From Candidatus Bathyarchaeota archaeon (GTDB lineage: Archaea; Thermoproteota; Bathyarchaeia; Bathyarchaeales; Bathycorpusculaceae): a stretch of 64,000 nucleotides of DNA. Where the stretch lies: contig CAWHVC010000005.1 in the NCBI GenBank assembly GCA_963832745.1, positions 582,590-646,589 on the forward strand. The letters run 5' to 3'. The notes under the pieces were generated by a model that was not told where the DNA came from, searched no databases, and worked only from the letters and a program-made list of their open reading frames with translations. Below are positions 1 through 64,000 of this stretch, piece by piece (positions within the stretch are counted from its first letter, which is position 1; every line of letters starts with the position of its first letter). A program made the position numbers and the translations under genes.

Positions 1-1
1 C

Positions 2-508
2 TCAATTGAAGAACAGACAAATTACATAAACAAAATTGTAACTGACCTACAGGATTACGCTAAATCCTTAGAGCCCCAGTTTCAAGAGGTAGATTTAGAA
101 GCAGAAATTCAAAATGTCCTTACAAATCTTGACGTACCTGAAAACGTCAAGGTTTCATATTGCCTTGGAGAACCCATTAGAAAACTAAAGACAGACGCAT
201 CCTTCATTAAACGAATACTAACTAATTTGACTCTTAATGGGCTGCAAGCAATGCCTAACGGCGGAGACCTCACGATTTACGCGGTTTTAAGGGTTAACAG
301 GGTGATTATCGCTGTTTCTGATACGGGCGTTGGAATACCTGAAGAGGTTAAAGACAAAATTTTCAAGCCGCTATTCACTACCAAATCTAAAGGTCAAGGC
401 TTCGGGTTGGCAGTGGTAAAAAAGCTGGTTGAAGCCTTAAATGGTTACATATCGTTTGAAACAAAACCTGAAAAGGGAACCACTTTTATTTTGGAGCTTC
501 CCCTTTAG
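2..508 (+). CDS. Sensor histidine kinase, C-terminal HATPase part (5' end outside window)
   Basis: Open frame from position 2 (SIEEQTNYINKIVTDLQDYAK...NLTLNGLQAMP...DTGVGI...PLFTTKSKGQGFGL) with N/G1/F/G2 boxes; paralogous to 56201..58447. Confidence 0.9.
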   Translation, partial: SIEEQTNYINKIVTDLQDYAKSLEPQFQEVDLEAEIQNVLTNLDVPENVKVSYCLGEPIRKLKTDASFIKRILTNLTLNGLQAMPNGGDLTIYAVLRVNRVIIAVSDTGVGIPEEVKDKIFKPLFTTKSKGQGFGLAVVKKLVEALNGYISFETKPEKGTTFILELPL

Positions 509-521
509 GCAAAACAAGAGG

Positions 522-1166
522 TTATCTTAGGCTGGTTTTTTCGCCGGTTACGATGTAAAGTATTGATTCACAAACGTAAACTGCATGGTCAGCTATACGT
601 TCAAGATACCGAGTCATGAGAGCACTTGAGATTACACATTTGCTGTTAACTTGCTCTTCAGTGATTAACCGTTGCAGGTGATTTAGGTACATTTTGTCTA
701 CTTCCCGTTCAGTTTGCGAGATGGTTTTAGCTAAGACAACATCATGCTTTCTAAGGGCGTCGATACTAATTTTTACCATTTGCAATACTTTTTCGCTCAT
801 TTCTTCAATGTACACTTTTGTTGCTGGGTCACATTCTTTTAAACCATTTATTTGGTCATTTATGTATGAAATGTCAAGAGCATATCTGCCATAACGTGCA
901 AAGTCGTAACCGATTTTCATGTAGGACTTGATGGCGCGCAGGTCTGAAGCTACTGGTTGAAAACGGGCAATAAGTTCGAAGGTGCGGTCTTCAACTTTAT
1001 CAGCCATAAGCATTAACCGGTCTGACATTTCTCGGACTTGCCCTTGAACTGTTAAACCGTCAATGTAGCCTTTAATGGATATTGATAGCGTTTGGTAGGT
1101 TAATTCACCCATTCTTGTTAGCAGTACAGATTGTTCTTCTAATCCAATATCAATAAGTCTGTTCAT
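522..1166 (-). CDS. phoU: Phosphate signalling protein PhoU
   Basis: Two PhoU repeats (QPVASDLR; LERIADHA); last gene of the pst operon. Confidence 0.92.
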   Translation of the reverse strand: MNRLIDIGLEEQSVLLTRMGELTYQTLSISIKGYIDGLTVQGQVREMSDRLMLMADKVEDRTFELIARFQPVASDLRAIKSYMKIGYDFARYGRYALDISYINDQINGLKECDPATKVYIEEMSEKVLQMVKISIDALRKHDVVLAKTISQTEREVDKMYLNHLQRLITEEQVNSKCVISSALMTRYLERIADHAVYVCESILYIVTGEKTSLR

Positions 1167-1186
1167 GCTTTTTCCTCAATATTTTT

Positions 1187-1999
1187 TTAACCGAATTCTC
1201 CTGTGATATATTTCTCTGTTAATTCGTTCTTGGGGTTTTCGAAAATCTGTCTTGTTTCTCCAAACTCAATTAGTTCACCAAGATACATGAAAGCAGTGTA
1301 ATCTGAAACTCGCGACGCTTGCTGCATGTTATGGGTGACAATGACAACCGCGTAATCATGTTTAAGCTCAATAATCAACTTCTCAATCTTAGCGGTAGCT
1401 ATAGGGTCAAGAGCTGAACAAGGTTCATCCATCAATATCACTTCAGGCTGTAACGCTATTGCCCTAGCAATACAGAGACGCTGCTGTTGACCACCTGAAA
1501 TACTTGTACCGGGTTTTTTAAGGTCATCTTTTACTTCCTCCCAAAGCGTGGCTTGCTCAAGACTATGTTTCACGACCTGATCAAGGTTTTTACCTTTTTT
1601 TACCCCAGTCAATCGTAAGCCTGCTGCAACGTTATCATAAATGCTCATTGTTGGGAACGGGTTTGGTTTTTGAAAGACCATACCGACACGTCGTCGAATT
1701 TGAACTGGATCAATTTGTGGGTCGTAAATGTTTTGTCCATCCAGTAAGATTTGACCAACCATTTTAGCGTTGGGTACTAGTTCGTGCATGCGGTTAAAGC
1801 AACGTAGGAAAGTGGATTTACCGCATCCGGATGGTCCAATAATAGCGGTGACGGTGTTTGGTTTCACTGTTAAGTTTACTGATTTTAGGACTTGCTTTTG
1901 GCCAAACCAGGCTTTGACGTCGATAGCTTGCATTTTGGCAGCTGGGTCTATTGCCTGCGTTGGCTGATTTGGTTTGAACTTTTCGTCTTGTATTGTCAT
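1187..1999 (-). CDS. pstB: Phosphate ABC transporter ATPase PstB
   Basis: [42 protein letters not shown]; start moved to ATG at 1999 (TAATG overlap with pstA). Confidence 0.97.
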
Positions 2000-2829
2000 T
2001 ATGTTTTCATTCTGCTCCTGCTGGCTATTCTGACAGCAATATTTATGCTTAATACTATTAAGATTAGAATCAAAGCAGCACCCCAACCTTGAGCTTGCAA
2101 TTCTGGGTAAGGCTGTAGGGAGTCTCGCCAGATTTCAAGTGGCAATGCTGCCATGGGTTGTTCTAAGCCTTGGAAGAAGTAACGGTTTCCAAGGATAGTC
2201 ATGATTAAGGGTGCAGTTTCGCCGGCGATTCTGGCTACTGCTAATAGTACTCCTGTTATGAGACCGCTTTTGGCGGTTGGTAGTACAACGCTTAGGGTGG
2301 TTCGCCATTTGTGTGCGCCAAGTGCCAGTGATGCTTCCCTGACGCTGTTGGGTACAAGTTTAAGGGATTCTTCTGTTGTTCGGGCAACGATAGGTATTAA
2401 GATGAAAGCTAATGCGGCGGCACCTGCAATTGCTGAGTAATGTCCAACGACTGAAACAACGATTATTCCATATATAGTGATACCTACCACGATTGATGGA
2501 AACTCTGTTAAGATATCGTTGATTGTCCGCAGCGAATGTGCGTACCGATTGTTTCCAAATTCGGAAAGGTAAACACCTGATAATACTCCAATGGGGACAC
2601 CGACGAGGCTTGTTAACCCGATTAGTATCAGGGTGCCTTGGATTGCTGGACCTATTCCGCCGTTAGCAGTTGTGGCAGTGATGAATGTAAGGCTTAGTTG
2701 CGGTGCACCTCTTATGACAACTTCAGTTAATATACTGATTAACGGTATTATGGCAATAGCAACACAGACGGCACATAGAATAAAGAAGAGACGGTTTTTG
2801 AATTTTCTAAAACCGTAACTATGAATCAT
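1999..2829 (-). CDS. pstA: Phosphate ABC transporter permease PstA
   Basis: [12 protein letters not shown] loop, [10 protein letters not shown]; operon context. Confidence 0.95.
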
Positions 2830-3819
2830 TCTACTGCGCCTCCTTTAACTTTGAACACACGTGTCATCACCAAGTGTGCTCCAACGTTAATCAGCAAACT
2901 CATGAGCAGCAAGATTAACCCTACACCAATGTAGGCTGAAATTTCCAGTTTGCTTGTTGCTTCCAGAAAACCGTTGGCGATTAAGGAAGCCATAGTTTGT
3001 CCTGATTGAAATAGCGAATGGGGCATTGCTCCTGGTCCTGTTTGGTTGCCGATAAGCATTGCAACCGCCATGGTTTCGCCGACTGCTCTGCCTAAACCAA
3101 GAATTACTGCGCCAAAGATGCCGGAGCGGCCATAGCTTATGACCCAGTGCCGGATTACTTCCCATTTTGTTGCGCCGATACTGTAGGCTCCTTCACGGAT
3201 GGAGTTTGGTACAGACTGAAATTATTTCTTTAGAAATTGAAGCAACCGTGGGTATAATCATGATTGCTAATATGACTCCGGCTGTGAAAAAATCCAAGCC
3301 CATGGTTGAGCCGCTGAAGATGGGAATCCATCCCAAGTAAGTGTTTAATGGAATTTCGATATAGTTTACAATCCAGAAACGGAAAATGAAAAGCCCCCAA
3401 AGCCCATAAATTACACTGGGTACAGCCGCAAGCAACTCAACCAAGTAACTAATGGGCACTCTAAGGGAACGGGGAGCCATTTCTACAAGGAAAACCGCGA
3501 TGCCAAGGCTTAAGGGTACACCAATTAGTAACGCGATTCCTGAAGTTACAAGGGTGCCTAAAATGTAGGGTAACGCACCGTAAACTTGTGCGACGGTTTC
3601 GGACGGGTTCCATTGTTGCCCATAAAAGAAGCTTAAGCCAAATTCTTGCAGTACAGGCACTGAGCCTTCTGCTAAAACATAACCTGTTATAAGTAAGATT
3701 GCTAATGCTGATGCCGCAATTACTGCAGCAATTATTTTGAAAATGTTATCTCCGGTTAATTTGAAATTTTTAAGTTTTAAAAAAAATTTTAGGGGATTGT
3801 GAAGCTTCACTTTTTCCAC
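2826..3819 (-). pseudogene. pstC: Phosphate ABC permease PstC split by a +1 frameshift (possibly a sequencing error)
   Basis: ELLAAVPSVIYGLWG N-half; removing one base from the short run at ~3219-3221 restores EIIQSVPNSIREGAYSIGATKWE...GLGRAVGETMAV. Confidence 0.9.
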
Positions 3820-3820
3820 C

Positions 3821-4933
3821 TTAAGTTGGCACTGATAGTGGTTGACCGTCGAAGGTTATTGATCGAATGGTTGTTTCGTCGATTTGTACAACGTTTGATG
3901 GTAAGGGTGCGTATTCTAGTCCTGGAGCTAGTTGTTGGCCGTCATGTACTATGTACCATATGAAGTCAACTAGTGCTTGTGCTCTTGATTCTGTCATGCC
4001 TGGTATGGTGTTGAGTTCTTTGTATACTAAGAGATAAGTAAAGCTTACAATTGGATATGCATTTGAGTCGTCAACGTTAAGAGCGTTTACGTTTGACCAG
4101 CTTGCATCACCTGCAGGTAATCCACCTGATGAGGCTACTGCTTGTGCTGCTGCGGTTGTAGATTCCAATGTTGGCATTACAAAGTTACCTGAAGGATTTT
4201 TTATTGCTGCAACTGTCATACCATTTTCTAGTGCATATGCTAATTCAACGTAGCCAATGGTATTTGCTGTACTGTTTACGATAGATGCAACACCAGCGTT
4301 TTGAGCTGCTCCACTGCCTACTGGCCAAGAAACGGATTTACCTTGACCAATATCGCTTGCCCAAGAAGTGCTAACTTTGGTTAAGTAACCTGTGAAGATG
4401 AAGGTAGTTCCTGAACCATCAGAACGGTGAACAACGTTAATTGTTTGTGCTGGTAAAGTGATGTCTGGGTTTAAGTTTTGGATTGCAGCATCATTCCACA
4501 TGGTAATTTTACCTTGGAAAATATCAGCAATAACTTGACCAGTCAATTTAAGACCAGATGAAACTCCTTCGATGTTATAAGCTACTGTTACTGCACCAAT
4601 AGTTTCTGGAATATGAAGTGCGTTTTGGACTTTTTCAACGTCTGAACTTGTCAATGGTGCATCTGAACCTGCGAAGTCAACAGTTTTGTCGGCCATTGCT
4701 TGGATGCCTCCGCCGCTGCCGATTGCTTGATAGTTGACCATTACGTTGGGTTTTATGTCGCTATCATATTTTGTTATGATGCTGTTAAGAAGTGGGTATG
4801 GGAAAGTTGCGCCTGAACCGTTGAGTATTATTTGTTCGGTTGCAGGGTTTGAAAGAGCTGTGTATGCTATAACTGAACCTGCAATTATGGCGATTGCAAT
4901 TATTGCGATTATGATTGTATATTTAGTGTTCAT
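3821..4933 (-). CDS. pstS: Phosphate-binding protein PstS (copy 1)
   Basis: GSGATFPYP, GSGGG, DFAGSDAP, HRSDGSGTT, IGYVEL, AYPIVSFTY; N-terminal anchor. Confidence 0.96.
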   Translation of the reverse strand: MNTKYTIIIAIIAIAIIAGSVIAYTALSNPATEQIILNGSGATFPYPLLNSIITKYDSDIKPNVMVNYQAIGSGGGIQAMADKTVDFAGSDAPLTSSDVEKVQNALHIPETIGAVTVAYNIEGVSSGLKLTGQVIADIFQGKITMWNDAAIQNLNPDITLPAQTINVVHRSDGSGTTFIFTGYLTKVSTSWASDIGQGKSVSWPVGSGAAQNAGVASIVNSTANTIGYVELAYALENGMTVAAIKNPSGNFVMPTLESTTAAAQAVASSGGLPAGDASWSNVNALNVDDSNAYPIVSFTYLLVYKELNTIPGMTESRAQALVDFIWYIVHDGQQLAPGLEYAPLPSNVVQIDETTIRSITFDGQPLSVPT

Positions 4934-4992
4934 ATTTCCATTCCTTTGTTTTTGGTTTACTAAAAAGTCTCATAGGTTATATAGCAAATCTC

Positions 4993-5020
4993 CATAAACT
5001 TTATAGTCTATATAGATATA
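4993..5020. promoter_or_regulatory. AT-rich divergent promoter region with a motif shared with the pstS2 upstream region
   Basis: CATAAACT-N9-ATATAGA at 4993-5016 vs CATAAACT-N10-ATATAGA at 7553-7577. Confidence 0.4.
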
Positions 5021-5029
5021 CCTAATATA

Positions 5030-6118
5030 ATGACGGAACACAAAGAAAGTAACTTGGAGTCAAAATTGACAAGTAAAGCAGCCGAAAAGCAAAATGAAGA
5101 ACAACGGAAACTTCAAGTTACAGGCGGATCCACATTTATTCTATCACTTCCAAAAGACTGGGCAACCAGAAACGAACTAAAACGCGGCAGTTCCATGGTC
5201 CTAAGAGAAGAAGAAGATGGCACATTATCCATTTCACCAACAAAATTTGAAAAGAAAGAAAAAAGAGACGAAGCATACATCAAAACAGGCCCCAACGACA
5301 ACCCCGACGGCATCATGAGAACCGCAATCTCCGCTTACCTAAACGGTTACAACGTCTTGCACATACGGGCACAAGGTCAAAAAGTCTTAACTACAAAAAC
5401 TCGCAACCACTTGAAAATTTTTGCAAGAAACTACCTGGTAGGAACAGAAATTGTTATAGATACCCCAACTGAACTGACGCTTCAGGTACTGCTTAACTAT
5501 CCAGAATTGACAGTGCATAACGCACTTAGCCGCATGTCAATTATCGGTTCATCCATGCAAAAAGAAGCCTTAGCAGCCTTGAACAATTTAGATTATCAAA
5601 GCGCCAAAGCCGTTATCGAAACAGACCGAGAAGTAAACCGGTTTGGCCTTTACATTGTTAGGCTACTAAAGCTGGCAGTTTCAAACCCAAGGGTCGTAAA
5701 AGACATTGGATTAAACACGCAACGAGAATGCATAGGCTACAGGCTTATCGCGAAAGCAGTTGAACGCACCGCTGACCATGCAACAAAAATGGCTGAAAAC
5801 ACTTTGCTCCTAAAAGAGCCAGTTAATCCTAACCTTTTAGAAAAAGTCAGTCAATTAAGCGTTTTAGCCAACACAATGTTTGAAAACTCCATGGAAGCCC
5901 TGTTTAAGCATGATTTTAACTTAGCTGAAAGCGTAATTGAAAAACTCACTCAGGCACATAAATTTGAGAAAGAAGCAATTCTTCTAACGCAGGGACTTAA
6001 AAGCGAGGAAATGGTAAACATCAGGTTACTTCTTGAAAGCGTACGTCGTATAGCAGAATACGCTAGTGATATTTCTGAAGTGGTTTTGAATATGACAGTT
6101 GAATCCGTTTTAAGTTAA
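5030..6118 (+). CDS. Archaeal phosphate-uptake regulator (AbrB/SpoVT-like DNA-binding domain plus PhoU domains)
   Basis: RKLQVTGGSTFILSLPKDWA N-terminus; ERTADHA and RRIAEYA PhoU repeats; divergent from pstS. Confidence 0.88.
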   Translation: MTEHKESNLESKLTSKAAEKQNEEQRKLQVTGGSTFILSLPKDWATRNELKRGSSMVLREEEDGTLSISPTKFEKKEKRDEAYIKTGPNDNPDGIMRTAISAYLNGYNVLHIRAQGQKVLTTKTRNHLKIFARNYLVGTEIVIDTPTELTLQVLLNYPELTVHNALSRMSIIGSSMQKEALAALNNLDYQSAKAVIETDREVNRFGLYIVRLLKLAVSNPRVVKDIGLNTQRECIGYRLIAKAVERTADHATKMAENTLLLKEPVNPNLLEKVSQLSVLANTMFENSMEALFKHDFNLAESVIEKLTQAHKFEKEAILLTQGLKSEEMVNIRLLLESVRRIAEYASDISEVVLNMTVESVLS

Positions 6119-6246
6119 AACAACCAATTTTTTATTTTAAATTAAAGAAATCTCTTAAGTCCTACGGTATTTTTTTGAAAAATACGTTTTGTGTTTAAAA
6201 CTTCAGTTTTTTTTAAAAATATAAAAAGAAAATAAAGTGGGTTTGT

Positions 6247-7497
6247 TTAGATTAAGGTATGGCCGTTGAAGGTTATTGACCGCAATGTTGTTTCGTCAAG
6301 TGCTACAACGTTTGCTGGCAATGGCGCATATTCGAGTCCTGGAGCGTATTGTTGACCATCGTGTACGACGTACCATAGGAATTGTACTAGTGCGGTAGCT
6401 TTATCCTGGGTCATGCCTGGGATTACGTTAAGTTCTTTGTAGGATAGCAGGTAGCTGAAGCTGACTATTGGGTAAGCGTCTGGATCGTTTGCGTTCAGCA
6501 GATTAACGTTTGTCCATGTTCCGTCACCTGCGGGTAGGCCTGATGATGCTACTGCTTGTGCTGCTGCGGTTGTAGATTCCAATGTTGGCATAATGTAGTG
6601 ACCAGATGGATTCTGAACTGCTGCAACTGTCATACCGTTTTCCAACGCATATGCCAATTCAACATAACCAATAGTGTTCGCAGTACTGTTAACAATAGAT
6701 GCAACACCAGTATTGCCATTTTGACCTGACCCCACCGGCCACGCTACAGATTTACCTTGACCAATATCGCTTGCCCAAGAGGTACTTACAGCGCTTAGGT
6801 AACCAGTGAAGATAAAAGTGGTTCCGGAACCATCCGAACGGTGGACAACATTAATTGAATTTGCAGGTAATGTTACGCCAGGATTCAGGTTTTGGATTGC
6901 AGCATCATTCCACATGGTAATTTTACCTTGGAAAATGTCTGCAATAACTTGTCCAGTCAATTTAAGACCAGATGAAACACCTTGAACGTTATAGGCTACT
7001 GTTACTGCACCAATAGTTTCTGGAATATGTAATGCATTTGGAACGTTTGCCATGTCGCTTGCGCTGAGAGGAGCATCTGAAGCTGCAAAGTCAACGGTTT
7101 TGGCTTGCATTGCTGAGATGCCTCCGCCGCTGCCTATTGATTGATAGTTAACGGTTATTGTTGAGTGGTCGTTTGTGTAGGCGGTTATCATGTCGTCAAG
7201 CAGTGGGAATGGGAATGTTGCACCTGCACCGTTTAAGTTTGCTGATATTGGTGATACTGTTGGTGTCGGGGTTGGGTTTACACTTGTTGTTGGTGTTGGT
7301 GTGGTTGTTCCAGTTGGTGTTGGAGTCGTTGATGTACTAGGTGAGGGAGTTGCACTTGTAGAGGCGGTTGGTGTTGGCGTGTTTGATGTTTGTGGTGTTG
7401 ATTCAGCAGGTTGTGAGAGGTAAATGTAACTTACTGCTGCTGCAACAATGATTATGATTGCGACTATTCCGATAATAGTTTTTTGAGTATTGTCCAT
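6247..7497 (-). CDS. pstS: Phosphate-binding protein PstS (copy 2) with Thr/Pro-rich stalk
   Basis: GAGATFP, HRSDGSGTT, AYPIVSFSY; TPTPT linker after the N-terminal TM segment. Confidence 0.95.
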   Translation of the reverse strand: MDNTQKTIIGIVAIIIIVAAAVSYIYLSQPAESTPQTSNTPTPTASTSATPSPSTSTTPTPTGTTTPTPTTSVNPTPTPTVSPISANLNGAGATFPFPLLDDMITAYTNDHSTITVNYQSIGSGGGISAMQAKTVDFAASDAPLSASDMANVPNALHIPETIGAVTVAYNVQGVSSGLKLTGQVIADIFQGKITMWNDAAIQNLNPGVTLPANSINVVHRSDGSGTTFIFTGYLSAVSTSWASDIGQGKSVAWPVGSGQNGNTGVASIVNSTANTIGYVELAYALENGMTVAAVQNPSGHYIMPTLESTTAAAQAVASSGLPAGDGTWTNVNLLNANDPDAYPIVSFSYLLSYKELNVIPGMTQDKATALVQFLWYVVHDGQQYAPGLEYAPLPANVVALDETTLRSITFNGHTLI

Positions 7498-7687
7498 TTT
7501 ATGTTTTTCCTCTGAGTGGCATTATAGAAAAGTAAGTAATATACGGAGTCATCATAAACTAAATATGAGCATATAGACTATTTAGAAAGAAAATAAATTT
7601 CAGCAAAAATGTTAAAAAACAAAAAATTTTCAGATAAAATAGACTATTTTATAAACTGTTTCAGATTAAAACAAAAACAAGGGTTTT

Positions 7688-7861
7688 TTACTGGAACGCT
7701 TCTAGATGAACAAGATACAAGTCTGGAACGCATTCACTTGCTTCATCCACTAAATGTGCTGTTCCGTCTGGACAGTACACTTTATCGCCTTTGCTGGCTT
7801 TGTTGAAGCGTCTGCTGCACACTTTTAATTGGCTGCAGCCATCACAATCTCTTGAAAGCAT
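7688..7861 (-). CDS. 57-aa Cys-rich small protein (absent from ORF track)
   Basis: MLSRDCDGCSQLKVCSRRFNKASKGDKVYCPDGTAHLVDEASECVPDLYLVHLEAFQ; GAGGTGA SD about 10 nt upstream and a TATA-like TTAAAATA. Confidence 0.7.
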   Translation of the reverse strand: MLSRDCDGCSQLKVCSRRFNKASKGDKVYCPDGTAHLVDEASECVPDLYLVHLEAFQ

Positions 7862-8037
7862 ATTTTTCTTTCACCTCTAACTTATCAAGACATATTTTAA
7901 GCGTTTGAGCCTATAGAGCTATTCTTAATAAAATATATAGAATAAATAGTGAAGGATGGTAAAGGGAAAAAGCGTTTTTAATCCAGAAACATTTTTTAGA
8001 CGAGCAACGAAACTCCATCCAGAAGAGTTTCCTGTTT

Positions 8038-8694
8038 ATGCGCGAAAGCAAGTTCAAAGCCAAATGCATCTTCTTAGACTTAGACGGAACAATAGTAGAT
8101 TCACGCCAAGCCTATCTTGAAGCTGCACAAATAGGTTTTCAAGCCATAGGGCAAGAGCCTCCTGAAATGAAAGTTGCACTTGAAATTCCTAAACGTATGG
8201 AGCAAGGCTTAGAATTTGAGGATTTGATTCGAGGCGACCCTAAAACCTTCATAAAGGCATACCTGAAAGGGTATCAAGCACTTACTGAGGAGAAAACAAG
8301 GCTTTTACCCAACGTTTCAGGAGCCATTGAGGCATTGTCATTGAAGGCTAAGCTTGGATTAATTACAATGCGTCATGTTCCGAATCAGGCGGTTGTGAAG
8401 GAACTGAACTATTTTGGCATAGGTAAATACTTTTCAAGCGTCATGACAGCTCTTGATACTACAAAACCCAAACCATCACCTGAAGCGATATTCAAATGCA
8501 TCCAAAACCTTGATGTTGAAATCTGCGATTGTTTAATGGCCGGCGACTCGGTAAATGATATTAAAGCAGGTAAAGCTGCAGGGGCAAAAACAGTTGGTTT
8601 TCTTTCAGGATTGTATTATCATGAGGAACTCGCGATGGAATGCCCAGACATGATTTTGCCTGACCTGTCAAAGCTTCCTGAAGTAATAAGTTAA
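8038..8694 (+). CDS. HAD-family hydrolase (phosphoglycolate phosphatase-like)
   Basis: DLDGTIVDS, KPKPSP, GDSVNDI..GKAAG motifs. Confidence 0.9.
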   Translation: MRESKFKAKCIFLDLDGTIVDSRQAYLEAAQIGFQAIGQEPPEMKVALEIPKRMEQGLEFEDLIRGDPKTFIKAYLKGYQALTEEKTRLLPNVSGAIEALSLKAKLGLITMRHVPNQAVVKELNYFGIGKYFSSVMTALDTTKPKPSPEAIFKCIQNLDVEICDCLMAGDSVNDIKAGKAAGAKTVGFLSGLYYHEELAMECPDMILPDLSKLPEVIS

Positions 8695-8827
8695 CTTTTT
8701 TTGGTATTTCGGGTTTTGATATATTACGTAAACCTGCCTAAGCCAGTTATATGGCGATTTCCTGATAAAGTTTAATTAAAACCTCAAACTAACACACTAA
8801 TGGAGAGGGCTTAGAGCGGGAATCAGT

Positions 8828-9436
8828 ATGAATTTCGTAGAGATTATGCTAGGGGAGAAATTGAAAGATGCAGACCCAGCCTTAGACGTTATGGGTTCTG
8901 ACCGCAAAGTTCTGCAGGTAGCATGCCAAGACTTCACAAACTACCTCAAGTTTCACTGGAACTTGATAGGAAAAGAAGCAAGCCAATGCGAACTTGTAGA
9001 GAAACTTGAAAAACAATTCCATGAAAACCCAGCTGAACTGGAAGCATTCTTAACCATTTGGACTGGCATGTGGCTAAAGAAATGGAAAGAACGCGTCAAA
9101 CTACTAATTGGCGACCAAAACCAAAACAAATGGAGCAAAATTTCTAAAACCTTAAGCAACGCTGAACCATACTGGAAAAAGATTGAACGCAAACAGGAAT
9201 TAACCGAAGTTGTCATTGGTACATTGCTCAAGAATGGGGAAATCTGCGGCACCGAAATCCTTGCGGAAAACCTGCTAAAGATGGAGCTTGGAGAGAAACG
9301 TGCTCAAAACCTTGGCGACAAAGACCGTGTGTTCACAGTTGTAAACGCTGCGTTACGTAAAGCTCGTGAGATGTCTCAAAGCAAAGGTCCATTGATCTTT
9401 GTAAAGATTGATAAGGGCTACTATAGTCCGGAATAA
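8828..9436 (+). CDS. Hypothetical protein
   Basis: 202-aa ORF with typical codon usage; no family recognised. Confidence 0.75.
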   Translation: MNFVEIMLGEKLKDADPALDVMGSDRKVLQVACQDFTNYLKFHWNLIGKEASQCELVEKLEKQFHENPAELEAFLTIWTGMWLKKWKERVKLLIGDQNQNKWSKISKTLSNAEPYWKKIERKQELTEVVIGTLLKNGEICGTEILAENLLKMELGEKRAQNLGDKDRVFTVVNAALRKAREMSQSKGPLIFVKIDKGYYSPE

Positions 9437-9510
9437 AAAAAATCAACCTCTTTTCTTATTTTAAATTTTTTAAATAAACGTTAATACGGCTCTTTTTCTT
9501 AACTATTATT

Positions 9511-10062
9511 TTGCTTATGACCAAGTATTCATCGCCCAAACGTCTATCAATATTTTTCGCGATAACCATAATCAACATGGTGCTTGCCCGTTATGCCGCC
9601 TTAAGCATCTCAAACATTCCCGGAGTAGTCACATTCTATTTTGCGGTTGCGTTTATGATTCCGTTTGCCCTTTGGTTTGGACCTTTAGGCGCCGCTGCAG
9701 CTTACGTTGGCTGCTTTTTTGGTTCAGGAATCCCCGCCGGTTTGCCTTGGGAAGCTAACCTTTATTGGTCCCTGGCTGACCTTTGGCAAGTTCTGATTCC
9801 GCTCTTAGCGTTTATGTTTCTCAAAGCAGACATTGGGTTAAAATCCAAGCGTGATTTTGGTGTATTCTTAGTTTTTGGCGTAGTTTTGAACAATCTTGTA
9901 GGCGCATTGTGGGGAAGTGGCATGTTTGTTTTAAGCGGACAATTCGTTTATGGGGACTTTTGGGGGCTTTTTACCAACTGGTTCCTTGGCAACATGCTGG
10001 TAACCGTGTTGATAGCACCGCTTCTTCTAAGATTTATTACGCCAGTTTTCAAAAAAAGGTAA
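9511..10062 (+). CDS. Stand-alone integral membrane protein (MASE1/QueT-like)
   Basis: 5-6 TM segments, FALWFGPLGAAAAYVG and WFLGN motifs; no cytoplasmic output domain. Confidence 0.6.
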   Translation: MLMTKYSSPKRLSIFFAITIINMVLARYAALSISNIPGVVTFYFAVAFMIPFALWFGPLGAAAAYVGCFFGSGIPAGLPWEANLYWSLADLWQVLIPLLAFMFLKADIGLKSKRDFGVFLVFGVVLNNLVGALWGSGMFVLSGQFVYGDFWGLFTNWFLGNMLVTVLIAPLLLRFITPVFKKR

Positions 10063-10073
10063 ACCAGTCGAGT

Positions 10074-11378
10074 TCAAAGACTTTTCTTTCTTCTTAAAAC
10101 CACAAAAACGACGACAACTGTGAGTATTATGCCTAAAACACTTATTGCTACAACCTCAACGGTTTGGTTACCCAGTTTTTCAGGGGTTTCTAATGGCGTT
10201 TCATTTTGCGGAGCAGTTACTAAAGGGGAAGTTGTAGGAAAGGGATTCGTTGAGCCAAAAGCGTAAAGATTACCGTCCTTTGAACCCACATACATGTTAC
10301 CGTATGCTATCGCCGGCGACGATTGCACCCAGTCGCCAGTACGAAAACTCCAAATTTTCGCTCCGTTCTCGGCATTTAGGCAGTAAATGTCGCCGCTTTG
10401 AACAAGCACATGCATACCCGTACCAAAATAAACTTTGCCACCTGCAACCGCTATTGAAGCGTCTACCCAACTGCTTGTGTTAAATTCCCAAACAGTTGCG
10501 CCATTGGAGGCGTTTAGACAGTGAAGTTTTTGGTCGTTTCCACCAATGTAAACCTGCCCGTCATGGACTGATGGAGAAGAGAAAGCGCCATAAGTAACGG
10601 AGTGTTGCCAAAGAAAGCTGCCGTCTAAAGCGTTAAGGGCGATTACGTATTTGCCGTCTGTGCCAAAATAAACGGCGCCATCTGCGACTGAGGGTGAAGA
10701 CCGAACCCAGTTTCCCACATAATACGTCCAAATAATGGTGCCATCTGCAGCGTTTAGACAGTAAAAATAGCGGTCATCCGAGCCAACATACAGCTTACCA
10801 TCTGCGATTGCGGGGCATGAATCTATGACACCACCTGTTGTGTAATTCCATTTTAAAGCACCAGTTAAAGCGTCGAGTGCGTAAACGTTGTGGTCATTAG
10901 ATCCAAAATAGACAAGTCCCCCTGTTATGGTAGATGAGTCTTGCATTTTTCCAACTGTGTAGTTCCAAACTTTTTGGCCTGATGAAGCGTCTAGGCAGTA
11001 AAAGTTTTCTTCCCAGTAAGAGCTAGCATACAGATACCCATTGCTGAAGCTTGGAGCCGAATTTGCGGTACAATTAATAAATAAACGCCAAATCTTAGAG
11101 CCATCAAAAGCGTTTAAGCAATAAATGCTGCCGTCATCTGAACATACAAAAACTTTTTCGTCAGCAACTACTGGATAACCTACTGCTCCACCTGTTTTGA
11201 AGTTCCAAAGCGTATGGTTTGTTTCTGGGGCTGTGCCTGCTGAATACCCGCTGTGAATTGGGTCATGCTGGAATGTTGCCCATTCATCAACATTAGAACC
11301 ATCAGTAGCACACATAACTGGCTGAACAAGAAGAGTTAAAGTAACGATTACTAAGGATAGGACAGCTTTGGTTTTCAC
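10074..11378 (-). CDS. Secreted PQQ-like beta-propeller repeat protein with C-terminal membrane anchor
   Basis: Repeated SSP.v.dG.vYfGs.D..lYaLdA.tG...W units; signal peptide; C-terminal TM plus RRKK. Confidence 0.9.
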   Translation of the reverse strand: MKTKAVLSLVIVTLTLLVQPVMCATDGSNVDEWATFQHDPIHSGYSAGTAPETNHTLWNFKTGGAVGYPVVADEKVFVCSDDGSIYCLNAFDGSKIWRLFINCTANSAPSFSNGYLYASSYWEENFYCLDASSGQKVWNYTVGKMQDSSTITGGLVYFGSNDHNVYALDALTGALKWNYTTGGVIDSCPAIADGKLYVGSDDRYFYCLNAADGTIIWTYYVGNWVRSSPSVADGAVYFGTDGKYVIALNALDGSFLWQHSVTYGAFSSPSVHDGQVYIGGNDQKLHCLNASNGATVWEFNTSSWVDASIAVAGGKVYFGTGMHVLVQSGDIYCLNAENGAKIWSFRTGDWVQSSPAIAYGNMYVGSKDGNLYAFGSTNPFPTTSPLVTAPQNETPLETPEKLGNQTVEVVAISVLGIILTVVVVFVVLRRKKSL

Positions 11379-11467
11379 AGTACCATCAACAAAAAAATAA
11401 CAGTTTTTGGCTTTTAGTTCTATTTAGGGAACGGGACGTTCCAATGTTGGAACAGCAAACAACAGAA

Positions 11468-11632
11468 TTTCAACATATTAATGACACATTTTTCAACCAA
11501 TACGACCTACCCCCCTTAGTGATTTTAAGTTTAGAAGAGTACCGGTAGAGCCTACCCCTACTTGAAAAGGTAGGCCCCTATAGGTTTTTGCATTGATCTG
11601 CTATTTGGATCCTAATAGGCGGCTAATAGGTT
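11468..11632 (-). repeat. Dispersed intergenic repeat, copy A (long, inverted relative to the others)
   Basis: Reverse complement matches 60941-61030 (ACCTATTAG..GCCTATTAG...ATGCAAAAACCTATAGGGG and GGGGGTAGG...ATTAAYATGTTGAAA); internal hairpin GCCTACC...GGTAGGC. Confidence 0.8.
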
Positions 11633-11642
11633 GGTAAAAAAT

Positions 11643-12236
11643 TTAGGGATTTTTTGCAGTTGACTTCTGGGTTTTAAACATGAAAACCCAAAGCATCAAC
11701 CCAATTGTGGTAGCGGCAATCATTGGTATAGCAGCCTCTGTTAAAACCGGCAACGCCACATCCCAAGGCAAAAACACTGGAACTAACGCCATTGCAAACG
11801 ACTCCAAAATCAAACCAAGCAAACCAGCCTTTAACAGATAGTTTTTTCCTAAAATTTTACCTGAAACTAAACCACTGATTATACCCAGAAGTATCGTTGC
11901 AAGGGAACAAGGAAAAGCTGAGACGCCACCAAGGGTAAAACGATGCAATCCACCGATTAAGCCGGCAATTAAGCCTGAAATTGGACCACCAGCAACACCA
12001 GCAATCACAACTGCAAGTTCTCGAACATTAATGGTTAATCCGTCGGGAAGCGTAACTCCAGTCAATGTTGCAAATATGGCTAGCAAACCAAAAAGCAAGC
12101 CAGCAGCCACTTTGAAAAGTGCCGAGTTTTTTGCTTTAAAGGGTTTAAAGTTGAAACAGACTAAAGAGACAACTATCATTAAAGAAGCAGTGCCCAATAG
12201 TGCTAAAGTATTAATTATGTAGGATATATCAATCAT
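11643..12236 (-). CDS. Stand-alone LytS/YhcK-type 5TM receptor-domain protein (paralog 2)
   Basis: GLLFGLLAIFAT..G.....INVRELAV..AG..GGPISGLIAGLIGGLHR...GG; no kinase domain. Confidence 0.85.
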   Translation of the reverse strand: MIDISYIINTLALLGTASLMIVVSLVCFNFKPFKAKNSALFKVAAGLLFGLLAIFATLTGVTLPDGLTINVRELAVVIAGVAGGPISGLIAGLIGGLHRFTLGGVSAFPCSLATILLGIISGLVSGKILGKNYLLKAGLLGLILESFAMALVPVFLPWDVALPVLTEAAIPMIAATTIGLMLWVFMFKTQKSTAKNP

Positions 12237-12856
12237 TTTTTGTTTTTCTCCTTTGTGTTTATTTTTAAAATGGATTGCTTTTGGGTGTTAAACAAGTAAA
12301 CCCAAAGCGTCAACCCGATTGTTGTTGCAGCAATCATTGGAACGGCAATCTGAGACAAAATCCCAAAAGCCACATCCAACGGTTGAACCAGCACCAAAAT
12401 AAGCGTCATAGCCGCAGACTCCAAGCCAAAAGCAAGCAATGCAGCCTTTAGCAGGTAAGCCTTTCCAGAAAGTTTCATCCAGACTAACCCGCTGATTAAA
12501 CCGATGGCAACGGTTGAAATTGTACAGGGCAAAGCTGTGGCTCCGCCTACAGTATAACGATGCAAACCACCAATTAAGCCGGCAAGCAAACCAGAAACTG
12601 GACCACCAACAACACCAGCAAGCATTACCGCGAGTTCTCGAACGTTAATTATTGTTCCGTCTGAAAGTTTTGTACCCATTAAAGTAGCTAAAATAGCGAG
12701 TAATCCAAGCAGCAAACCAATGGCGATTTTGGAGGCCAACGATTTTGCGGATAGCTTGAAGGTTTTGGTGCGCAGGCAAATTAGGGTTATTATAATGATT
12801 AGGGATGCCGTGCCTAAGAGTGCAAGGGTGCTTGTTAAGACTGAAAGGTCAACCAT
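12233..12856 (-). CDS. Stand-alone LytS/YhcK-type 5TM receptor-domain protein (paralog 1)
   Basis: Same signature (INVRELAV..AG..GGPVSGLLAGLIGGLHRY..GG); ATGA overlap with paralog 2. Confidence 0.85.
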   Translation of the reverse strand: MVDLSVLTSTLALLGTASLIIIITLICLRTKTFKLSAKSLASKIAIGLLLGLLAILATLMGTKLSDGTIINVRELAVMLAGVVGGPVSGLLAGLIGGLHRYTVGGATALPCTISTVAIGLISGLVWMKLSGKAYLLKAALLAFGLESAAMTLILVLVQPLDVAFGILSQIAVPMIAATTIGLTLWVYLFNTQKQSILKINTKEKNKK

Positions 12857-12878
12857 GCTGTTTTTACAGGCTCCATTA

Positions 12879-13748
12879 TTAGTTTAAAAAGTGAACTATG
12901 ACCAGTCGCCATTCTGCGTTGTAGATGCCTATGGTTGTCCAGTAGGCTTCTTTGCTTACCACTTCGCCTGATGAGTCGGAGAGGTCTTTGTTGAAATAGT
13001 TGTAGGTGCCGTAACCGGCTTGTTCAGCCGCGACTTGTTGTGTGAATGCTTGAACTTCAGGGTAATCGGTGTAGATTGGGTCTGTTAGCAGGTTTTTGTC
13101 TTGCTGCGCTGGGTCTGGGTCATAGATTAGGGTGCCGTTTAACTGCATAGACCACATTGAGAAGCGCCCATCCTCAATAGCGGGTGTGACATATTTTTCG
13201 ATTAAAACTCGTGGCTGAATTACGATGCTTAAACTGCCGATAAACTGGTCAGTCTCATCGAAAACTGGAGAGACCATGACTACACCAGGAAAACCTTCCA
13301 CAAGCGGTATCATGTCACTCATAGCTGACCTCATAGTCTGATGCATGTGAAGGTTCTGTTCTTGACTACTGATGTCTTCGCCTTCTATGCTGGCGTAACT
13401 GGCGGGTTCAACCGCTAACAAAACATCATGGGCATCCGCGGTTACAGCATTAACAATCAACGAGTTATTATCAACCAACGCAGTAAGCACTGCTCTTGCT
13501 TGAGTGCCTGTTAATCCAGTTGTGGAAAGTTGAGTGCATGCATCAAGCAAAGCTACGTCTAAGCTTTGGAGTTCACCGTTTATTTGTGACTGGACTTGGG
13601 CAAGCCTAGTTTTCATTTCAAGCTGAGTGTCTGCTTCAGTCTTTTGCTTGCTTAAGTCAAGATTCTGGGTGTATTGGTAAACGTTTACTGCCACAGTGAT
13701 TATTAGAACGGCAGCCAAGATTATTGCTAACAGTTTTGTTGTGTTCAT
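12879..13748 (-). CDS. Membrane-anchored extracellular dCache-like protein with no output domain
   Basis: N-terminal TM, then IPLVEGFPGVVMVSPVF...GSL; NGTLIYDPDP; GYGTY; WRLV typical of Cache domains; ends without a second TM. Confidence 0.7.
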   Translation of the reverse strand: MNTTKLLAIILAAVLIITVAVNVYQYTQNLDLSKQKTEADTQLEMKTRLAQVQSQINGELQSLDVALLDACTQLSTTGLTGTQARAVLTALVDNNSLIVNAVTADAHDVLLAVEPASYASIEGEDISSQEQNLHMHQTMRSAMSDMIPLVEGFPGVVMVSPVFDETDQFIGSLSIVIQPRVLIEKYVTPAIEDGRFSMWSMQLNGTLIYDPDPAQQDKNLLTDPIYTDYPEVQAFTQQVAAEQAGYGTYNYFNKDLSDSSGEVVSKEAYWTTIGIYNAEWRLVIVHFLN

Positions 13749-14501
13749 TTAGTCACCAAGATAATTGTTTATTGTGTAAACAGCGTTTACGGTTACGGTT
13801 GAGTTTTGTTTTAGGACAAATTCGCTTAAACCTACATGCGAAACCGAGTTGCCCCAATCGTAAGTGTAACCGAGGCGTGTCCATGGGTAACGTTCAGGAT
13901 AATAGGAGTAAACTATGTTGCTGTTAAACCAGTCCTTGTACTCGGATGTTGCGGATGCTGGAAAATCAAGCTGAACTGTGGTATCGTTGATTTCGTTGTC
14001 AGGTGATGGCCTAAACAATGCGTCAGGGGAAACCCACATTTCAACAAAATAAGTGCTGCTACTGTTCGGCGGCAAACCCAAAAGCTGCATGACTCTAAGG
14101 GTAAAATTAGCATCTGAGCCAACCCGGTTTTGGAAGAATTCTTGGATTTCAGGCGCAACTGTCACCCATGTTTCACCCCAAGAAGTTGTAACCTCTTCGC
14201 CAACAGGATAACTGGATGCATATTTCGTTAAAGTGACAACCAGCACACTTTTGTTGCCAGATTCTCCTTGCCAAGTCAAATTTGTGTTTGATTCCACAAT
14301 CGGGGTAAGGTTGCTGCTGATTTCACAGGGTTTGGCAATCATTGCGTCTTCAACAGCGTTTTGATACATCTGCTCAAGCGTCAATTTGGGTGAAAAAGCA
14401 GGTTGAAATACACCATACACCTGGTAGGTGGCTGCACATACGAGTATGCCTAAAACAAAAACTTCAACAAACAATAGGCCTGAATGGGTTAGTTTACTCA
14501 T
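13749..14501 (-). CDS. Membrane-anchored hypothetical protein with YPWTRLGYTYDWG motif
   Basis: N-terminal TM; WVT, QLLGLPP, FVEMWV, LFRP and YPWTRLGYTYDWG...GLSEF blocks; directly abuts next gene. Confidence 0.75.
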   Translation of the reverse strand: MSKLTHSGLLFVEVFVLGILVCAATYQVYGVFQPAFSPKLTLEQMYQNAVEDAMIAKPCEISSNLTPIVESNTNLTWQGESGNKSVLVVTLTKYASSYPVGEEVTTSWGETWVTVAPEIQEFFQNRVGSDANFTLRVMQLLGLPPNSSSTYFVEMWVSPDALFRPSPDNEINDTTVQLDFPASATSEYKDWFNSNIVYSYYPERYPWTRLGYTYDWGNSVSHVGLSEFVLKQNSTVTVNAVYTINNYLGD

Positions 14502-14582
14502 AGTATCAACCGCTTATTGAGTATTAATGTACGCTATTTAAAATTTGGAGCAGCCAAAATATTGTTTACAACTAAACATCAC

Positions 14583-15257
14583 TCAATAAATCTGGCAAAG
14601 CCGTCCTTCCCGCAACACAAAATCCTTACACGTCGGAAACCTATCATACAAGTCCGTCGTAGTCATAACCACAGCCACCCCGCGTTCAACACTAACTTTG
14701 CCTAGCAAATCAATAAGCAGCGCAGAATTTTCATCATCTAAACTTGACGTTGGCTCATCAGCCAACAAAATCGCTGGTTCATTAACCAACGCACGAATCA
14801 CTGCGACACGCTGCTTTTCTCCACCGCTTAAACCTTCAGGAGACCGTTCTGCTAAATGTTCCAAACCGAAATACCGCAAAAGTTCAAGCCCCCGTTCCCG
14901 TCGGTCCCGCTTATTTAAACCCGCCAAAGCCATTGGCAACTCAATATTTTCTAAAACAGTCAATGAAGGCAATAAATTGAAAAACTGAAAAATCAGCCCC
15001 AGACGGTTAAGACGCAAATCAGCCTTCTCAGCCTCTTTAAGGGATGCAACGTTTTTTCCAAACAAACGCACGGAACCCGAGCTTGGAGAAGCAAGAAGCC
15101 CCATAATTTTGAAAAGGTTAGTTTTTCCAACGCCAGATTTGCCGCGGATAGAAATAAATTCTCCAGCTTGCACGTGCAAGTTAACGTCTTTAAGAACGAT
15201 TGCCGAACCATAAGTTTTTGAAACTTCAATTAATTCAATAATTTTTTTATGAACCAT
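14583..15257 (-). CDS. ABC transporter ATPase (LolD/MacB type)
   Basis: GKSGVGKT, IFQFFNLL, LSGGEKQRVA, LADEPT. Confidence 0.92.
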   Translation of the reverse strand: MVHKKIIELIEVSKTYGSAIVLKDVNLHVQAGEFISIRGKSGVGKTNLFKIMGLLASPSSGSVRLFGKNVASLKEAEKADLRLNRLGLIFQFFNLLPSLTVLENIELPMALAGLNKRDRRERGLELLRYFGLEHLAERSPEGLSGGEKQRVAVIRALVNEPAILLADEPTSSLDDENSALLIDLLGKVSVERGVAVVMTTTDLYDRFPTCKDFVLREGRLCQIY

Positions 15258-16863
15258 ACACATTCACCAAGTTATTAGAATACACGTGATTAAGTCCCGA
15301 AAGTTTGGTTTCATAGTTATCGGGGAGTGGCAGTGCGGTACCGCCGTAAATTACATACCCGTTAGTGGACATTTCAGGATAAACAATCAGCAGTCTAGGC
15401 GCTGAACCGTCTTGACCCAGAAAAGACAGCCCTGAAGAAAAATCCACAGACACATTATAGTAACCTTTGAGCAGATAAGACATTTTAGCGTCACCTGCAA
15501 TTGGCTGATTAACGTTGTGTGTTGAAATCCAGCCGCAAGCGGCAGTCTCAGGCAACCGATATAGCCAGAAGTAGCCCATGTAAGGTTCCTGTAGGGAAAC
15601 TGAAGCGTAAACGCTGTAACAGTTCACACATGAGACAGCTAACACAGTTGCTATAAGGCCGGCGGCGACGATTTTTTGTTTAGAAGTATCTTTAAAGAAG
15701 TCATACAATTGGCAGAGCGCTAATCCGAAAAGAAGGCACAAAGGCAGAATCAGAAAATTCAGCAGCCTAACAACTAAAGTTAACCCCATCGGTGAGTTGC
15801 CAAAAATAGCATAACATTCAAGACCAGCAAGCGGAGCAAGCCAAAAAACTGGCGCCAAAAGCCAACGGTGACGTTCACGCAAATTATGCTGGATAAAGAA
15901 CAGCATTGGAAATAGTACAAAGTAGGGACTAAGGTAAAGCAGGTAATGAAAAGGCAAAACTGGCGCGCCCAATACAATTGAACGTTTAGTAACAAAAGCT
16001 GCAACCAGAACAGCCAAAAACATCGTGGCACCAGAGAAAACCAAACGTTTCTTAAACTTGAAGCCCTTCAAGGTTGAACTGGGTCTTAAAACAAAAAACA
16101 GGACTAAAGACAAAACAAGAACTTGATAAGCGCCAATAGTCAAAAGGTCACTAACAGTAAAGGCAAACGTTAAACCTGCAGAAGCATAAAAAACGAAATA
16201 CCCAAATAAAGCTGCGCCAAAAAACAAAATCAAAAAAACCCCTGACCGCACAGAAAAAGCTTCTACGTCTTTTTTGCTGAAATACAACCCTATTACTAAG
16301 CATATCAGCACCCCTAGAGTGATAAAGGCGGCTAAATGATGCGTGAAAACCAAAGCTACAGAAGCCACAACAAAAAGCAGGTTACGAGCAAATGACGGCT
16401 TCATCAGAAAAATCACAAGTAACCCAACAAAGATGGGGTTGGCAAAGGTTTCTTTAGTTACCCCTGCCGTGAATAGGACATAAGGGTAAGCTGCTGCAAT
16501 CAACGCAGAAGAAACTAAGGCTACTTGCACGTTGCCAGTGATTCTGCGTACCAAAACAAAAAACAAGGGAATAGTCAGGGCACCGGCAAAAGGAACAATT
16601 AAAGCCATAACTTCGACAGGCGAAACACCTGTAACCTCAGACATTACCGAACCGAAAATGCTACTTAAGGGCCAAAAACTGTTGTAACCATCAAACACGG
16701 AACTGCTTAAAGATATGGGCGTATACTGCAGGATTAATTCGCTGTTTCGAATCATACTCCAACCGTCAGTAGAAAACGGTAACCCACTAATCAATGCAGG
16801 ATAAAGACGAATTAAGCAGGCAACCGCAAAAACCAAAAGAAGTAAGTAAGGGTATTTTCTCAT
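15247..16863 (-). CDS. Polytopic membrane protein (GT-C-like architecture)
   Basis: About 13 TM segments; first-loop FSTDGW; FTHH motif; extracellular C-terminal domain. Confidence 0.6.
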   Translation of the reverse strand: MRKYPYLLLLVFAVACLIRLYPALISGLPFSTDGWSMIRNSELILQYTPISLSSSVFDGYNSFWPLSSIFGSVMSEVTGVSPVEVMALIVPFAGALTIPLFFVLVRRITGNVQVALVSSALIAAAYPYVLFTAGVTKETFANPIFVGLLVIFLMKPSFARNLLFVVASVALVFTHHLAAFITLGVLICLVIGLYFSKKDVEAFSVRSGVFLILFFGAALFGYFVFYASAGLTFAFTVSDLLTIGAYQVLVLSLVLFFVLRPSSTLKGFKFKKRLVFSGATMFLAVLVAAFVTKRSIVLGAPVLPFHYLLYLSPYFVLFPMLFFIQHNLRERHRWLLAPVFWLAPLAGLECYAIFGNSPMGLTLVVRLLNFLILPLCLLFGLALCQLYDFFKDTSKQKIVAAGLIATVLAVSCVNCYSVYASVSLQEPYMGYFWLYRLPETAACGWISTHNVNQPIAGDAKMSYLLKGYYNVSVDFSSGLSFLGQDGSAPRLLIVYPEMSTNGYVIYGGTALPLPDNYETKLSGLNHVYSNNLVNVYGS

Positions 16864-18056
16864 TCAAAACCGCACCTTAAAACTGCAAAAGAAACGAGCA
16901 GCCAAACCAAAACAAAATTCAAAACTAAAAGCAAAGGGTCAAAACTCAAAGTTAACCCGTGAGCTAAAACTCTCAAAAAACCAGCACTGTTAAGCCAACC
17001 CAACAAAATATAGGTCAGCAAAGCACCAAAACTGCAAGCCAACAGAGAAACAGGCAGAAGCTTTAGCAGAACATCAAGTTTTAGAAGACGTTTTGAAACC
17101 CCCACGTACCTGAGTGTTTCAACTTCCTCTTTATGCTGACGAATCAAAGTTTGCGTAGCCGCAACTATAGTTAAGCTGCATAACAAAAACACCAAGGTTG
17201 ACAATATGGATAAGGCTTCGCGGGTTACGCCGTAACGATCAAGGTAACTTTTCATTAAGTTCTGAGTGCCACTGACGCTGAGTTGCCCAATATTGAATGT
17301 TATAGGCACCCAAGAAATAATGTTTTGATAGTTCATGTATTGGCTTGACGTAGAGTTTGAAGAGGCAGATTGAGTGGTTTGGGGCTGCGCAGATTCAGCT
17401 AACGCCTGATACACACCAGCAGCCGTTACAACGTCAGGATTAGTTTTAACCCGAATCAAAGTAACATGGTTATAATCAGCAAACCGTAACCATTGACCAA
17501 CATTAAGCAACACCAAAATTTCATCATCCATACTTGAGCCAGACTGGAAAACACCACCAACTTTAAGCTGCAAATATTTATCAGCCAAAGAAGAAAAAAC
17601 AAGAAATTCGTCACCAACCCGCAAGTCCAAACGGCCTGCAAGATTTTTTCCTATCAAAGCAGAATCGAAATCGGTTGGAGTTAAAGCTGCTCCATCAATT
17701 ATTTGTGCAGGATTTAATTGGAAAAACATTTCCGGCAAAACCCCGCGTACAAAAACTGACTGGTTGTTGACTATGCAGGGGGTTATGGTTTCGGGGCTGT
17801 TTACTAAAACGCCTTTAACTTGGCTAAGAGATTCTGACAGGTAAGCAGGGATAGAACCTGTAAAAGGCGTTCTACTTTGACTGCCATAAACTGCAACAAT
17901 ATCAGATTCTTCGCCCAAATAGGCATTGAAGCTTTTGTAAAAACCAAGAAAACTAAGAGCAGTCATCAAAAAAAGCGTTGAAACCAACGATAAAATTAAA
18001 ACTAAAACAATCAGGTGTCTAAGGCGTAGGTAACGAAAACTGAAAAGTTTGCTCAT
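16860..18056 (-). CDS. FtsX/MacB-like ABC permease
   Basis: TM, extracellular domain (VRGV...LIGKNLA.RL...VGD), ETLRYVG, C-terminal TMs; ATGA overlap at 18053-18056. Confidence 0.85.
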   Translation of the reverse strand: MSKLFSFRYLRLRHLIVLVLILSLVSTLFLMTALSFLGFYKSFNAYLGEESDIVAVYGSQSRTPFTGSIPAYLSESLSQVKGVLVNSPETITPCIVNNQSVFVRGVLPEMFFQLNPAQIIDGAALTPTDFDSALIGKNLAGRLDLRVGDEFLVFSSLADKYLQLKVGGVFQSGSSMDDEILVLLNVGQWLRFADYNHVTLIRVKTNPDVVTAAGVYQALAESAQPQTTQSASSNSTSSQYMNYQNIISWVPITFNIGQLSVSGTQNLMKSYLDRYGVTREALSILSTLVFLLCSLTIVAATQTLIRQHKEEVETLRYVGVSKRLLKLDVLLKLLPVSLLACSFGALLTYILLGWLNSAGFLRVLAHGLTLSFDPLLLVLNFVLVWLLVSFAVLRCGFE

Positions 18057-19087
18057 AAACGATGTATATTCCTGTAAGCAGGGTACAGGCAACCTACCGC
18101 CGAAAATACTGCAGAGAAAAGCAGGATTTGTCCAACCTGTAAAGGTTCAAGAAAAGTATTTACTTGAACGTTTTGCAAAAACCACCGCAACCCGGCAGAT
18201 GCAACCTGTGTTCCAACCAAACCCGCTACCAATCCTAAAACAGAACCAGCCAAAGCAACCAGCACTGAAAAACTGAAAACCCAAAAAAACAAGCGTACCC
18301 TTTTAGCGCCGATAGCTCTAAGCATCCATAACTCGTAATCTGAATCAGCAATTAACCGTGTAGAAACAACATATGACGTGGCTGCAACCACCAAATAAAC
18401 AGTCATTGACCATACAGCCAAAAAATTCAGTGTCTCCCCAACAGACTGCTGCAGAAACAGACTGGTCTGCTGAACCTTAACCACCTCCACGTAAGAAGGC
18501 AACACCACGGATAAACTGTTTAGGCTATTTTGCCTGTCGGCGCCACTCTTGAAAGTGAATTCTACAAAAGACAAATCATCGTTACCGGTTAACGTGTTTG
18601 CTGTTTCGAGCGGAATTATTAATTCACTGTCCAGCTGCGTCAGGGTTCTAGTAGTTCCAACTATTTTGAGGCAAAGTTTAACGCCGCCGACACTTACGCT
18701 GATCATGTCTTGGGGGTTAACATTGCAGGTTTCCGCAAGCAATATACCAATGTTGACTTCTGAAGGGTTTTTTGCAATACTTCCATTCAATGAAGCACTC
18801 AACGTTTTCAAGTAAGCATCCAAGTTGTCAACGCCGCGAACGGTAACATTGAACACGCTTGAACCGGTATTCATGCAGCCTATGAAGGTTTTTTGGGGAA
18901 AACAAGACTTCACGTACGATTGGTTTAACGCATCAACTGTTTCAGGGTTTAAACTACTACCAGATAGGGAGGAACTGTTGTTTAACAACAAGTATTTGTT
19001 GCCTATACTTGCAAGTTGCCCCACTTGGGATGTTTGATAGTTTATGAAGTTAACAATGGCAGTCATAGACGAAATAATAGCTACCAA
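18053..19087 (-). CDS. FtsX/MacB-like ABC permease (true start probably further upstream)
   Basis: TVRGVD, LRAIGAKR, GSVLGL..G, YPAYR; open frame continues about 75 nt upstream. Confidence 0.8.
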   Translation of the reverse strand: MVAIISSMTAIVNFINYQTSQVGQLASIGNKYLLLNNSSSLSGSSLNPETVDALNQSYVKSCFPQKTFIGCMNTGSSVFNVTVRGVDNLDAYLKTLSASLNGSIAKNPSEVNIGILLAETCNVNPQDMISVSVGGVKLCLKIVGTTRTLTQLDSELIIPLETANTLTGNDDLSFVEFTFKSGADRQNSLNSLSVVLPSYVEVVKVQQTSLFLQQSVGETLNFLAVWSMTVYLVVAATSYVVSTRLIADSDYELWMLRAIGAKRVRLFFWVFSFSVLVALAGSVLGLVAGLVGTQVASAGLRWFLQNVQVNTFLEPLQVGQILLFSAVFSAVGCLYPAYRNIHRL

Positions 19088-19379
19088 AAGCGCTATTGCT
19101 AGAACAGCGGCAAAAGCACCTTTTTTATGGAAAAGCAGACGATAAGTTAGAAAAGACGTATCTGATTAACCAGTATTTTGAAGGTATTTGTCGATGGCTA
19201 TTTAGAATACATGTTTTCTTGGGTTTTTTCTGCCAAAGGGGAAACCGGCACAGACATAAAATGGAAGACGCGTTGTCTGAGCCAATAACTATTTTTTAAC
19301 TCAAGAAACAAAATAATTTTCTTAGCCACCAAACAAACGGTATATAGTTTTTGTTGGAAAATTGCATGTTCATTGTTTT

Positions 19380-20024
19380 TTACGCTAAGTCAAGTAGTTG
19401 CATTAGGTCTTTTTGTACTTCAGTAATTGTTTTTTTTCCATCCAAAATGGGCATTCCTAAAATGTTGGCAAGCATCAAATAAAGTCGCCGTCTTTTAGTT
19501 AAATAAGTAATGTTAGGGATGTCATTTTTGCGGGATAGCGCTGTTTGCTCATCAACATCAATTAAAATCAATTTTGAATTCCTTGGAATGGAAGACAAAA
19601 GCAAACGACTAGGCATTTTACGCAAAAAATCATTGTCCCCCGTATCGCAAATCAAATCAACTATCAAATCAGGAATATAACGGTCGCATAAAATAATAGT
19701 CCCTTTTTTTAAAGGCACAATTATTCGGAAAAAAACATGCAAAACGGCGTCAGTAACAAAAAACCAACCCCAAAGATTAGCTAAAACTCTATTTAGATAA
19801 AAACTATGAACTGGAACACGTAAATTGTTCTTCTCTAAAGTTACCCATTTAGTGTAACCTAACAAACGGCAAAATGCAAGAAAAGGATAAGAAAACAGAA
19901 TAGGCCAACGAAACCAAATAAGCTTAACCTGAGCATTGTTTGAGTTCATACATTTTGCAAGCATCTTGAGCTGAGCGGTTTTTCCTTACCCGTCAACGCC
20001 ACAGAGGGCAATAAAGGATCCCAT
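19380..20024 (-). pseudogene. Thymidylate-kinase-like P-loop protein with an in-frame stop in the P-loop
   Basis: ATG at 20024 gives MGSFIALCGVDG*GKT; CDRY motif downstream; TAA at 19986-19988. Confidence 0.8.
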
Positions 20025-20782
20025 TAAGCAACCGTTTTTTTTGCTATTACATATATGGGATCTTGGTAGTTTCCGCCAAGCCTTTTCAAAAACAGGTTTA
20101 GTAATCCCCAGAAAGTATGGTACAGAAAATAAAGCAGATTAAAGTTAAACCCTATACTAACAATCATTTTCTTAAAACCAAACGGTGTAAAACCTGTTTC
20201 AATAATTCTAAGGTCCTTAACTCTATTTATTAAGCTTACAAGCATAGGTTGGGTATAAATTTTATGATATAGCCCATATTTGCCGTGGGAAAGGGAGATT
20301 ACAAGCTTGTTTCTAAAGGTGGACGCAAAGTTTGGTATTATAATTATTAGAATGCCGTCTTTCTTTAGAACCATTGTTGCATCATTTAGAAAATCAGAAA
20401 CTTGAGATTCCAATCTAAAATGCTCTACAACACCAAATGATGAAATAACATCAAAGGTACAATCGCTAAAAGGAATGTGGGTTACGTCACCGCCAGATAG
20501 TTGAGTATTGTTTTTACTTGTTTTTAGATAAAGGTTTAGTTGTTTTAGGGGTTCTAAAACTATGTCAATACCAACACAAGAAGCATCATTATGTCGATTA
20601 AAGTATAAGCATCGTAAACCATATCCACAGCCAGCCTCAAGAACAAACGACCCCTTTTTAACATATTTTGACAGAATTGAGGCAAAATGAACACTTTCAA
20701 CGTCTTTCTCTCGTTTACCTATGTCATAGTCAGCAACAACTTTACTCCATGTTCTTTCCCAGTCCCTTTCAACTATTTCCAA
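20024..20782 (-). CDS. Class I SAM-dependent methyltransferase
   Basis: VLEAGCGYG, GIDI, FDVISSFGVVEHF, LKKDG..II.IPN. Confidence 0.9.
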   Translation of the reverse strand: MEIVERDWERTWSKVVADYDIGKREKDVESVHFASILSKYVKKGSFVLEAGCGYGLRCLYFNRHNDASCVGIDIVLEPLKQLNLYLKTSKNNTQLSGGDVTHIPFSDCTFDVISSFGVVEHFRLESQVSDFLNDATMVLKKDGILIIIIPNFASTFRNKLVISLSHGKYGLYHKIYTQPMLVSLINRVKDLRIIETGFTPFGFKKMIVSIGFNFNLLYFLYHTFWGLLNLFLKRLGGNYQDPIYVIAKKTVA

Positions 20783-20799
20783 ATAAAAACCTTATAAAA

Positions 20800-21973
20800 A
20801 ACGTTAATCAAATCAGAAACAGACCGATAATTACTATATCTTAAAGAAAAAGCTTCTCGATTGCTATCACCAAAAGCAACAATAGAAGATTTATCCATTG
20901 ATAAAAACCATTCTAAAGCATCCGCAAGTCCTTTTCAATCACCCGGTTCAACTAAACCAACACCTTTCAAACCCAGAACTTGTTCAGGAATCCCTCCAAC
21001 ATTGGATGCAATAACTATTCGGCCTCTAAGACAAGCCTCGCTAACAACATATGGAAACGCTTCAGGAACAATTGAAGGCACCAAAACTGCTCCAATAAGC
21101 CCATAAACTTTAGAATACGAACGACCACTCAAACGTGGATACAAAATAATTTTCTTTTTTTCGAAAAGGATATTGTGTTGAAGCAATTTTCAGCTACAGA
21201 GACGCGAAGATTTGAATTGAAGTTTCCTTGAATTTGGCACCATGAACGCATCAAAGTATTGAAGCCCTTAAGAAAAACTTAATCCGCCAAAATAACCCAA
21301 ATCGTGACATTTCAAGGGCGTTTGAGCTACCTTCGGAATGGGATTATAAATTATCAGGGATTTTCTGGCAATTTCTGGCAACCGTTGAAGTACAGATTTC
21401 ATTTGGGATTTTGATACAAACAGGACAGCATCTGCAGATTTCAGAGCTTCTATGTAAACAGTACTTATAGTTGAATTTAGAATACTGGAAACGATTGCTT
21501 GTGTATTGGTTCGACCGTTATTATTTTTTCGTAAGATAGGATGCAGTTTACGCAAAGAGAAACGTTTTGTTAAGATTACAATCAGAATTGTTTGCAAGGT
21601 CATAGGAGGCACCTATTGAGCAGGCGGGAAAAGTTGAGTGCAAATGAATTACAACTGGTTTTTTAAATCTGCTTTTAATAAAAGGTACAAACAAGAACAA
21701 TCCGGCAGCGTAAACAACGTCGGACCAATCTATTAACTGCTTAAGCTTTCTAAAAGCAACTAAAGACGCCCCAACAAGGAATTTGCCAAACCCCATGACT
21801 TTAAACTGATAAATCGGCAAGCCATCGCGAGAAAAAAATCCGTAAACGCTGGAGGGAACAACAAGTTTAACATTTACAGAAGACAAAGTGAGCAAACGTG
21901 CATAAAGGTAAGTGGCTAATTCACCGCCGCTGCCTTCAGGCCAAAGATTGTCGGTTAAAATTAAAACGTTCAC
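20800..21973 (-). pseudogene. GT4 glycosyltransferase, fragmented
   Basis: Fragments MNVLIL...PEGSGGE (21548-21973), FVSKSQ...IYNP (21268-21612), PSIVPEAFPYVVSEA...IASNVGGIPE (20935-21186); 3' end approximate. Confidence 0.8.
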
Positions 21974-21997
21974 TATATTATCATGCGATTATTTGTT

Positions 21998-23071
21998 TCA
22001 TGCATTTACGTACATTATTAAGATTATGATTAGCTTTAACTTGCCCAATTGATTTTTCGGCATAAACTTTGAGTATCTCCGATTACAAAGAATGCGTTTT
22101 AATTCTCTGTAAAGATCATCTTCAAGCGTTAAAGGATCCACTAAAACGCCTGCATTATTACTTAACAAGTGGGGAATGCTCTGAAGGGAAGTGGCAATTA
22201 CACATTTGCCAAGCGACATCGCTTCAAGAATAACTAAGGGAGGATCAATTGCAGCATCAACCAACGCAGGATACAACAAGACATCGCTGTCACAAATGGC
22301 GTTATACTTTTCCGGTTCTGATAAATTAGCAATATGCAATTCAACAATATTTCTGTCGGTACAGTTTAAACTGTTACAGAAGCTTTTACCGAACTGTTGA
22401 TAGTCAGCATAACCAAGTTTTGAAATGTAGGCAACAAATTTAACGGCATATCCTTCTCTACGAAGTTTCGCTAAAGCGTTTAGCACTTTATCATAAGGGA
22501 ACCTAAGGTATAACCCATGCCCCAAATACAAAATTTTAAGCGAAGTAGTCGGTTCATGAACACAGAATGTTGTGGCAGGAAAAATTATAGGTGCGGACAT
22601 AATGGTAATTTTTTCGAAATACTGGTTTAAATTTTTTGTAGCACCTAAAAGAGGTTGTAACAATGTGTATCCGGTTAAGAAAGGACAGGGGGAGAGCGCT
22701 ATATGAACGCAAAATGGGACCAGGCATATTTAAAACGTTGTAAGCAAACTGGTAAATGAAATTCAATTTGCCAAAAAAAGAACTGCAGGAAAGTTCGTTA
22801 TCGAAAAATCGATAAAATGCACATCTACCTTGGCATTTTTCCTGAGTTCCTTTAAGAACGAAAATTTTAAATTGTTTATATTATAAAAAGGTTTCACTGA
22901 AAAAGAGTTTGAATTTACAGTTACACCTCGACGTTCATCCATACTTGTAAAGACGCTCACCTGTTCATACAAAAGGCGAAGTATATCCAAGAAGTTTTTT
23001 GCTAAACGTACCTCGCCCATATTCCATGGAGGATGCATTCCATTAGAAACAATCAAAGCTTTTTGATTCAA
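21998..23071 (-). pseudogene. GT4 glycosyltransferase, fragmented
   Basis: N-part PPWNMGE (22763-23071); C-part DPPLVILEAMSLGKCVI (21998-22663). Confidence 0.75.
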
Positions 23072-23152
23072 TAAATACTAATCTCCAATTAGGCGTTAAT
23101 TCGTTGAAGTAATCGCTGTGTTGAAATCTTGTTCAGAGGCTTAGATATTTGA

Positions 23153-24048
23153 TTAAAGAGCTTCGTCTAAAAAGTGGTTCACACATTTTTTCCAGGATAA
23201 CTTTAGATAGCGACAAAGAATCAACATGGTAGGTGGCGGGTCTGGAAAAAAGGGTATACTCAATTGACCGCCAATAGCATTTAGAACTGCGACGATTTTA
23301 GAGGGCATTTTATTCCAAGCTAATTCATGAAGTTGCAGGGTGATTGTTAAACTCCATCTAGTAGCGTTTGATAAATGGTTCTTTTTAGTTAACTGTATAA
23401 ACATCTCAATTGATGACTTGTCCATTGTGGAAAGGTAATTTAGTATGGTAACATATTCTGAAAGAGTATATTGGTTTTCTTTTAATGCCGCATGGGCTAT
23501 TACTGCCAATAATTCTGCTTCAGGACGTAAAATGTAAGTTGCAAAGCCCTCACAGATGTCTTTCTTAATTTTAAACGGTGACAAAGATTTTTTGTTTAGG
23601 TAAATTAATCGGCTTATGCTAATTTCACTATAAACATCAATCATCGCTTCAATCTTAAAGCGTTTATTGGTATCCTGAAATGTTGTGCAATAATCGCCTT
23701 TTTGATAAACAAGTAATCATTTTGCTTGAGAGCGGTTACTATTTTGCTATAGTCATAAGGACCCAGACATAAAACATCTATATCAGAAACGTCATCTAGA
23801 CCAGGCTTTAACGTTTTAAAAATGGCATAGTTAACGTCTTCCTTGTTAAATAGAAAAGAAGCATTTGCTAGTAACTCTAACATGCTGTTTAGCCGTGAAG
23901 AATGGTACTGGTACTCTGGAAGCAAAGAGGCAGTTTCAGAGAGTATGTTTTGCAAATATGTTAAAGGTATCTTGTTTGCAGAAGCTATTGAATAGAGTTG
24001 CCGGGAATATTCATCGATAACGTCACCGGTTTTTTGAAGGAGACCCAA
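23153..24048 (-). pseudogene. Nucleotidyltransferase-family protein, fragmented
   Basis: FKTLKP..DDVSDIDVL (DxD) and IDVYSE; AELL..IAH; split at ~23641. Confidence 0.65.
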
Positions 24049-24075
24049 TGATTCTTAGCAAAGAAAGAAAAGGCT

Positions 24076-25050
24076 TCATGTAAGTGATAGGATAGTTTTA
24101 GTGAAGCATTCGCTGCTTTCTTTGGAATTCCATTGTTTCGCTATTTTTTTAGCGTTCATCGAAAGCGTATTGAAACTTTTTAAATCCATTTTTAAGATAG
24201 CAACAGCTTCTTTAGCAATTGCATCTGTGTTCATGCGAACCACCAAATCGGGGTCTGGTTTTTCAACAAAAGTTTTTGCACCAACCCTCTGGGTGATTAA
24301 AGGAATCACCCCTGCGGACATAGCTTCCAAAACAGGCACACAAAACGTATCGGTCCGCCAGGAGCCAGTAAAACCTTACACTTCATAAACACTTTAATGA
24401 TTTCAGGCTTTGACTGCCAACCAAGGACAAAGAACCCATTGACTTTTTTTCCAGCCGTTTTTAATTCTGAAAATTGCGGGCCTTTTCCAATAACCTAAAA
24501 AATTAACCTGGTTTATTCAATAGGTAATTTTTTTAAATATGTCAAATAATAAATCGGCCCCTTTTATTCTTTCAAGCGCACCCAAAAATACAACATTATT
24601 TTCTTTTCCATACTCTTGAGTCACACTGAGGAAAGCTTCCATAGAAACATCAGGGTGACAGACCGATATAGGTACACATCTAATGCCAAAATTGTTAAAT
24701 ATATGATCTCGCTGCAGTTGAGAAACAGCAATGATTCCATCAGTTTTTTTCAAAAATTGCTTAATCAGCTTGTCTTTAAAGGTTAAAGAATGAACAGCTA
24801 ACGGGTATCCATGGGCAACATTTAGTATTTTAGCGTTCCTGTTCCAAATTTTAATAATGCGAGCAACGATTGTGGGTCTAACGCCCTCGGCGACAATAAC
24901 TTTAGCTCGGCATAAAGAAAAAAGAGCCATTATGTTACATTGGGTTAAACTAATAGTACATCCGTTGAATTTTTGTTCAATTATTTTTGCCCAAAGCTTA
25001 TGTGCAGAGTGCGGTTCGCTTGAATAACAAAGATAAACATAGCCAGACAC
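24076..25050 (-). pseudogene. GT4 glycosyltransferase, fragmented
   Basis: IAVSQL, FLGALERIKGAD; out-of-frame VIGKGP; VLEAMSAG; several disruptions at 24340-24520. Confidence 0.8.
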
Positions 25051-25066
25051 TACAACAACTCTGTTC

Positions 25067-26801
25067 TTAAGAGACCGCTGAAATCAAAGCGTCTTTTTGA
25101 GCATATATCGCATTATCTTGGTCATTAGAGTAAACTTTATCAAAGTATTGGTTACCATCAATAGTTTGATTGAAAACTGTTAAGAAAGAGGAAAATGTTG
25201 GTTCATAGCCGTAGAATTGATCTAAATTTTCATATTCTTCAGTAAGAACCACTATGTGTACCCAATAACTGACTCATTCATTGCAGTTGCATTGTTTTTG
25301 CAATCATTGTAAATCGTGTCCAAGTTTTGGTTAGTTTTAAAGAAAAGTCGGTTGTTGCCATTCAATATTGAATGATACCTAAGGGCGACATCTGGAGAAT
25401 TAATAGTTGCATTATCAAATGGATTGTAATAAATGGAAACGAAATTCGCAACAGTATGCGATGAAGTAGAGATCCCCATAAAAGGCATTGAAGAAGTAAA
25501 TGAAGTCACAGGCATCAAGAGAATCATAACACTGAACAAAACCAGTAGAAAAGCAGTGAAGCCCTTTTTGCTTAATCTGAAGGTTCTTCGTGTGGAAGCA
25601 AACTTAAAACCAATAACCATGGAGATTAATGCTGAAAAATAGATAATCGAATGCTCTACGCTTCTATCCAAATTAGCAAGCGATGTTCTTGACCAAGGCC
25701 CAACAAAAAGTAAGGCACAAGTCAATAGGCCTACAACAAGAAATAAGCCAGATCGACCCACTTTTTTGTATAATGATATTATAGAAAGAGAAACACCTGA
25801 GATTATTATAAATAATGATGAAAAAACTCGCAGGTATATTACGTTTAAATATTCAGGCCTGTGTAACCACCAATATATTTTGCCGCAGAGATCATTGGTT
25901 CATTAGATTCTTGAAGTAAAAGTTCGTATGTCTGCCGTAGAGAGGCTACTAAATCATTTGTAAAAAAGCTTGTAACTATATACCATGAACACCAAGATAC
26001 AATAAAAAGTAAAGACAGCGAACCAAATAGTTTTGAACGCTTCTTAAGGTATAAACCAAAGAATAATGCAAAAATCACAGCGCTAGCAATTAGTGAGGAT
26101 AAAGGATGGGTTACTACAAGTGCGAAATAGATGATAGAGGACAAGAAAGCAAACTTTGTATTGGAAGTTTTTAGGTAAACTATAAGCGTTAACAAAAGTA
26201 TACCGTACAACATGTAACCGTAGGTGTGTTTTCCAAAGCTGTTGCCAAACCAAGATAACCCTAAAACAGCCAAAGGAGCAATATAAGCGTAGTTAAAACG
26301 GGATACTCTTAAAGCGATAAGATACGCAGCCAATGCTAAAAATAATACAAAAAATATATGGAAACATTTCATTGTCAAAATTGAATCCATTCTAGTCACC
26401 TCTAGGAAGCCTGCCATAGAGACGTAAGCACCAGGAAATCTGTCGGCACCACTACCAGTAGTGTTACCGTTTTCCATCACGTAAAAAGCGTAGGACATGT
26501 GACCATATGCATCTCTGCTGCCCGGATCGTTCACATAAACAACACTTGGTAGAGCGAAAATGTAACAGCCAACTAAGATTACGAAACAAATAGTTGCTAT
26601 CTTGGAAAATCGTCCTTTCCACACCAAAGCAAATAGCGAAAAAACCAAGCCTATCCAATACATTGCAGGCAGGTTTTGTGTGTACTGGTAAATGTCTGAA
26701 GAAGCATCAATTATTGGAATAGTTAATGCTGTAAACAAAAGAAGCGTTGCTGAAATTGTGATTGAAACTATTAGAAATTTATTAAGTGAGAAAGAGGTCA
26801 G
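25067..26801 (-). pseudogene. Polytopic membrane protein (polymerase/GT-C-like), fragmented
   Basis: Three consecutive pieces (25845-26738, 25252-25761, 25067-25252); RDAYGH, FPG, THPLS and KVYSN motifs; probable CTG start at 26801. Confidence 0.65.
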
Positions 26802-27913
26802 TTGGTTAACTCCTTATACAGAGCCAAAAGTTCATCGACCACTGTGTTAATGTCATATCGTTTTGAAATGTTCAAACATTCAAGATTCATTTTATTCCAA
26901 AGGGAGTTGTCACATAAGAGAAGAGCGATATATTTGGCCATAGAATTTATATCGTTAACGTTCGCTATTCTAAACCCATTTCGGTTGTGAACTATAATTT
27001 CTTCAGGAATGGCTGTTGAAACTAATGCGGGTGTTCCGCAGCAAATGCTCTCTAAAGTAGCTATAGAAAAGGCTTCATAATAACTTGGATTAATCGTTAA
27101 ACGCATTCGCCCAAGAAGATTTAGGAGCTCTTCACGCCCGATTGACCCTAAATAGGTAACGTGAGTTTTTTCTTTGTTAGACAAACTGTTCAGACATTGT
27201 CGTAAATAGTCATTTTCTGTTCCCGCAATATATAGATGAAGAGGGATACCAGTATTCCAAATAATTTTCAAAGCTTGCAAAGTAAACTTTAGGTTTTTTT
27301 CTTTTCTACTGCCAACATGAATGGCAGCGAATTCTCTTTCTCGCGAACTTCTTTGATATTTCTGGTAACGTTTTGTGTCTAATCCAATGGGAATTGTGAT
27401 GAGTTTACTTCTGGCAGGATTTACGAGCATATATTGATGTAGTTCTTTATCGATTTTATTACTAACAGCTATTACTTTAGTATAAAAAAACGAGTATGTT
27501 GTAAGACGGATTTTAAATAAACTCATTAACTTCTTGAGGTAACTGTCTGAGTCTATTAATGGCGCAGTACCGTGATAAGTCATAATTATTGGAGTCTTTT
27601 TTTGATAAAACAAAATTTGATTATTTAGATGAATGACATCAGGTTTAAAATCGTTGTTGAGCTTTCTTAAAAGTGTTACCCATCCAAAAGGTAACGTGTA
27701 ATTCAAGTTTACAGTTATATTTGGAAGTTTTTCTATAAAAAAATGTTGAGTTAAAAAATTTTTTAACACCAGGGGATCGTGTCTGGTTACTTTTCCACAA
27801 CAGAGTTGCACATCAACCCCACGTTTGATTAGCTCTTGAGCTGTTCCTAGCATGTAGGTACTAATGCCGTCAATGTTTTCAATAGAACCCCGTCTGACCA
27901 ATAAAACTTTCAA
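26798..27913 (-). CDS. GT4 glycosyltransferase
   Basis: DVIHL, TYHG, IAVS, IPIGLD, PSYYEAFSIATLES..CGTP. Confidence 0.9.
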   Translation of the reverse strand: MKVLLVRRGSIENIDGISTYMLGTAQELIKRGVDVQLCCGKVTRHDPLVLKNFLTQHFFIEKLPNITVNLNYTLPFGWVTLLRKLNNDFKPDVIHLNNQILFYQKKTPIIMTYHGTAPLIDSDSYLKKLMSLFKIRLTTYSFFYTKVIAVSNKIDKELHQYMLVNPARSKLITIPIGLDTKRYQKYQRSSREREFAAIHVGSRKEKNLKFTLQALKIIWNTGIPLHLYIAGTENDYLRQCLNSLSNKEKTHVTYLGSIGREELLNLLGRMRLTINPSYYEAFSIATLESICCGTPALVSTAIPEEIIVHNRNGFRIANVNDINSMAKYIALLLCDNSLWNKMNLECLNISKRYDINTVVDELLALYKELTN

Positions 27914-27919
27914 TTGGCG

Positions 27920-28678
27920 CTATCTTTCCGATTTGATTATTGCTTTTTGCCCAAAGGCATATGACTGAAAACCAAACGGTTGCTTGGTTAATGTTGCCTT
28001 CAAACTATTGATTATAGAGCCTAACAGTGCATTTTTGTTTTCACCGAAATTAAACGTGCCAAAGCTTATTTCGCCAAAACCAGCTTTTTTAAGGAAATTG
28101 CCCAAGGTCCAAGGGGGATAAGATAATTCGTAGCCAAGAGTCCATCTGTTTAACGCTTTTTTAATAGACCGTTTGATACTATGGAGAGCAAATATGTTAG
28201 GAGTAGTTATGAAAACAGAACAGTCTTTTTTTATTGTTCTGTAAAACTCGGATAAGGCAACATACGGATTAGTAAAATGTTCAATTACTCCAAAACTTAA
28301 CACTAAATCCAAACAGTCACATCGTAAGGGCAAACATCTAATGTCAGCTAAAATGAAATTTGCATTTTTATTATGGTTCTTGTGAGCATAATAATTAGCC
28401 TTTTTTAAACCATTTATGCTTATGTCGACACCTATAGCATTATAGTCGTGTTTTGCAAGCCAAAAAACCCAGCGACCATCACCGGAACCAGCCTCAAGAA
28501 CAGTGTAGCTTTTTGCTGGCAGTAAACCTTTAACTAAATAAAAAGCAGGGTCTTTAGGGATATTATTAACTTTACGATTCATTTTTAAAAGGGATTCTTC
28601 CTTCCAAAACTTATTCCATGTTAAAGATAATTCTTGATTACTGTTTGACAGCAAAATACAGTTTTTCCAGTTTTTCAA
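27920..28678 (-). CDS. Class I SAM-dependent methyltransferase
   Basis: VLEAGSGDG, GVDIS, SFGVIEHF, ITTPN; start uncertain. Confidence 0.88.
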   Translation of the reverse strand: MKNWKNCILLSNSNQELSLTWNKFWKEESLLKMNRKVNNIPKDPAFYLVKGLLPAKSYTVLEAGSGDGRWVFWLAKHDYNAIGVDISINGLKKANYYAHKNHNKNANFILADIRCLPLRCDCLDLVLSFGVIEHFTNPYVALSEFYRTIKKDCSVFITTPNIFALHSIKRSIKKALNRWTLGYELSYPPWTLGNFLKKAGFGEISFGTFNFGENKNALLGSIINSLKATLTKQPFGFQSYAFGQKAIIKSER

Positions 28679-29789
28679 TCGATATATTTGACGAAAATTT
28701 TTTAGAAAATTCCACCGCTTTTATAGAGGCTTGTTTTACTAACGTGACATTTGTAAAGAGCACCTTTATTGCTTGTACTAATTCAGATAAATTACCGGGT
28801 TCAATAAGCAGGCCAGTTTCACCAGACACAAGCATCTCAGAGACAGCACCTACGTTGGAAGAAATAACGGGTTTTCCTAAAGCTTGAGCCTCAAGAAGAA
28901 CATTAGGAGTGTACTCTTTGTATGAGGGAAGTACAAGAAAAGCAGAATTATTGATAACGTCAATCTTTTCCTGCCCATATAACGCTCCAGTAAAACTAAT
29001 TGAGTCTGTTAGCTGCAATTCAGAAGCAATTCGATTAAGGTATGCTTCATACTGCTGATTGACTGGCCCAACAAGTTTGAGTTTCACATAGGGCAACTCT
29101 TTTTTAACGTTAGCCAACGCCATTAATAACAAGTCAAGTCCTTTTACCCAAGTAACTCGCCCAAGAAATAGCATATAACTACTAAGAGATGTCTCTTGCA
29201 AAAAATTGTTCGAAAGCGCAGGGGAAACAGCTGGAAACCTGACAACGATGATTTTACGTTCGGTAATTCCTTTTTCAAGCAACCAATTCTGTTCTAAAAT
29301 TGTATGTGCAATAAACCAATCGATATTCTTGCAAGTTAGACGCATTAAACTAAATGCAATAGGAAACATAGCTCGGGCGGATGGTTTTTCTAAGGACATT
29401 ATCGGATGATGTAGTTCAGATATTACCCCATAGCCTAATTCTTGTTTCCAACTGCATATTTGAAAAAGACTCAAATGCAGACAATGGACATGTACAATAT
29501 CGGGGTTAATTTTTTTTAGAACGTTTTTCAAGTTTGTTAACGCACGTGCATAGCCGATCTGTAGGTTAATTGAGTGCAGCTTATGTAAAGTAACTTTATC
29601 CTTTGTTTCTATACCATAATCGGAAACTTGGTTCATCGTTGTTACATCAAAAGGGGTTGCGAGAATGTGAACTTCATGCCCTCTTTGAACAAGACCAATA
29701 CTTGTATCGTGAACTATCGTTTCTACGCCGCCAATTGCGGGGGGCCAAGGATAATATGAGCATATGATGGCAATTCGTAATTTTTTCAG
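28638..29789 (-). CDS. GT4 glycosyltransferase, probable CTG start
   Basis: Frame extends 51 codons upstream of the tracked ATG (KKLRIAIICSYYPWPPAIGGVE...RGHEVHI); FLGRV..VKG; EYTPNVLLEAQALGKPVI. Confidence 0.88.
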   Translation of the reverse strand: MKKLRIAIICSYYPWPPAIGGVETIVHDTSIGLVQRGHEVHILATPFDVTTMNQVSDYGIETKDKVTLHKLHSINLQIGYARALTNLKNVLKKINPDIVHVHCLHLSLFQICSWKQELGYGVISELHHPIMSLEKPSARAMFPIAFSLMRLTCKNIDWFIAHTILEQNWLLEKGITERKIIVVRFPAVSPALSNNFLQETSLSSYMLFLGRVTWVKGLDLLLMALANVKKELPYVKLKLVGPVNQQYEAYLNRIASELQLTDSISFTGALYGQEKIDVINNSAFLVLPSYKEYTPNVLLEAQALGKPVISSNVGAVSEMLVSGETGLLIEPGNLSELVQAIKVLFTNVTLVKQASIKAVEFSKKFSSNISIEKLEKLYFAVKQ

Positions 29790-30953
29790 TTGTTAAACCT
29801 GCATGCGAAATCTTCAATGACGTTTAGAATTTTTTTCTTAAATAATGTTTCATCAAAATTAAAAGACTGCCGAATAATTGAATCAATATTAAAAGTGTCA
29901 TAACTTTCTATTGCTAATTTGATTGATAAGGCCAATTCCTCGCATGTATTAAATCCTAAGCCGAATCGTCCACTTTGAGTTACTTCCAGCCAAGGCCCGT
30001 TAAAACCTTTATTTACAATAGGAATACAACCTGCAGCCATGCTTTCCACCACTGACAAACCGAACGGTTCATTCAAAGCTGGATGAATCAAAACCTTAGC
30101 TTTAAACAAGTTTTCAAGAACTGTTTTTCTGTCAGCGTTCAAAATTAAATCAACACAATCCTCTAATCGATTTGTTCTTATGATACTTTTCAATTCATCA
30201 ACATACTTCAGGTTATGACTAAAACCTATCAAAATAAGTTTTAATTTTAAAGTCAAGGATAAAAGCGTAAAAGCACTGATTACTTCAGCATAGTTTTTAT
30301 CAGGCTCAAACCTGCCTAAACAAACAGCTATATTCTCCTTTAGCATCTTGCCGTCATTTAACAGGACATTTATGCTTTTAGCACATGTTGGTGGATGAAT
30401 TAAGGGTATACGTAAAGGGTTTATATCAAAGGTCTTTGAAGCATGCTCTAAAGTGACCGCAGAATTTGAAATTAAAAGCCAATTTTCAGAGACCTTCGCA
30501 GTTGGATAATAATAATGAAAAAGGTGTTTATGAGTCCACCAAAGAATCTTTTTTCGCATATTTTTTTTGTAATCTGCTGGCTGATACACGTTAAAGTTTA
30601 AGCGAGCTTGCATGTGGATAATGCATATAGCATAGCACCTTTCGATTAGCAAGACATTTGGGAACATCATCAGAAAGGATGAAAAGTTGGTAAGCAGTGT
30701 TATTTGAAAGTTTTTTTGCCATATGAGCTATTGAATATGGATGAACAAAAAAGAAAGGTAACTGGTCAGTAACAATTTTTAAATTATAAAGATTTTTTCC
30801 AAAAATCTCATTTGCTTGTCTAAATCCATCTGGTTTTGAAGTTACAAGTGTTAAATCATTTTTTGTTGAAGCTAAGGCTTCTAAAATGTTCAGCATAACA
30901 AGATCGCCGCCACCCTTGTTAACGCCGAAATCGTAGACCATCGCAATCTTCAT
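29786..30953 (-). pseudogene. GT4 (ALG11-like) glycosyltransferase split by a frameshift
   Basis: MKIAMV...GGGD and YMHYP in 30591-30953; LGRFEPDKN and EPFGLSVVESMAAG in 29786-30670. Confidence 0.8.
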
Positions 30954-30981
30954 ACTACTTCAGACAACTCTTTAATAAAAA

Positions 30982-31755
30982 CTAAAATTTTGTGGGATTA
31001 AACTTTTTTATTCGAGCGTTTACTGCTTTTTCGATACCCTTAGTCCATGCTCGGCCGTCTTCGCCGGAAATAAGCAGTATTGGCGCCATTAAGGGAAGTA
31101 GCAAATAAAATACTCTTATCCAGACAGGAGGCTTTGTGTACTGCAACGCTTGATAGATTCCCAAAGTTGTCCTTACTTTATACGTTTCTTCTAAAGCGGC
31201 ATTAGCTGATTTCTCAGTGGTCACATAAGTTGCAGTTGAAAACTTGGCTTTATAACCAAGTTCAAGAGCTCTAAAAAGCAAATATGAGTCTTCGGCTATA
31301 CAGGGAGGAACTGGCAATATTTTTTCTAGAACTTTTCGCCGCACTATCATTAAATCGCCGTTGGCAGCTACATTAAATAGCCTCCGAAGAGGGTCAATTA
31401 ATCTGTAAAATTTTAGCTGAGGTCCTCTAGGAACTAGTATCCTGCAGTAGATTATGTCGATTCCATTATTCAAACTGTTAAGAGCTTGTCTAAGATTAAA
31501 AATTTTGTTATCTACGTCGTTAAATATGACTATTTCGGAATTGTCAGGGATTAAGCTTGCAGAATAGTTTATTGCATCCCATTTGCCTATTGCTTTGCGA
31601 AAAACAACGTTGGGATGGTCTACTTTTTCGCCACAGATTATTTTAAATTGTGCATTCATTTGAGTAAGTTCGAAAATTTTTTCTTCAACTTTTTTTCTGT
31701 CCCTCGCGCATATGATAAAAAAGGGAGCAGAAGCAATGCTATGCGCAGATGTCAA
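30982..31755 (-). CDS. GT2-like glycosyltransferase
   Basis: GKWDAIN, FNDVD (DxD), IAEDSY. Confidence 0.75.
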   Translation of the reverse strand: MTSAHSIASAPFFIICARDRKKVEEKIFELTQMNAQFKIICGEKVDHPNVVFRKAIGKWDAINYSASLIPDNSEIVIFNDVDNKIFNLRQALNSLNNGIDIIYCRILVPRGPQLKFYRLIDPLRRLFNVAANGDLMIVRRKVLEKILPVPPCIAEDSYLLFRALELGYKAKFSTATYVTTEKSANAALEETYKVRTTLGIYQALQYTKPPVWIRVFYLLLPLMAPILLISGEDGRAWTKGIEKAVNARIKKFNPTKF

Positions 31756-31795
31756 GTTATAGACTTGTGAAAGAGTTGCTTAGGGATACAAATGG

Positions 31796-32044
31796 TCAAA
31801 CTATTGCTTCAAGCACTTTTGTTGCAACGAGTATAATAAAAACTAGCGCTATGGGCAGTATGCATACGTTAATGTTTTTGCTATACTTTTTGAAAGGTAG
31901 TCTTTCTTCTTTTGAGGTCATTTCTTTGGAGCCAAGCATCGAAATTAGCAATAGAGAGACTATTACGCTAAAACTCGCACCTGTTGCAAGCGTTACAACC
32001 GCGGTAATAGTTGTTGTGGTCACGGTAGAAATCATGGCAGACAA
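31796..32044 (-). CDS. Small two-TM membrane protein
   Basis: 82 aa, two hydrophobic segments, co-oriented in the operon. Confidence 0.6.
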   Translation of the reverse strand: MSAMISTVTTTTITAVVTLATGASFSVIVSLLLISMLGSKEMTSKEERLPFKKYSKNINVCILPIALVFIILVATKVLEAIV

Positions 32045-32054
32045 CCGAACACCA

Positions 32055-32831
32055 TTATAGTGTCATTACACTTATAAGGTTTATGGAAGGCATAATAAAG
32101 AACAAAAAAATGTTAGTTATCCCATGAGACAAGCTGACACCAACTATACTACTAGTTTTATAAGCGAAGATTCCAAAAAACGCACTAATAAAAAAAACCA
32201 ATAAAACATCCCAAACGTTCAGCCAACCAATATGAAGAGCAGCAAACAAAACAGAAACTGCAATTATACCCGTCTTGACCCCAAAGTTGTTAACAACATT
32301 ATTCTGAATAACTCCTCTAAAAACTAATTCTTCAACAAAACCAGTTGCAATAAAAAAAGCAAAAGCAAGAGCTATCCAACTCACAACCGTTAAATCAGTA
32401 GCTATCAAGGCGGGTTTTAAGATTTCATATTCTAAAATTCCAAAGGGAACACCGGTAAGCATTATCAGAAACTGGGTTTTTCTTTGATTAAAGTTAATAC
32501 CTACGTCGGTTAACGTCAAACCTTGAATACGTATAACAACAGTTGCAGCCAAAAACATAAGCAATCCTGCGATAATATACCAGCTATAGACCGGTAGATA
32601 GTAAAGAGGAAGCGAAAGGCTAAAAATTCTAATCAATGGCGCTATGGAAAGGCAAAGATAAAGGTTAGACACTGATTTTTGCCTAACCGCAGAAAGGGTA
32701 ATCAACGAGAAAAGAATCATTGAATGCAGAAACAAACCGTACATTGCATCAACTAAAGAAGTTACCACTTCAGCAATAATTACAAAAATTAAGAAGCAAA
32801 AGAACAGTTTAAACTCTTGAGTGAATTTCAT
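32055..32831 (-). CDS. CPBP/Abi (CAAX protease-like) intramembrane metalloprotease
   Basis: EELVFRG, FAALH, HGITN motifs; TAATG overlap gives start at 32831. Confidence 0.9.
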   Translation of the reverse strand: MKFTQEFKLFFCFLIFVIIAEVVTSLVDAMYGLFLHSMILFSLITLSAVRQKSVSNLYLCLSIAPLIRIFSLSLPLYYLPVYSWYIIAGLLMFLAATVVIRIQGLTLTDVGINFNQRKTQFLIMLTGVPFGILEYEILKPALIATDLTVVSWIALAFAFFIATGFVEELVFRGVIQNNVVNNFGVKTGIIAVSVLFAALHIGWLNVWDVLLVFFISAFFGIFAYKTSSIVGVSLSHGITNIFLFFIMPSINLISVMTL

Positions 32832-33733
32832 TATAATGCGTGGACATTTATCCATAAATGCAGGCTCCGGTAGGGTTCAGACAGTCCTTCTTTGTACAAG
32901 TCAAAATCAACTTTTACTGCTTGCCCAGGATTTTTTAGTTCAAAGGTGCAGTTTTGGCTCCAATTCATTTGATGACTTAAGTGTACATCATTTATGGTCT
33001 GAATCGTTTGATTTTCAGTAGTTATGCAAATGCTGTATGAAGTATCTTCATATTCATGATTTGTAATGCCCAAGGAAACATTACATTTTTCGCCTAAAGT
33101 AATATTTACAGGATAATCAGCAAGTTTATTGTTTGAGCCAAGTATGTAGAATTCTGTGAACTGTTGACCAATTTTGGGTGAAAATGCGAGGTAAACAGCC
33201 ACGCTGCTAATCGCCAAAACGGCTACAAAAAAGGCAATTACGAACCATTTATCTGCTTTTTTCAGAGTTGACCATTTTGGAAGTTTGGAACGGATTGACA
33301 AGTTAACTCTTTTATCAATTGGCATATTGGACCGTCGATAAAATGAGACTATCGATAACGTCACTGATAAAATGAAAAGTGAACTAACAGTTGGATACAG
33401 CTTTATGCCCAATGAAGTAAAATTCAGGCCCAAACAAACCAACGGAACTAAGGCTAAACTTACACCAACACTTAACGCAACTCTTTCAATTGCGCCTAAA
33501 TCAGTTTTTCCAGGGAAAAGTACACTAACAAGTAAATATCCTGGAAAGAGAAGAACAAATGGAAGCCCCAGAATTAATCGAAGTGACGAATCAGGAAAGA
33601 AAAATACTGCAAGCACTAATAGAACAGACAAAGCATTTACTATTAGCAAATCTTTTCCCAGAGACAAAGAAGCAATAGTAAACCTTTTCAATGAGACACC
33701 GTTTTTCAAAAAACTAAAAATGTAGGTGGGCAA
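32831..33733 (-). CDS. DUF1616-like archaeal membrane protein
   Basis: LRLILGLPFVLLFPGY...LFP...ERVALSVGVS; FTEFYILG..ADYP; GITNHE; PYRSLHLWI. Confidence 0.85.
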   Translation of the reverse strand: MPTYIFSFLKNGVSLKRFTIASLSLGKDLLIVNALSVLLVLAVFFFPDSSLRLILGLPFVLLFPGYLLVSVLFPGKTDLGAIERVALSVGVSLALVPLVCLGLNFTSLGIKLYPTVSSLFILSVTLSIVSFYRRSNMPIDKRVNLSIRSKLPKWSTLKKADKWFVIAFFVAVLAISSVAVYLAFSPKIGQQFTEFYILGSNNKLADYPVNITLGEKCNVSLGITNHEYEDTSYSICITTENQTIQTINDVHLSHQMNWSQNCTFELKNPGQAVKVDFDLYKEGLSEPYRSLHLWINVHAL

Positions 33734-33808
33734 TAGGGAATAAGCGTATAATCAGTGAGTAAATTTCTTGAAAGAATAAGCATTCATCAAAAAGTTTTAA
33801 GTCCATTT

Positions 33809-34276
33809 TTAGGCACATTCATTTTTCATTACACATAATTGAGTACTGAGAGAATTTTTGAATATTTTTTGGAAAGGAAAAGAAGAGGCCACTTGCTTGA
33901 AGTTCAAAGAAATATTGAAGATTGTGTAGTTGAGCAACAACTGCAACATATGGGCTATAACTGTAATGGAGATAACACAATCACCATAACTATACATAAT
34001 GGCAAAGTTTGCACATTTGCACATATGCGGGTCACTTGTTAAGCTCTTAAAGTTTTTTAGGTCGTGCCCATCCAGGCCTATCGATACTATTTTTCGTTGC
34101 TGATTTTCTAGGCATCTACTAAAAACAGCTGAACCATAACCCATATCAACGATTATGTTACCCTTTTTAGAAGGCTTTTTGATGCGATATAGATACATGT
34201 TTATCTTTTTATCATGAAGGTAAAGATGCTTTAGCAAATCAACGATTGAGGCATAAGTCATTTTAAGAACATTCAT
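33809..34276 (-). pseudogene. Degenerate SAM methyltransferase remnant
   Basis: IVDMGYGS motif I remnant; rest of the frame looks scrambled. Confidence 0.45.
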
Positions 34277-34287
34277 TTCTTTTGACC

Positions 34288-35259
34288 CTAAGCCCTTTTT
34301 TCCACGTGTTGCAGTATTCTTTTTTCTGTCCGTTTTAGAGCAGAACCGTTGTAGTTATTGCTATGCAGAAGTACAGTTGTAGTTATTGCTAATGCTTGAG
34401 ATGCAAACAAAAGCAGCATTACGCCAATCAAAGCCCAACCGCTATGCCAAACTGCAAAGAAAAAGTACTGAAAAGCAACCCAACCCAGCAAGCCTAAAGC
34501 GGGAATAATGGATAAAACTGAAAAAGCAGAAAAAAGAAGCAACGGATTATATTTTCTCGCCAAACCTACAACAGCTAAAAGGATCTGGAACCCATTGCGC
34601 CAAGAAAGTTTTGGTTTACCAATCCTGCGCCTGTACCCTATCGGAACCTCTGTAACGTCGTATTCACATACTGTTTGGGCAGCGATTTCAACTTCTGTCG
34701 CAAAATTTTTGGAACCCAATTCAAGACTGCAAGCAATATCCGTGCGTAATAGATACATGCCTGAGCAGATGTCAGAAAAATGTGTATTCATAAGCAAGTT
34801 GAACGCGTTGGTTATTATCCGATTTCCGAATTTGTGGATGCGGCTAATGTTTTTTCGGTCGCGGACTCCGATGACCTGAGCATATTTTGTGCCGTGTGCT
34901 AATAGTTTTTGGATGTCTTTTGCTGGGTAAGTGTAGTCTCCGTCCAGTATTATCATGTATGGTGTTGAAACGTTTTCGATTGCGGTTTTTATGGCGTCGG
35001 TTTTGCCATTTCCGTGCTGCTGGAGTATTGTTACGCCCTGTTTAGCTTCTATCAGTTTTAGAGTATTGTCTGCTGAGTAACCATCAACGACAAGGATGTT
35101 TGGGTATCCTTCTTGGGTTAATTCGTCTATGACTTTGCTTATTGCGAGTTCTTCGTTTTTTACGGGAATTACTACGGTTGTGTCGGTTTTGCTTATTGTG
35201 GCGGATTGGTGATGGACAAACTGCCTTTGTAGGGCATCTATTGTCAGGTTTGTTTGCAT
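34288..35259 (-). CDS. GT2 glycosyltransferase (dolichol-phosphate glycosyltransferase/AglJ-like)
   Basis: VVIPVKNEE, VVDGYSAD, LDGDYTYP, DICSG, EVPIGYRRRIG; two C-terminal TMs. Confidence 0.9.
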   Translation of the reverse strand: MQTNLTIDALQRQFVHHQSATISKTDTTVVIPVKNEELAISKVIDELTQEGYPNILVVDGYSADNTLKLIEAKQGVTILQQHGNGKTDAIKTAIENVSTPYMIILDGDYTYPAKDIQKLLAHGTKYAQVIGVRDRKNISRIHKFGNRIITNAFNLLMNTHFSDICSGMYLLRTDIACSLELGSKNFATEVEIAAQTVCEYDVTEVPIGYRRRIGKPKLSWRNGFQILLAVVGLARKYNPLLLFSAFSVLSIIPALGLLGWVAFQYFFFAVWHSGWALIGVMLLLFASQALAITTTVLLHSNNYNGSALKRTEKRILQHVEKRA

Positions 35260-35380
35260 GTTTAAGTTTGGTGAATGGTTTTGTGGGGCGTCATCACGAC
35301 AAGGGAAAGGAGAAGAAAACTACCGCTCAACCCTTTCACACCTTCAACAAAGCATAGAAACTGGGGACGGGAAGGTTTGG

Positions 35381-35858
35381 TCATAGTTTAGTGCTTACCC
35401 GAAACATTGACAGGTTATTTTGGTCAATAACCGTTAAGTAACGAATGAATGCTTCATCGTTAACCCAGAGTTTGGCAGTCTTGTTTCCCCAAGCTTGTGC
35501 GGTAATGCTGATACGTCGTGCTAAGGGTGCACCATAGGTCAACATGCCGTAGGGTATACTGCCAATAAAAACAGAGATTCCGCCGATAGCGTTAAGCAAC
35601 TTTTCTGCCTAGTTCCGTCATAAGTTTAAGCAATAGCGCGCTTTGGATCCGGTCAACAGTTTGGATCACAGCGTCTATGAAGCGGCGTTTGTCTAAACTT
35701 AACACACGAAACCATGTGTTGTTAGTTCTGATTGATTTATGTTTTAGTTTAGAAAGAAAATGTCTGCCACCTTGTTTTAGCATGCTTGTTATGTCAAGTT
35801 TTGGGGTTGGAGTGCTGGCAGGTTTTTTTGAGGCAATTGATGACTTGTGGGCGTTCAT
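35381..35858 (-). pseudogene. Hypothetical protein, apparently split by a frameshift near 35595
   Basis: Two overlapping co-oriented ORFs (35592-35858, 35381-35599) that read as one protein. Confidence 0.5.
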
Positions 35859-35867
35859 TTTTTTGCC

Positions 35868-36170
35868 TCAGTTTTGGGTGGATGCCTGAGCGTTTTTTGT
35901 GGCTGCAGGTTTTCTTACAGGAGGTTTTTTGGAGGTTAAGGGGTGTGCCTTGTTTGACTTACTTGATGGGTTTTTGTTGGCTCCATTCTGTAAGTGCTCT
36001 AAAATGCCTATACAAACGCTCAAGCAGTCCTCGCAGAGGTTGAGACCGTATTTGAGGATGAGTATTTGTTTGGTTTGTTTGCAGATTTGGCATTGTCCTG
36101 TTTTGGTGCCGATTAGGTTGATTTTTGGTGGGTGGTTAGCTGAGGAGTGTTTTTTGGAGGTTGTTTGCAT
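35868..36170 (-). CDS. Small C4 zinc-finger protein with basic tail
   Basis: CQIC-x14-CEDC...C; Lys-rich C-terminus. Confidence 0.6.
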   Translation of the reverse strand: MQTTSKKHSSANHPPKINLIGTKTGQCQICKQTKQILILKYGLNLCEDCLSVCIGILEHLQNGANKNPSSKSNKAHPLTSKKPPVRKPAATKNAQASTQN

Positions 36171-36386
36171 TTAGTACTCACCCATGCGTGATTGTTCTTT
36201 TTTTGGTTGGTATGTTGTGCAGTGGTGGTATTCTGTGGGGGCGTTGCAGAATTTTTGGAGTTTTCGGCACCATGCAATGTGGTTTGTTCGGTACGCGCAT
36301 CTTTTTAGGGACTCTAACGGGTAGAATTGTTGCTTCATTTTTGGCACCCTTGCTTGTTTGGCAGACAAACGGTTACTATTTGTCAC
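36171..36386 (-). CDS. Small Cys/His-containing hypothetical protein
   Basis: GTG start, four Cys; stop directly abuts the next start (36171/36170). Confidence 0.45.
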   Translation of the reverse strand: MTNSNRLSAKQARVPKMKQQFYPLESLKRCAYRTNHIAWCRKLQKFCNAPTEYHHCTTYQPKKEQSRMGEY

Positions 36387-36576
36387 ATGAATGAAGTATA
36401 TAACATTTACCAACAGAATCGAAGTCAAAAACAAAAAGAAACCAAACACTAAAACAAACCAAAAGAAACAACACAAAAAGAACTTACCAAACAAGACACA
36501 ATTCACCGTAAACCTTTAAATGCTCAGAAGTCAGAGAAAAGGTACAAACCAACCAAACACAAATTGGTTTTAAAGT

Positions 36577-36693
36577 GCCGGGGTCTCCTAGCCAGGCAGG
36601 GAGCAAGCCTGGAGATACCCCCTCTTTAGGGGTGTACCTGTTAGCTTGTGGTCTTTCGGGGCCACGGGGGTTCAAATCCCCCTCCCGGCGCCA
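36577..36693 (+). tRNA. tRNA-Ser(GGA) with a canonical-position intron (~36615-36642) and encoded CCA
   Basis: Acceptor GCCGGGG/TCCCGGC, G73, CCA; anticodon stem CAAGC/GCTTG around CT-GGA-GA; long variable arm; T-loop TTCAAAT. Confidence 0.93.
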
Positions 36694-36798
36694 ATCCCAA
36701 GTCAAGCCTTTCTGAACAATTAACTAATTTCTAAACAAGCAACATAACACTATCTTCACTCCGTGTGAGCTTACCTTATAACCTGTAAACCCCAAATA

Positions 36799-37302
36799 GT
36801 GCACATGAAAAAAACTTGGATAGCCCTTGCCTTAATCCTATGCATCACTGGACAAATTGTAGCATTATCACTATTTCACCAGGTAAATGCAACCGAGTTT
36901 TCGCACAACAACGCTGTCGTTACAGTTAGTAAATGGAATTATGTCGAAGCTACCGTCACTTTGACAGTGAGCCCCAGTTCAAATGCCAATGTTGAAATTG
37001 TTTTTCCCGATGGCCAAACCGTCAACTTAACAGGCCCTAATGGTTCAGGCACCAGAACATCAACGTTTACACAAACGTTCAGTTTCCCTCGGACAGGTGA
37101 TTTGATAGGCAACATTGGGGTTGGTAGCGGAGAAATTTCTCTTTCCCCAGAAAACCCTTTGAGTTTAGTGATAAATACAGATGTAAGTGACATTGAGAAT
37201 TATCAGTCGCCTATATCTCATATCTCAAACGTTGATACAATTGTCTTCATCATTTACGGTGACGCATTCGTTTCTGTAGATTGTTATGGGGTGGCACTAT
37301 GA
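36799..37302 (+). CDS. Secreted hypothetical protein
   Basis: Signal peptide MKKTWIALAL; beta-rich Ser/Thr composition. Confidence 0.7.
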   Translation: MHMKKTWIALALILCITGQIVALSLFHQVNATEFSHNNAVVTVSKWNYVEATVTLTVSPSSNANVEIVFPDGQTVNLTGPNGSGTRTSTFTQTFSFPRTGDLIGNIGVGSGEISLSPENPLSLVINTDVSDIENYQSPISHISNVDTIVFIIYGDAFVSVDCYGVAL

Positions 37303-37997
37303 GTGAGCAAATTGTTGTTTCAAAGGTTGAAGAATTAATGCGGTCACTTGACCAAGTTAAAAAATACAAAGCACTTTCACATCTGATGGTTGATTTCCTA
37401 TTTATCGTATTGTCATCTGTTGCTGCTTTGTTAGCCTTTGAGCTTGCAGTCAACTTTTTGCATCTATCAGGGGCTTTTCAGGGTTATTTTGAAGGCCTAA
37501 CAACTTTAACGACAAGGTCTTTGACGAGCACTAGCCAAAACAATCTTTTCGCCATCCTTGTTCCAGGATTGGGGGTGCTGGCTGGAGTTGCATGGGTAGA
37601 TTACAAACTTAAGAAAGTCGAAGTAAACACTTGGAAGAGCACTATGCAAGAAGGTTTTCCTGGAGCGCTCAAGCTTCTGCAAGACTTAGATTGGAACGCC
37701 GTTCTGCAAGACATTCGCACTTCCAAAATCGTATATGTTCTATATGCTGTTGCAAAAGTGATGGGCAATTGGATACTTGCAGCAATAATTCTCATAATTC
37801 CATTAGGTTTCGGTCTTTCGTTTATTCATGCCACATTAAACATGTACCTCTTTGCATTCTTGTCCCTAATCCTTGCCCTTGTGCTGACTAGAAAAGACCT
37901 TCAGAAAAAATATCAACAAATAACCTCCTTAGACGCTTTGCTCTGGGAGCTACGGTGGTTCAACAGTGAGTTCAAAACAGCCGAATTCCAAACCTGA
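37299..37997 (+). CDS. Four-TM membrane protein
   Basis: Four hydrophobic segments; ATGA overlap with the upstream gene. Confidence 0.75.
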   Translation: MSEQIVVSKVEELMRSLDQVKKYKALSHLMVDFLFIVLSSVAALLAFELAVNFLHLSGAFQGYFEGLTTLTTRSLTSTSQNNLFAILVPGLGVLAGVAWVDYKLKKVEVNTWKSTMQEGFPGALKLLQDLDWNAVLQDIRTSKIVYVLYAVAKVMGNWILAAIILIIPLGFGLSFIHATLNMYLFAFLSLILALVLTRKDLQKKYQQITSLDALLWELRWFNSEFKTAEFQT

Positions 37998-38251
37998 CCT
38001 CTACGTAGTCGCACGCATAATAAGCGTCTTAAAAAGAGAGAGGCAGTACAAAGAGGACAGAGCTTGCATGCATCACAGGCGTTGCTTACGATAGACTCCA
38101 AAAATACGTGGAGTGGATGAGCCACGAAGACCTGCTTAAACTTGATGAGGAGGGCAATGTTGCTTTGACCAAGCATGGATTGGAAACGTATGACAACTTG
38201 GTTAAGTGGATTCTGCGATATGTCGGAAAACTAAAGTTCCCCAGGTTTTAA
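37966..38251 (+). pseudogene. Winged-helix transcription regulator with a +1 frameshift in an A5 run
   Basis: MSSKQPNSKPDLYVVARIISVLK / ERGSTKRTELACITGVAYDRLQKYVEWM...VALTKHG; A5 at 38031-38035. Confidence 0.75.
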
Positions 38252-38256
38252 ACCAG

Positions 38257-38335
38257 CCTATTTGCAGTCTATTTGGATCCTATTAGAAATGGTATGCAGA
38301 AACCTATAGGGGGTAGATCAGTTTGGCGCTTTTTT
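38257..38335 (+). repeat. Dispersed intergenic repeat, copy B
   Basis: CTATTTGGATCCTATTAGAAATGGTATGCAGAAACCTATAGGGGGTAGATCAGTTTGGCGCTTTTT; nearly identical to 46975-47043. Confidence 0.88.
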
Positions 38336-38387
38336 AACCCAAAAACACGCCTGCACAAAAGCAGTCAAGAAAGGCAGGCCCCACCAT

Positions 38388-39206
38388 TTAGTCGTGTGAC
38401 CCACAGTTTTTCATTAGACCAGCAAGCTCTTCCATTTTCAGTGGAGTGGGCACCGTAAAGTAGTCATTGCATACTATTTTTTGTGCAAGATTGCGGTAGA
38501 CTTCTGCCTGCGTTGAGTTGGTGTCGTAGTCGATAACAGTTTTTCCTGTTAGCTCGGCACGTTGCACAATGCTGTCTTTGGGTATTGAACGGATTAGTTT
38601 ACTTTTTATGCGTCTTGCAAACTGTGAAACAAGAAACTCTTCATCGCCGCTAACACTTGAGTTGCAGATGATTCCACCTAAGCGAACAGTTCCTTGTTCA
38701 GCAAATTTTTTGATTACTTTGCAAAGGTTGTTTGCGGCATACAGGGATGTAAAGTCTCCCGAAACTTCAAGATAGATTTCCTGAGCACAGCTTTCACGTA
38801 TTGGCATGGTTAAATCGCCGCTGGATAGGTCTCCGGGCACATCAAAAAAGACAAAGTCCAAATCATCTTCGTATATGCCCATTTCGGACAGCGCATCTAT
38901 TGAGTAGGTTACTCCTCGCCCGGCAAAGCCAGCGCCCAATTCAGGTCCGCCCGACTCAACGCAAGCTACCCCTCCAAAACCAGTTGAGCAAATCATTTCT
39001 GGAGAGTATTGTTCGCCGTATGTGCGTAGGACTTCTTGTACGGTGGCTTGCTGTTTTCCATGAAGCAGTAAACGAGTGCAGTCAGCTTTAGGGTCGCAAC
39101 CCAGCAGCAGAACCTGTTTGCCTCTTTCAGCCAACGCTGCCACTGTGTTTTGTGTTGTCGTGGTTTTGCCTATGCCTGCTTTTCCGTAAATTGCTATTTG
39201 CCGCAT
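38388..39206 (-). CDS. NifH paralog lacking both [4Fe-4S] cysteine ligands
   Basis: Colinear with 44293..45111 (both 272 aa); GKAGIGKT and GCDPKAD kept; GVGCGGRG becomes GAGFAGRG and DVVCGGF becomes DLSSGDL. Confidence 0.9.
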   Translation of the reverse strand: MRQIAIYGKAGIGKTTTTQNTVAALAERGKQVLLLGCDPKADCTRLLLHGKQQATVQEVLRTYGEQYSPEMICSTGFGGVACVESGGPELGAGFAGRGVTYSIDALSEMGIYEDDLDFVFFDVPGDLSSGDLTMPIRESCAQEIYLEVSGDFTSLYAANNLCKVIKKFAEQGTVRLGGIICNSSVSGDEEFLVSQFARRIKSKLIRSIPKDSIVQRAELTGKTVIDYDTNSTQAEVYRNLAQKIVCNDYFTVPTPLKMEELAGLMKNCGSHD

Positions 39207-39243
39207 TTTCCTTTCCTCGTTTTTTGGTATGCATGGTTATTGC

Positions 39244-39285
39244 TATTTAAAAGAGTAGTTGTGAAGTTTTCACAAGTGTTCACAC
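39244..39285 (-). promoter_or_regulatory. TATA box plus palindromic operator of the nifH paralog
   Basis: TTTTAAATA on the minus strand; TTGTGAA-GTT-TTCACAA at 39259-39275; extra GTTCACA half-site. Confidence 0.75.
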
Positions 39286-39330
39286 TTTACATGAATAATT
39301 CTGCACAATTCACACTTAAGCTGAGCACGG

Positions 39331-40653
39331 TTAACACTTGTACAATAATTCAAGCATTTTTCTAAACAATTTTATAAACAAAAAACAAAAAAAGGAACAG
39401 TTATGCGTTATTGAACAATCACAGGAAACCCATTGCCAGTGGTCAACGAAAAGTTTCAGTTCCTGCAACAAAGCTTTGAATTCTTCATCGCTAATCGACG
39501 TACTTCTCCCTGATGCATATATGTCTTTGATTTTGTTCAAAACTGCTGTCACGGTTTCTGTGTCGGGGTCTGTACCTGTGAATTCAAAGATTTTGTGTTT
39601 AATGATTGTTTTGCCAGATTGCTTTCCAACGCTCAAATGCCGCGAGTTTCCTACAAGTTCTGGCGGATACGGCTCATAAGTCCAAGGGTCACTCAAAACA
39701 GCGTAAGTATGGATACCGGATTCATGCATAAAACCGTACTTACCCACAATAGCCTTGTTTGATGGAATCTCAAACCCAACCGCTGTGCTAATGAAGTCTG
39801 CAACCTGTTTGAGTTTTTCAGTTTTGCCTTCAAACTTGCGTACGCCATAATGCAGATACAGGTTGAGAAGGATTTTTTCGGTTTCAGCGTTTCCAGCCCG
39901 CTCGCCTATGCCCAAAAAGGTTGTGTTGATGTAAAGCTTGTCCCATAATCCCGAGGCTGCTTGAACAGCAGCTAAACTATTGCCAATAGCGTTACCAAAA
40001 TCATCATGCATGTGGATACCTAACGCTTTGATGTTGGTTTCCTTTTTGAGCATCCATATCTTTCTTGGAATACCAAAAGGCAACGGTGCAGCAGTGTCTG
40101 GAAGCCCAACTCCTACGGTGTCACAAACACGGTAACATTCGGCGCCTGCATCCGCAACAGCATTAACAAACTTTTTCTCAAAAGCCCAGTCTGCCCTTGT
40201 GCCGTCTTCGCCGTGAACAAAAGTGCGTAAACCATGAGTTTTAGCAGCGTATTCTACCACGTCAACTACATTTGCAAGAAGTTCCTCAAAGGTCTTGTGT
40301 GGCCATTTAGCTTGCATGTGAAGAAAAGAAACAGGGTGAGAAATGCCGACCTCGTCAAAACCAAGGTCAATAGCGCTGTCAACGTCGGCTTTGATGGTTC
40401 GGCACCAAGCGCTGATGCGGCAGTCAAGTTTGAGGCGCATGATTTGCCTGACAGCTTCTTTGTCAGGTTCTTGGTAATGAAACAGTTCGAGCCGTTGAGC
40501 GCCGACGCTACATAGGAGTTGCGCGGTTTGGGCCGCATCTTTGGGTTTAAAGGCGACGCCTGCCATTTGGGCGCCGTCCCGCAAAGTGGTATCATCGATG
40601 ATTGGGTCAGTTTTTAGCGGGGGCATTTTGAAGTAGAAGTCTTCAAGCCTCAT
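39331..40653 (-). CDS. nifV: Homocitrate synthase-like (NifV/LeuA family)
   Basis: DTTLRDGAQ, HMHDDFG, GIGERAGN, HESGIH; position in the nif operon; C-terminal tail may be a frameshift artefact (alternative stop ~39408). Confidence 0.72.
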   Translation of the reverse strand: MRLEDFYFKMPPLKTDPIIDDTTLRDGAQMAGVAFKPKDAAQTAQLLCSVGAQRLELFHYQEPDKEAVRQIMRLKLDCRISAWCRTIKADVDSAIDLGFDEVGISHPVSFLHMQAKWPHKTFEELLANVVDVVEYAAKTHGLRTFVHGEDGTRADWAFEKKFVNAVADAGAECYRVCDTVGVGLPDTAAPLPFGIPRKIWMLKKETNIKALGIHMHDDFGNAIGNSLAAVQAASGLWDKLYINTTFLGIGERAGNAETEKILLNLYLHYGVRKFEGKTEKLKQVADFISTAVGFEIPSNKAIVGKYGFMHESGIHTYAVLSDPWTYEPYPPELVGNSRHLSVGKQSGKTIIKHKIFEFTGTDPDTETVTAVLNKIKDIYASGRSTSISDEEFKALLQELKLFVDHWQWVSCDCSITHNCSFFCFLFIKLFRKMLELLYKC

Positions 40654-40666
40654 CTCAAGTACATCC

Positions 40667-42004
40667 TTAGAATTCTTTGCGATCCATTATGGTGTTAACG
40701 ATTGTGTCTAGCAGTTGCAGTGTACCTCGGTAACCCATCATTGCACGTCTCTGGTAACCGAACCGGTCAGCTTGCGGGAAACCAACGCGAACCAGTGGGA
40801 TGCATTCATTTTTTGCGATGTATTTGCCTTTGTAGTCGCCGATTATCATGTCAACTTTGGATTCCTTGATTTTCTGGTGCAAATCAAGCAGGTCGCCGCC
40901 TACGATTATGTTTAGTTTTTCTGGTTCTGCATCGTACTCTTTTGCGATGGCTTCGATTTCAGGTGGGAACGTTTTATCGTCAAGGGTTGTCATTACATGG
41001 ACGGGTTGCATGCCAATTTCGTAAGCAAACCGTGTAAGGCCACTTACGATGTCCGGGTCGCCGAAAATTGCCACTTTAACACCGAAAACGTTCATGCTAC
41101 AGTCAGCGTAAGCGTCAACAAGCAGGTCACGTTCATCCATCAACGCTTCACTTGGTTTTTTGCCGGTTTGTCTTGTGACGTTTGATATGAATTCTTCCGT
41201 GCTTGCAATGCCAATTGGGGTGGGACCAAGGAACATGGGGATTCCAAAGCGTTCTTGCATAAAGTTAGCTGCCCCTTGACCTTCTCGTTTGCATATTGCA
41301 AAAGTGCCAAATGAGTTGGCAGAATCCGCGATTTCTTCGATTGTTGTGCCGCCTTTTGGAAATTCGGGTTTAGGCAATCGTAATGGCGCGTTTAGGGTTT
41401 GTGAAATGTCTGTTAGGTAGATTGCGTCTACTTCCATCAGTTCAAGCATATGCTTGATTTCCAGTACATCCCCGGGGTTAATCATGCCGGGAATAATGTT
41501 GATTTTGTTGGTGGGATGGGTCTTTTTCTCTGCAAGCTGGGTAACCATGGCTTTAATTGCGTTATCATAGCCGATTACGTGGTTGCCAACATAGCTGGGC
41601 GTGTTTATGGTCACAATTTTTGCTTTATTTGCAAGGTCCTTGTTCTCTGCACGGAAAGCTTTGGTTATACCGTGGATGTCATCACCTGTTGTTTCGCTTA
41701 GGCATGTTGTTATGACGGTTATTATTTCGGGATGCTTGCGTTCGATGATGTTTCCTAATGCTTGCTTTAAGTTGGATGCACCGCCGAAGATTGTGGCTTT
41801 TTCATGTAGTGAAGTGATTGCGACTTCTATGGGTTCACGAAAGTGCCGTGCCATAAGGTTCCGTGGATACGTGGAACAACCTTGCGAACCATGGACTAAG
41901 GGTACGCTACCATGGATACCAAGGGTTGCCCAGATTGCTCCAATTGGCTGGCACATTTTAGGGGCGTTAACTGAGACGCTTCTTTGGTGTGTGATTACAG
42001 TCAT
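40667..42004 (-). CDS. nifK: Nitrogenase beta subunit (group III-like, short N-terminus)
   Basis: All three P-cluster Cys (CQPIGA, HGSQGC, TTCLSET), TPSYVG and VGFP..DR. Confidence 0.9.
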   Translation of the reverse strand: MTVITHQRSVSVNAPKMCQPIGAIWATLGIHGSVPLVHGSQGCSTYPRNLMARHFREPIEVAITSLHEKATIFGGASNLKQALGNIIERKHPEIITVITTCLSETTGDDIHGITKAFRAENKDLANKAKIVTINTPSYVGNHVIGYDNAIKAMVTQLAEKKTHPTNKINIIPGMINPGDVLEIKHMLELMEVDAIYLTDISQTLNAPLRLPKPEFPKGGTTIEEIADSANSFGTFAICKREGQGAANFMQERFGIPMFLGPTPIGIASTEEFISNVTRQTGKKPSEALMDERDLLVDAYADCSMNVFGVKVAIFGDPDIVSGLTRFAYEIGMQPVHVMTTLDDKTFPPEIEAIAKEYDAEPEKLNIIVGGDLLDLHQKIKESKVDMIIGDYKGKYIAKNECIPLVRVGFPQADRFGYQRRAMMGYRGTLQLLDTIVNTIMDRKEF

Positions 42005-43381
42005 TTATTGTACCCCCGGTTGTTTGTTTATAAATTTCCAAGCTGGAGAATAAAGAGCCTTATACATGTCCTGAGCGAAACGTACGAAACCCTTGAACAT
42101 CATGTAGCCGCCTTTGCTGTCGTAATTGTGTCCGTTAATGAAGGGTATGCCAAACTTGTAAGAGAGGTATTTTTCTTTGGTGCCTGAAATGAACAAGTCG
42201 GGTTTGTATTGAACCATAGCTTCTTCCAATTCGACAGCGTTAGGGTTATCAATGACTAAGGTACCGTTTTTAACGCGGCTGATAATTTTCTCATAGTCAT
42301 CCTCATGGCCAAACGTGGTTGCAGAAACAACAATGTCCATGCCAAGTTCTTCCATTGGTTTTACCCAGTGCCAACTTCTTGGACCACCTTCATACATCAT
42401 AATTTTTTTGCCTTCGAACTTTTTAAGGTAGAAATCAATTTGTGGTTGAGTTTCAGCCAACTCTTTTGCGATGACTTCTTCAGCTTTTTCTTCTAAACCA
42501 AAGAACTTGGCAATTTTGCGCAAATCATCAGCAGTCTGTTGCATACCATAGAAGTCTACTTCAAGGTGTGGTGTGCCCCATTTGTCTTTCATCATTTCAG
42601 CAATGTACTTGGCGCTACGGGCGCATCGGATAATGTTTAGTTTGGCTTCGTGCATTTTGGCTATGTCATGAATCGACGCGTCACCAGTGAATGTGCAGAC
42701 TACTCGTAGACCCATTGCTTCAAGCACGGGCACGATTAGCCAGTCGTCGCCTTTGATGTTGTATTCACCGATTAGGTTTACATCATAGGGTGTTTTTTCT
42801 TCTAGGGCTTCGGTGCCGACGACTTGGTCAAAGAGTGTTTGGTTGCCCACATGGTGACCGATGCTTTGGCTGACTCCGTGGAAACCTGGACAGTTGAAGG
42901 CAACTACGGGTTTGCCGATTGTTTTGCTGGCACGTTTTGCCACGGCATTAATGTCATCACCGATTAAACCTGCAACACATGTAGCGTAAACAAACACTGC
43001 ATGTGCTTCAGGAAAAGCATTGTTTGATTCAATGATTGAGTCGTAAAGTTTCTTTTCTCCACCAAAGACAATGTTTGACTCTTTTAGGTCAGTTGAGAAC
43101 ATGTTAGCTGTGTGCAAGTCGGTTTTTGCAATATGTGGACGACTATCCCAAGTGTAGTAGGCGCAGCCGATGGGTCCATGCTGGAGCTGGATGGCGTCTT
43201 TGACTGGCCCACCGACGACACCTCTGCAACCTGCGAAGGCACAACCTCGTTCGGTCATGTCTCCTGGGATGGTGCTTATGTTGCAAGCCATACATTTTTC
43301 GGTGTCCTTATCGTCTTTTAGGTAAATGTGTTTTTTACGTTCTGGAACATTCTTATCGCATTCTGGTAATACAAACGGCAT
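42005..43381 (-). CDS. nifD: Nitrogenase alpha subunit (group III-like)
   Basis: P-cluster Cys (RGCAFAG, GPIGC, ATC); Val70, Arg96, SQSIGHH (Gln191/His195); cofactor ligands Cys275 (RCARS) and His442 (NGHNY). Confidence 0.92.
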   Translation of the reverse strand: MPFVLPECDKNVPERKKHIYLKDDKDTEKCMACNISTIPGDMTERGCAFAGCRGVVGGPVKDAIQLQHGPIGCAYYTWDSRPHIAKTDLHTANMFSTDLKESNIVFGGEKKLYDSIIESNNAFPEAHAVFVYATCVAGLIGDDINAVAKRASKTIGKPVVAFNCPGFHGVSQSIGHHVGNQTLFDQVVGTEALEEKTPYDVNLIGEYNIKGDDWLIVPVLEAMGLRVVCTFTGDASIHDIAKMHEAKLNIIRCARSAKYIAEMMKDKWGTPHLEVDFYGMQQTADDLRKIAKFFGLEEKAEEVIAKELAETQPQIDFYLKKFEGKKIMMYEGGPRSWHWVKPMEELGMDIVVSATTFGHEDDYEKIISRVKNGTLVIDNPNAVELEEAMVQYKPDLFISGTKEKYLSYKFGIPFINGHNYDSKGGYMMFKGFVRFAQDMYKALYSPAWKFINKQPGVQ

Positions 43382-44269
43382 TTATTTTCCTCCAACTTTT
43401 TTGGTGCAAGCAGCGTCTTTTTGAGCGGCATTATCTTTTCCAGGTATGCCTACGGCGTCGGCGCGGCATTGTATACAATTATGAAATTGAACCATGATTC
43501 CGCCACAAACATTTCTTACTAATTGGACGTCTTTTAGTGACGGCGCGGGTATGTCGGCAAATTTACCTTGTGGAATAAGCGGCATGACGTTCATGATGTA
43601 TGCGCCCCGTTCCTGCACGGCTTGGGCAACGTCAATTATGTGGTTTGAGTTTATGCCTGGAATAAACACAGTGTTAACTTTAACTGCCATGCCCAATTCT
43701 GCTGCTAAACTTAAGCCTTCAAGCTGGTTTTTGCTTAAGACTTCAAAACCTTCTTTGCCGTGCAATGTCTTGCCGTTATAGCGTACATAAGAATAGATTT
43801 GCTCACCTACTGCAGGGTCAACAGCGTTTATCGTAATGGTCAAAGCATTAACCCCCAAGTCTTTTATGGCACGGATTTTTTCAGGCAGCAATAAACCGTT
43901 TGTTGATAAGCATCGGGTTAAATGGGGAAATTCTTGCTGAACAAATCGCAGAGTTTCAAATGTTGCATCACTGGTTAATGGGTCACCTGGTCCTGAAATA
44001 CCTATAACACGCAGTTGTGGGTCACTTTTTGCTACGGCACGGACACGTTCTATGGCTTCTTTTGGCGTGATTAGTTTGCTTGTAACGCCTGGTCGGCTTT
44101 CGTTTGCGCAGTCAAACTTTCGTACGCAGTAGTTGCAGCCGATGTTGCAGTTGGGTACAACTGGAAGGTGTACTCGGGCAAACTTGTGGTGCGCATCAAC
44201 ACTGTAACAGGGATGCTCCTTTACAATTTGGGAGCACCGCTGTTGATACGCGGTTTTAGAACTAATCAT
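43382..44269 (-). CDS. nifB: Radical-SAM cofactor biosynthesis protein NifB (SAM domain only)
   Basis: HPC, CNIGCNYC, ESRPG, SGPGD, TITIN, CIQCRADA. Confidence 0.95.
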   Translation of the reverse strand: MISSKTAYQQRCSQIVKEHPCYSVDAHHKFARVHLPVVPNCNIGCNYCVRKFDCANESRPGVTSKLITPKEAIERVRAVAKSDPQLRVIGISGPGDPLTSDATFETLRFVQQEFPHLTRCLSTNGLLLPEKIRAIKDLGVNALTITINAVDPAVGEQIYSYVRYNGKTLHGKEGFEVLSKNQLEGLSLAAELGMAVKVNTVFIPGINSNHIIDVAQAVQERGAYIMNVMPLIPQGKFADIPAPSLKDVQLVRNVCGGIMVQFHNCIQCRADAVGIPGKDNAAQKDAACTKKVGGK

Positions 44270-44292
44270 TATCCTTGCACCTGTTCCAAGTT

Positions 44293-45190
<898 letters not shown>

Positions 45191-45418
45191 ATTTACAGTA
45201 ATAATGAATGCACGTCAACATATTTTATAAAATACTAAACAAATACTCCAGCAGTAAAGAAGTCACTAGTTAAACGTCAAAAAAGCCAAAAAAACAGCCG
45301 ACCAAACCAACCAAAAAATGGTTTATACAAGCCACATTTAAACATTTATAAACAAAACAAAGCCAAAAACAACCAAAAAAATAGGCAGGCAGGGTTAACA
45401 ACAGCCCCACCAAACATT

Positions 45419-45739
45419 TTACATGTTACTACTACTGCTTGAACTTGAGCTACTACTGCTACTCATGTATTCTTTGATTGTCGTTGCAGGCATAGTATGA
45501 GTATCAACCACGCCATCCATTGCACGAATTTTGTCACCTACAAAATGCAGTGCATTATCGTTGCTGTTTGCTTCAAACCAGATTGCAATGTCCCAGTCAC
45601 CGAAAACGTTATAGGAACCTGAAATGTTTACGCCGTTCATCGGGTTTTGCGACAGATTTGTGAATGCATTAAAGAAAGCGTTTGTTTTCAATGGGTTTAA
45701 CTTTATTAAAACTAGATATTTTTGCATGTTTTTTTGCAT
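45419..45739 (-). CDS. Stand-alone Lrp/AsnC ligand-binding (RAM-like) domain protein with poly-Ser tail
   Basis: YLVLIK...YNVFGDWDI......KIRAMDGVVDTHT; no HTH; 12 consecutive Ser. Confidence 0.7.
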   Translation of the reverse strand: MQKNMQKYLVLIKLNPLKTNAFFNAFTNLSQNPMNGVNISGSYNVFGDWDIAIWFEANSNDNALHFVGDKIRAMDGVVDTHTMPATTIKEYMSSSSSSSSSSSSNM

Positions 45740-45818
45740 TTAAAATTCACCGATTTTATAGATGCAAAAGGGTGCTTAAGCGTGTGTGACTGCTAAACAA
45801 CAGCAACAAACTTTAAGG

Positions 45819-46097
45819 TTATTGCAGAAAAGACAGCGCTGCTTTTATTTTGGCTTGGCATTTAACGCATTTTTCCATAAAATCCTCACGATGCAATGGG
45901 CCACACGAGTCACATGAAAAGCGTTGTTCTGAATCATTGATGAAGCAGCAAACTGGATATTTGGTTGATTCTTTAAAGGCACCCAAGATTATGGATAGTT
46001 GGGCTGCTGCGTTACTGGATGCATCCTCGTCAGGTTCAAGGCCCATGCTGGATAATTGGTCTATTAAGTGGTCTAACCGCCGTTTTATGCTTGTCAA
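45819..46097 (-). CDS. Small Cys-containing hypothetical protein
   Basis: TTG start; VCC, CDSC and CVKC motifs. Confidence 0.55.
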   Translation of the reverse strand: MTSIKRRLDHLIDQLSSMGLEPDEDASSNAAAQLSIILGAFKESTKYPVCCFINDSEQRFSCDSCGPLHREDFMEKCVKCQAKIKAALSFLQ

Positions 46098-46205
46098 ACC
46101 CTTTGCCCCACTCAAACAAGAGCAACAGCAAAGGCAAAATAAAAACTTAACCAACAAAAAAAGAAATTACTTCAATATCAAGCAAAAATTTTGAATTCAA
46201 CAATA

Positions 46206-46901
46206 TTAACAGCTTATGCCATAGTAATCGCTAAAATCCAGCAGAACACCGTTATGGAATTCAAACGTGACGGCTTTGTCTAAGTCGCGGGCTGTTGGAT
46301 TTATTGGCGATAGTTTAAGTGTTGTGTAGATGTCTTGTTCGGAGAATTGTTTGATGACTATTTGCAGTGTTGTGTCCCCGTTTGTTATGTTCATAGGTTG
46401 GATGTGGTTGACAAGTTCGAGGGTTTGCCGCATTTCTAAAAGGTATGAGGCGTTGCTTTGATAGTTTTGGTATCGTTCAAGAAAACTTTTTGTCCAATTC
46501 AAAATCTTGTCTGAGGGATAAGCTGGAGAAAACAGTGTGTTCGAACGGACGCTGAAGTAGGGTTCGTGAATGTAAGTGCTGTTTGATTTTGTGTATAAAA
46601 TGTCAACGTATGCCTCATCGTCTGGAGATTTCAAATCGTACTGCATCAAATAAAGCGGCAACCCATTACTACTTACAACATCCAATTGAGGCCAAAAATG
46701 TAAATCAACAACTTCATAATCAGTCAAGTTAAAACCTACAACGTCTCTTAGGAACGCCAAAGATTCATCTTGTAAAGAGGCAGGTGCTGAAGGATTAAAC
46801 AAAAACTGGGGTGTTCTCCAAGATGCTGCTATAAACAAAACCGCGAACAACACAGCACAGAACCCAATCAGGAGGAATCTTCTCTTCAGAATTAACACCA
46901 C
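46206..46901 (-). CDS. Membrane-anchored hypothetical protein
   Basis: N-terminal TM; FLRDVVGFNL block. Confidence 0.7.
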   Translation of the reverse strand: MVLILKRRFLLIGFCAVLFAVLFIAASWRTPQFLFNPSAPASLQDESLAFLRDVVGFNLTDYEVVDLHFWPQLDVVSSNGLPLYLMQYDLKSPDDEAYVDILYTKSNSTYIHEPYFSVRSNTLFSPAYPSDKILNWTKSFLERYQNYQSNASYLLEMRQTLELVNHIQPMNITNGDTTLQIVIKQFSEQDIYTTLKLSPINPTARDLDKAVTFEFHNGVLLDFSDYYGISC

Positions 46902-46974
46902 CCTTTAATATTGAAGCACACAGGTTAAAAGTTTAGTCATCATTAAGGGCGCCCAAGCGATAAAGGAAGCACCA

Positions 46975-47043
46975 ACCTATTTGGATTCCTAATAGAAATG
47001 GTGTGCAGAAACCTATAGGGGGTAGGTCAGTTAGGCGCTTTTT
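46975..47043 (+). repeat. Dispersed intergenic repeat, copy C
   Basis: CCTATTTGGATTCCTAATAGAAATGGTGTGCAGAAACCTATAGGGGGTAGGTCAGTTAGGCGCTTTTT. Confidence 0.88.
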
Positions 47044-47062
47044 CAAGTCATTAGTATATTGA

Positions 47063-47983
47063 TTAGTGATCTTTGCTTCTGACATACCTTGATGCTCGCA
47101 TAGCAGCTACTGCACCTTCACCTGCCGCCGTCACCACTTGCATACCCCCACAGGTACAATCGCCAGCAGCAAAAACGCCTTCAAGATTGGTTCTCTGCTG
47201 CCTATCAACCAACAAGCAACCATTCACGTCCATGCCCACGCCGGCATTTCGAACAATAGCTGTCAAAGGAACACTGCCTAAAGCAATAAAGACCCCCTTA
47301 ACTTCCCGTTCAACCATGCTATCTACGGTTTGGATTTTTACTGCTTTTACTGTTTGGTCGCCAGTTATAGTAGTTACTTTACCTTGAAGGGTTTCGATTT
47401 TGGGTTTATACTTCAACCTGCTAAGTATTGTGCCCTCAATGTTTAATTCACCGTCATAAATCAACAAGACATGCTCAGCGAATTCTGCCAAACTTAACGC
47501 TTCAACTGCTGCCTCGTTACTGTTGCCTACAACAGCCACTTTGGCGCGTTTAAAAAATGGTCCATCACACACTGCACAATAGCTGACACCTCGACCAAGA
47601 AAAAGGGCTTCACCAGGGACATTGAGTTTACGTTTTTGAGTTCCGGTTGCCAAAATAATAACGTAAGCGTCATAGGTTTGTTTTCGAGTAAAAACATGCT
47701 TAACTTCACCTGCTAGTTCTAAACCCGCGACTTCTTCGGATGTAACGATTTCTGCACCCAAACGTTCCGCCTGACGCCGCATTTTTTCTGCTAAATCGCT
47801 TCCTTTGATACCTTCGTCAAAACCAGGGAAATTTTCAATCATGGGGGCAGTCCAAGCTTTTCCGCCTGGTATTCCAGATTCTAGAACTAATGTTTTTAGT
47901 CCAAGCCAGGCTGTGTAGATGGCTGCGGTTAATCCTGCAGGTCCTGCTCCTATTATTAAAATGTCGTAAGGTTGAGTTTGCAT
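47063..47983 (-). CDS. trxB: Thioredoxin-disulfide reductase
   Basis: GAGPAGLTAA, IENFPG, GRGVSYCAVCDG, FAAGD. Confidence 0.9.
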   Translation of the reverse strand: MQTQPYDILIIGAGPAGLTAAIYTAWLGLKTLVLESGIPGGKAWTAPMIENFPGFDEGIKGSDLAEKMRRQAERLGAEIVTSEEVAGLELAGEVKHVFTRKQTYDAYVIILATGTQKRKLNVPGEALFLGRGVSYCAVCDGPFFKRAKVAVVGNSNEAAVEALSLAEFAEHVLLIYDGELNIEGTILSRLKYKPKIETLQGKVTTITGDQTVKAVKIQTVDSMVEREVKGVFIALGSVPLTAIVRNAGVGMDVNGCLLVDRQQRTNLEGVFAAGDCTCGGMQVVTAAGEGAVAAMRASRYVRSKDH

Positions 47984-48144
47984 AAAAAGTGCCTCTTGAG
48001 AACAGATTAAGAATGTTTTTTGTTGGTAATTAATGTTTTATAATTGAGCTTCCAGCCGAAGGTTTGAAAGAACCACGTTTTTTAGATGCTTTTATATGGT
48101 TTTTTGCACACTACAAGTAAACCGAGAACCAGCAGAGGACTATT

Positions 48145-49782
48145 ATGGAGACCTTAAAACCGCTATTAAGTCGGGTTAAAAACGGATTTAATAGGTGGCG
48201 ACTGGCACTTTTAATTTTTCTTATAGTCTACGCCGTGTTTTTGCTGTTTAACCTATCAAAATCCGCAATCCAATGGGATGAAATTACCCATTTAAACGGC
48301 GGCTCCTTTCTGCTCAGAGGCGAATACCAAACCTACATGGGACTAAACTCGTTTTACCCACCAATGTTTGACGTAGTAACAATGGTCTTCTTTAGAATCC
48401 TTGGAATCAGCGTCTTCTCCGGACGCTTAGTAGCAGTCGTGTTTTCACTTCTGACAATATGGATAGTTTTCGAGTTCACCTACAAAATGTTTAACGAAAA
48501 AACCGCTTTACTTGCCAGTGTCCTGTTTGGTGCCATGCCAGGCTTCTTTTGGCTTTCACGCATGGCCATGATTGAAACTATGCTGGTCTTCTTCTTCACG
48601 TTGTCGCTGATGTGCTTTTTTATGTGGCTAAAAAACCGCAAAACCCTATGGCTGGTTTTCGCCGGCATAGCATTGGGTTTAGGCTTTTTGACCAAATACC
48701 AAATGATAATCGCAGGCGTTGTAATGCTTGTAAGCATGCTATTTTTAGCCAAGAATAAGCTGAGAATTCATTTAAGCAAAATAACGATTTTAGCAATCGC
48801 CGTTATCTTAGTGGCGGTTCCATGGATTCTAATCGCTTACCAAACGTACGCTTCCAACATGCTCAATCAGTGGATATACGCTCTGCAGATGGGTAATCCT
48901 GAAAAGTCAGTTTACAGCATCCGCTTCAGCGTACCAGTATCCTACACCGTCTTCTACTTCATAGAAATGGTTTGGCCATACCCCAACATTCACCCAGTCT
49001 CACTGCTGCTTTACGCGGTAGGTTTAGCGGGATTGGGTTTTTTGGCTTGGCGAAGAAAACCTGAAGACAAGTACCTGTTGATTTGGTTTATAGTAGTGTT
49101 TGTTTTCTTTACGCTGATTCCAAATAAGCAATGGCGCTATGTTTTGCCGTTGTTTCCTGTCATGGCGATTGCAGCGGCGAGCTTAATCGTTTATGCTTAC
49201 GAGAAAATGCAAAAGACCCTGAAAAGCAACGTGCCAATTAAAAATAAAAACCTGACAAAAGTAGCCGCTTTATTGTTGACTGTTTTTTTGGCAGCAGGAT
49301 TGTTTTTCAGCGTCAATGACGCTCAAAGTTGGGTTTCAAACGACGAAATTGTAATGCCAATTGACGAAGTCACCAATTATGCCGCTAACCACATGACGGG
49401 TAATCAGTCAATAATGCTTGTTTGCCCCTTTAACTTGTTTAGCCAAGACATGTTCAGGTTTTATCTTTGGGCCAACAGTTCCAACAGAAACATGAACGCA
49501 TATCAGTACCCAGAGCTTCCAGTTGACACGTACCAGCTTAATTTCAACGTAACAGAATTCGTAACTTTATGCGAAGAACTTAACGTCAAATACATAGTTC
49601 TTTATGATTATGGAGCAAACACCCCATTCTACAATACAACCCTAACAATAAGCAACGTTACAACAATGATTTATGAAACCCACAGGTTTGGAGACTCAAC
49701 AGACCAACCATTCTTTGGAATCATGCCACACAGAATGTTCCTTGTACCCTTTAACAAGAACCAGACTCAAACAGGAATTTAA
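48145..49782 (+). CDS. GT39/ArnT-like (PMT-family) membrane glycosyltransferase
   Basis: IQWDE first loop, YPP, SRMAMIE, GFLTKY, KQWRYVLP. Confidence 0.85.
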   Translation: METLKPLLSRVKNGFNRWRLALLIFLIVYAVFLLFNLSKSAIQWDEITHLNGGSFLLRGEYQTYMGLNSFYPPMFDVVTMVFFRILGISVFSGRLVAVVFSLLTIWIVFEFTYKMFNEKTALLASVLFGAMPGFFWLSRMAMIETMLVFFFTLSLMCFFMWLKNRKTLWLVFAGIALGLGFLTKYQMIIAGVVMLVSMLFLAKNKLRIHLSKITILAIAVILVAVPWILIAYQTYASNMLNQWIYALQMGNPEKSVYSIRFSVPVSYTVFYFIEMVWPYPNIHPVSLLLYAVGLAGLGFLAWRRKPEDKYLLIWFIVVFVFFTLIPNKQWRYVLPLFPVMAIAAASLIVYAYEKMQKTLKSNVPIKNKNLTKVAALLLTVFLAAGLFFSVNDAQSWVSNDEIVMPIDEVTNYAANHMTGNQSIMLVCPFNLFSQDMFRFYLWANSSNRNMNAYQYPELPVDTYQLNFNVTEFVTLCEELNVKYIVLYDYGANTPFYNTTLTISNVTTMIYETHRFGDSTDQPFFGIMPHRMFLVPFNKNQTQTGI

Positions 49783-50225
49783 AAGGTTTCTAAAATTTCA
49801 AACCCAGTTTTCTGGTCCTTTTCACGTCTCGCACTGCTGCCGGTTAACTCAATCATTACTACTTCGCCGATAAGCCAAACTTCAACGCCTGCCCTCATGC
49901 AACCTGTGGTGGCGGCGCCGTTCCTGCCAAAGCTTCCATGCATGTGCAGTTTTGGTTTGCCTTGTGGGTCGGAGAAGATTGTGCCTACACCGCAGCCTTC
50001 ATGAACACCCTTAAGCAGAGTGGTCATTGGTTCAACTGGGAGAGCGTCGCCGTCTTTTGGTCCGACAACAAGTTTGCTTTTATCTTCTGCACCGCCCAGA
50101 AAAAGGCAAAGTGCGCTTTTGACGCCTTGTTTTTCGGCAAAAGCTTCTAAAGTTTCATGCACGATTTCGCCGTCTTGCAGTCTTAGAATGAATATTCGAC
50201 CCATGTTTGCTTGTGAGTAATCCAA
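49779..50225 (-). CDS. PPC/DUF296-domain protein
   Basis: FILRL.DGE, GVGTI, LHMHGSFG, EVVMIEL. Confidence 0.85.
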   Translation of the reverse strand: MDYSQANMGRIFILRLQDGEIVHETLEAFAEKQGVKSALCLFLGGAEDKSKLVVGPKDGDALPVEPMTTLLKGVHEGCGVGTIFSDPQGKPKLHMHGSFGRNGAATTGCMRAGVEVWLIGEVVMIELTGSSARREKDQKTGFEILETF

Positions 50226-50330
50226 ACTTTTTGGCTCCTTGCAGGTTAGACGTGTAGCAAAAGATAATCAGGTATAAAAGAATTAAGATTACCAGTAAGT
50301 TTTTGTGGTAACTACGAGGAAAAACGGTTT

Positions 50331-50489
50331 TTATATTCTTGCTATGTAGAGTGTTTTGCTTGCTTCTTCCTTTCTTTTTCTCAAAGACGCCTCTTGACTG
50401 CTTGCAGAGATAACAACTGCACTCTCAGGTAAGCAACTTGAAAGACTACAGTTTGAAAGGTGTCTTTGTTTCTGGGGAGTTTTGGACAT
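50331..50489 (-). CDS. 52-aa small protein (absent from ORF track)
   Basis: MSKTPQKQRHLSNCSLSSCLPESAVVISASSQEASLRKRKEEASKTLYIARI; GTGAGGT SD and TTTATAT upstream. Confidence 0.5.
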   Translation of the reverse strand: MSKTPQKQRHLSNCSLSSCLPESAVVISASSQEASLRKRKEEASKTLYIARI

Positions 50490-50599
50490 TTTTTATTACC
50501 TCACTTGGATTTACAAAAAGATTCAGGTTTTGCATATAAAGATTGTTATGAACATAAAATAAATATTCTTAAAAGATAATCTTTTTAAATGAAACGTTA

Positions 50600-51199
50600 T
50601 TAACGGAAGCGGTCGTTTTTCCATACATCAGCACTGTCACTGTAGCCACGGCGCTCCCAAAACCCCAACTCTTTACCACGAGTAAACGTTAACCGTTCAA
50701 CCCACAAAGCACTTTTGTAAGCGTATTTGCTTGGAACAACCAACCTCACCGGGAAACCATAGCCTTCTTCAAGCACTTCACCGTTAAGTTTGTAAGCCAA
50801 AAGCACATCTGCAGGTGCAAGTTCTTCCCGGTAAAGTGAGGTTTTATAGTTGTCGGCACAGGTGAATGTTACGGCTTTAGCGACATCACGTGGTTTGACT
50901 ATGCGTTCGATTTCTTTTATGTGGACTCCTTCCCAACGGCAATCCAGAACGCTCCAGCCTTCAACGCAGTGAAAATCGCTTATTGACACGGTTTTGGGCA
51001 ACGCTAAAAACTCGTTCCAACTAATGCTTGCGGGTTTTTCTACTTCACCATCGATAGATAGTTTGTATGTGTCAAGGTTGATTTTTGGGTTTTCAGATGT
51101 GATTCCTGGATGGTCAATGCCCCAACGGAGAAGTCTTTTTATGGCTTTCTGGTCGGGTGGCAACTTTTTTTCTTGTTTAGAAGTCACGTTAAAAACCAT
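50600..51199 (-). CDS. Molybdopterin-dependent oxidoreductase (sulfite-oxidase family, catalytic domain)
   Basis: LPPDQ, DFHCVEGWS, WEGV, GFPVRLVVP.KYAYKSA.W, GFWERRGY. Confidence 0.9.
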   Translation of the reverse strand: MVFNVTSKQEKKLPPDQKAIKRLLRWGIDHPGITSENPKINLDTYKLSIDGEVEKPASISWNEFLALPKTVSISDFHCVEGWSVLDCRWEGVHIKEIERIVKPRDVAKAVTFTCADNYKTSLYREELAPADVLLAYKLNGEVLEEGYGFPVRLVVPSKYAYKSALWVERLTFTRGKELGFWERRGYSDSADVWKNDRFR

Positions 51200-51452
51200 T
51201 TGTTAAGTTATTTGATAGATGGATAATAAAGTTTCTGAGGTAGCGCGTTTTATTGTTTGCATCTAAATAAATGTTATGCACAGCACTAAATAAGAGGTTA
51301 TTTTGCGTTTTATTCAACGTTTTATTGTGAATCATTGAGTTGTTTTATTATGCTTAGAATATTTTTTTACATTTCATGTTTTGATTTCATAAACAATATA
51401 GTCCTATTTTGCACGTGTGATATCTTAAGACTTAAAATAGGAAGAGAGAACT

Positions 51453-52253
51453 ATGAAAATCGGAACTAAAATGCTATTATCATACCTGTTAATTGTAGCT
51501 CTTTTTGCTGCAATTGGTACAGCCATAACCATAAACACAATAAAAATGAGCGACCTGCAAGCTAAAGCTATCAAACAAGTAGAAATCGAAAACTATGCTG
51601 CAGTCTACCAGAAAGGCATAGACCTTCAAAGAGTCAGCTTTTTAGAAGGCCAACTATTAGACATTACTAATTCGCAAGCTGACCAAGCAACTGCTGAAGA
51701 ATTAATTAGCGCAACCGAGAATTACCTACTCGAAAACATTCCACAAGACAGCGAATTATACACTGAATTCAAGGCAAGCTATGACCTTATGCACAACGTC
51801 ATCAACCCAGCAGACGCCGTTGTAGATGACATTATCAACAACCAGATTACTTCACGCTATGAAGAAGTACCAGCCAAATACATGGTAATCCAAGAAGGTT
51901 ACACAAAGGTTTCGGAAAGCATGACTGACTTCCAAGTGCTAGCACTTGAAGAAGTCGAATCAGCAACCAACGAAGCAAAAGACTACGCAAACTTTAGCGT
52001 AATGCTATCAGCAGTAGGCATCACAACAATCGCTGCAATATCAGTTGTTATGGCACTGGTAATGGGCAAACGCATCACAAAACCGGTTAAGAATCTAACA
52101 GACATTGCAGGCAAAGTAAGCATGGGCGAACTTGAACACGAAATCAAGATTGACAGCAAAGACGAAATCGCCGATTTAGGTGAAGCATTCCAACGCATGA
52201 TTAACGCATTCAAAATGTCAAACGCCATGAACCACGAGGAGGAGCAAGCCTAA
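51453..52253 (+). CDS. TM-helical sensor-TM-HAMP protein without a signalling domain
   Basis: MKIGTK..TM; helical extracellular region; TM; ITKPVKNL...G.L...DEIADLGEAFQRM; ends right after the HAMP domain. Confidence 0.85.
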   Translation: MKIGTKMLLSYLLIVALFAAIGTAITINTIKMSDLQAKAIKQVEIENYAAVYQKGIDLQRVSFLEGQLLDITNSQADQATAEELISATENYLLENIPQDSELYTEFKASYDLMHNVINPADAVVDDIINNQITSRYEEVPAKYMVIQEGYTKVSESMTDFQVLALEEVESATNEAKDYANFSVMLSAVGITTIAAISVVMALVMGKRITKPVKNLTDIAGKVSMGELEHEIKIDSKDEIADLGEAFQRMINAFKMSNAMNHEEEQA

Positions 52254-52254
52254 A

Positions 52255-52479
52255 ATGACAATCGACCAGCAAGTCTTAGAAGTATTAACTAAACAAATGG
52301 GACCGGCAGCAAAAGGATTCCTTGACAGGCAATGCAAAGCACACCTCAAAAAAGAACCGGCAGCGCTTCAAAAAAGCGACCTTGACGAGTTGGCAAAATG
52401 GTGCCAAATCGGAACCCAACTCGTCTTAGGTGCTCAAGTTGGAGAAAAAGTAAAAGCAGGCATATTGGCACTCAAATAA
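52255..52479 (+). CDS. Small helical hypothetical protein coupled to the HAMP protein
   Basis: GAGGAG SD inside the upstream gene; 1-nt gap; T-rich terminator follows. Confidence 0.75.
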   Translation: MTIDQQVLEVLTKQMGPAAKGFLDRQCKAHLKKEPAALQKSDLDELAKWCQIGTQLVLGAQVGEKVKAGILALK

Positions 52480-52522
52480 GCCAGTAAACCTCCTTTTTAT
52501 CCACCCTTTATTTTCAAACTTT

Positions 52523-53623
52523 CTATCCAAAGAAAAAGCTCAACTGTTTCTGCTGCGGCTGATCTTTATTAAAACCTGAAACCCTAACGCCTACACGCCG
52601 AATTTCCAGCGGCGACTCCGCGAGATATTTTTCGAAAAGCACATGAACATTCCGCTTAATCGTTTCCTTGTCTTTAGCTGACTGTTCAAGGGTTACAGAG
52701 CGGCTTTTTCCTGACAAATCAACATTAACCACATAAATTGAAACTGTTTTGAAACTATAACCTTTCTCCGCAATCTCGCTGTAAACGGTTTCAGTTAATT
52801 CGTCTGTTTTCTGCAAAATAAACTGTAAATCGCGTGTATCCTGTTTTAGCGTACCGATTTTGCTGATTGATTCAGCTTCACCTTGCTCGACAACAGGCTC
52901 GTTATCAACTGCGTTGGCAGCGTTATGGAAGTAAACCCCTAATACTTTGCCGAAAACCTCAATCAACCGTTGAACATCAAACCTTGCAAGTTCCCCAACA
53001 GTTTTGATGCCCATCTGCTCCATACGAACACAAGTTTTTTTGCCAACACCAAGCAGGCGGTCAACAGGCAAAGGCGCAAGAAAACCCGCAGCATCCTCAG
53101 GCAAAACAACGGTTAATCCGTCGGGTTTTTGGCTGTCACAAGCTATTTTGGCTACAAGCTTGTTTGGACCAACACCTATAGTTAATGAAATGCCAACCTG
53201 CATTTTAACGTCCTGCTTTATTTTTTGGGCATATTCGCGTCCTTTTTCGAAACTGCCTCCAACTTGCTCGGTAACATCTAAGTAAGCTTCGTCTATGCTG
53301 ACTTGCTCAAGACTGCCTGCGTAGCTACGGAAAATCTGCATTATTTTGTCGCTTATTTGCTCATAATATTCGTGGTCAACATGGAAGAATATGGCGTCTG
53401 TGCCTTCAAGTTTACGTTTAGCCATAAAAAGGGGCAAACCAGATTTTACACCGTACTTGCGGGCTACGTAGTTGCTGGTGGATACGGCGCCGCTTTCTTC
53501 GGTGCGTCCAGAATAAACCCCAACCACTATTGGCTTGTCCTTGATGGCGGGGTTTCTTAGTTCTTCGCATTGCGCAAAAAAATAGTCAAAATCGGCAAGC
53601 ATTACAACACGGTTTTGAACCAT
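52523..53623 (-). CDS. dinB: Y-family DNA polymerase IV
   Basis: DFDYFFAQCE, NYVARKYGV, SIDEAYLD, KLVAKIA..QKPDG, RRVGVR. Confidence 0.95.
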   Translation of the reverse strand: MVQNRVVMLADFDYFFAQCEELRNPAIKDKPIVVGVYSGRTEESGAVSTSNYVARKYGVKSGLPLFMAKRKLEGTDAIFFHVDHEYYEQISDKIMQIFRSYAGSLEQVSIDEAYLDVTEQVGGSFEKGREYAQKIKQDVKMQVGISLTIGVGPNKLVAKIACDSQKPDGLTVVLPEDAAGFLAPLPVDRLLGVGKKTCVRMEQMGIKTVGELARFDVQRLIEVFGKVLGVYFHNAANAVDNEPVVEQGEAESISKIGTLKQDTRDLQFILQKTDELTETVYSEIAEKGYSFKTVSIYVVNVDLSGKSRSVTLEQSAKDKETIKRNVHVLFEKYLAESPLEIRRVGVRVSGFNKDQPQQKQLSFFFG

Positions 53624-53625
53624 AT

Positions 53626-54492
53626 TTAACCTCCTTTAAATTTAGGCAACAACCATGACCCGTCACATGGTGCAGTGTTTAGGCGTTCCAGACCTTCGCG
53701 ACAACAACCAAACTTTAATCCTTCTGCATCAGCACAGTCCCTTACACCTTTCAAAATCTTTTGGCGCATATCCCTTGGCAACAAAATGTTCCCACCTACC
53801 CGTTCACCATCCTTGAAGTAGAGGGATTTGAGTTTTTCTGCCACATCTGGCAACGCTGTTGAGAGTCGTTTCCAATTGTCGGGCTTTACTTTGTAGGTTG
53901 AGCTGGTTATGTGCTTAACGCCCATGACTGCGAGGTCTTTGATTAGTTTTTGTGGTTGATCATTTACATAGGGAATGATTGGGTCGATGCGTACTGATAC
54001 AGGTATTCCTTGACTGATGAGGTCTTCTGCTGCGCTTAAGCGTTGGCTTGGCGAGGGCGCGTTAGGTTCCAATGTTTTGGCGAGTTGGTCGTCGTCTGTA
54101 GTGATTGTGAAAGCCACAGTGGATGGAACCTGTTTTAGCAGGTCATCATCACGTGCTACAAGGTTGCTTTTGGTTATTATTTGGATGCGGCAGTTGCTTT
54201 CCGCCAAAATTTCAAGACACCGCCTAGTTAAACCTGTTGACTGTTCAGTTTTCGGATAAGGGTCTGAGCTGTTAGAAAGCGAGATGATTTCGCCTTTAAG
54301 CTTGGGGGCTTCATGCCGTAGCCGTTCAAGCAGTTCCTTTTTTGGTTTGCACTCGCTGAAACCCGAAATGTAGCTTGAAGCGTAACAGTAGATGCATTTA
54401 TGGTCGCATCCCGTGTAGGGGTTAAACGTGAGTTTTGGTGGGCAGGTACATAAGCCGCTTTGCCAGGGGTCAAAACTTGAAATCAAAGGCAC
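53626..54492 (-). CDS. Radical SAM protein (SPL-like DNA-repair family)
   Basis: NPYTGCDHKCIYCYA, SDPYP, TKS, LEPNAP, RIDPIIP. Confidence 0.85.
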   Translation of the reverse strand: MPLISSFDPWQSGLCTCPPKLTFNPYTGCDHKCIYCYASSYISGFSECKPKKELLERLRHEAPKLKGEIISLSNSSDPYPKTEQSTGLTRRCLEILAESNCRIQIITKSNLVARDDDLLKQVPSTVAFTITTDDDQLAKTLEPNAPSPSQRLSAAEDLISQGIPVSVRIDPIIPYVNDQPQKLIKDLAVMGVKHITSSTYKVKPDNWKRLSTALPDVAEKLKSLYFKDGERVGGNILLPRDMRQKILKGVRDCADAEGLKFGCCREGLERLNTAPCDGSWLLPKFKGG

Positions 54493-54578
54493 ACTATTTT
54501 CACTATTGATTGTATAGATTTTAGGGAAACAAAAACTATTCGCATAAAATAATTACTTAGCATTAAAAAGAAAACGGT

Positions 54579-54860
54579 TTATGCAGTTTTTGGAGTCCGG
54601 CGCTTTCTAACCAAAACCGCTACAGCTACAATCAGCACTATCACAACGACGATGGCACCGATTACTAGCGGCAGCATGTCTTGCGGAATGCCAAAGGTTG
54701 CAGGTTTAACAGTATAATCTAAAAATAAAACCCTTATTTCAAACATCGAAAGCTTTCAGGTAACTCTTGACGGAAAGCAATTAGACTACACCATAACGCC
54801 GGCGGGCGATTCTTGGCCATGTTTAAAGCCCTTGCAATTGGTGGGTGAAACCGTTTTTTG
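54579..54860. pseudogene. Apparent remnants of surface-protein genes on opposite strands
   Basis: Minus strand: ...GIPQDMLPLVIGAIVVVIVLIVAVAVLVRKRRTPKTA*; plus strand: KTLISNIESFQVTLDGKQLDYTITPAGDSW with no start. Confidence 0.4.
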
Positions 54861-55114
54861 ATGTATCAAACTTATACCATTTTTAGGGGCAACTGTATGA
54901 TGTAAACGGCTATAAGCCACAGAAAAAGTTTTAAACATAAACCGTTATCAAATTTTTTGGAGAGGAAAGGCTTTGAAGAAAACTCCGCTCTTCGAGTTTG
55001 AATTTCCAACATACAAAAAACGTCATGTTGGAATATCAGACTCAAATAAACATACAAGATAAAGGCACCCGAGAAGAAACAACATTAAATTGTGCTTTGA
55101 ATCAGCGTTTACGC

Positions 55115-55912
55115 TCAACGCCTGCTCTTTTTGGTAAAAACAAAAACACTTGATAAAACTGCGATTATAACAGTCACAGCAAGGGCATTGTATTCGGGTA
55201 TTGAGGTGGCGGTTGAAAATTCCACAACTAAATCACCCAAAAGCGGCTTATCATATTGAGAATGCATAACGATAGAAACCACGTCCATGTTGCCGTCTTT
55301 GCTTATGGTGTAGTTTATGGGGTTCCATTTTGTGTCTGTTTCTGTGGTGAAAGCTTCTATGTCAGTAACGTTGGCGTCAATGTGTACTGTAAAGTAGGCT
55401 GTTGAATTATTGCTTTCAGTTGACAGATAAGGGCTAATATTTAAGTCATAAAGAAACAAGTAGCTACCATTTACCTTCTGAAGTGGATGTTCATAATGAA
55501 TTCCAAGCGTAAACTCGTCAGCAACAGGACTTATAACTGCAGCAACCATTCCCCAGTCGCCAATTGCGGTATGATGCAAAGCGTATGGGTACGTTTCTGT
55601 GTAATTGCTATAGGGCAACTCTTTGCCGTCAAGTGATATATGGATGTTAGTAGTTTGAGGTGGAGTAGGGTAAACCATCGGAAGCGCACCGGGCAAGTCG
55701 CCGTTTAACTGCATGGGGTATGTGCCGTCAATTTTAGCCCACAAAGAACCGTTCATCAACACAACAGTGTAATTCACATATTCAACTGGCATTGAAATAG
55801 TGAAACCTGAACTGTCCTGCTGAGCGGATACAGAATTAACCTGCAATAGGCAAAACGGAACAATCAGGCTTAAGAGGCATATTGAAGCATAAAGCTTCCT
55901 CAAAGCAGTCAC
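55115..55912 (-). CDS. Secreted protein with PEF-CTERM-like sorting tail
   Basis: Signal peptide; C-terminal IPEY plus TM plus KKSRR. Confidence 0.75.
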   Translation of the reverse strand: MTALRKLYASICLLSLIVPFCLLQVNSVSAQQDSSGFTISMPVEYVNYTVVLMNGSLWAKIDGTYPMQLNGDLPGALPMVYPTPPQTTNIHISLDGKELPYSNYTETYPYALHHTAIGDWGMVAAVISPVADEFTLGIHYEHPLQKVNGSYLFLYDLNISPYLSTESNNSTAYFTVHIDANVTDIEAFTTETDTKWNPINYTISKDGNMDVVSIVMHSQYDKPLLGDLVVEFSTATSIPEYNALAVTVIIAVLSSVFVFTKKSRR

Positions 55913-56200
55913 CCATCAAACATCTTTTAAGCGGTCATTTATTTGTTTTGCAAACACCAAAGGTTCAAGTCAGATTTGGATAAATGATAAAATGTATATG
56001 ACGCTTTAAGCATAGTTAAATATTGAAGTCAGCAATCGATAAAAAAGAAAGAAGTGGCGACGTCTAACGTTTTGACGACAGTTAATGCACTGCTTTCTGA
56101 AAATACACATTTTTAAAAAATATTTTGAAAAATCAAGTTCTGGCGGTTTTGGAAAATAGAAACAAGATTTAGGATAGGATTAATTCCGATAATTGTTTTA

Positions 56201-58447
56201 TTGGCCTTAATCATTTCCATAAATTTGGTTGTAACGCCGGAACCTGTTCTGTTAGCCGCAGAAAGTATCATCGTACTAAACTTTTTTTTCATAACAGTTC
56301 TAAACATAATCGTCGCAGTAATTTCAGGGAATAGTTTTCTAAAGTACGGTTCACTAAACTTGCTATTGTTAAGCTGCGCCCTAATAATCAGCGGTTTAGT
56401 CTCAGTCATAAGCAGCATCACTGGAGCTGTTTCTGCAAATTATGGAATAACAATTCAAGACATCGGTTTGCTTACATCAGCTGGGTTACAAGTGATGAGT
56501 GCAATTGTAACCTTAACAACCACAAGCTCCAGCCAAAACATGCACCGCAAAATCGCTTTAACTGCAGCCTATACAGTAACAATAGCTTTCGTAATTTTCT
56601 TAACAGCCATGGCTCTGTTTAACTTGTTACCTATTTTTTTCATGAGTGAAGGAGCAACAATAATTAGTCAACTTTTCTCGTCAATCTCATTTTTCTTTTT
56701 TGTTTTAAGTGCAGTCCTGTTTTTATGGCAGTTTTTACAGTCAAAATCGGAAACCCTGTACTGGTATTCATTAGCGCTTATACTGTTCGGATTGAGCGAA
56801 TTCAGCATAATATTCCAAATGCAAATTGGAGACATTTACAGTTGGATCACAAGAATCGCATTGTATGTTGGAGGAGTGTACTTTTTAATTGCCTTAACAA
56901 GACAGAACATTGGACAAAAACATGATGAAATAACCGAAAGATGGGCAACAGCATTTAGCACTGACCAAAAACAGTTAGCGGCGTTATTTAGCAACATGCT
57001 TAACTCTTTTGCTTACTGCAAAATAGTAACAGACGATGAAGGAAAACCGTCCGACTGGATATATCTTGAAATAAACAATGCTTTTGAAAAAACCTTTCAC
57101 CTTAAAAGGTCAGCAGTTGTAGGTAAAACTGTTAAAGAAGTTTTTCCTGAACTCGTCGCGGATAAAGCAAACTGGGTGAAAATCTATGGCAGGGTAGCCT
57201 TGACTTGTCAACCAGCCATGTTTGAAAGCTTTAGGCAACCACAACAGAAATGGTTTAACGTTTCAGCGTATTGCCCAAAAAGAGGCTATTTTGTCTCTTT
57301 CCTTGAAGATATAACCGAACGCAAAAACGCTGAAGAAGTATTAAAGGAAAATGAAGAAAGATTCAGGCTTGTAGCTGAAGCAGCCAATGTGCTGGTTTAT
57401 GAATATCAAAGGGAAACAGGCAAAATAACGTTGGCAAGAGGCCTTGAAGAATTAACAGGCTACAAACCAAGTGAAGCAATTTTCACTTATGATTGGTGGG
57501 CTAGTAATATTCACCCTGTAGACATCAAAAGACTGAGAGTTCAACTTAATGAAGCCCTTGGCAACCAACAGACAAAAGGTTACGTACTTGAGTATCGGTT
57601 ACGGCACAAAAAAGGACATTACATTTTTGTAAAAGATACAGCAAAAATTCTTAGACACAACAATTATACTCACATAATCGGCGGAATAAGAGATATAACA
57701 GAAAGAAAACAGTTACAGCAAAAACTCGAAGAATACGCTAAACATTTAGAAGCGCTAGTTGAGGAGAGGACAAGGGAATTAAAAGATAAAGAACGCTTAG
57801 CCGCTATAGGTGAAACTGCAGGAATGATTGGTCATGACATACGTAATCCCCTGCAAGCTATCATCAATGAACTTTTCATAGCAAGACAGAGTATGGGCGT
57901 TTATCCCTCTGAAGACATAAAGGAAGCCTTAGAAAGCATAGGCCTAATTCAGGAACAAACAGATTATATCAGTAAAATCGTTTCTGATTTGCAAGACTAC
58001 GCAAGACCATTAAACCCAGAATATGAAACAGTAAAACTTGGTGATTTAGTAACAAGCGTTTTTCAAACAATCAATATCCCAGAAAAAATAACGATATCAG
58101 TTGACATTAAGGATTCTCCAGAAATTAGAACGGACCCAACTTTTATCAAAAGAGTATTAACAAACCTAACCAACAACGCCATACAGTCCATGCCAGAAGG
58201 CGGCAAATTAACCTTAACAGCCTACAAAAAAGGTCCAGAAACAACCATAACAGTCTCGGACACAGGAAAAGGTATACCAGAAGATGTTAAACCCAGAATA
58301 TTTACGCCGCTTGTAACCACAAAAGCAAAAGGTCAAGGCTTAGGTTTAGCAGTCGTTAAACGTTTAGTTGAAGCACTTCACGGCAACGTAACATTTGAAA
58401 GCCAAGAAGAAAAAGGCACCACGTTCATAGTAACTTTACCTGCTTAA
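56201..58447 (+). CDS. Membrane PAS-PAS sensor histidine kinase
   Basis: Multi-TM N-terminus; PAS/PAC (EDITERK, IHPVD, RDITERK); H-box GHDIRNPL; HATPase. Confidence 0.93.
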   Translation: MALIISINLVVTPEPVLLAAESIIVLNFFFITVLNIIVAVISGNSFLKYGSLNLLLLSCALIISGLVSVISSITGAVSANYGITIQDIGLLTSAGLQVMSAIVTLTTTSSSQNMHRKIALTAAYTVTIAFVIFLTAMALFNLLPIFFMSEGATIISQLFSSISFFFFVLSAVLFLWQFLQSKSETLYWYSLALILFGLSEFSIIFQMQIGDIYSWITRIALYVGGVYFLIALTRQNIGQKHDEITERWATAFSTDQKQLAALFSNMLNSFAYCKIVTDDEGKPSDWIYLEINNAFEKTFHLKRSAVVGKTVKEVFPELVADKANWVKIYGRVALTCQPAMFESFRQPQQKWFNVSAYCPKRGYFVSFLEDITERKNAEEVLKENEERFRLVAEAANVLVYEYQRETGKITLARGLEELTGYKPSEAIFTYDWWASNIHPVDIKRLRVQLNEALGNQQTKGYVLEYRLRHKKGHYIFVKDTAKILRHNNYTHIIGGIRDITERKQLQQKLEEYAKHLEALVEERTRELKDKERLAAIGETAGMIGHDIRNPLQAIINELFIARQSMGVYPSEDIKEALESIGLIQEQTDYISKIVSDLQDYARPLNPEYETVKLGDLVTSVFQTINIPEKITISVDIKDSPEIRTDPTFIKRVLTNLTNNAIQSMPEGGKLTLTAYKKGPETTITVSDTGKGIPEDVKPRIFTPLVTTKAKGQGLGLAVVKRLVEALHGNVTFESQEEKGTTFIVTLPA

Positions 58448-58451
58448 CCGC

Positions 58452-58703
58452 TTAATTCTCAATAGGCTTGGATGCAAAAACGCTGTCTGATGCAAGCGCG
58501 TCAAAACTTAAACGTAAAAGCTTATTTCGGCATTTGGAGTCTTTGCAGCCGTAAAGCAGCAAATTAGGATTGCTATAATTGGCAACCAAAACCTCACTGA
58601 TACACTTACAATCAGCACACTGCTGGGCTTTCACCTTATCGTTTAACACGTAACCTTCAACGAGTATAATGCTTGATTTGTCCTTAAAATAGTGAAGCAT
58701 CAC
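58452..58703 (-). CDS. Small Cys-rich hypothetical protein
   Basis: CADCKC...GCKDSKC. Confidence 0.5.
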   Translation of the reverse strand: MMLHYFKDKSSIILVEGYVLNDKVKAQQCADCKCISEVLVANYSNPNLLLYGCKDSKCRNKLLRLSFDALASDSVFASKPIEN

Positions 58704-58831
58704 ACAAAACTCTTAGAAAAAAGCCGCCACAGGACGTTGACAAAAACTTCATTTTCCGAATAAAAAGTTGCCAAAACTAAGTTAAAATGTTTTGTGACTA
58801 CAAACTAAAAACAACAAAAAAGAAAAAGCGG

Positions 58832-59392
58832 TTAATGTTGTTTGTTGCGACCACTGCTTAGCCACCAGATGAGCACAACTATTGCTGGAATTGCAAAGAT
58901 GACAGTGACCCAGATTAGTATAGTAACTATTGAGCCAACTACATAGTCAAGGGTAAAGCTTGAGATAGGAACATACCAGTAGCCATCGACGTAGACTTTG
59001 ATTGCGAAAGCAATGAATAACAACAGTGACACTGCTCCGCCGCCGTCTCGTGAACGATTATGCTTCCCAGATCGATGCTTCTCATGTTCAGGCAATCTTC
59101 TCCACCACAACCAACCAGCAATCGCAGCGACAGCCACAGGGATACCGACAAGTACAAGTTCCCAGAAAATAGCATGCAGAATAAACAGTACTAAGTTGTT
59201 CATTGTCCACATGCTTAATACCGCTGGGACTAAACCTGTTGCTTGGGCATCCGCGGTGAACCAGACAAAGACGTAGACTGCTGCTATAGCCGCCAAGATA
59301 GCTGCTACAATGAATGCTGCAAACATGACCAAGTGTTTTCTTATGAAAGGTTTCCAGTCAGAGTCTGTTTGAGATTGAAATGGTTCAGCCAT
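58832..59392 (-). CDS. Four-TM membrane protein
   Basis: Hydrophobic segments; GAGGAAGG SD. Confidence 0.75.
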   Translation of the reverse strand: MAEPFQSQTDSDWKPFIRKHLVMFAAFIVAAILAAIAAVYVFVWFTADAQATGLVPAVLSMWTMNNLVLFILHAIFWELVLVGIPVAVAAIAGWLWWRRLPEHEKHRSGKHNRSRDGGGAVSLLLFIAFAIKVYVDGYWYVPISSFTLDYVVGSIVTILIWVTVIFAIPAIVVLIWWLSSGRNKQH

Positions 59393-59413
59393 TATAAGCC
59401 CTTCCTCTTCAGT

Positions 59414-60055
59414 TTAAACTTGTACCCCGTTTTGGTTAATAGTGTTTGCCTGTGTTGGCTGACTCGGCGGAGTGTAACCGTTGTTTTGGACAGTGTATTG
59501 TTGGTATTGCCGGCTCTTCATTGTGAAGAAGCCTATTGTAGCTATTATCCAAGCGACCAATATCAGCAACAAACCGATACCAAAAACTATTGTTAGTATG
59601 GAACCCAACCATAGCAAAGTAGCGGCAGTTCTAAACAAGGGCTCACCTGAATGGTCTGCAAGTGCATTGAATGTTGTTTTCAGGTGTGAAGCAGCAAACA
59701 CAAAGAACACAAACGCAACCACTATCCCAGCAAAGAAGGCTATTAAGCCAACACCGAAACCAGCAGTAAAAACGAAATCCGAAGTAAACTGAGTTGCAGA
59801 CCAAGCACCAGCCACAATTGCACCTATAGCTACAGCAACCGCAACTATCGCAACTACATAATATTTAATGCCTCTCAGTGCTTCACTGTAGATTTTTTCG
59901 TCCTGATAGTAACCTGAAAATTCTTTTAAGCTTCTAAGGAGCAGGATTAAACCGATTATTGCTAATATTGGACCAGCATAGGGAATAAAGAAGAGCCACA
60001 TTAATATTGAGCCTTCACAGGCCAAAGTTTTACTATATTCGAAATTTACGTTCAA
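59414..60055 (-). CDS. DUF996-like membrane protein
   Basis: GSIL..IPY.G.IL.IIGLILL; LFRTAA..W.G.ILTI; Gln/Pro-rich tail. Confidence 0.8.
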   Translation of the reverse strand: MNVNFEYSKTLACEGSILMWLFFIPYAGPILAIIGLILLLRSLKEFSGYYQDEKIYSEALRGIKYYVVAIVAVAVAIGAIVAGAWSATQFTSDFVFTAGFGVGLIAFFAGIVVAFVFFVFAASHLKTTFNALADHSGEPLFRTAATLLWLGSILTIVFGIGLLLILVAWIIATIGFFTMKSRQYQQYTVQNNGYTPPSQPTQANTINQNGVQV

Positions 60056-60253
60056 GGTTTTGCCTCCAACTTTTTAGAAACATATTATGAGACTTCAAGA
60101 TATAGCCCTAACATTTAGAATGCAGGCTCAAAGTGTTAAAAAACCAACTCTAAAGGTTAGAGTCACCCAAAAACACAAAAACTCACACAAGACAGGCAGA
60201 GGCAAGGGCTTGATTTATTTCTAACCTCGCCTTAAACCTCTCTGAGGATACAC

Positions 60254-60730
60254 TTGAAAAAGTCACGGAGCATAAATTCGGAATTACAGTCACCCAGAAC
60301 AAAACTGCTCTACTTTATTTACTCCGCGACGGGCAGTAAAATAAAATCTGAACCAGGCGTAAAATCAAACATTAGCTCCGCGTTAGGCTACAAGTCCGAC
60401 GGACATTTCCATTACGACTGGAACTACCTAATGAATGCGGGCATGATTGAAGAAAAACAAGGCTACTTCTCAGTGACTGACACGGGCAAGAAAGAGTTTG
60501 CTTTGTACGCGACTGCATCCATGAACAACTGGATAATGGTCATCATGGGGGCAGCAATCCTTGGCTTCACGGTCGGAATCAACTTGGGGTATCTACCAAG
60601 CGAAACTACAGCGTTCTTTGGGGGGGCTTTAATTTTCTTTGGAGCCTTGTTTTTGTTGATTGGCAAGAGAAGTAAACCTAAACTGCCATCTCAAGCAGCA
60701 GAGTTACTAAAAGAACTAAACAAACACTAA
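60254..60730 (+). CDS. Winged-helix-like protein with two C-terminal TM segments
   Basis: ISSALGY...YLMNAGMIEE...SVTDTGK followed by two TMs. Confidence 0.6.
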   Translation: MKKSRSINSELQSPRTKLLYFIYSATGSKIKSEPGVKSNISSALGYKSDGHFHYDWNYLMNAGMIEEKQGYFSVTDTGKKEFALYATASMNNWIMVIMGAAILGFTVGINLGYLPSETTAFFGGALIFFGALFLLIGKRSKPKLPSQAAELLKELNKH

Positions 60731-60940
60731 ACAACCCCTTTCAACTCTTGACTTTTTTAAGATAATGTTCCAAAGCGATAATTAAAAAATGTTGATTAGA
60801 AAGCGGTTAGTCATAACTAATAAACCAGACCTCATCAAAAAAACTTTGACCACACCTTTTCAGCTTGTCCAACACTACATATTTTGGAACCAATTAGAAA
60901 CTCTTACGAAACCTATAGAGAGTCTACCTTTACCGCCTCC

Positions 60941-61030
60941 ACCTATTAGGCGCCTATTAGAAATAGCATGCAAAAACCTATAGGGGGTAGGCCGCTAATA
61001 ACGGAAAACTGGGTTATTAACATGTTGAAA
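60941..61030 (+). repeat. Dispersed intergenic repeat, copy D
   Basis: ACCTATTAGGCGCCTATTAGAAATAGCATGCAAAAACCTATAGGGGGTAGG...ATTAACATGTTGAAA; degenerate partial copy at ~60890-60923. Confidence 0.82.
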
Positions 61031-61194
61031 AACAGTAGGAACCATTAAAGAATAAAGCAACATAAATTTAAAATTAAAAAATTTTTGCGAATCCTGTGAC
61101 AGTACTCCATGCATAGGCAACAATTAACGACGCTCAGTATGTGTGGAACCAATTAGGTCTCACCAAATATCGCTCGAACACTACCATTGATTGA

Positions 61195-64000
<2,806 letters not shown>

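What the first reader, a model, noticed from the sequence alone, without database searches (positions are those of the whole stretch)
38388..39206. Full-length cluster-less NifH paralog with its own copy of the nif promoter
Seen: same length and colinear with NifH, no stops, nucleotide-binding motifs largely kept (GKAGIGKT, CDPKAD, DVPGD) and the docking Arg100 kept. Both cluster ligands are replaced (Cys97 to Phe; Cys132 to Ser, with adjacent residues remodelled). Established: these two Cys bind the bridging [4Fe-4S] cluster needed for electron transfer. Inference: a non-redox pseudo-Fe protein. It could act as a switch-off decoy replacing the absent NifI1/I2, as a heterodimer partner, or as an ATPase chaperone for cofactor or P-cluster assembly replacing NifEN functions. 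I know of no characterised example.
Basis: partly seen in the sequence, partly recalled or inferred. Interest (0 to 1): 0.88.

Follow-up and report, generated by a model that had tools for sequence, protein, structure and literature searches.

The report
Cysteine-less nifH duplicate in archaeal nif cluster
An archaeal nitrogen-fixation gene cluster ends with a second, separately promoted copy of the nitrogenase iron protein that has lost the cysteines that hold its iron-sulfur cluster yet is still kept intact by selection, so it probably works as a non-electron-carrying helper of nitrogenase.

Summary
On the minus strand, 38388-39206 encodes a 272-aa NifH paralog (NifH2). It is 65% identical and gap-free to the canonical NifH1 at 44293-45111. 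It has Phe for Cys97 and Ser for Cys132, and it carries its own copy of a promoter/operator module found only twice in the 3.02-Mb genome.

New facts:
- NifH2 belongs to a small clade: 6 database clusters plus one genomic ortholog. The clade arose by duplication inside Bathyarchaeia NifH.
- All members carry G11A, L127P, G134D, A136T and V150E, positions invariant in 142 other NifH. Four members keep both cysteines, two lack Cys132 only, and the window copy lacks both.
- dN/dS against the syntenic ortholog is 0.11 (nifH1 0.09), so the gene is not decaying.
- It is accessory. Only 2 of 16 nifH-bearing genomes of the family have it, and two syntenic relatives lack it cleanly.
- The nucleotide-site residues are intact. 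Changes concentrate on the cluster/switch II side.

Best reading (about 0.4): a nif-co-regulated, non-redox nucleotide-switch protein that acts on NifDK, most likely in cofactor maturation in this NifEN-less system. The rivals are a decoy/modulator, a heterodimer partner and a dispensable remnant. I rate it a new variant of a known kind, of moderately high interest.

The parts
38388..39206 (-). nifH2: 272-aa NifH paralog lacking both [4Fe-4S] ligands (F94 = Av Cys97, codon 38925-38927; S129 = Av Cys132, codon 38820-38822)
39259..39282 (-). nifH2 operator TGAACACTTGTGAAAACTTCACAA, containing the perfect palindrome TTGTGAA-N3/4-TTCACAA
   Evidence: one of only two such sites in the genome
39244..39253 (-). 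TATA-like box CTTTTAAATA of nifH2; 37 nt from its end to the ATG, the same spacing as at nifH1
   Evidence: read from the sequence; function inferred
39213..39218 (-). Shine-Dalgarno-like GAGGAA within the shared ACGAGGAA
   Evidence: read from the sequence; function inferred
38341..38345 (-). T5 run about 45 nt after the nifH2 stop, a possible archaeal terminator
   Evidence: read from the sequence; function inferred
38344..39331 (-). approximately 990-bp segment (promoter + nifH2 + about 44 bp) that is absent from the syntenic loci L013 and L016
39331..40653 (-). homocitrate-synthase-like gene (nifV-like; HMGL-like + HCS_D2), immediately upstream of nifH2
   Evidence: TIGR02660 271 bits, below its cut-off of 463
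40667..42004 (-). nifK (445 aa)
42005..43381 (-). nifD (458 aa)
   Evidence: (TIGR01862 601 bits, above its cut-off)
43382..44269 (-). short nifB (295 aa, radical SAM, no NifX domain)
   Evidence: TIGR01290 342.3 bits against cut-off 343.65
44293..45111 (-). nifH1: canonical Fe protein with both Cys
   Evidence: TIGR01287 430.8 bits, above its cut-off of 394.35
45164..45187 (-). nifH1 operator TGAACGATTGTGAACATTTCACAA, followed by CTTTTAAATA at 45149-45158

Best explanation
nifH2 is a functional, lineage-specific duplicate of the nitrogenase Fe-protein gene. It arose within Bathyarchaeia and took a copy of the nif promoter/operator with it, so it is made together with NifHBDKV. The founder of the clade already carried changes in the P-loop (G11A) and in the switch II path that links the nucleotide site to the cluster (L127P, G134D, A136T, V150E). 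In the sub-lineage of this window the cluster ligands were then lost, Cys132 first and Cys97 later. The protein therefore cannot hold the canonical subunit-bridging [4Fe-4S] cluster and cannot be the electron donor. It keeps the NifH fold, the deviant Walker A lysines, the switch I and Walker B aspartates, and Arg100 and Arg140. The inference is that it still binds, and perhaps hydrolyses, ATP and still docks on the only NifD/K-type partner in the genome, NifDK. The most likely job is a non-redox, nucleotide-dependent accessory role in NifDK maturation, in a system where NifDK must serve as its own cofactor scaffold because NifEN is absent. This could mean holding apo-NifDK open, or delivering Mo/homocitrate; the gene sits directly after the homocitrate-synthase gene. 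NifH1 would supply the electrons. What is shown: duplication, co-localisation, the shared operator, ligand loss, purifying selection and retained nucleotide-site residues. What is inferred: ATP binding, docking on NifDK and the maturation role.
For: (1) It is real and selected. dN/dS between the window and L010 is 0.11 by NG86 and 0.054 by YN00, with dS about 1. This compares with nifH1 0.092, nifB 0.092 and nifK 0.108. Both sequences lack Cys132, so selection has continued after ligand loss. The window lineage is not faster than its sister: end branch 0.12 against 0.14 + 0.02-0.04.
(2) It is co-regulated. The 24-nt operator occurs only at the nifH1 and nifH2 promoters in the whole genome. The operator-TATA-ATG spacing is identical at both. 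The motif is kept upstream of nifH2 in L010 and upstream of nifH1 in most Bathyarchaeia loci.
(3) The partner is restricted. NifD and NifK are the only PF00148 proteins in the genome, and there are only two NifH-like genes.
(4) The changes are patterned. Of 99 positions (nearly) invariant in 142 canonical NifH, P0001 changes 22. Of those, 17 fall within Av 93-164 (cluster loop, switch II, helix 152-164), a stretch that holds 43 of the 99 positions; Fisher p = 4.6e-4. K10, K15, D39, K41, D43, D125, D129, R100, R140, N185, Q218 and Q236 are kept.
(5) The fold is intact. AF2 gives pLDDT 88.3 and pTM 0.89, and Foldseek gives TM 0.95 to A. vinelandii Fe protein.
(6) Precedent. In the NifEN-less Roseiflexus system, NifH, NifB and apo-NifDK suffice for cofactor synthesis on NifDK (PMC11573651, abstract and passages). 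NifH is described as a Mo/homocitrate insertase with Mo seen at the gamma-phosphate position of the nucleotide site (PMC9571451, passages). Recalled, and seen here only as reference-list entries: Rangaraj et al. 1997 and 1999 reported that apo-NifH and several catalytically dead NifH variants still work in FeMo-co synthesis.
Against: (1) It is not needed for a nifHBDKV cluster to persist. Only 2 of the 16 family genomes with a NifH match carry a second copy. L013 and L016, which share the flanking genes, lack it cleanly. None of the other Bathyarchaeia nif loci held has it within the locus.
(2) The review passages seen state that all assembly functions of NifH need an electron source and ATP-coupled electron transfer (PMC9571451). 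A cluster-less protein could not do this by itself.
(3) The four other clade members keep both Cys. The ancestral NifH2 function therefore probably used the cluster, and the Cys-less trio may have changed or be losing function. The trio evolves 1.2-5 times faster than those members (path lengths) and about 2.4 times faster than nifH1.
(4) G11A, L127P, R213K and S16T lie at or near the nucleotide site and could impair ATP handling.
(5) There are no expression data and no binding data. The Phe94 state comes from a single assembly, and that assembly shows a possible homopolymer indel nearby.
Confidence: 0.4

Rival explanations
1. Competitive NifDK binder (decoy, brake or protective cap). NifH2 docks on the NifH site of NifDK without transferring electrons. 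It thereby tunes or blocks turnover, or shields the P-cluster face. This would stand in for post-translational control in a genome with no NifI1/I2 in the cluster.
For: Arg100 and Arg140 are kept while the cluster is lost. The whole clade has L127P in switch II. Engineered deletion of Leu127 gives a non-ATP-hydrolysing Fe protein that forms a tight complex with MoFe protein (PMC10207099, passages). There is no P-II gene in the cluster and only one weak P-II-like hit in the genome.
Against: The gene is driven by the same operator/promoter as nifH1, so the supposed inhibitor would be induced together with its target and no separate switch-off signal is visible. L127P is a substitution, not the deletion. 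The docking helix after Arg100 differs from NifH1 (I103T, T104Y and others). Most relatives do without the gene.
Confidence: 0.2
2. Heterodimer partner. NifH2 pairs with NifH1 to give a dimer with only two Cys ligands. This would have no cluster or an altered one, and would act as a poison subunit or a modified reductase.
For: The two proteins are 65% identical, gap-free, of equal length and co-expressed from like promoters. The signature Lys10 that acts across the dimer is kept.
Against: Helix 152-164 and switch II carry clade-specific changes (E154D, M156T, A157S, I164L, G134D, F135L). From my recollection of the Fe-protein structures, not from any call here, this helix and switch II line the dimer interface, so the changes would argue for a diverged interface. 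A poison subunit made from the same promoter as its target has no obvious benefit. No tool here could separate homo- from heterodimer.
Confidence: 0.1
3. Dispensable remnant. The duplicate once was a second reductase, as the Cys-containing clade members may still be. In this sub-lineage it has lost that function and is on its way to deletion, as has already happened in close relatives.
For: The gene is cleanly absent from L013 and L016 despite shared flanks. It is present in only 2 of 16 nifH-bearing family genomes. Ligand loss is stepwise: Cys132, then Cys97. The Cys-less trio has about twice as many changes at canonical invariant positions (22-23) as the Cys-containing members (11-15). It scores below the NifH equivalog cut-off.
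Against: dN/dS is 0.11 over dS of about 1, with no stop or frameshift in either of the two DNA sequences. The promoter, operator, SD-like site and start codon are conserved in both genomes. Nucleotide-site residues are all retained. There is no rate acceleration on the window branch.
Confidence: 0.15
4. Still a metalloprotein. NifH2 binds a different cluster or metal through new ligands and keeps some redox or metal-delivery role. Candidate ligands are Asp134 in the whole clade, Cys at the Lys143 position in this copy, and the Cys gained at local 246 and 268 in the trio.
For: G134D is fixed in all 7 clade members. C246 and C268 are shared by the three Cys132-less sequences, and C140 is unique to the window copy. 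P0003 and L010 keep Cys97.
Against: No geometry could be checked because no coordinates are returned. Positions 246 and 268 are variable in NifH generally. Three sequences 81-83% identical give little power. The window copy lost Cys97 as well.
Confidence: 0.07

Closest known systems
Canonical nitrogenase Fe protein NifH (e.g. A. vinelandii Av2; here NifH1 at 44293-45111)
   Same: Same fold (Foldseek TM 0.95) and same length. 65% identity to NifH1. The deviant Walker A lysines, switch I and Walker B aspartates, Arg100 and Arg140 are kept. It is nested inside the Bathyarchaeia NifH clade.
   Different: Both [4Fe-4S] ligands are replaced. It has 22 changes at 99 positions that are (nearly) invariant in 142 NifH, including G11A, L127P, G134D, A136T and V150E. 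It scores below the TIGR01287 cut-off (350 against 394). It cannot be the electron donor.
NifEN-independent nifHBDK nitrogenase of Roseiflexus (PMC11573651) and the published Bathy-6 nifHBDK locus (PMC11697101)
   Same: Same gene order nifH-nifB-nifD-nifK, short NifB and no NifEN. The Bathy-6 paper places these NifDK with the Chloroflexaceae clade (passages).
   Different: The described systems use one NifH. A second, Cys-less NifH after a homocitrate-synthase gene is not mentioned in the passages I saw. That paper's supplementary locus figure could not be read.
Engineered Fe-protein variants: apo-NifH, A157S, M156C, D129E, L127-deletion
   Same: NifH2 carries natural counterparts. It has no cluster ligands, A157S and M156T, D129E in the L010 ortholog, and a change at Leu127. 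L127-deletion forms a tight, non-hydrolysing complex with MoFe protein (PMC10207099, passages). Recalled from Rangaraj et al. 1997/1999 and Gavini and Burgess 1992, none of which was read here: apo-NifH and A157S still support FeMo-co synthesis.
   Different: Those are single laboratory mutations in a reductase. NifH2 is a natural, selected paralog that combines many such changes beside an intact NifH1.
Other NifH-family paralogs (BchL/ChlL, BchX, CfbC, MarH, IsrH, group VI NflH, Paenibacillus NifH-like)
   Same: They are paralogous P-loop dimer proteins that partner NifDK-like proteins.
   Different: In the passages seen, each of these groups is described as keeping the two Cys equivalent to Cys97 and Cys132 (PMC13474568; PMC3961195). 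NifH2 scores below their cut-offs (CfbC 303 against 402; BchL 181 against 345) and is phylogenetically a NifH.
Cluster-free SIMIBI dimer ATPases (MinD/ParA/Get3 type)
   Same: They share the deviant Walker A motif with the signature lysine. Like them, NifH2 has no covalent metal bridge, so its dimerisation would have to depend on nucleotide (inference). There are weak family matches to MinD and ParA models.
   Different: The matches are far below their cut-offs (MinD_arch 68 against 202). By descent NifH2 is a NifH, not a MinD.

Membership tests
NifH, nitrogenase iron protein (NCBIfam TIGR01287 equivalog) | Whole-protein score above the curated cut-off (394.35 bits) | tested here: not met
   P0001 scores 350.1 bits. 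The Cys-containing clade member P0004 scores 386.7. NifH1 (P0002) scores 430.8.
NifH, nitrogenase iron protein | Two Cys per subunit (Av Cys97, Cys132) ligating the subunit-bridging [4Fe-4S] cluster | tested here: not met
   Phe and Ser are at these positions. Of the 148 NifH-family proteins examined, 146 have both Cys. The two exceptions are P0001 and P0003.
NifH, nitrogenase iron protein | Invariant switch [14 protein letters not shown] linking the nucleotide site to the cluster | tested here: not met
   P0001 has DVPGDLSSGDLT. L127, V131, C132, G134, F135 and A136 are identical in 142/142 canonical sequences.
NifH, nitrogenase iron protein | Walker A with Lys10/Lys15; switch I Asp39/Asp43; Walker B Asp125/Asp129 | tested here: met
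   All are present in P0001. The deviations are G11A and S16T within the P-loop.
NifH, nitrogenase iron protein | NifH fold | tested here: met
   AF2 gives pLDDT 88.3 and pTM 0.89. The top Foldseek hits are Fe proteins with TM 0.93-0.95. The NifH1 control model is equally confident and shows the same low-confidence cluster loop.
NifH, nitrogenase iron protein | ATP-dependent electron transfer to NifDK | not testable with these tools
   This needs purified proteins. It is excluded in its canonical form by the loss of the ligands (inference).
Pfam PF00142 Fer4_NifH (NifH/frxC superfamily) | Score above the gathering threshold (25 bits) | tested here: met
   318.9 bits, covering residues 2-268.
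Bathyarchaeia NifH2 clade (defined here) | G11A, L127P, G134D, A136T and V150E together; monophyly | tested here: met
   All five changes are present in all 7 members and in none of 142 other NifH. The clade has 100/100 support. The profile-score gap is 566-587 bits for members against 479 or less for others.
CfbC / BchL / BchX (other NFL reductases) | Score above the family cut-off | tested here: not met
   CfbC 303.1 against 402; BchL 181.1 against 345; BchX 164.6 against 331.
MinD/ParA-type ATPases | Score above the family cut-off | tested here: not met
   minD_arch 68.3 against 201.75; ParA_partition 29.7 against 180.

The most novel reading that the evidence does not exclude
NifH2 is a naturally evolved, cluster-free 'assembly-only' Fe protein. 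It would be an ATP-switch chaperone or Mo/homocitrate insertase that matures FeMo-co directly on NifDK in a NifEN-less archaeal nitrogenase. The catalytic and biosynthetic roles that one NifH normally combines would thus be split between two paralogs. If true, it would be a natural answer to the old dispute over whether the [4Fe-4S] cluster of NifH is needed for its maturation roles. It would also be a candidate helper for minimal nif gene sets.
Probability: 0.3. Interest if true: 0.85.

Novelty: new variant of a known kind. Interest (0 to 1): 0.64.

Why it matters
In the review passages I saw, every described group of NifH-type reductases keeps the two cluster cysteines. This copy lacks both. 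The ortholog it was compared with already lacks Cys132, and selection has persisted between them. It is co-regulated with a minimal nifHBDKV set, so a function of the Fe-protein scaffold that does not need electron transfer has probably been selected in nature.

That bears on two open questions. First, which of NifH's roles (electron donor, P-cluster maturation, Mo/homocitrate insertion) need the cluster. Second, how NifEN-less nitrogenases assemble FeMo-co on NifDK. Both can be tested with the kind of in vitro reconstitution already published for Roseiflexus.

The clade also gives a graded natural series: both Cys, one Cys, none. The shared nif operator is a handle on nitrogen-fixation control in Bathyarchaeia, for which the regulator is unknown. 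The importance is limited by rarity. The clade has 7 sequences, and only 2 of 16 nifH-bearing relatives have the gene, so it is an accessory and not a core part of the pathway.

Tried and rejected
Pseudogene or assembly artefact: rejected. The frame is open, dN/dS is 0.11, the promoter and start are conserved, and a syntenic ortholog shares the Ser132 state with many synonymous differences.

Foreign insertion: rejected. GC and GC3 match the cluster, and the gene nests inside Bathyarchaeia NifH.

Gene conversion between nifH1 and nifH2 that could distort the tree or dN/dS: no signal in the window. Third-position identity is 0.45 for codons 1-60 and 0.42 for codons 61-269. In L010 the first 135 nt of H2 against H1 are 88% identical, so slight conversion there cannot be excluded.

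Low AF2 confidence in the cluster loop as a sign of disorder specific to NifH2: rejected. The NifH1 control shows the same dip, with block 91-100 at 56 in both models.

Wider regulon for the operator: one-mismatch matches to the 17-nt palindrome number 7, equal to the reversed-pattern control. I did not follow them up.

Complex prediction with two copies of P0001 plus ATP: no verdict, score 0.00 in both runs, and controls were not run. This is no evidence either way. Docking on NifDK could not be sent because NifH2 x2 + NifD + NifK exceeds the 1000-residue limit.

The look-up of sequencing runs for window 38200-45400: none was listed and no RNA holder was listed. Read laying was therefore not used, and there is no evidence on expression.

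Metagenome-contig scan: no NifH2-type locus, best match 65%. The genomic context of P0003-P0007 therefore remains unseen.

Literature: searches found no description of a natural NifH lacking the cluster cysteines. This holds only for the held library and those terms. Supplements are closed, including the locus figure of PMC11697101. PMC23431 (Rangaraj 1997) is not held.
Full report
OBSERVATION. The ORF lies at 38388-39206 on the minus strand. It encodes 272 residues without a stop. It is the last gene of a minus-strand cluster:
- nifH1, 44293-45111
- a short nifB, 43382-44269
- nifD, 42005-43381
- nifK, 40667-42004
- a homocitrate-synthase-like gene, 39331-40653
- nifH2, 38388-39206

NifH2 (P0001) and NifH1 (P0002) have equal length and share 176/272 residues without a gap. 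Alignment to A. vinelandii Fe-protein chains fixes the numbering. Local F94 is Cys97, local S129 is Cys132, and Arg100 is kept. The surrounding loops are rebuilt: GAGFAGRG replaces GVGCGGRG, and DVPGDLSSGDLT replaces [12 protein letters not shown].

PROMOTER. The two nifH upstream regions align over about 90 nt. Both have TGAAC-N2-TTGTGAA-N4-TCACAA, then CTTTTAAATA, then exactly 37 nt to the ATG, including ACGAGGAA. With up to 2 mismatches the 24-nt operator occurs twice in the 3.02-Mb genome, at these two sites, and the reversed control pattern gives none. In the window the perfect 17-nt palindrome occurs at these two sites only, counted as 4 matches over both strands, against 0.22 expected by chance. 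The same module stands before nifH2 in the ortholog L010 and before nifH1 in most Bathyarchaeia nif loci held. A T5 run follows the nifH2 stop. nifH2 therefore has its own copy of a nif-specific control region. That it is a working promoter is inferred.

WHO ELSE HAS IT. The genome has only these two NifH-like genes. Its only PF00148 genes are NifD and NifK, so there is no NifEN. It has one weak P-II-like hit, on another contig.

In a 5.8-billion-protein collection the closest relatives of P0001 are five clusters, P0003 to P0007, at 83-73% identity. The next hits are canonical Bathyarchaeia NifH at 64-65%. A profile of the clade retrieves the same six clusters at 566-587 bits, and everything else scores 479 bits or less.

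Among species-representative genomes, one record (L010, a Bathyarchaeia MAG) has an 81% ortholog in the same place, after the nifV-like gene and 5.9 kb downstream of its nifH1. The metagenome contig scan found none.

Of 332 genomes of the family, 16 have a NifH match at E <= 1e-90. Only 2 of those 16, G000 and G245, have two copies. G245 has the same arrangement as L010 and may be the same genome.

L013 and L016 share the flanking genes and a nifHBDKV cluster that is 82-93% identical at protein level. In both, the sequence after the nifV-like gene continues directly with what lies 3' of nifH2 in the window. This is a clean indel of about 990 bp covering the promoter and the gene.

ORIGIN. In a maximum-likelihood tree of 43 NifH sequences, the seven NifH2 sequences form one clade (100/100). 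The clade sits on a long stem (0.35) nested within the Bathyarchaeia NifH clade, in an 18-row set supported at 98/93. NifH2 is thus a duplication within Bathyarchaeia followed by fast change. The three sequences lacking Cys132 (P0001, P0003, L010) form a sub-clade (100/99, stem 0.15).

WHAT CHANGED. Five changes occur in all NifH2 members and in none of 142 other NifH examined: G11A, L127P, G134D, A136T and V150E. P93L/I and I164L are nearly as specific.
- The four members P0004 to P0007 keep both cysteines.
- The trio adds V131S, C132S, F135L, E154D, A157S and N191D, and gains Cys at local 246 and 268.
- Only the window copy has C97F. It also has a unique Cys at the Lys143 position.

Of 99 positions (nearly) invariant in the 142 canonical sequences, the Cys-containing NifH2 members change 11-15, and the trio changes 22-23. 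In P0001, 17 of the 22 changes lie in Av 93-164, which holds 43 of the 99 positions; Fisher p = 4.6e-4. K10, K15, D39, K41, D43, D125, D129, R100, R140, N185, Q218 and Q236 are unchanged.

In 173 NifH-like places across all loci held, only the window's nifH2 and L010's nifH2 lacked a ligand cysteine. The window gene was counted three times there because of overlapping loci. P0001 falls below the NifH equivalog cut-off (350.1 against 394.35), as does the Cys-containing member P0004 (386.7); NifH1 passes at 430.8.

SELECTION. Between the window and L010, nifH2 has dN 0.106 and dS 0.97, so dN/dS is 0.11 by NG86 and 0.054 by YN00. The neighbours give nifH1 0.092, nifB 0.092, nifD 0.047 and nifK 0.108. 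Both sequences already lack Cys132, so purifying selection has continued without the canonical four-Cys site.

The protein evolves about twice as fast as NifH1: dN 0.106 against 0.052, and tree path 0.30 against 0.125. The window branch (0.12) is not longer than its sister's. I found no gene-conversion signal in the window. This is one DNA pair only, because the DNA of P0003 to P0007 could not be fetched.

STRUCTURE. AF2 predicts a confident NifH fold, with pLDDT 88.3 and pTM 0.89. Foldseek gives TM 0.93-0.95 to solved Fe proteins. Confidence is low in the cluster loop and moderate in switch II. The NifH1 control behaves the same way, so that dip says nothing specific.

HOW IT MOST LIKELY WORKS. 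The following is shown: a co-localised, co-regulated, selected NifH duplicate without the canonical cluster ligands but with an intact nucleotide site. The rest is inferred. NifH2 would remain a nucleotide-dependent switch protein, and it would dock on NifDK, the only NifD/K-type partner available.

With no NifEN, NifDK must be its own cofactor scaffold, as shown for Roseiflexus with NifH, NifB and apo-NifDK (PMC11573651, abstract and passages). NifH is also described as the Mo/homocitrate insertase, with Mo seen at the gamma-phosphate position of the nucleotide site (PMC9571451, passages). nifH2 lies directly after the homocitrate-synthase gene.

I therefore favour a non-redox accessory role in NifDK maturation, at about 0.4. 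Older work that I recall but could not read reported that apo-NifH and A157S NifH still support FeMo-co synthesis (Rangaraj 1997 and 1999, seen only in reference lists; Gavini and Burgess 1992, from no call). NifH2 naturally carries A157S and M156T.

Several points count against this reading:
- The review passages seen say that all assembly roles of NifH need an electron source.
- Most relatives with the same cluster lack NifH2.
- The Cys-containing clade members imply that the ancestral function used the cluster.

RIVALS.
- A competitive NifDK binder or brake, about 0.2. Arg100 is kept and switch II is altered at Leu127, whose engineered deletion gives a tight, non-hydrolysing complex (PMC10207099, passages). 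However, co-induction with its target from the same operator is odd for an off-switch.
- A heterodimer partner of NifH1, about 0.1.
- A dispensable remnant heading for deletion, about 0.15. It is supported by the patchy distribution and stepwise ligand loss, and opposed by dN/dS and the intact signals.
- A protein that binds another metal centre through Asp134 or the gained cysteines, about 0.07.

KNOWN OR NEW. The Bathy-6 nifHBDK locus is published (PMC11697101; passages seen). In the 2026 review passages seen, CfbC, group VI NflH, MarH and IsrH are each described with the two Cys equivalent to Cys97 and Cys132 (PMC13474568); the DPOR/COR passages I saw do not state the ligands. The same is said of the Paenibacillus NifH-like proteins (PMC3961195). 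My searches found no natural Cys-less NifH in the held library. I rate it a new variant of a known kind: a NifH-derived pseudo-reductase.

LIMITS. There is one DNA pair for dN/dS. The clade has seven sequences, and context is known for only two. There are no expression data (none listed). The complex prediction gave no verdict.

Noticed in passing
window 37966-38251 (+), just 3' of nifH2 and convergent with it: A small gene that looks like a winged-helix protein is split into 42-aa and 47-aa ORFs. The cause is one extra A in an A-run, relative to the intact copies in L013 and L016, which are 84% identical over the aligned columns. This is either a real frameshift or a homopolymer assembly error. 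No Pfam scan of this reading frame was made.
   Followed up: partly
window 45419-45739 (-) and 45819-46157 (-), upstream of nifH1: Two small ORFs are conserved upstream of nifH1 in L010, L013 and L016 at 82-92% protein identity. One is a 106-aa protein with an Lrp/AsnC ligand-binding-type or GYD-type domain, no HTH and a poly-Ser tail. The other is a 112-aa Cys-rich protein with no family match. They are candidate nif-linked regulators or sensors. The factor that binds the TTGTGAA-N4-TCACAA operator is unknown.
   Followed up: partly
L005 127-2286 (-); also L006-L009 (same-genus genomes): A 719-aa ORF fuses a NifH-like domain to a NifD/CfbD-like domain through a low-complexity linker. The NifH-like domain is 41-42% identical to P0001 and keeps both cluster Cys. 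The ORF lies next to an ABC-transporter ATPase gene. Such fusions were found in 5 of 201 sampled genomes of the order and not in the window's genome.
   Followed up: partly
window 44932-45111 (first 60 codons of nifH1) compared with L010: Synonymous sites at the 5' end of nifH1 are unusually conserved between genomes. Third-position identity is 0.87 in codons 1-60 against 0.67 in the rest. This suggests an extra constraint such as an RNA structure, translation initiation or gene conversion.
   Followed up: no
window 39331-39450 (C-terminal end of the nifV-like ORF): The homocitrate-synthase-like ORF ends in a Cys- and Phe-rich tail of about 35 residues. In the more distant Bathyarchaeia loci the alignments stop near residue 401-404. 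The tail may be a lineage-specific extension or a run-on of the reading frame.
   Followed up: no
G000 contig C3:805410-805652 (locus L180): This is the only P-II-like hit in the genome (31 bits, just over the Pfam cut-off). The organism therefore appears to lack NifI1/I2-type and typical GlnB/K-type regulators.
   Followed up: no
G000 C1:706750, C3:156966, C3:448827 (loci L175, L177, L178): These are one-mismatch matches to the nif operator palindrome. Their number equals the reversed-pattern control, so they may be chance. I did not check whether they lie upstream of nitrogen-assimilation genes.
   Followed up: no

Follow-up and report, generated by a model that had tools for sequence, protein, structure and literature searches.

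The gene at positions 42005..43381 of a 64,000-nucleotide stretch of a Bathyarchaeota genome (the window) very probably encodes the alpha subunit (NifD) of an early-branching, NifEN-less Mo-type nitrogenase, located in a Bathy-6-like nifH-nifB-nifD-nifK-nifV operon. Judging from the comparisons described below, the metal of this enzyme is most likely Mo. What looks like a mixed active site is usual for early-branching Mo-type nitrogenases, and the present study adds, by the use of controls, that the mixed Mo/V/Fe signature characterises a whole supergroup and is uninformative about the metal.

The nif genes form a compact cluster in the order nifH-nifB-nifD-nifK-nifV, accompanied by a nifH paralogue and a putative promoter:

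45149..45179, minus strand: putative nifH promoter, consisting of the palindrome TGTGAAcatTTCACA (45179-45165) and then the TATA-like element TTTTAAATA (45157-45149).
44293..45111, minus strand: nifH, Fe protein, 272 aa (TIGR01287, 430.8 bits; cut-off 394.35).
43382..44269, minus strand: nifB, short radical-SAM NifB, 295 aa (TIGR01290, PF04055).
42005..43381, minus strand: nifD, nitrogenase alpha subunit, 458 aa (P0001; ORF and profiles).
40667..42004, minus strand: nifK, beta subunit, 445 aa, directly 3' of nifD (PF00148, 419 bits).
39331..40653, minus strand: nifV-like gene of the homocitrate/isopropylmalate synthase family, 440 aa (PF00682, PF22617).
38388..39206, minus strand: nifH2, NifH paralogue, 272 aa (TIGR01287, 350 bits; cut-off 394).

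The NifD protein, translated from a single 458-aa ORF on the minus strand, begins with MPFVLPECDK; the plus-strand reading of the same interval is stop-ridden, leaving the minus strand as the coding one. NifH keeps both [4Fe-4S] cysteines and shows the GVGCGGRG and VVCGGFAMP motifs in the alignment. NifB scores 342.3 bits against TIGR01290 (cut-off 343.65), covering profile positions 6-283 of 441, and has no NifX-like C-terminal domain. The best PDB matches of NifK are 9p1x_B and 9spz_B; it retains the equivalents of beta-Cys70, Cys95 and Cys153, and carries Asn at beta-188 and Tyr at beta-98, the latter being the Nif type (Phe in Vnf and Anf).

The host genome, assembled in 5 contigs with 99.02% completeness, lacks the scaffold genes nifE and nifN of the canonical Mo gene set nifHDKENB; the absence of NifE and NifN follows from the fact that its PF00148 ORFs number two, nifD and nifK. 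A search for VnfG/AnfG gave no PF03139 matches in the host genome, while the positive control, M. acetivorans, was matched. A modA gene was detected (86.9 bits, cut-off 62.5), although it may serve other Mo/W enzymes. The nifHBDK order of the Chloroflexi type present in the window was also found in all four Chloroflexi loci with enough flanking sequence (L009-L012).

The nifV-like gene starts 13 bases 3' of nifK and occupies the same place in two more Bathy clusters (L003, L096), whereas the Chloroflexi loci examined have no nifV 3' of nifK. Its product scores 271 bits with the nifV model, under the cut-off of 462.9, and is the likely source of homocitrate. NifH2 is 65% identical to NifH in pairwise alignment and lacks both cluster-binding cysteines, with Phe at the position of Cys97 and Ser at that of Cys132; its relatives form a small clade of 73-83% identity. 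The putative promoter element is also conserved 5' of nifH in L003 and in L096, a relative with 79% NifD identity whose flanks differ outside it. The NrpR-type operator consensus, GGAA-N6-TTCC, was rejected as a candidate regulatory site: its one match in the window lies at 17720, far from the nif genes, and 1.08 matches are expected by chance.

For the analysis of individual residues, A. vinelandii numbers were set by motif anchoring on the Group I NifD of Dechloromonas (P0129), in which Cys62, Cys88 and Cys154 carry their A. vinelandii index and the index of both Cys275 and His442 is one lower, and the numbering was cross-checked against residue lists in published papers. The alignment confirmed all the residues named in the preliminary description, namely Ala65, Gly69, Arg96 and Asp445, C275-A-R-S278, G356-G-P-R-S-W-H-W363, N440-G-H442 and Glu355. 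Chance can be set aside, the residues being aligned positions in a protein that matches NifD structures with an E value of 5.5e-159. Glu355 was rightly regarded as unusual: it occurs in 8 of the 25 Bathy-clade NifD proteins and in none of 170 other early-branching ones, and no Vnf, Anf, Group I-III or NifE row of the alignment has it.

The P-cluster ligands Cys62, Cys88 and Cys154 and the cofactor ligands Cys275 and His442 are present in the window NifD and in each of the 8 further Bathy sequences of the alignment. The window protein carries all ten residues described as strictly conserved (V70, Q191, H195, C275, R277, S278, G356, F381, G424 and H442; review PMC10745740). As Q191, H195 and H442 are replaced in the NifE rows, it is not a maturase, and His442 together with other nitrogenase-only sites sets it apart from maturases and Nfl proteins alike. 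At positions 65, 69, 96 and 380, which tell Mo from V/Fe enzymes (McGlynn 2013), it has A, G, R and T, of which the first three are Nif-type and the last is not the Lys of V/Fe enzymes, and the Mo state is also found at positions 71, 91, 387, 426, 427, 428 and 445. The Nif-type relay Ala65/beta-Tyr98 is kept. The carbonate loop of Vnf, 355TGGPRL360 (Garcia 2020), corresponds to EGGPRS, in which T355 and L360 are absent and P358 is kept.

The retention of all catalytic and ligand residues in NifD and NifK, the intactness of all six ORFs of the cluster, nifH2 included, and the nitrogenase-only sites separating NifD from maturases and Nfl proteins speak against the reading that the cluster does not fix N2 in vivo, being either a relic or a nitrogenase-like enzyme for another substrate. 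A65, G69 and R96 are moreover retained by every one of the 25 Bathy-clade proteins, whose identities span 72-100%, which argues for purifying selection. This reading, which we consider improbable, draws on the rarity of NifD, found in 2 of 301 Bathyarchaeia genomes sampled and in none of 14 other genomes of the host's genus, so that the trait appears dispensable and was probably acquired; on the loss of cluster ligands in nifH2, itself a member of the cluster; and on Roseiflexus, for which diazotrophic growth is not demonstrated. Judged from its sequence, the Bathy nitrogenase would be expected to reduce N2 in vivo.

The motifs previously described as V/Fe-type are indeed present, but V/Fe specificity was not upheld for several of them: the N-terminus, GGPRxWHW and NGH are common to every early-branching lineage sampled, the Mo-proven ones included. 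P358, W361, W363, N440 and the N-terminal motif occur in all these lineages; the first three are Vnf-like, yet shared by the whole supergroup. For a quantitative comparison, 95 alignment columns discriminating 12 Vnf/Anf rows from 22 Group I-III rows were scored. The window NifD has the Mo state in 42 columns, the V/Fe state in 25 and neither in 28; the corresponding figures are 43, 24 and 28 for the M. infernus-type protein P0334 (977.7 bits against 9spz_A) and 37, 26 and 32 for P0105 of Roseiflexus castenholzii. Over these columns, therefore, the window NifD is no more V/Fe-like than Mo-proven enzymes.

Profile searches gave a similar picture. The window NifD scores 601.5 bits against TIGR01862 (cut-off 486) and 571.8 bits against TIGR01284 (cut-off 512.8); it passes the NCBI 'alternative nitrogenase alpha' (alt_nitrog_alph) subfamily model and fails all equivalog models, reaching 520.2 bits with the nifD equivalog TIGR01282 (cut-off 653.55), 479.8 with VNFD (cut-off 823.1) and 440.8 with ANFD (cut-off 873.8). 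Mo-proven early-branching types also fall below the TIGR01282 cut-off (P0334, 475.5 bits; P0105, 454.3 bits), and so this model covers Group I-III only. The Roseiflexus and M. infernus-type NifD proteins equal the window NifD in both mixed signature and HMM pattern. The earlier view that the metal could not be predicted confidently was therefore abandoned: with the same signature and HMM pattern in experimentally established Mo enzymes, Mo can be predicted fairly confidently. The Vnf/Anf-looking motifs are traits of the whole supergroup that gave rise to Vnf and Anf, not signs of V or Fe-only chemistry.

These results also bear on the proposal that the V/Fe-like residues reflect real chemistry and that the enzyme holds FeV-co, FeFe-co or a 'proto' cluster (unmatured or variant) in place of FeMo-co. 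The 95-column score, no higher in V/Fe character than that of Mo-proven enzymes, argues against it, as do the lack of VnfG/AnfG in the host genome, the absence of the Vnf/Anf states at positions 65, 69, 71, 91, 96, 380, 387, 425-428 and 445 and of the carbonate-loop residues T355 and L360, and the behaviour of the closest system with biochemical data, in which Mo but not V gives activity. In its favour are the VnfD-like P358, W361 and W363, the passing of the alt_nitrog_alph model, and two residues near the cofactor in which the window NifD departs from both Mo-proven relatives of the comparison: A276, as in Vnf/Anf (Q in P0334 and P0105), and M451, as in Vnf (A or H in the others). Furthermore, the lack of NifEN leaves the maturation route of the cofactor free, and a 'proto-Mo-cofactor' has been allowed for Chloroflexi-type enzymes (Garcia 2020). 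On balance such a cofactor is very improbable. According to Garcia 2020, the metal cannot be told from features of modelled pockets.

Phylogenetic analysis was performed on NifD and on concatenated NifD and NifK. The careful NifD tree was built without eight long-branch rows (P0123, P0128, P0131, P0132, P0134, P0137, P0138 and P0140), and the NifD+NifK tree comprised loci only, without Caldicellulosiruptor and Firmicutes. The Mb-Mc clade (Methanobacteria/Methanococcus) was outside the sampling of both trees, a scan of genome contigs having covered the best 80 of 598 stretches, and their Methanocaldococcus/Methanothermococcus rows correspond to the Methanococci within the F-Mc clade of Garcia 2020. 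P0140, considered as a stand-in for Mb-Mc, was dropped on being recognised as a degenerate VnfD-like protein that lacks both Cys275 and His195.

On these trees the window NifD is not a Group I-III NifD. The NifD tree places the Bathy clade inside a supergroup with Vnf and Anf (support 100/99) and the window NifD outside the Vnf+Anf clade (100/100). The preliminary description had put the protein near the root of the alternative nitrogenases, and this stands as far as the shared supergroup, the position outside Group I-III, the match to the alt_nitrog_alph model and an unrejected sister position are concerned: constraining the Bathy clade as sister to Vnf/Anf gave dlnL 4.0 and p-AU 0.37 for NifD, and dlnL 12.4 and p-AU 0.197 for NifD+NifK. 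A special closeness to the alternative enzymes was not borne out, since the best trees place the Bathy clade weakly beside Pyrohabitans and Chloroflexi types, with support of 74/42 for a grouping with both in the NifD tree and 72/96 for one with Chloroflexi in the NifD+NifK tree. Nor does the protein nest within a Mo Group III clade sharing all its residues; it belongs with lineages that have most of them in common and of which some are by now characterised Mo enzymes, A276 and M451 being absent from the two Mo-proven relatives compared. In substance, though not to the letter, this is the outcome that the preliminary description had named as its refutation.

The unrejected constraint, together with a quick NifD tree that gave no resolution among the Bathy, Chloroflexi and F-Mc types and Vnf/Anf, leaves some room for the Bathy clade being the closest living branch to the Vnf/Anf root, whatever its metal. 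We regard this as unlikely, because the best trees join Vnf/Anf to others, namely a branch of M. infernus-type, Firmicutes and Caldicellulosiruptor proteins in the NifD tree (88/87) and the single M. infernus-type row, L013, in the NifD+NifK tree (98/97), and the same trees join Bathy to the Pyrohabitans/Chloroflexi types. The nifHBDK order likewise ties Bathy to Chloroflexi, and in published HDK trees it is the Mb-Mc clade (Methanobacteria/Methanococci), outside the present sampling, that adjoins Vnf/Anf (Garcia 2020).

For the Mo-type enzyme the following working may be proposed. NifB would produce an [8Fe-9S-C] precursor. Because the host genome is without NifE and NifN, NifDK itself would be the site at which the precursor becomes FeMo-co; NifH, molybdate and homocitrate would take part, the homocitrate probably supplied by the linked NifV-like enzyme. 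Electrons would pass from NifH to the P-cluster (alpha-Cys62/88/154, beta-Cys70/95/153) and then through the Ala65/beta-Tyr98 relay to the cofactor, for which Cys275 and His442 are the predicted ligands. Such self-maturation by the Bathy NifDK, with no helpers other than NifH and NifB, is suggested by analogy with Roseiflexus proteins, the one case in which it has been demonstrated, in vitro (PMC11573651).

The Bathy clade has private changes, R274, G449 and M451 and one extra residue after 445, that adjoin the Mo ligand or lie on the cofactor-insertion path. Gly449 replaces an otherwise invariant Pro449. Positions 274 and 451 of A. vinelandii NifD both influence cofactor insertion. A far-reaching and improbable reading is that the Bathy-6 nitrogenase represents a distinct archaeal cofactor assembly, with a self-maturing NifDK and a redox-dead NifH-like helper and, in its boldest form, a sister position to Vnf/Anf and a non-canonical cofactor or heterometal preference. 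Features pointing in that direction are R274, M451, the replacement of Pro449 and the extra residue in the loop after His442, as well as the clade's own NifV-like gene and, in the window's sublineage, a NifH paralogue unable to hold a [4Fe-4S] cluster.

NifEN-less nitrogenases are relevant to cofactor assembly in the earliest nitrogenases, and their gene sets are candidate minimal sets for engineering. Given the abundance of Bathyarchaeia in sediment, nitrogen input there would extend beyond the methanogens if the enzyme works. These points have already been published for the Bathy-6 lineage and its relatives; the present analysis adds the residues specific to the clade (R274, G449 and M451), the accessory genes nifV-like and nifH2, and the conserved palindrome of the putative promoter.

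The Bathy-6 nifHBDK lineage was described in 2024 (ISME Commun, PMC11697101), in the accessible text of which it is presented as a NifEN-less Mo-nitrogenase that clusters with Chloroflexi and whose active-site residues are conserved. Its locus shares with the window the organism class, the nifHBDK order and the lack of nifEN, and comes from an assembly other than the window's 5-contig one; the same text mentions neither a fifth, nifV-like gene nor a nifH2 without cysteines nor R274/G449/M451. The NifD protein P0002, which NCBI assigns to Bathyarchaeia and which is encoded on a 3.04-Mb contig, is 93% identical to the window NifD.

Among characterised enzymes, VnfD and AnfD of A. vinelandii (PDB 5N6Y, 8BOQ) score 451 and 413 bits against the window NifD, and A. 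vinelandii NifD 372. They resemble it in length, N-terminus, C-A-R-S, P358/W361/W363 and N-G-H, but Vnf/Anf have C, L/H, I, D/N and K in place of A65, G69, V71, Y91 and R96, and K, F/M, R, V/P, G and H in place of T380, Y387, K426, E427, K428 and D445. Vnf/Anf systems also encode a G subunit, whereas the window host has no G gene. The best solved match is NifD of M. infernus (9spz_A, 532.8 bits over the full length), whose NifDK (PDB 9SPZ/9SQ3) is a FeMo-co enzyme with traits of all three isoforms and Mo identified by anomalous diffraction (Nat Commun 2026, PMC13554218). Both proteins have the MPFVL..CDK N-terminus, GGPRxWHW, T380 and the Ala65/beta-Tyr98 relay; M. infernus-type rows differ in having M231, V355, Q276, S441 and E445, where the window NifD has I231, E355, A276, G441 and D445. 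M. infernus is a methanogen, and in the trees its type is nearer to Vnf/Anf than the Bathy clade is.

Roseiflexus, of the Chloroflexi, has the same nifHBDK operon without nifEN, a NifD 55% identical to the window protein, and a weakly supported sister relation to Bathy. It is a thermophilic bacterium, whereas the window host is an archaeon, and its NifD differs in H274, Q276, P449, A451 and a one-residue deletion after 445. The two proteins agree in HMM pattern, Mo-type diagnostic residues, GGPRxWHW and NGH. In vitro, the nifHBDK proteins of Roseiflexus made FeMo-co without NifEN, and its NifDK depends on Mo together with homocitrate; W inhibits it, and V does not activate it (PNAS 2024, PMC11573651).

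The interval 42005-43381 contains a single minus-strand open reading frame encoding the 458-aa NifD P0001, with the N-terminus MPFVLPECDK; a plus-strand reading was rejected for its many stops. The gene is a member of a compact cluster, in which the gene names are consistent with family scans:

44293-45111, minus strand: nifH, 272 aa
43382-44269, minus strand: nifB, 295 aa
42005-43381, minus strand: nifD, 458 aa, with nifB immediately before it
40667-42004, minus strand: nifK, 445 aa, with nifD immediately before it
39331-40653, minus strand: nifV-like gene, 440 aa, 13 bases past nifK
38388-39206, minus strand: nifH2, 272 aa, 124 bases past the nifV-like gene

P0001 scored above the cut-offs of the NCBIfam subfamily models TIGR01862 (601.5 bits vs 486) and TIGR01284 'alt_nitrog_alph' (571.8 vs 512.8), and below every equivalog cut-off (nifD, 520 vs 653.55; VNFD, 480 vs 823.1; ANFD, 441 vs 873.8; nifE, 455 vs 505.1). 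The same pattern, both subfamily models passed and all equivalogs failed, was found in 7 of 7 scanned representatives of the early-branching groups, sampled as Schekmanbacteria/Methanoperedens, a Methanosarcinales group, Caldicellulosiruptor, Pyrohabitans types, Chloroflexi-type (Clfx) nitrogenases, M. infernus types and Firmicutes types. Among solved structures, M. infernus NifD gives the best match (9spz_A, 532.8 bits), followed by VnfD (451), AnfD (413) and A. vinelandii NifD (372). Molybdenum was located in the M. infernus enzyme by anomalous diffraction, and passages of the same report note N-terminal and other Vnf/Anf traits in it and regard sequence alone as insufficient for assignment (PMC13554218).

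The NifK of the window has all three cysteine ligands. In place of beta-Ser188, which ligates the oxidised P-cluster, it has Asn; two other Bathyarchaeia NifK carry Asn and Thr, Clfx have Thr (3) or Asn (1), and Schekmanbacteria/Methanoperedens have Thr in 4/4, while Ser is retained in Vnf/Anf, in Group I and in 8 of 9 Group II/III rows. Residue beta-98 is Tyr, as in Nif-type proteins, where it is described as the partner of Ala65 in the M. infernus electron relay (PMC13554218).

Residue numbers follow A. vinelandii and were anchored on motifs of P0129, a Group I NifD from Dechloromonas, in which Cys62, Cys88 and Cys154 have an equal index and Cys275 and His442 are one lower; they were cross-checked against published residue lists, including those in parts of PMC7216921, PMC3578447, PMC10745740 and PMC11573651. 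The preliminary description had reported a mixture of Mo-type and V/Fe-type active-site signatures in this NifD, and the alignment confirms this observation, with A65, G69, V70, R96, C275-A-R-S278, E355-G-G-P-R-S-W-H-W363, N440-G-H442 and D445 all seen in P0001. Glu355 is indeed unusual: it was seen in 8 of 25 NifD of the Bathyarchaeia (Bathy) clade, and none of the 170 other early-branching NifD that are 400 aa or longer have it. Position 355 varies inside the Bathy clade (E, Q, T, V), with Val in P0006 and, as in the carbonate loop of V-nitrogenase, Thr in the 77% identical P0008. The V-specific loop is given as 355TGGPRL360 (PMC7216921), whereas its counterpart in P0001 is EGGPRS.

The positions at which Vnf/Anf differ from all Mo groups are 65 (A in P0001, C in Vnf/Anf), 69 (G, L/H), 71 (V, I), 91 (Y, D/N), 96 (R, K), 387 (Y, F/M), 426 (K, R), 427 (E, V/P), 428 (K, G) and 445 (D, H); the diagnostic sites listed by McGlynn et al. 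2013 are 65, 69, 96 and 380 (PMC3578447). A VnfD-like protein of the representative library, P0140 (465 aa), no longer has Cys275, His195 and further residues that are otherwise invariant, and is probably a decayed or repurposed alternative-nitrogenase subunit of metagenomic origin.

The V/Fe-like motifs do not serve as a metal signal: P358, W361, W363 and N440, together with G/S441 and T380, occur in all early-branching groups sampled (91-row alignment), and column counts match those of Mo-dependent types. Discriminating columns were not hand-picked, and were defined by the absence of any residue common to the 12 Vnf/Anf and the 22 Group I-III rows (n=95), with a strict subset (n=28) having at most two residue types per class.

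Residues of Mo type / V-Fe type / neither in the discriminating columns
P0001: all 95 columns, 42 / 25 / 28; strict 28, 13 / 4 / 11
P0334 (M. infernus type): all 95 columns, 43 / 24 / 28; strict 28, 12 / 5 / 11
P0105 (R. castenholzii): all 95 columns, 37 / 26 / 32; strict 28, 12 / 4 / 12

P0334 matches 9spz_A over its full length (977.7 bits), and the Roseiflexus enzyme is reported to require Mo and homocitrate, to be inhibited by W and to gain no activation from V (PMC11573651). Judged by these similar counts, P0001 is no more V/Fe-like than two types with experimental Mo dependence.

The careful NifD tree (83 rows, 475 columns, NifE outgroup, eight long-branch rows excluded) united Group I and Group II/III in one clade (branch support 100/99) and placed all early-branching lineages with Vnf+Anf in a supergroup (100/99). 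Within it, the Vnf+Anf clade (100/100, stem 1.19) adjoins Caldicellulosiruptor + (M. infernus types + Firmicutes types) at 88/87, and the Bathy clade (100/100) stands weakly (74/42) beside Pyrohabitans types and Clfx. Concatenated NifD+NifK (48 rows from loci, 920 columns, NifE+NifN outgroup) recovered Bathy+Clfx at 72/96, and the sole M. infernus-type row grouped with Vnf/Anf (98/97). Both trees were built without the Methanobacteria/Methanococcus 'Mb-Mc' clade; in the work of Garcia et al. this clade stands beside Vnf/Anf (PMC7216921). The suggestion of a lineage near the root of the alternative nitrogenases with no confidently predictable metal was half correct: this lineage is indeed a member of the supergroup from which they came, but its closeness to Vnf/Anf and the uncertainty of the metal were overstated. 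Placement with Vnf/Anf is possible yet not favoured, since a Bathy+Vnf+Anf constraint costs 4.0 lnL (p-AU 0.37) for NifD and 12.4 lnL (p-AU 0.197) for NifD+NifK. Gene order supports the Bathy-Clfx link. In a genome scan for nif loci (best 80 of 598 stretches), nifH-nifB-nifD-nifK was found in 4/4 Clfx loci among the matches listed, which also include nifB-nifD-nifK in one Pyrohabitans-like and one Schekmanbacteria locus, and nifH, a gap and then nifD-nifK in Methanoperedens, Methanosarcinales and Archaeoglobaceae loci.

Several traits are particular to the Bathy clade when its 25 proteins are compared with 170 other early-branching NifD: R274 (25/25 vs 1/170, with H in 159), G449 (25/25 vs 0/170, P in 170/170), M451 (25/25 vs 0/170, A in 161), S360 (22/25 vs 2/170) and A276 (21/25 vs 26/170). 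M451 is shared with 10/10 Vnf rows and A276 with Vnf/Anf, whereas residue 446, retained in the Bathy clade, aligns with a one-residue gap in Vnf/Anf and all other early-branching groups. Because changes of His274, His362 and His451 in A. vinelandii reduce cofactor accumulation, as stated in a review (PMC10745740), a position of R274 and M451 on the cofactor-insertion path may be taken as a lead, not as a result.

The source genome (3.02 Mb, 5 contigs) is 99.02% complete, and its PF00148 matches are nifD and nifK only; it therefore has no NifE/NifN. A PF03139 search of it for AnfG/VnfG gave no matches, while the positive control, M. acetivorans, was detected. It contains modA (86.9 bits vs cut-off 62.5), two small proteins with a NifX-like domain outside the nif cluster, one weak P-II match elsewhere and none within the cluster, and five HMGL-family synthases, the nif-linked gene among them. 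P0001 is already present in NCBI and ENA; its nearest proteins form 24 clusters at 72-93% identity named Bathyarchaeia in NCBI, after which identity falls to at most 60%. Among the 301 Bathyarchaeia genomes sampled, this one included, two were found to carry NifD (1/48 others of the family, 0/14 others of the genus), a sparse distribution that fits the acquisition by a Bathy-6 ancestor suggested in PMC11697101.

The nifV-like gene, of the homocitrate/isopropylmalate-synthase family, comes next after nifK in 3/3 Bathy clusters read: the window, L003 (10699-11979; NifD 93% identical) and L096 (5681-6997; NifD 79% identical, host of the same family). It scored below the nifV equivalog cut-off (271 vs 462.9), and no such gene was found after nifK in the Clfx loci listed. 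The nifH2 product is 65% identical to NifH across all 272 residues and is predicted to be unable to bridge a [4Fe-4S] cluster, because Cys97 and Cys132 are replaced by Phe and Ser. Its P-loop (GKAGIGK) and switch II (DVPGD) changes are common to five related clusters (73-83% identity); as these still have Cys97 (5/5) and Cys132 (4/5), the ligand loss would be recent and stepwise. nifH2, absent from the nif cluster of L096, could be a duplicate in decay or else a helper that resembles NifH but is redox-dead.

Upstream of nifH (45149-45179, minus strand), a palindrome, TGTGAAcatTTCACA, directly precedes a TATA-like TTTTAAATA, about 40 bases from the nifH start. The element also lies upstream of nifH in L003 and the more distant L096, and the palindrome is a candidate operator of some nitrogen regulator; no NrpR-type GGAA-N6-TTCC site was found upstream of nifH. 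Three genes lie further upstream, at 45419-47983:

first, minus strand: 106-aa AsnC/GYD-like protein with a C-terminal serine run
second, minus strand: 112-aa Cys-rich protein, no family match
third, minus strand: thioredoxin-reductase-like flavoprotein

The same three precede nifH in L003, and 0/3 were detected in L096.

NifH, NifB, NifD and NifK form a complete set with intact ligands, with no scaffold genes and with a linked homocitrate/isopropylmalate-family synthase. By analogy with Roseiflexus as described in PMC11573651, NifDK would be the site at which NifB-co matures to FeMo-co, with the participation of NifH, molybdate and homocitrate, and N2 would then be reduced by the holoenzyme. 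Both the lineage and its interpretation as a Mo-type enzyme that lacks NifEN and lies near Clfx are already published: the 2024 paper PMC11697101 describes nifHBDK in Bathy-6 genomes with nifE/nifN not found (a fifth gene is not mentioned in its passage on the cluster), identifies the product as a Mo-nitrogenase whose active-site residues are conserved, and places its NifD and NifK with the 'Clfx' clade. That such enzymes look mixed has been under discussion since 2013, in passages of PMC3578447, PMC7216921, PMC11697101 and PMC13554218.
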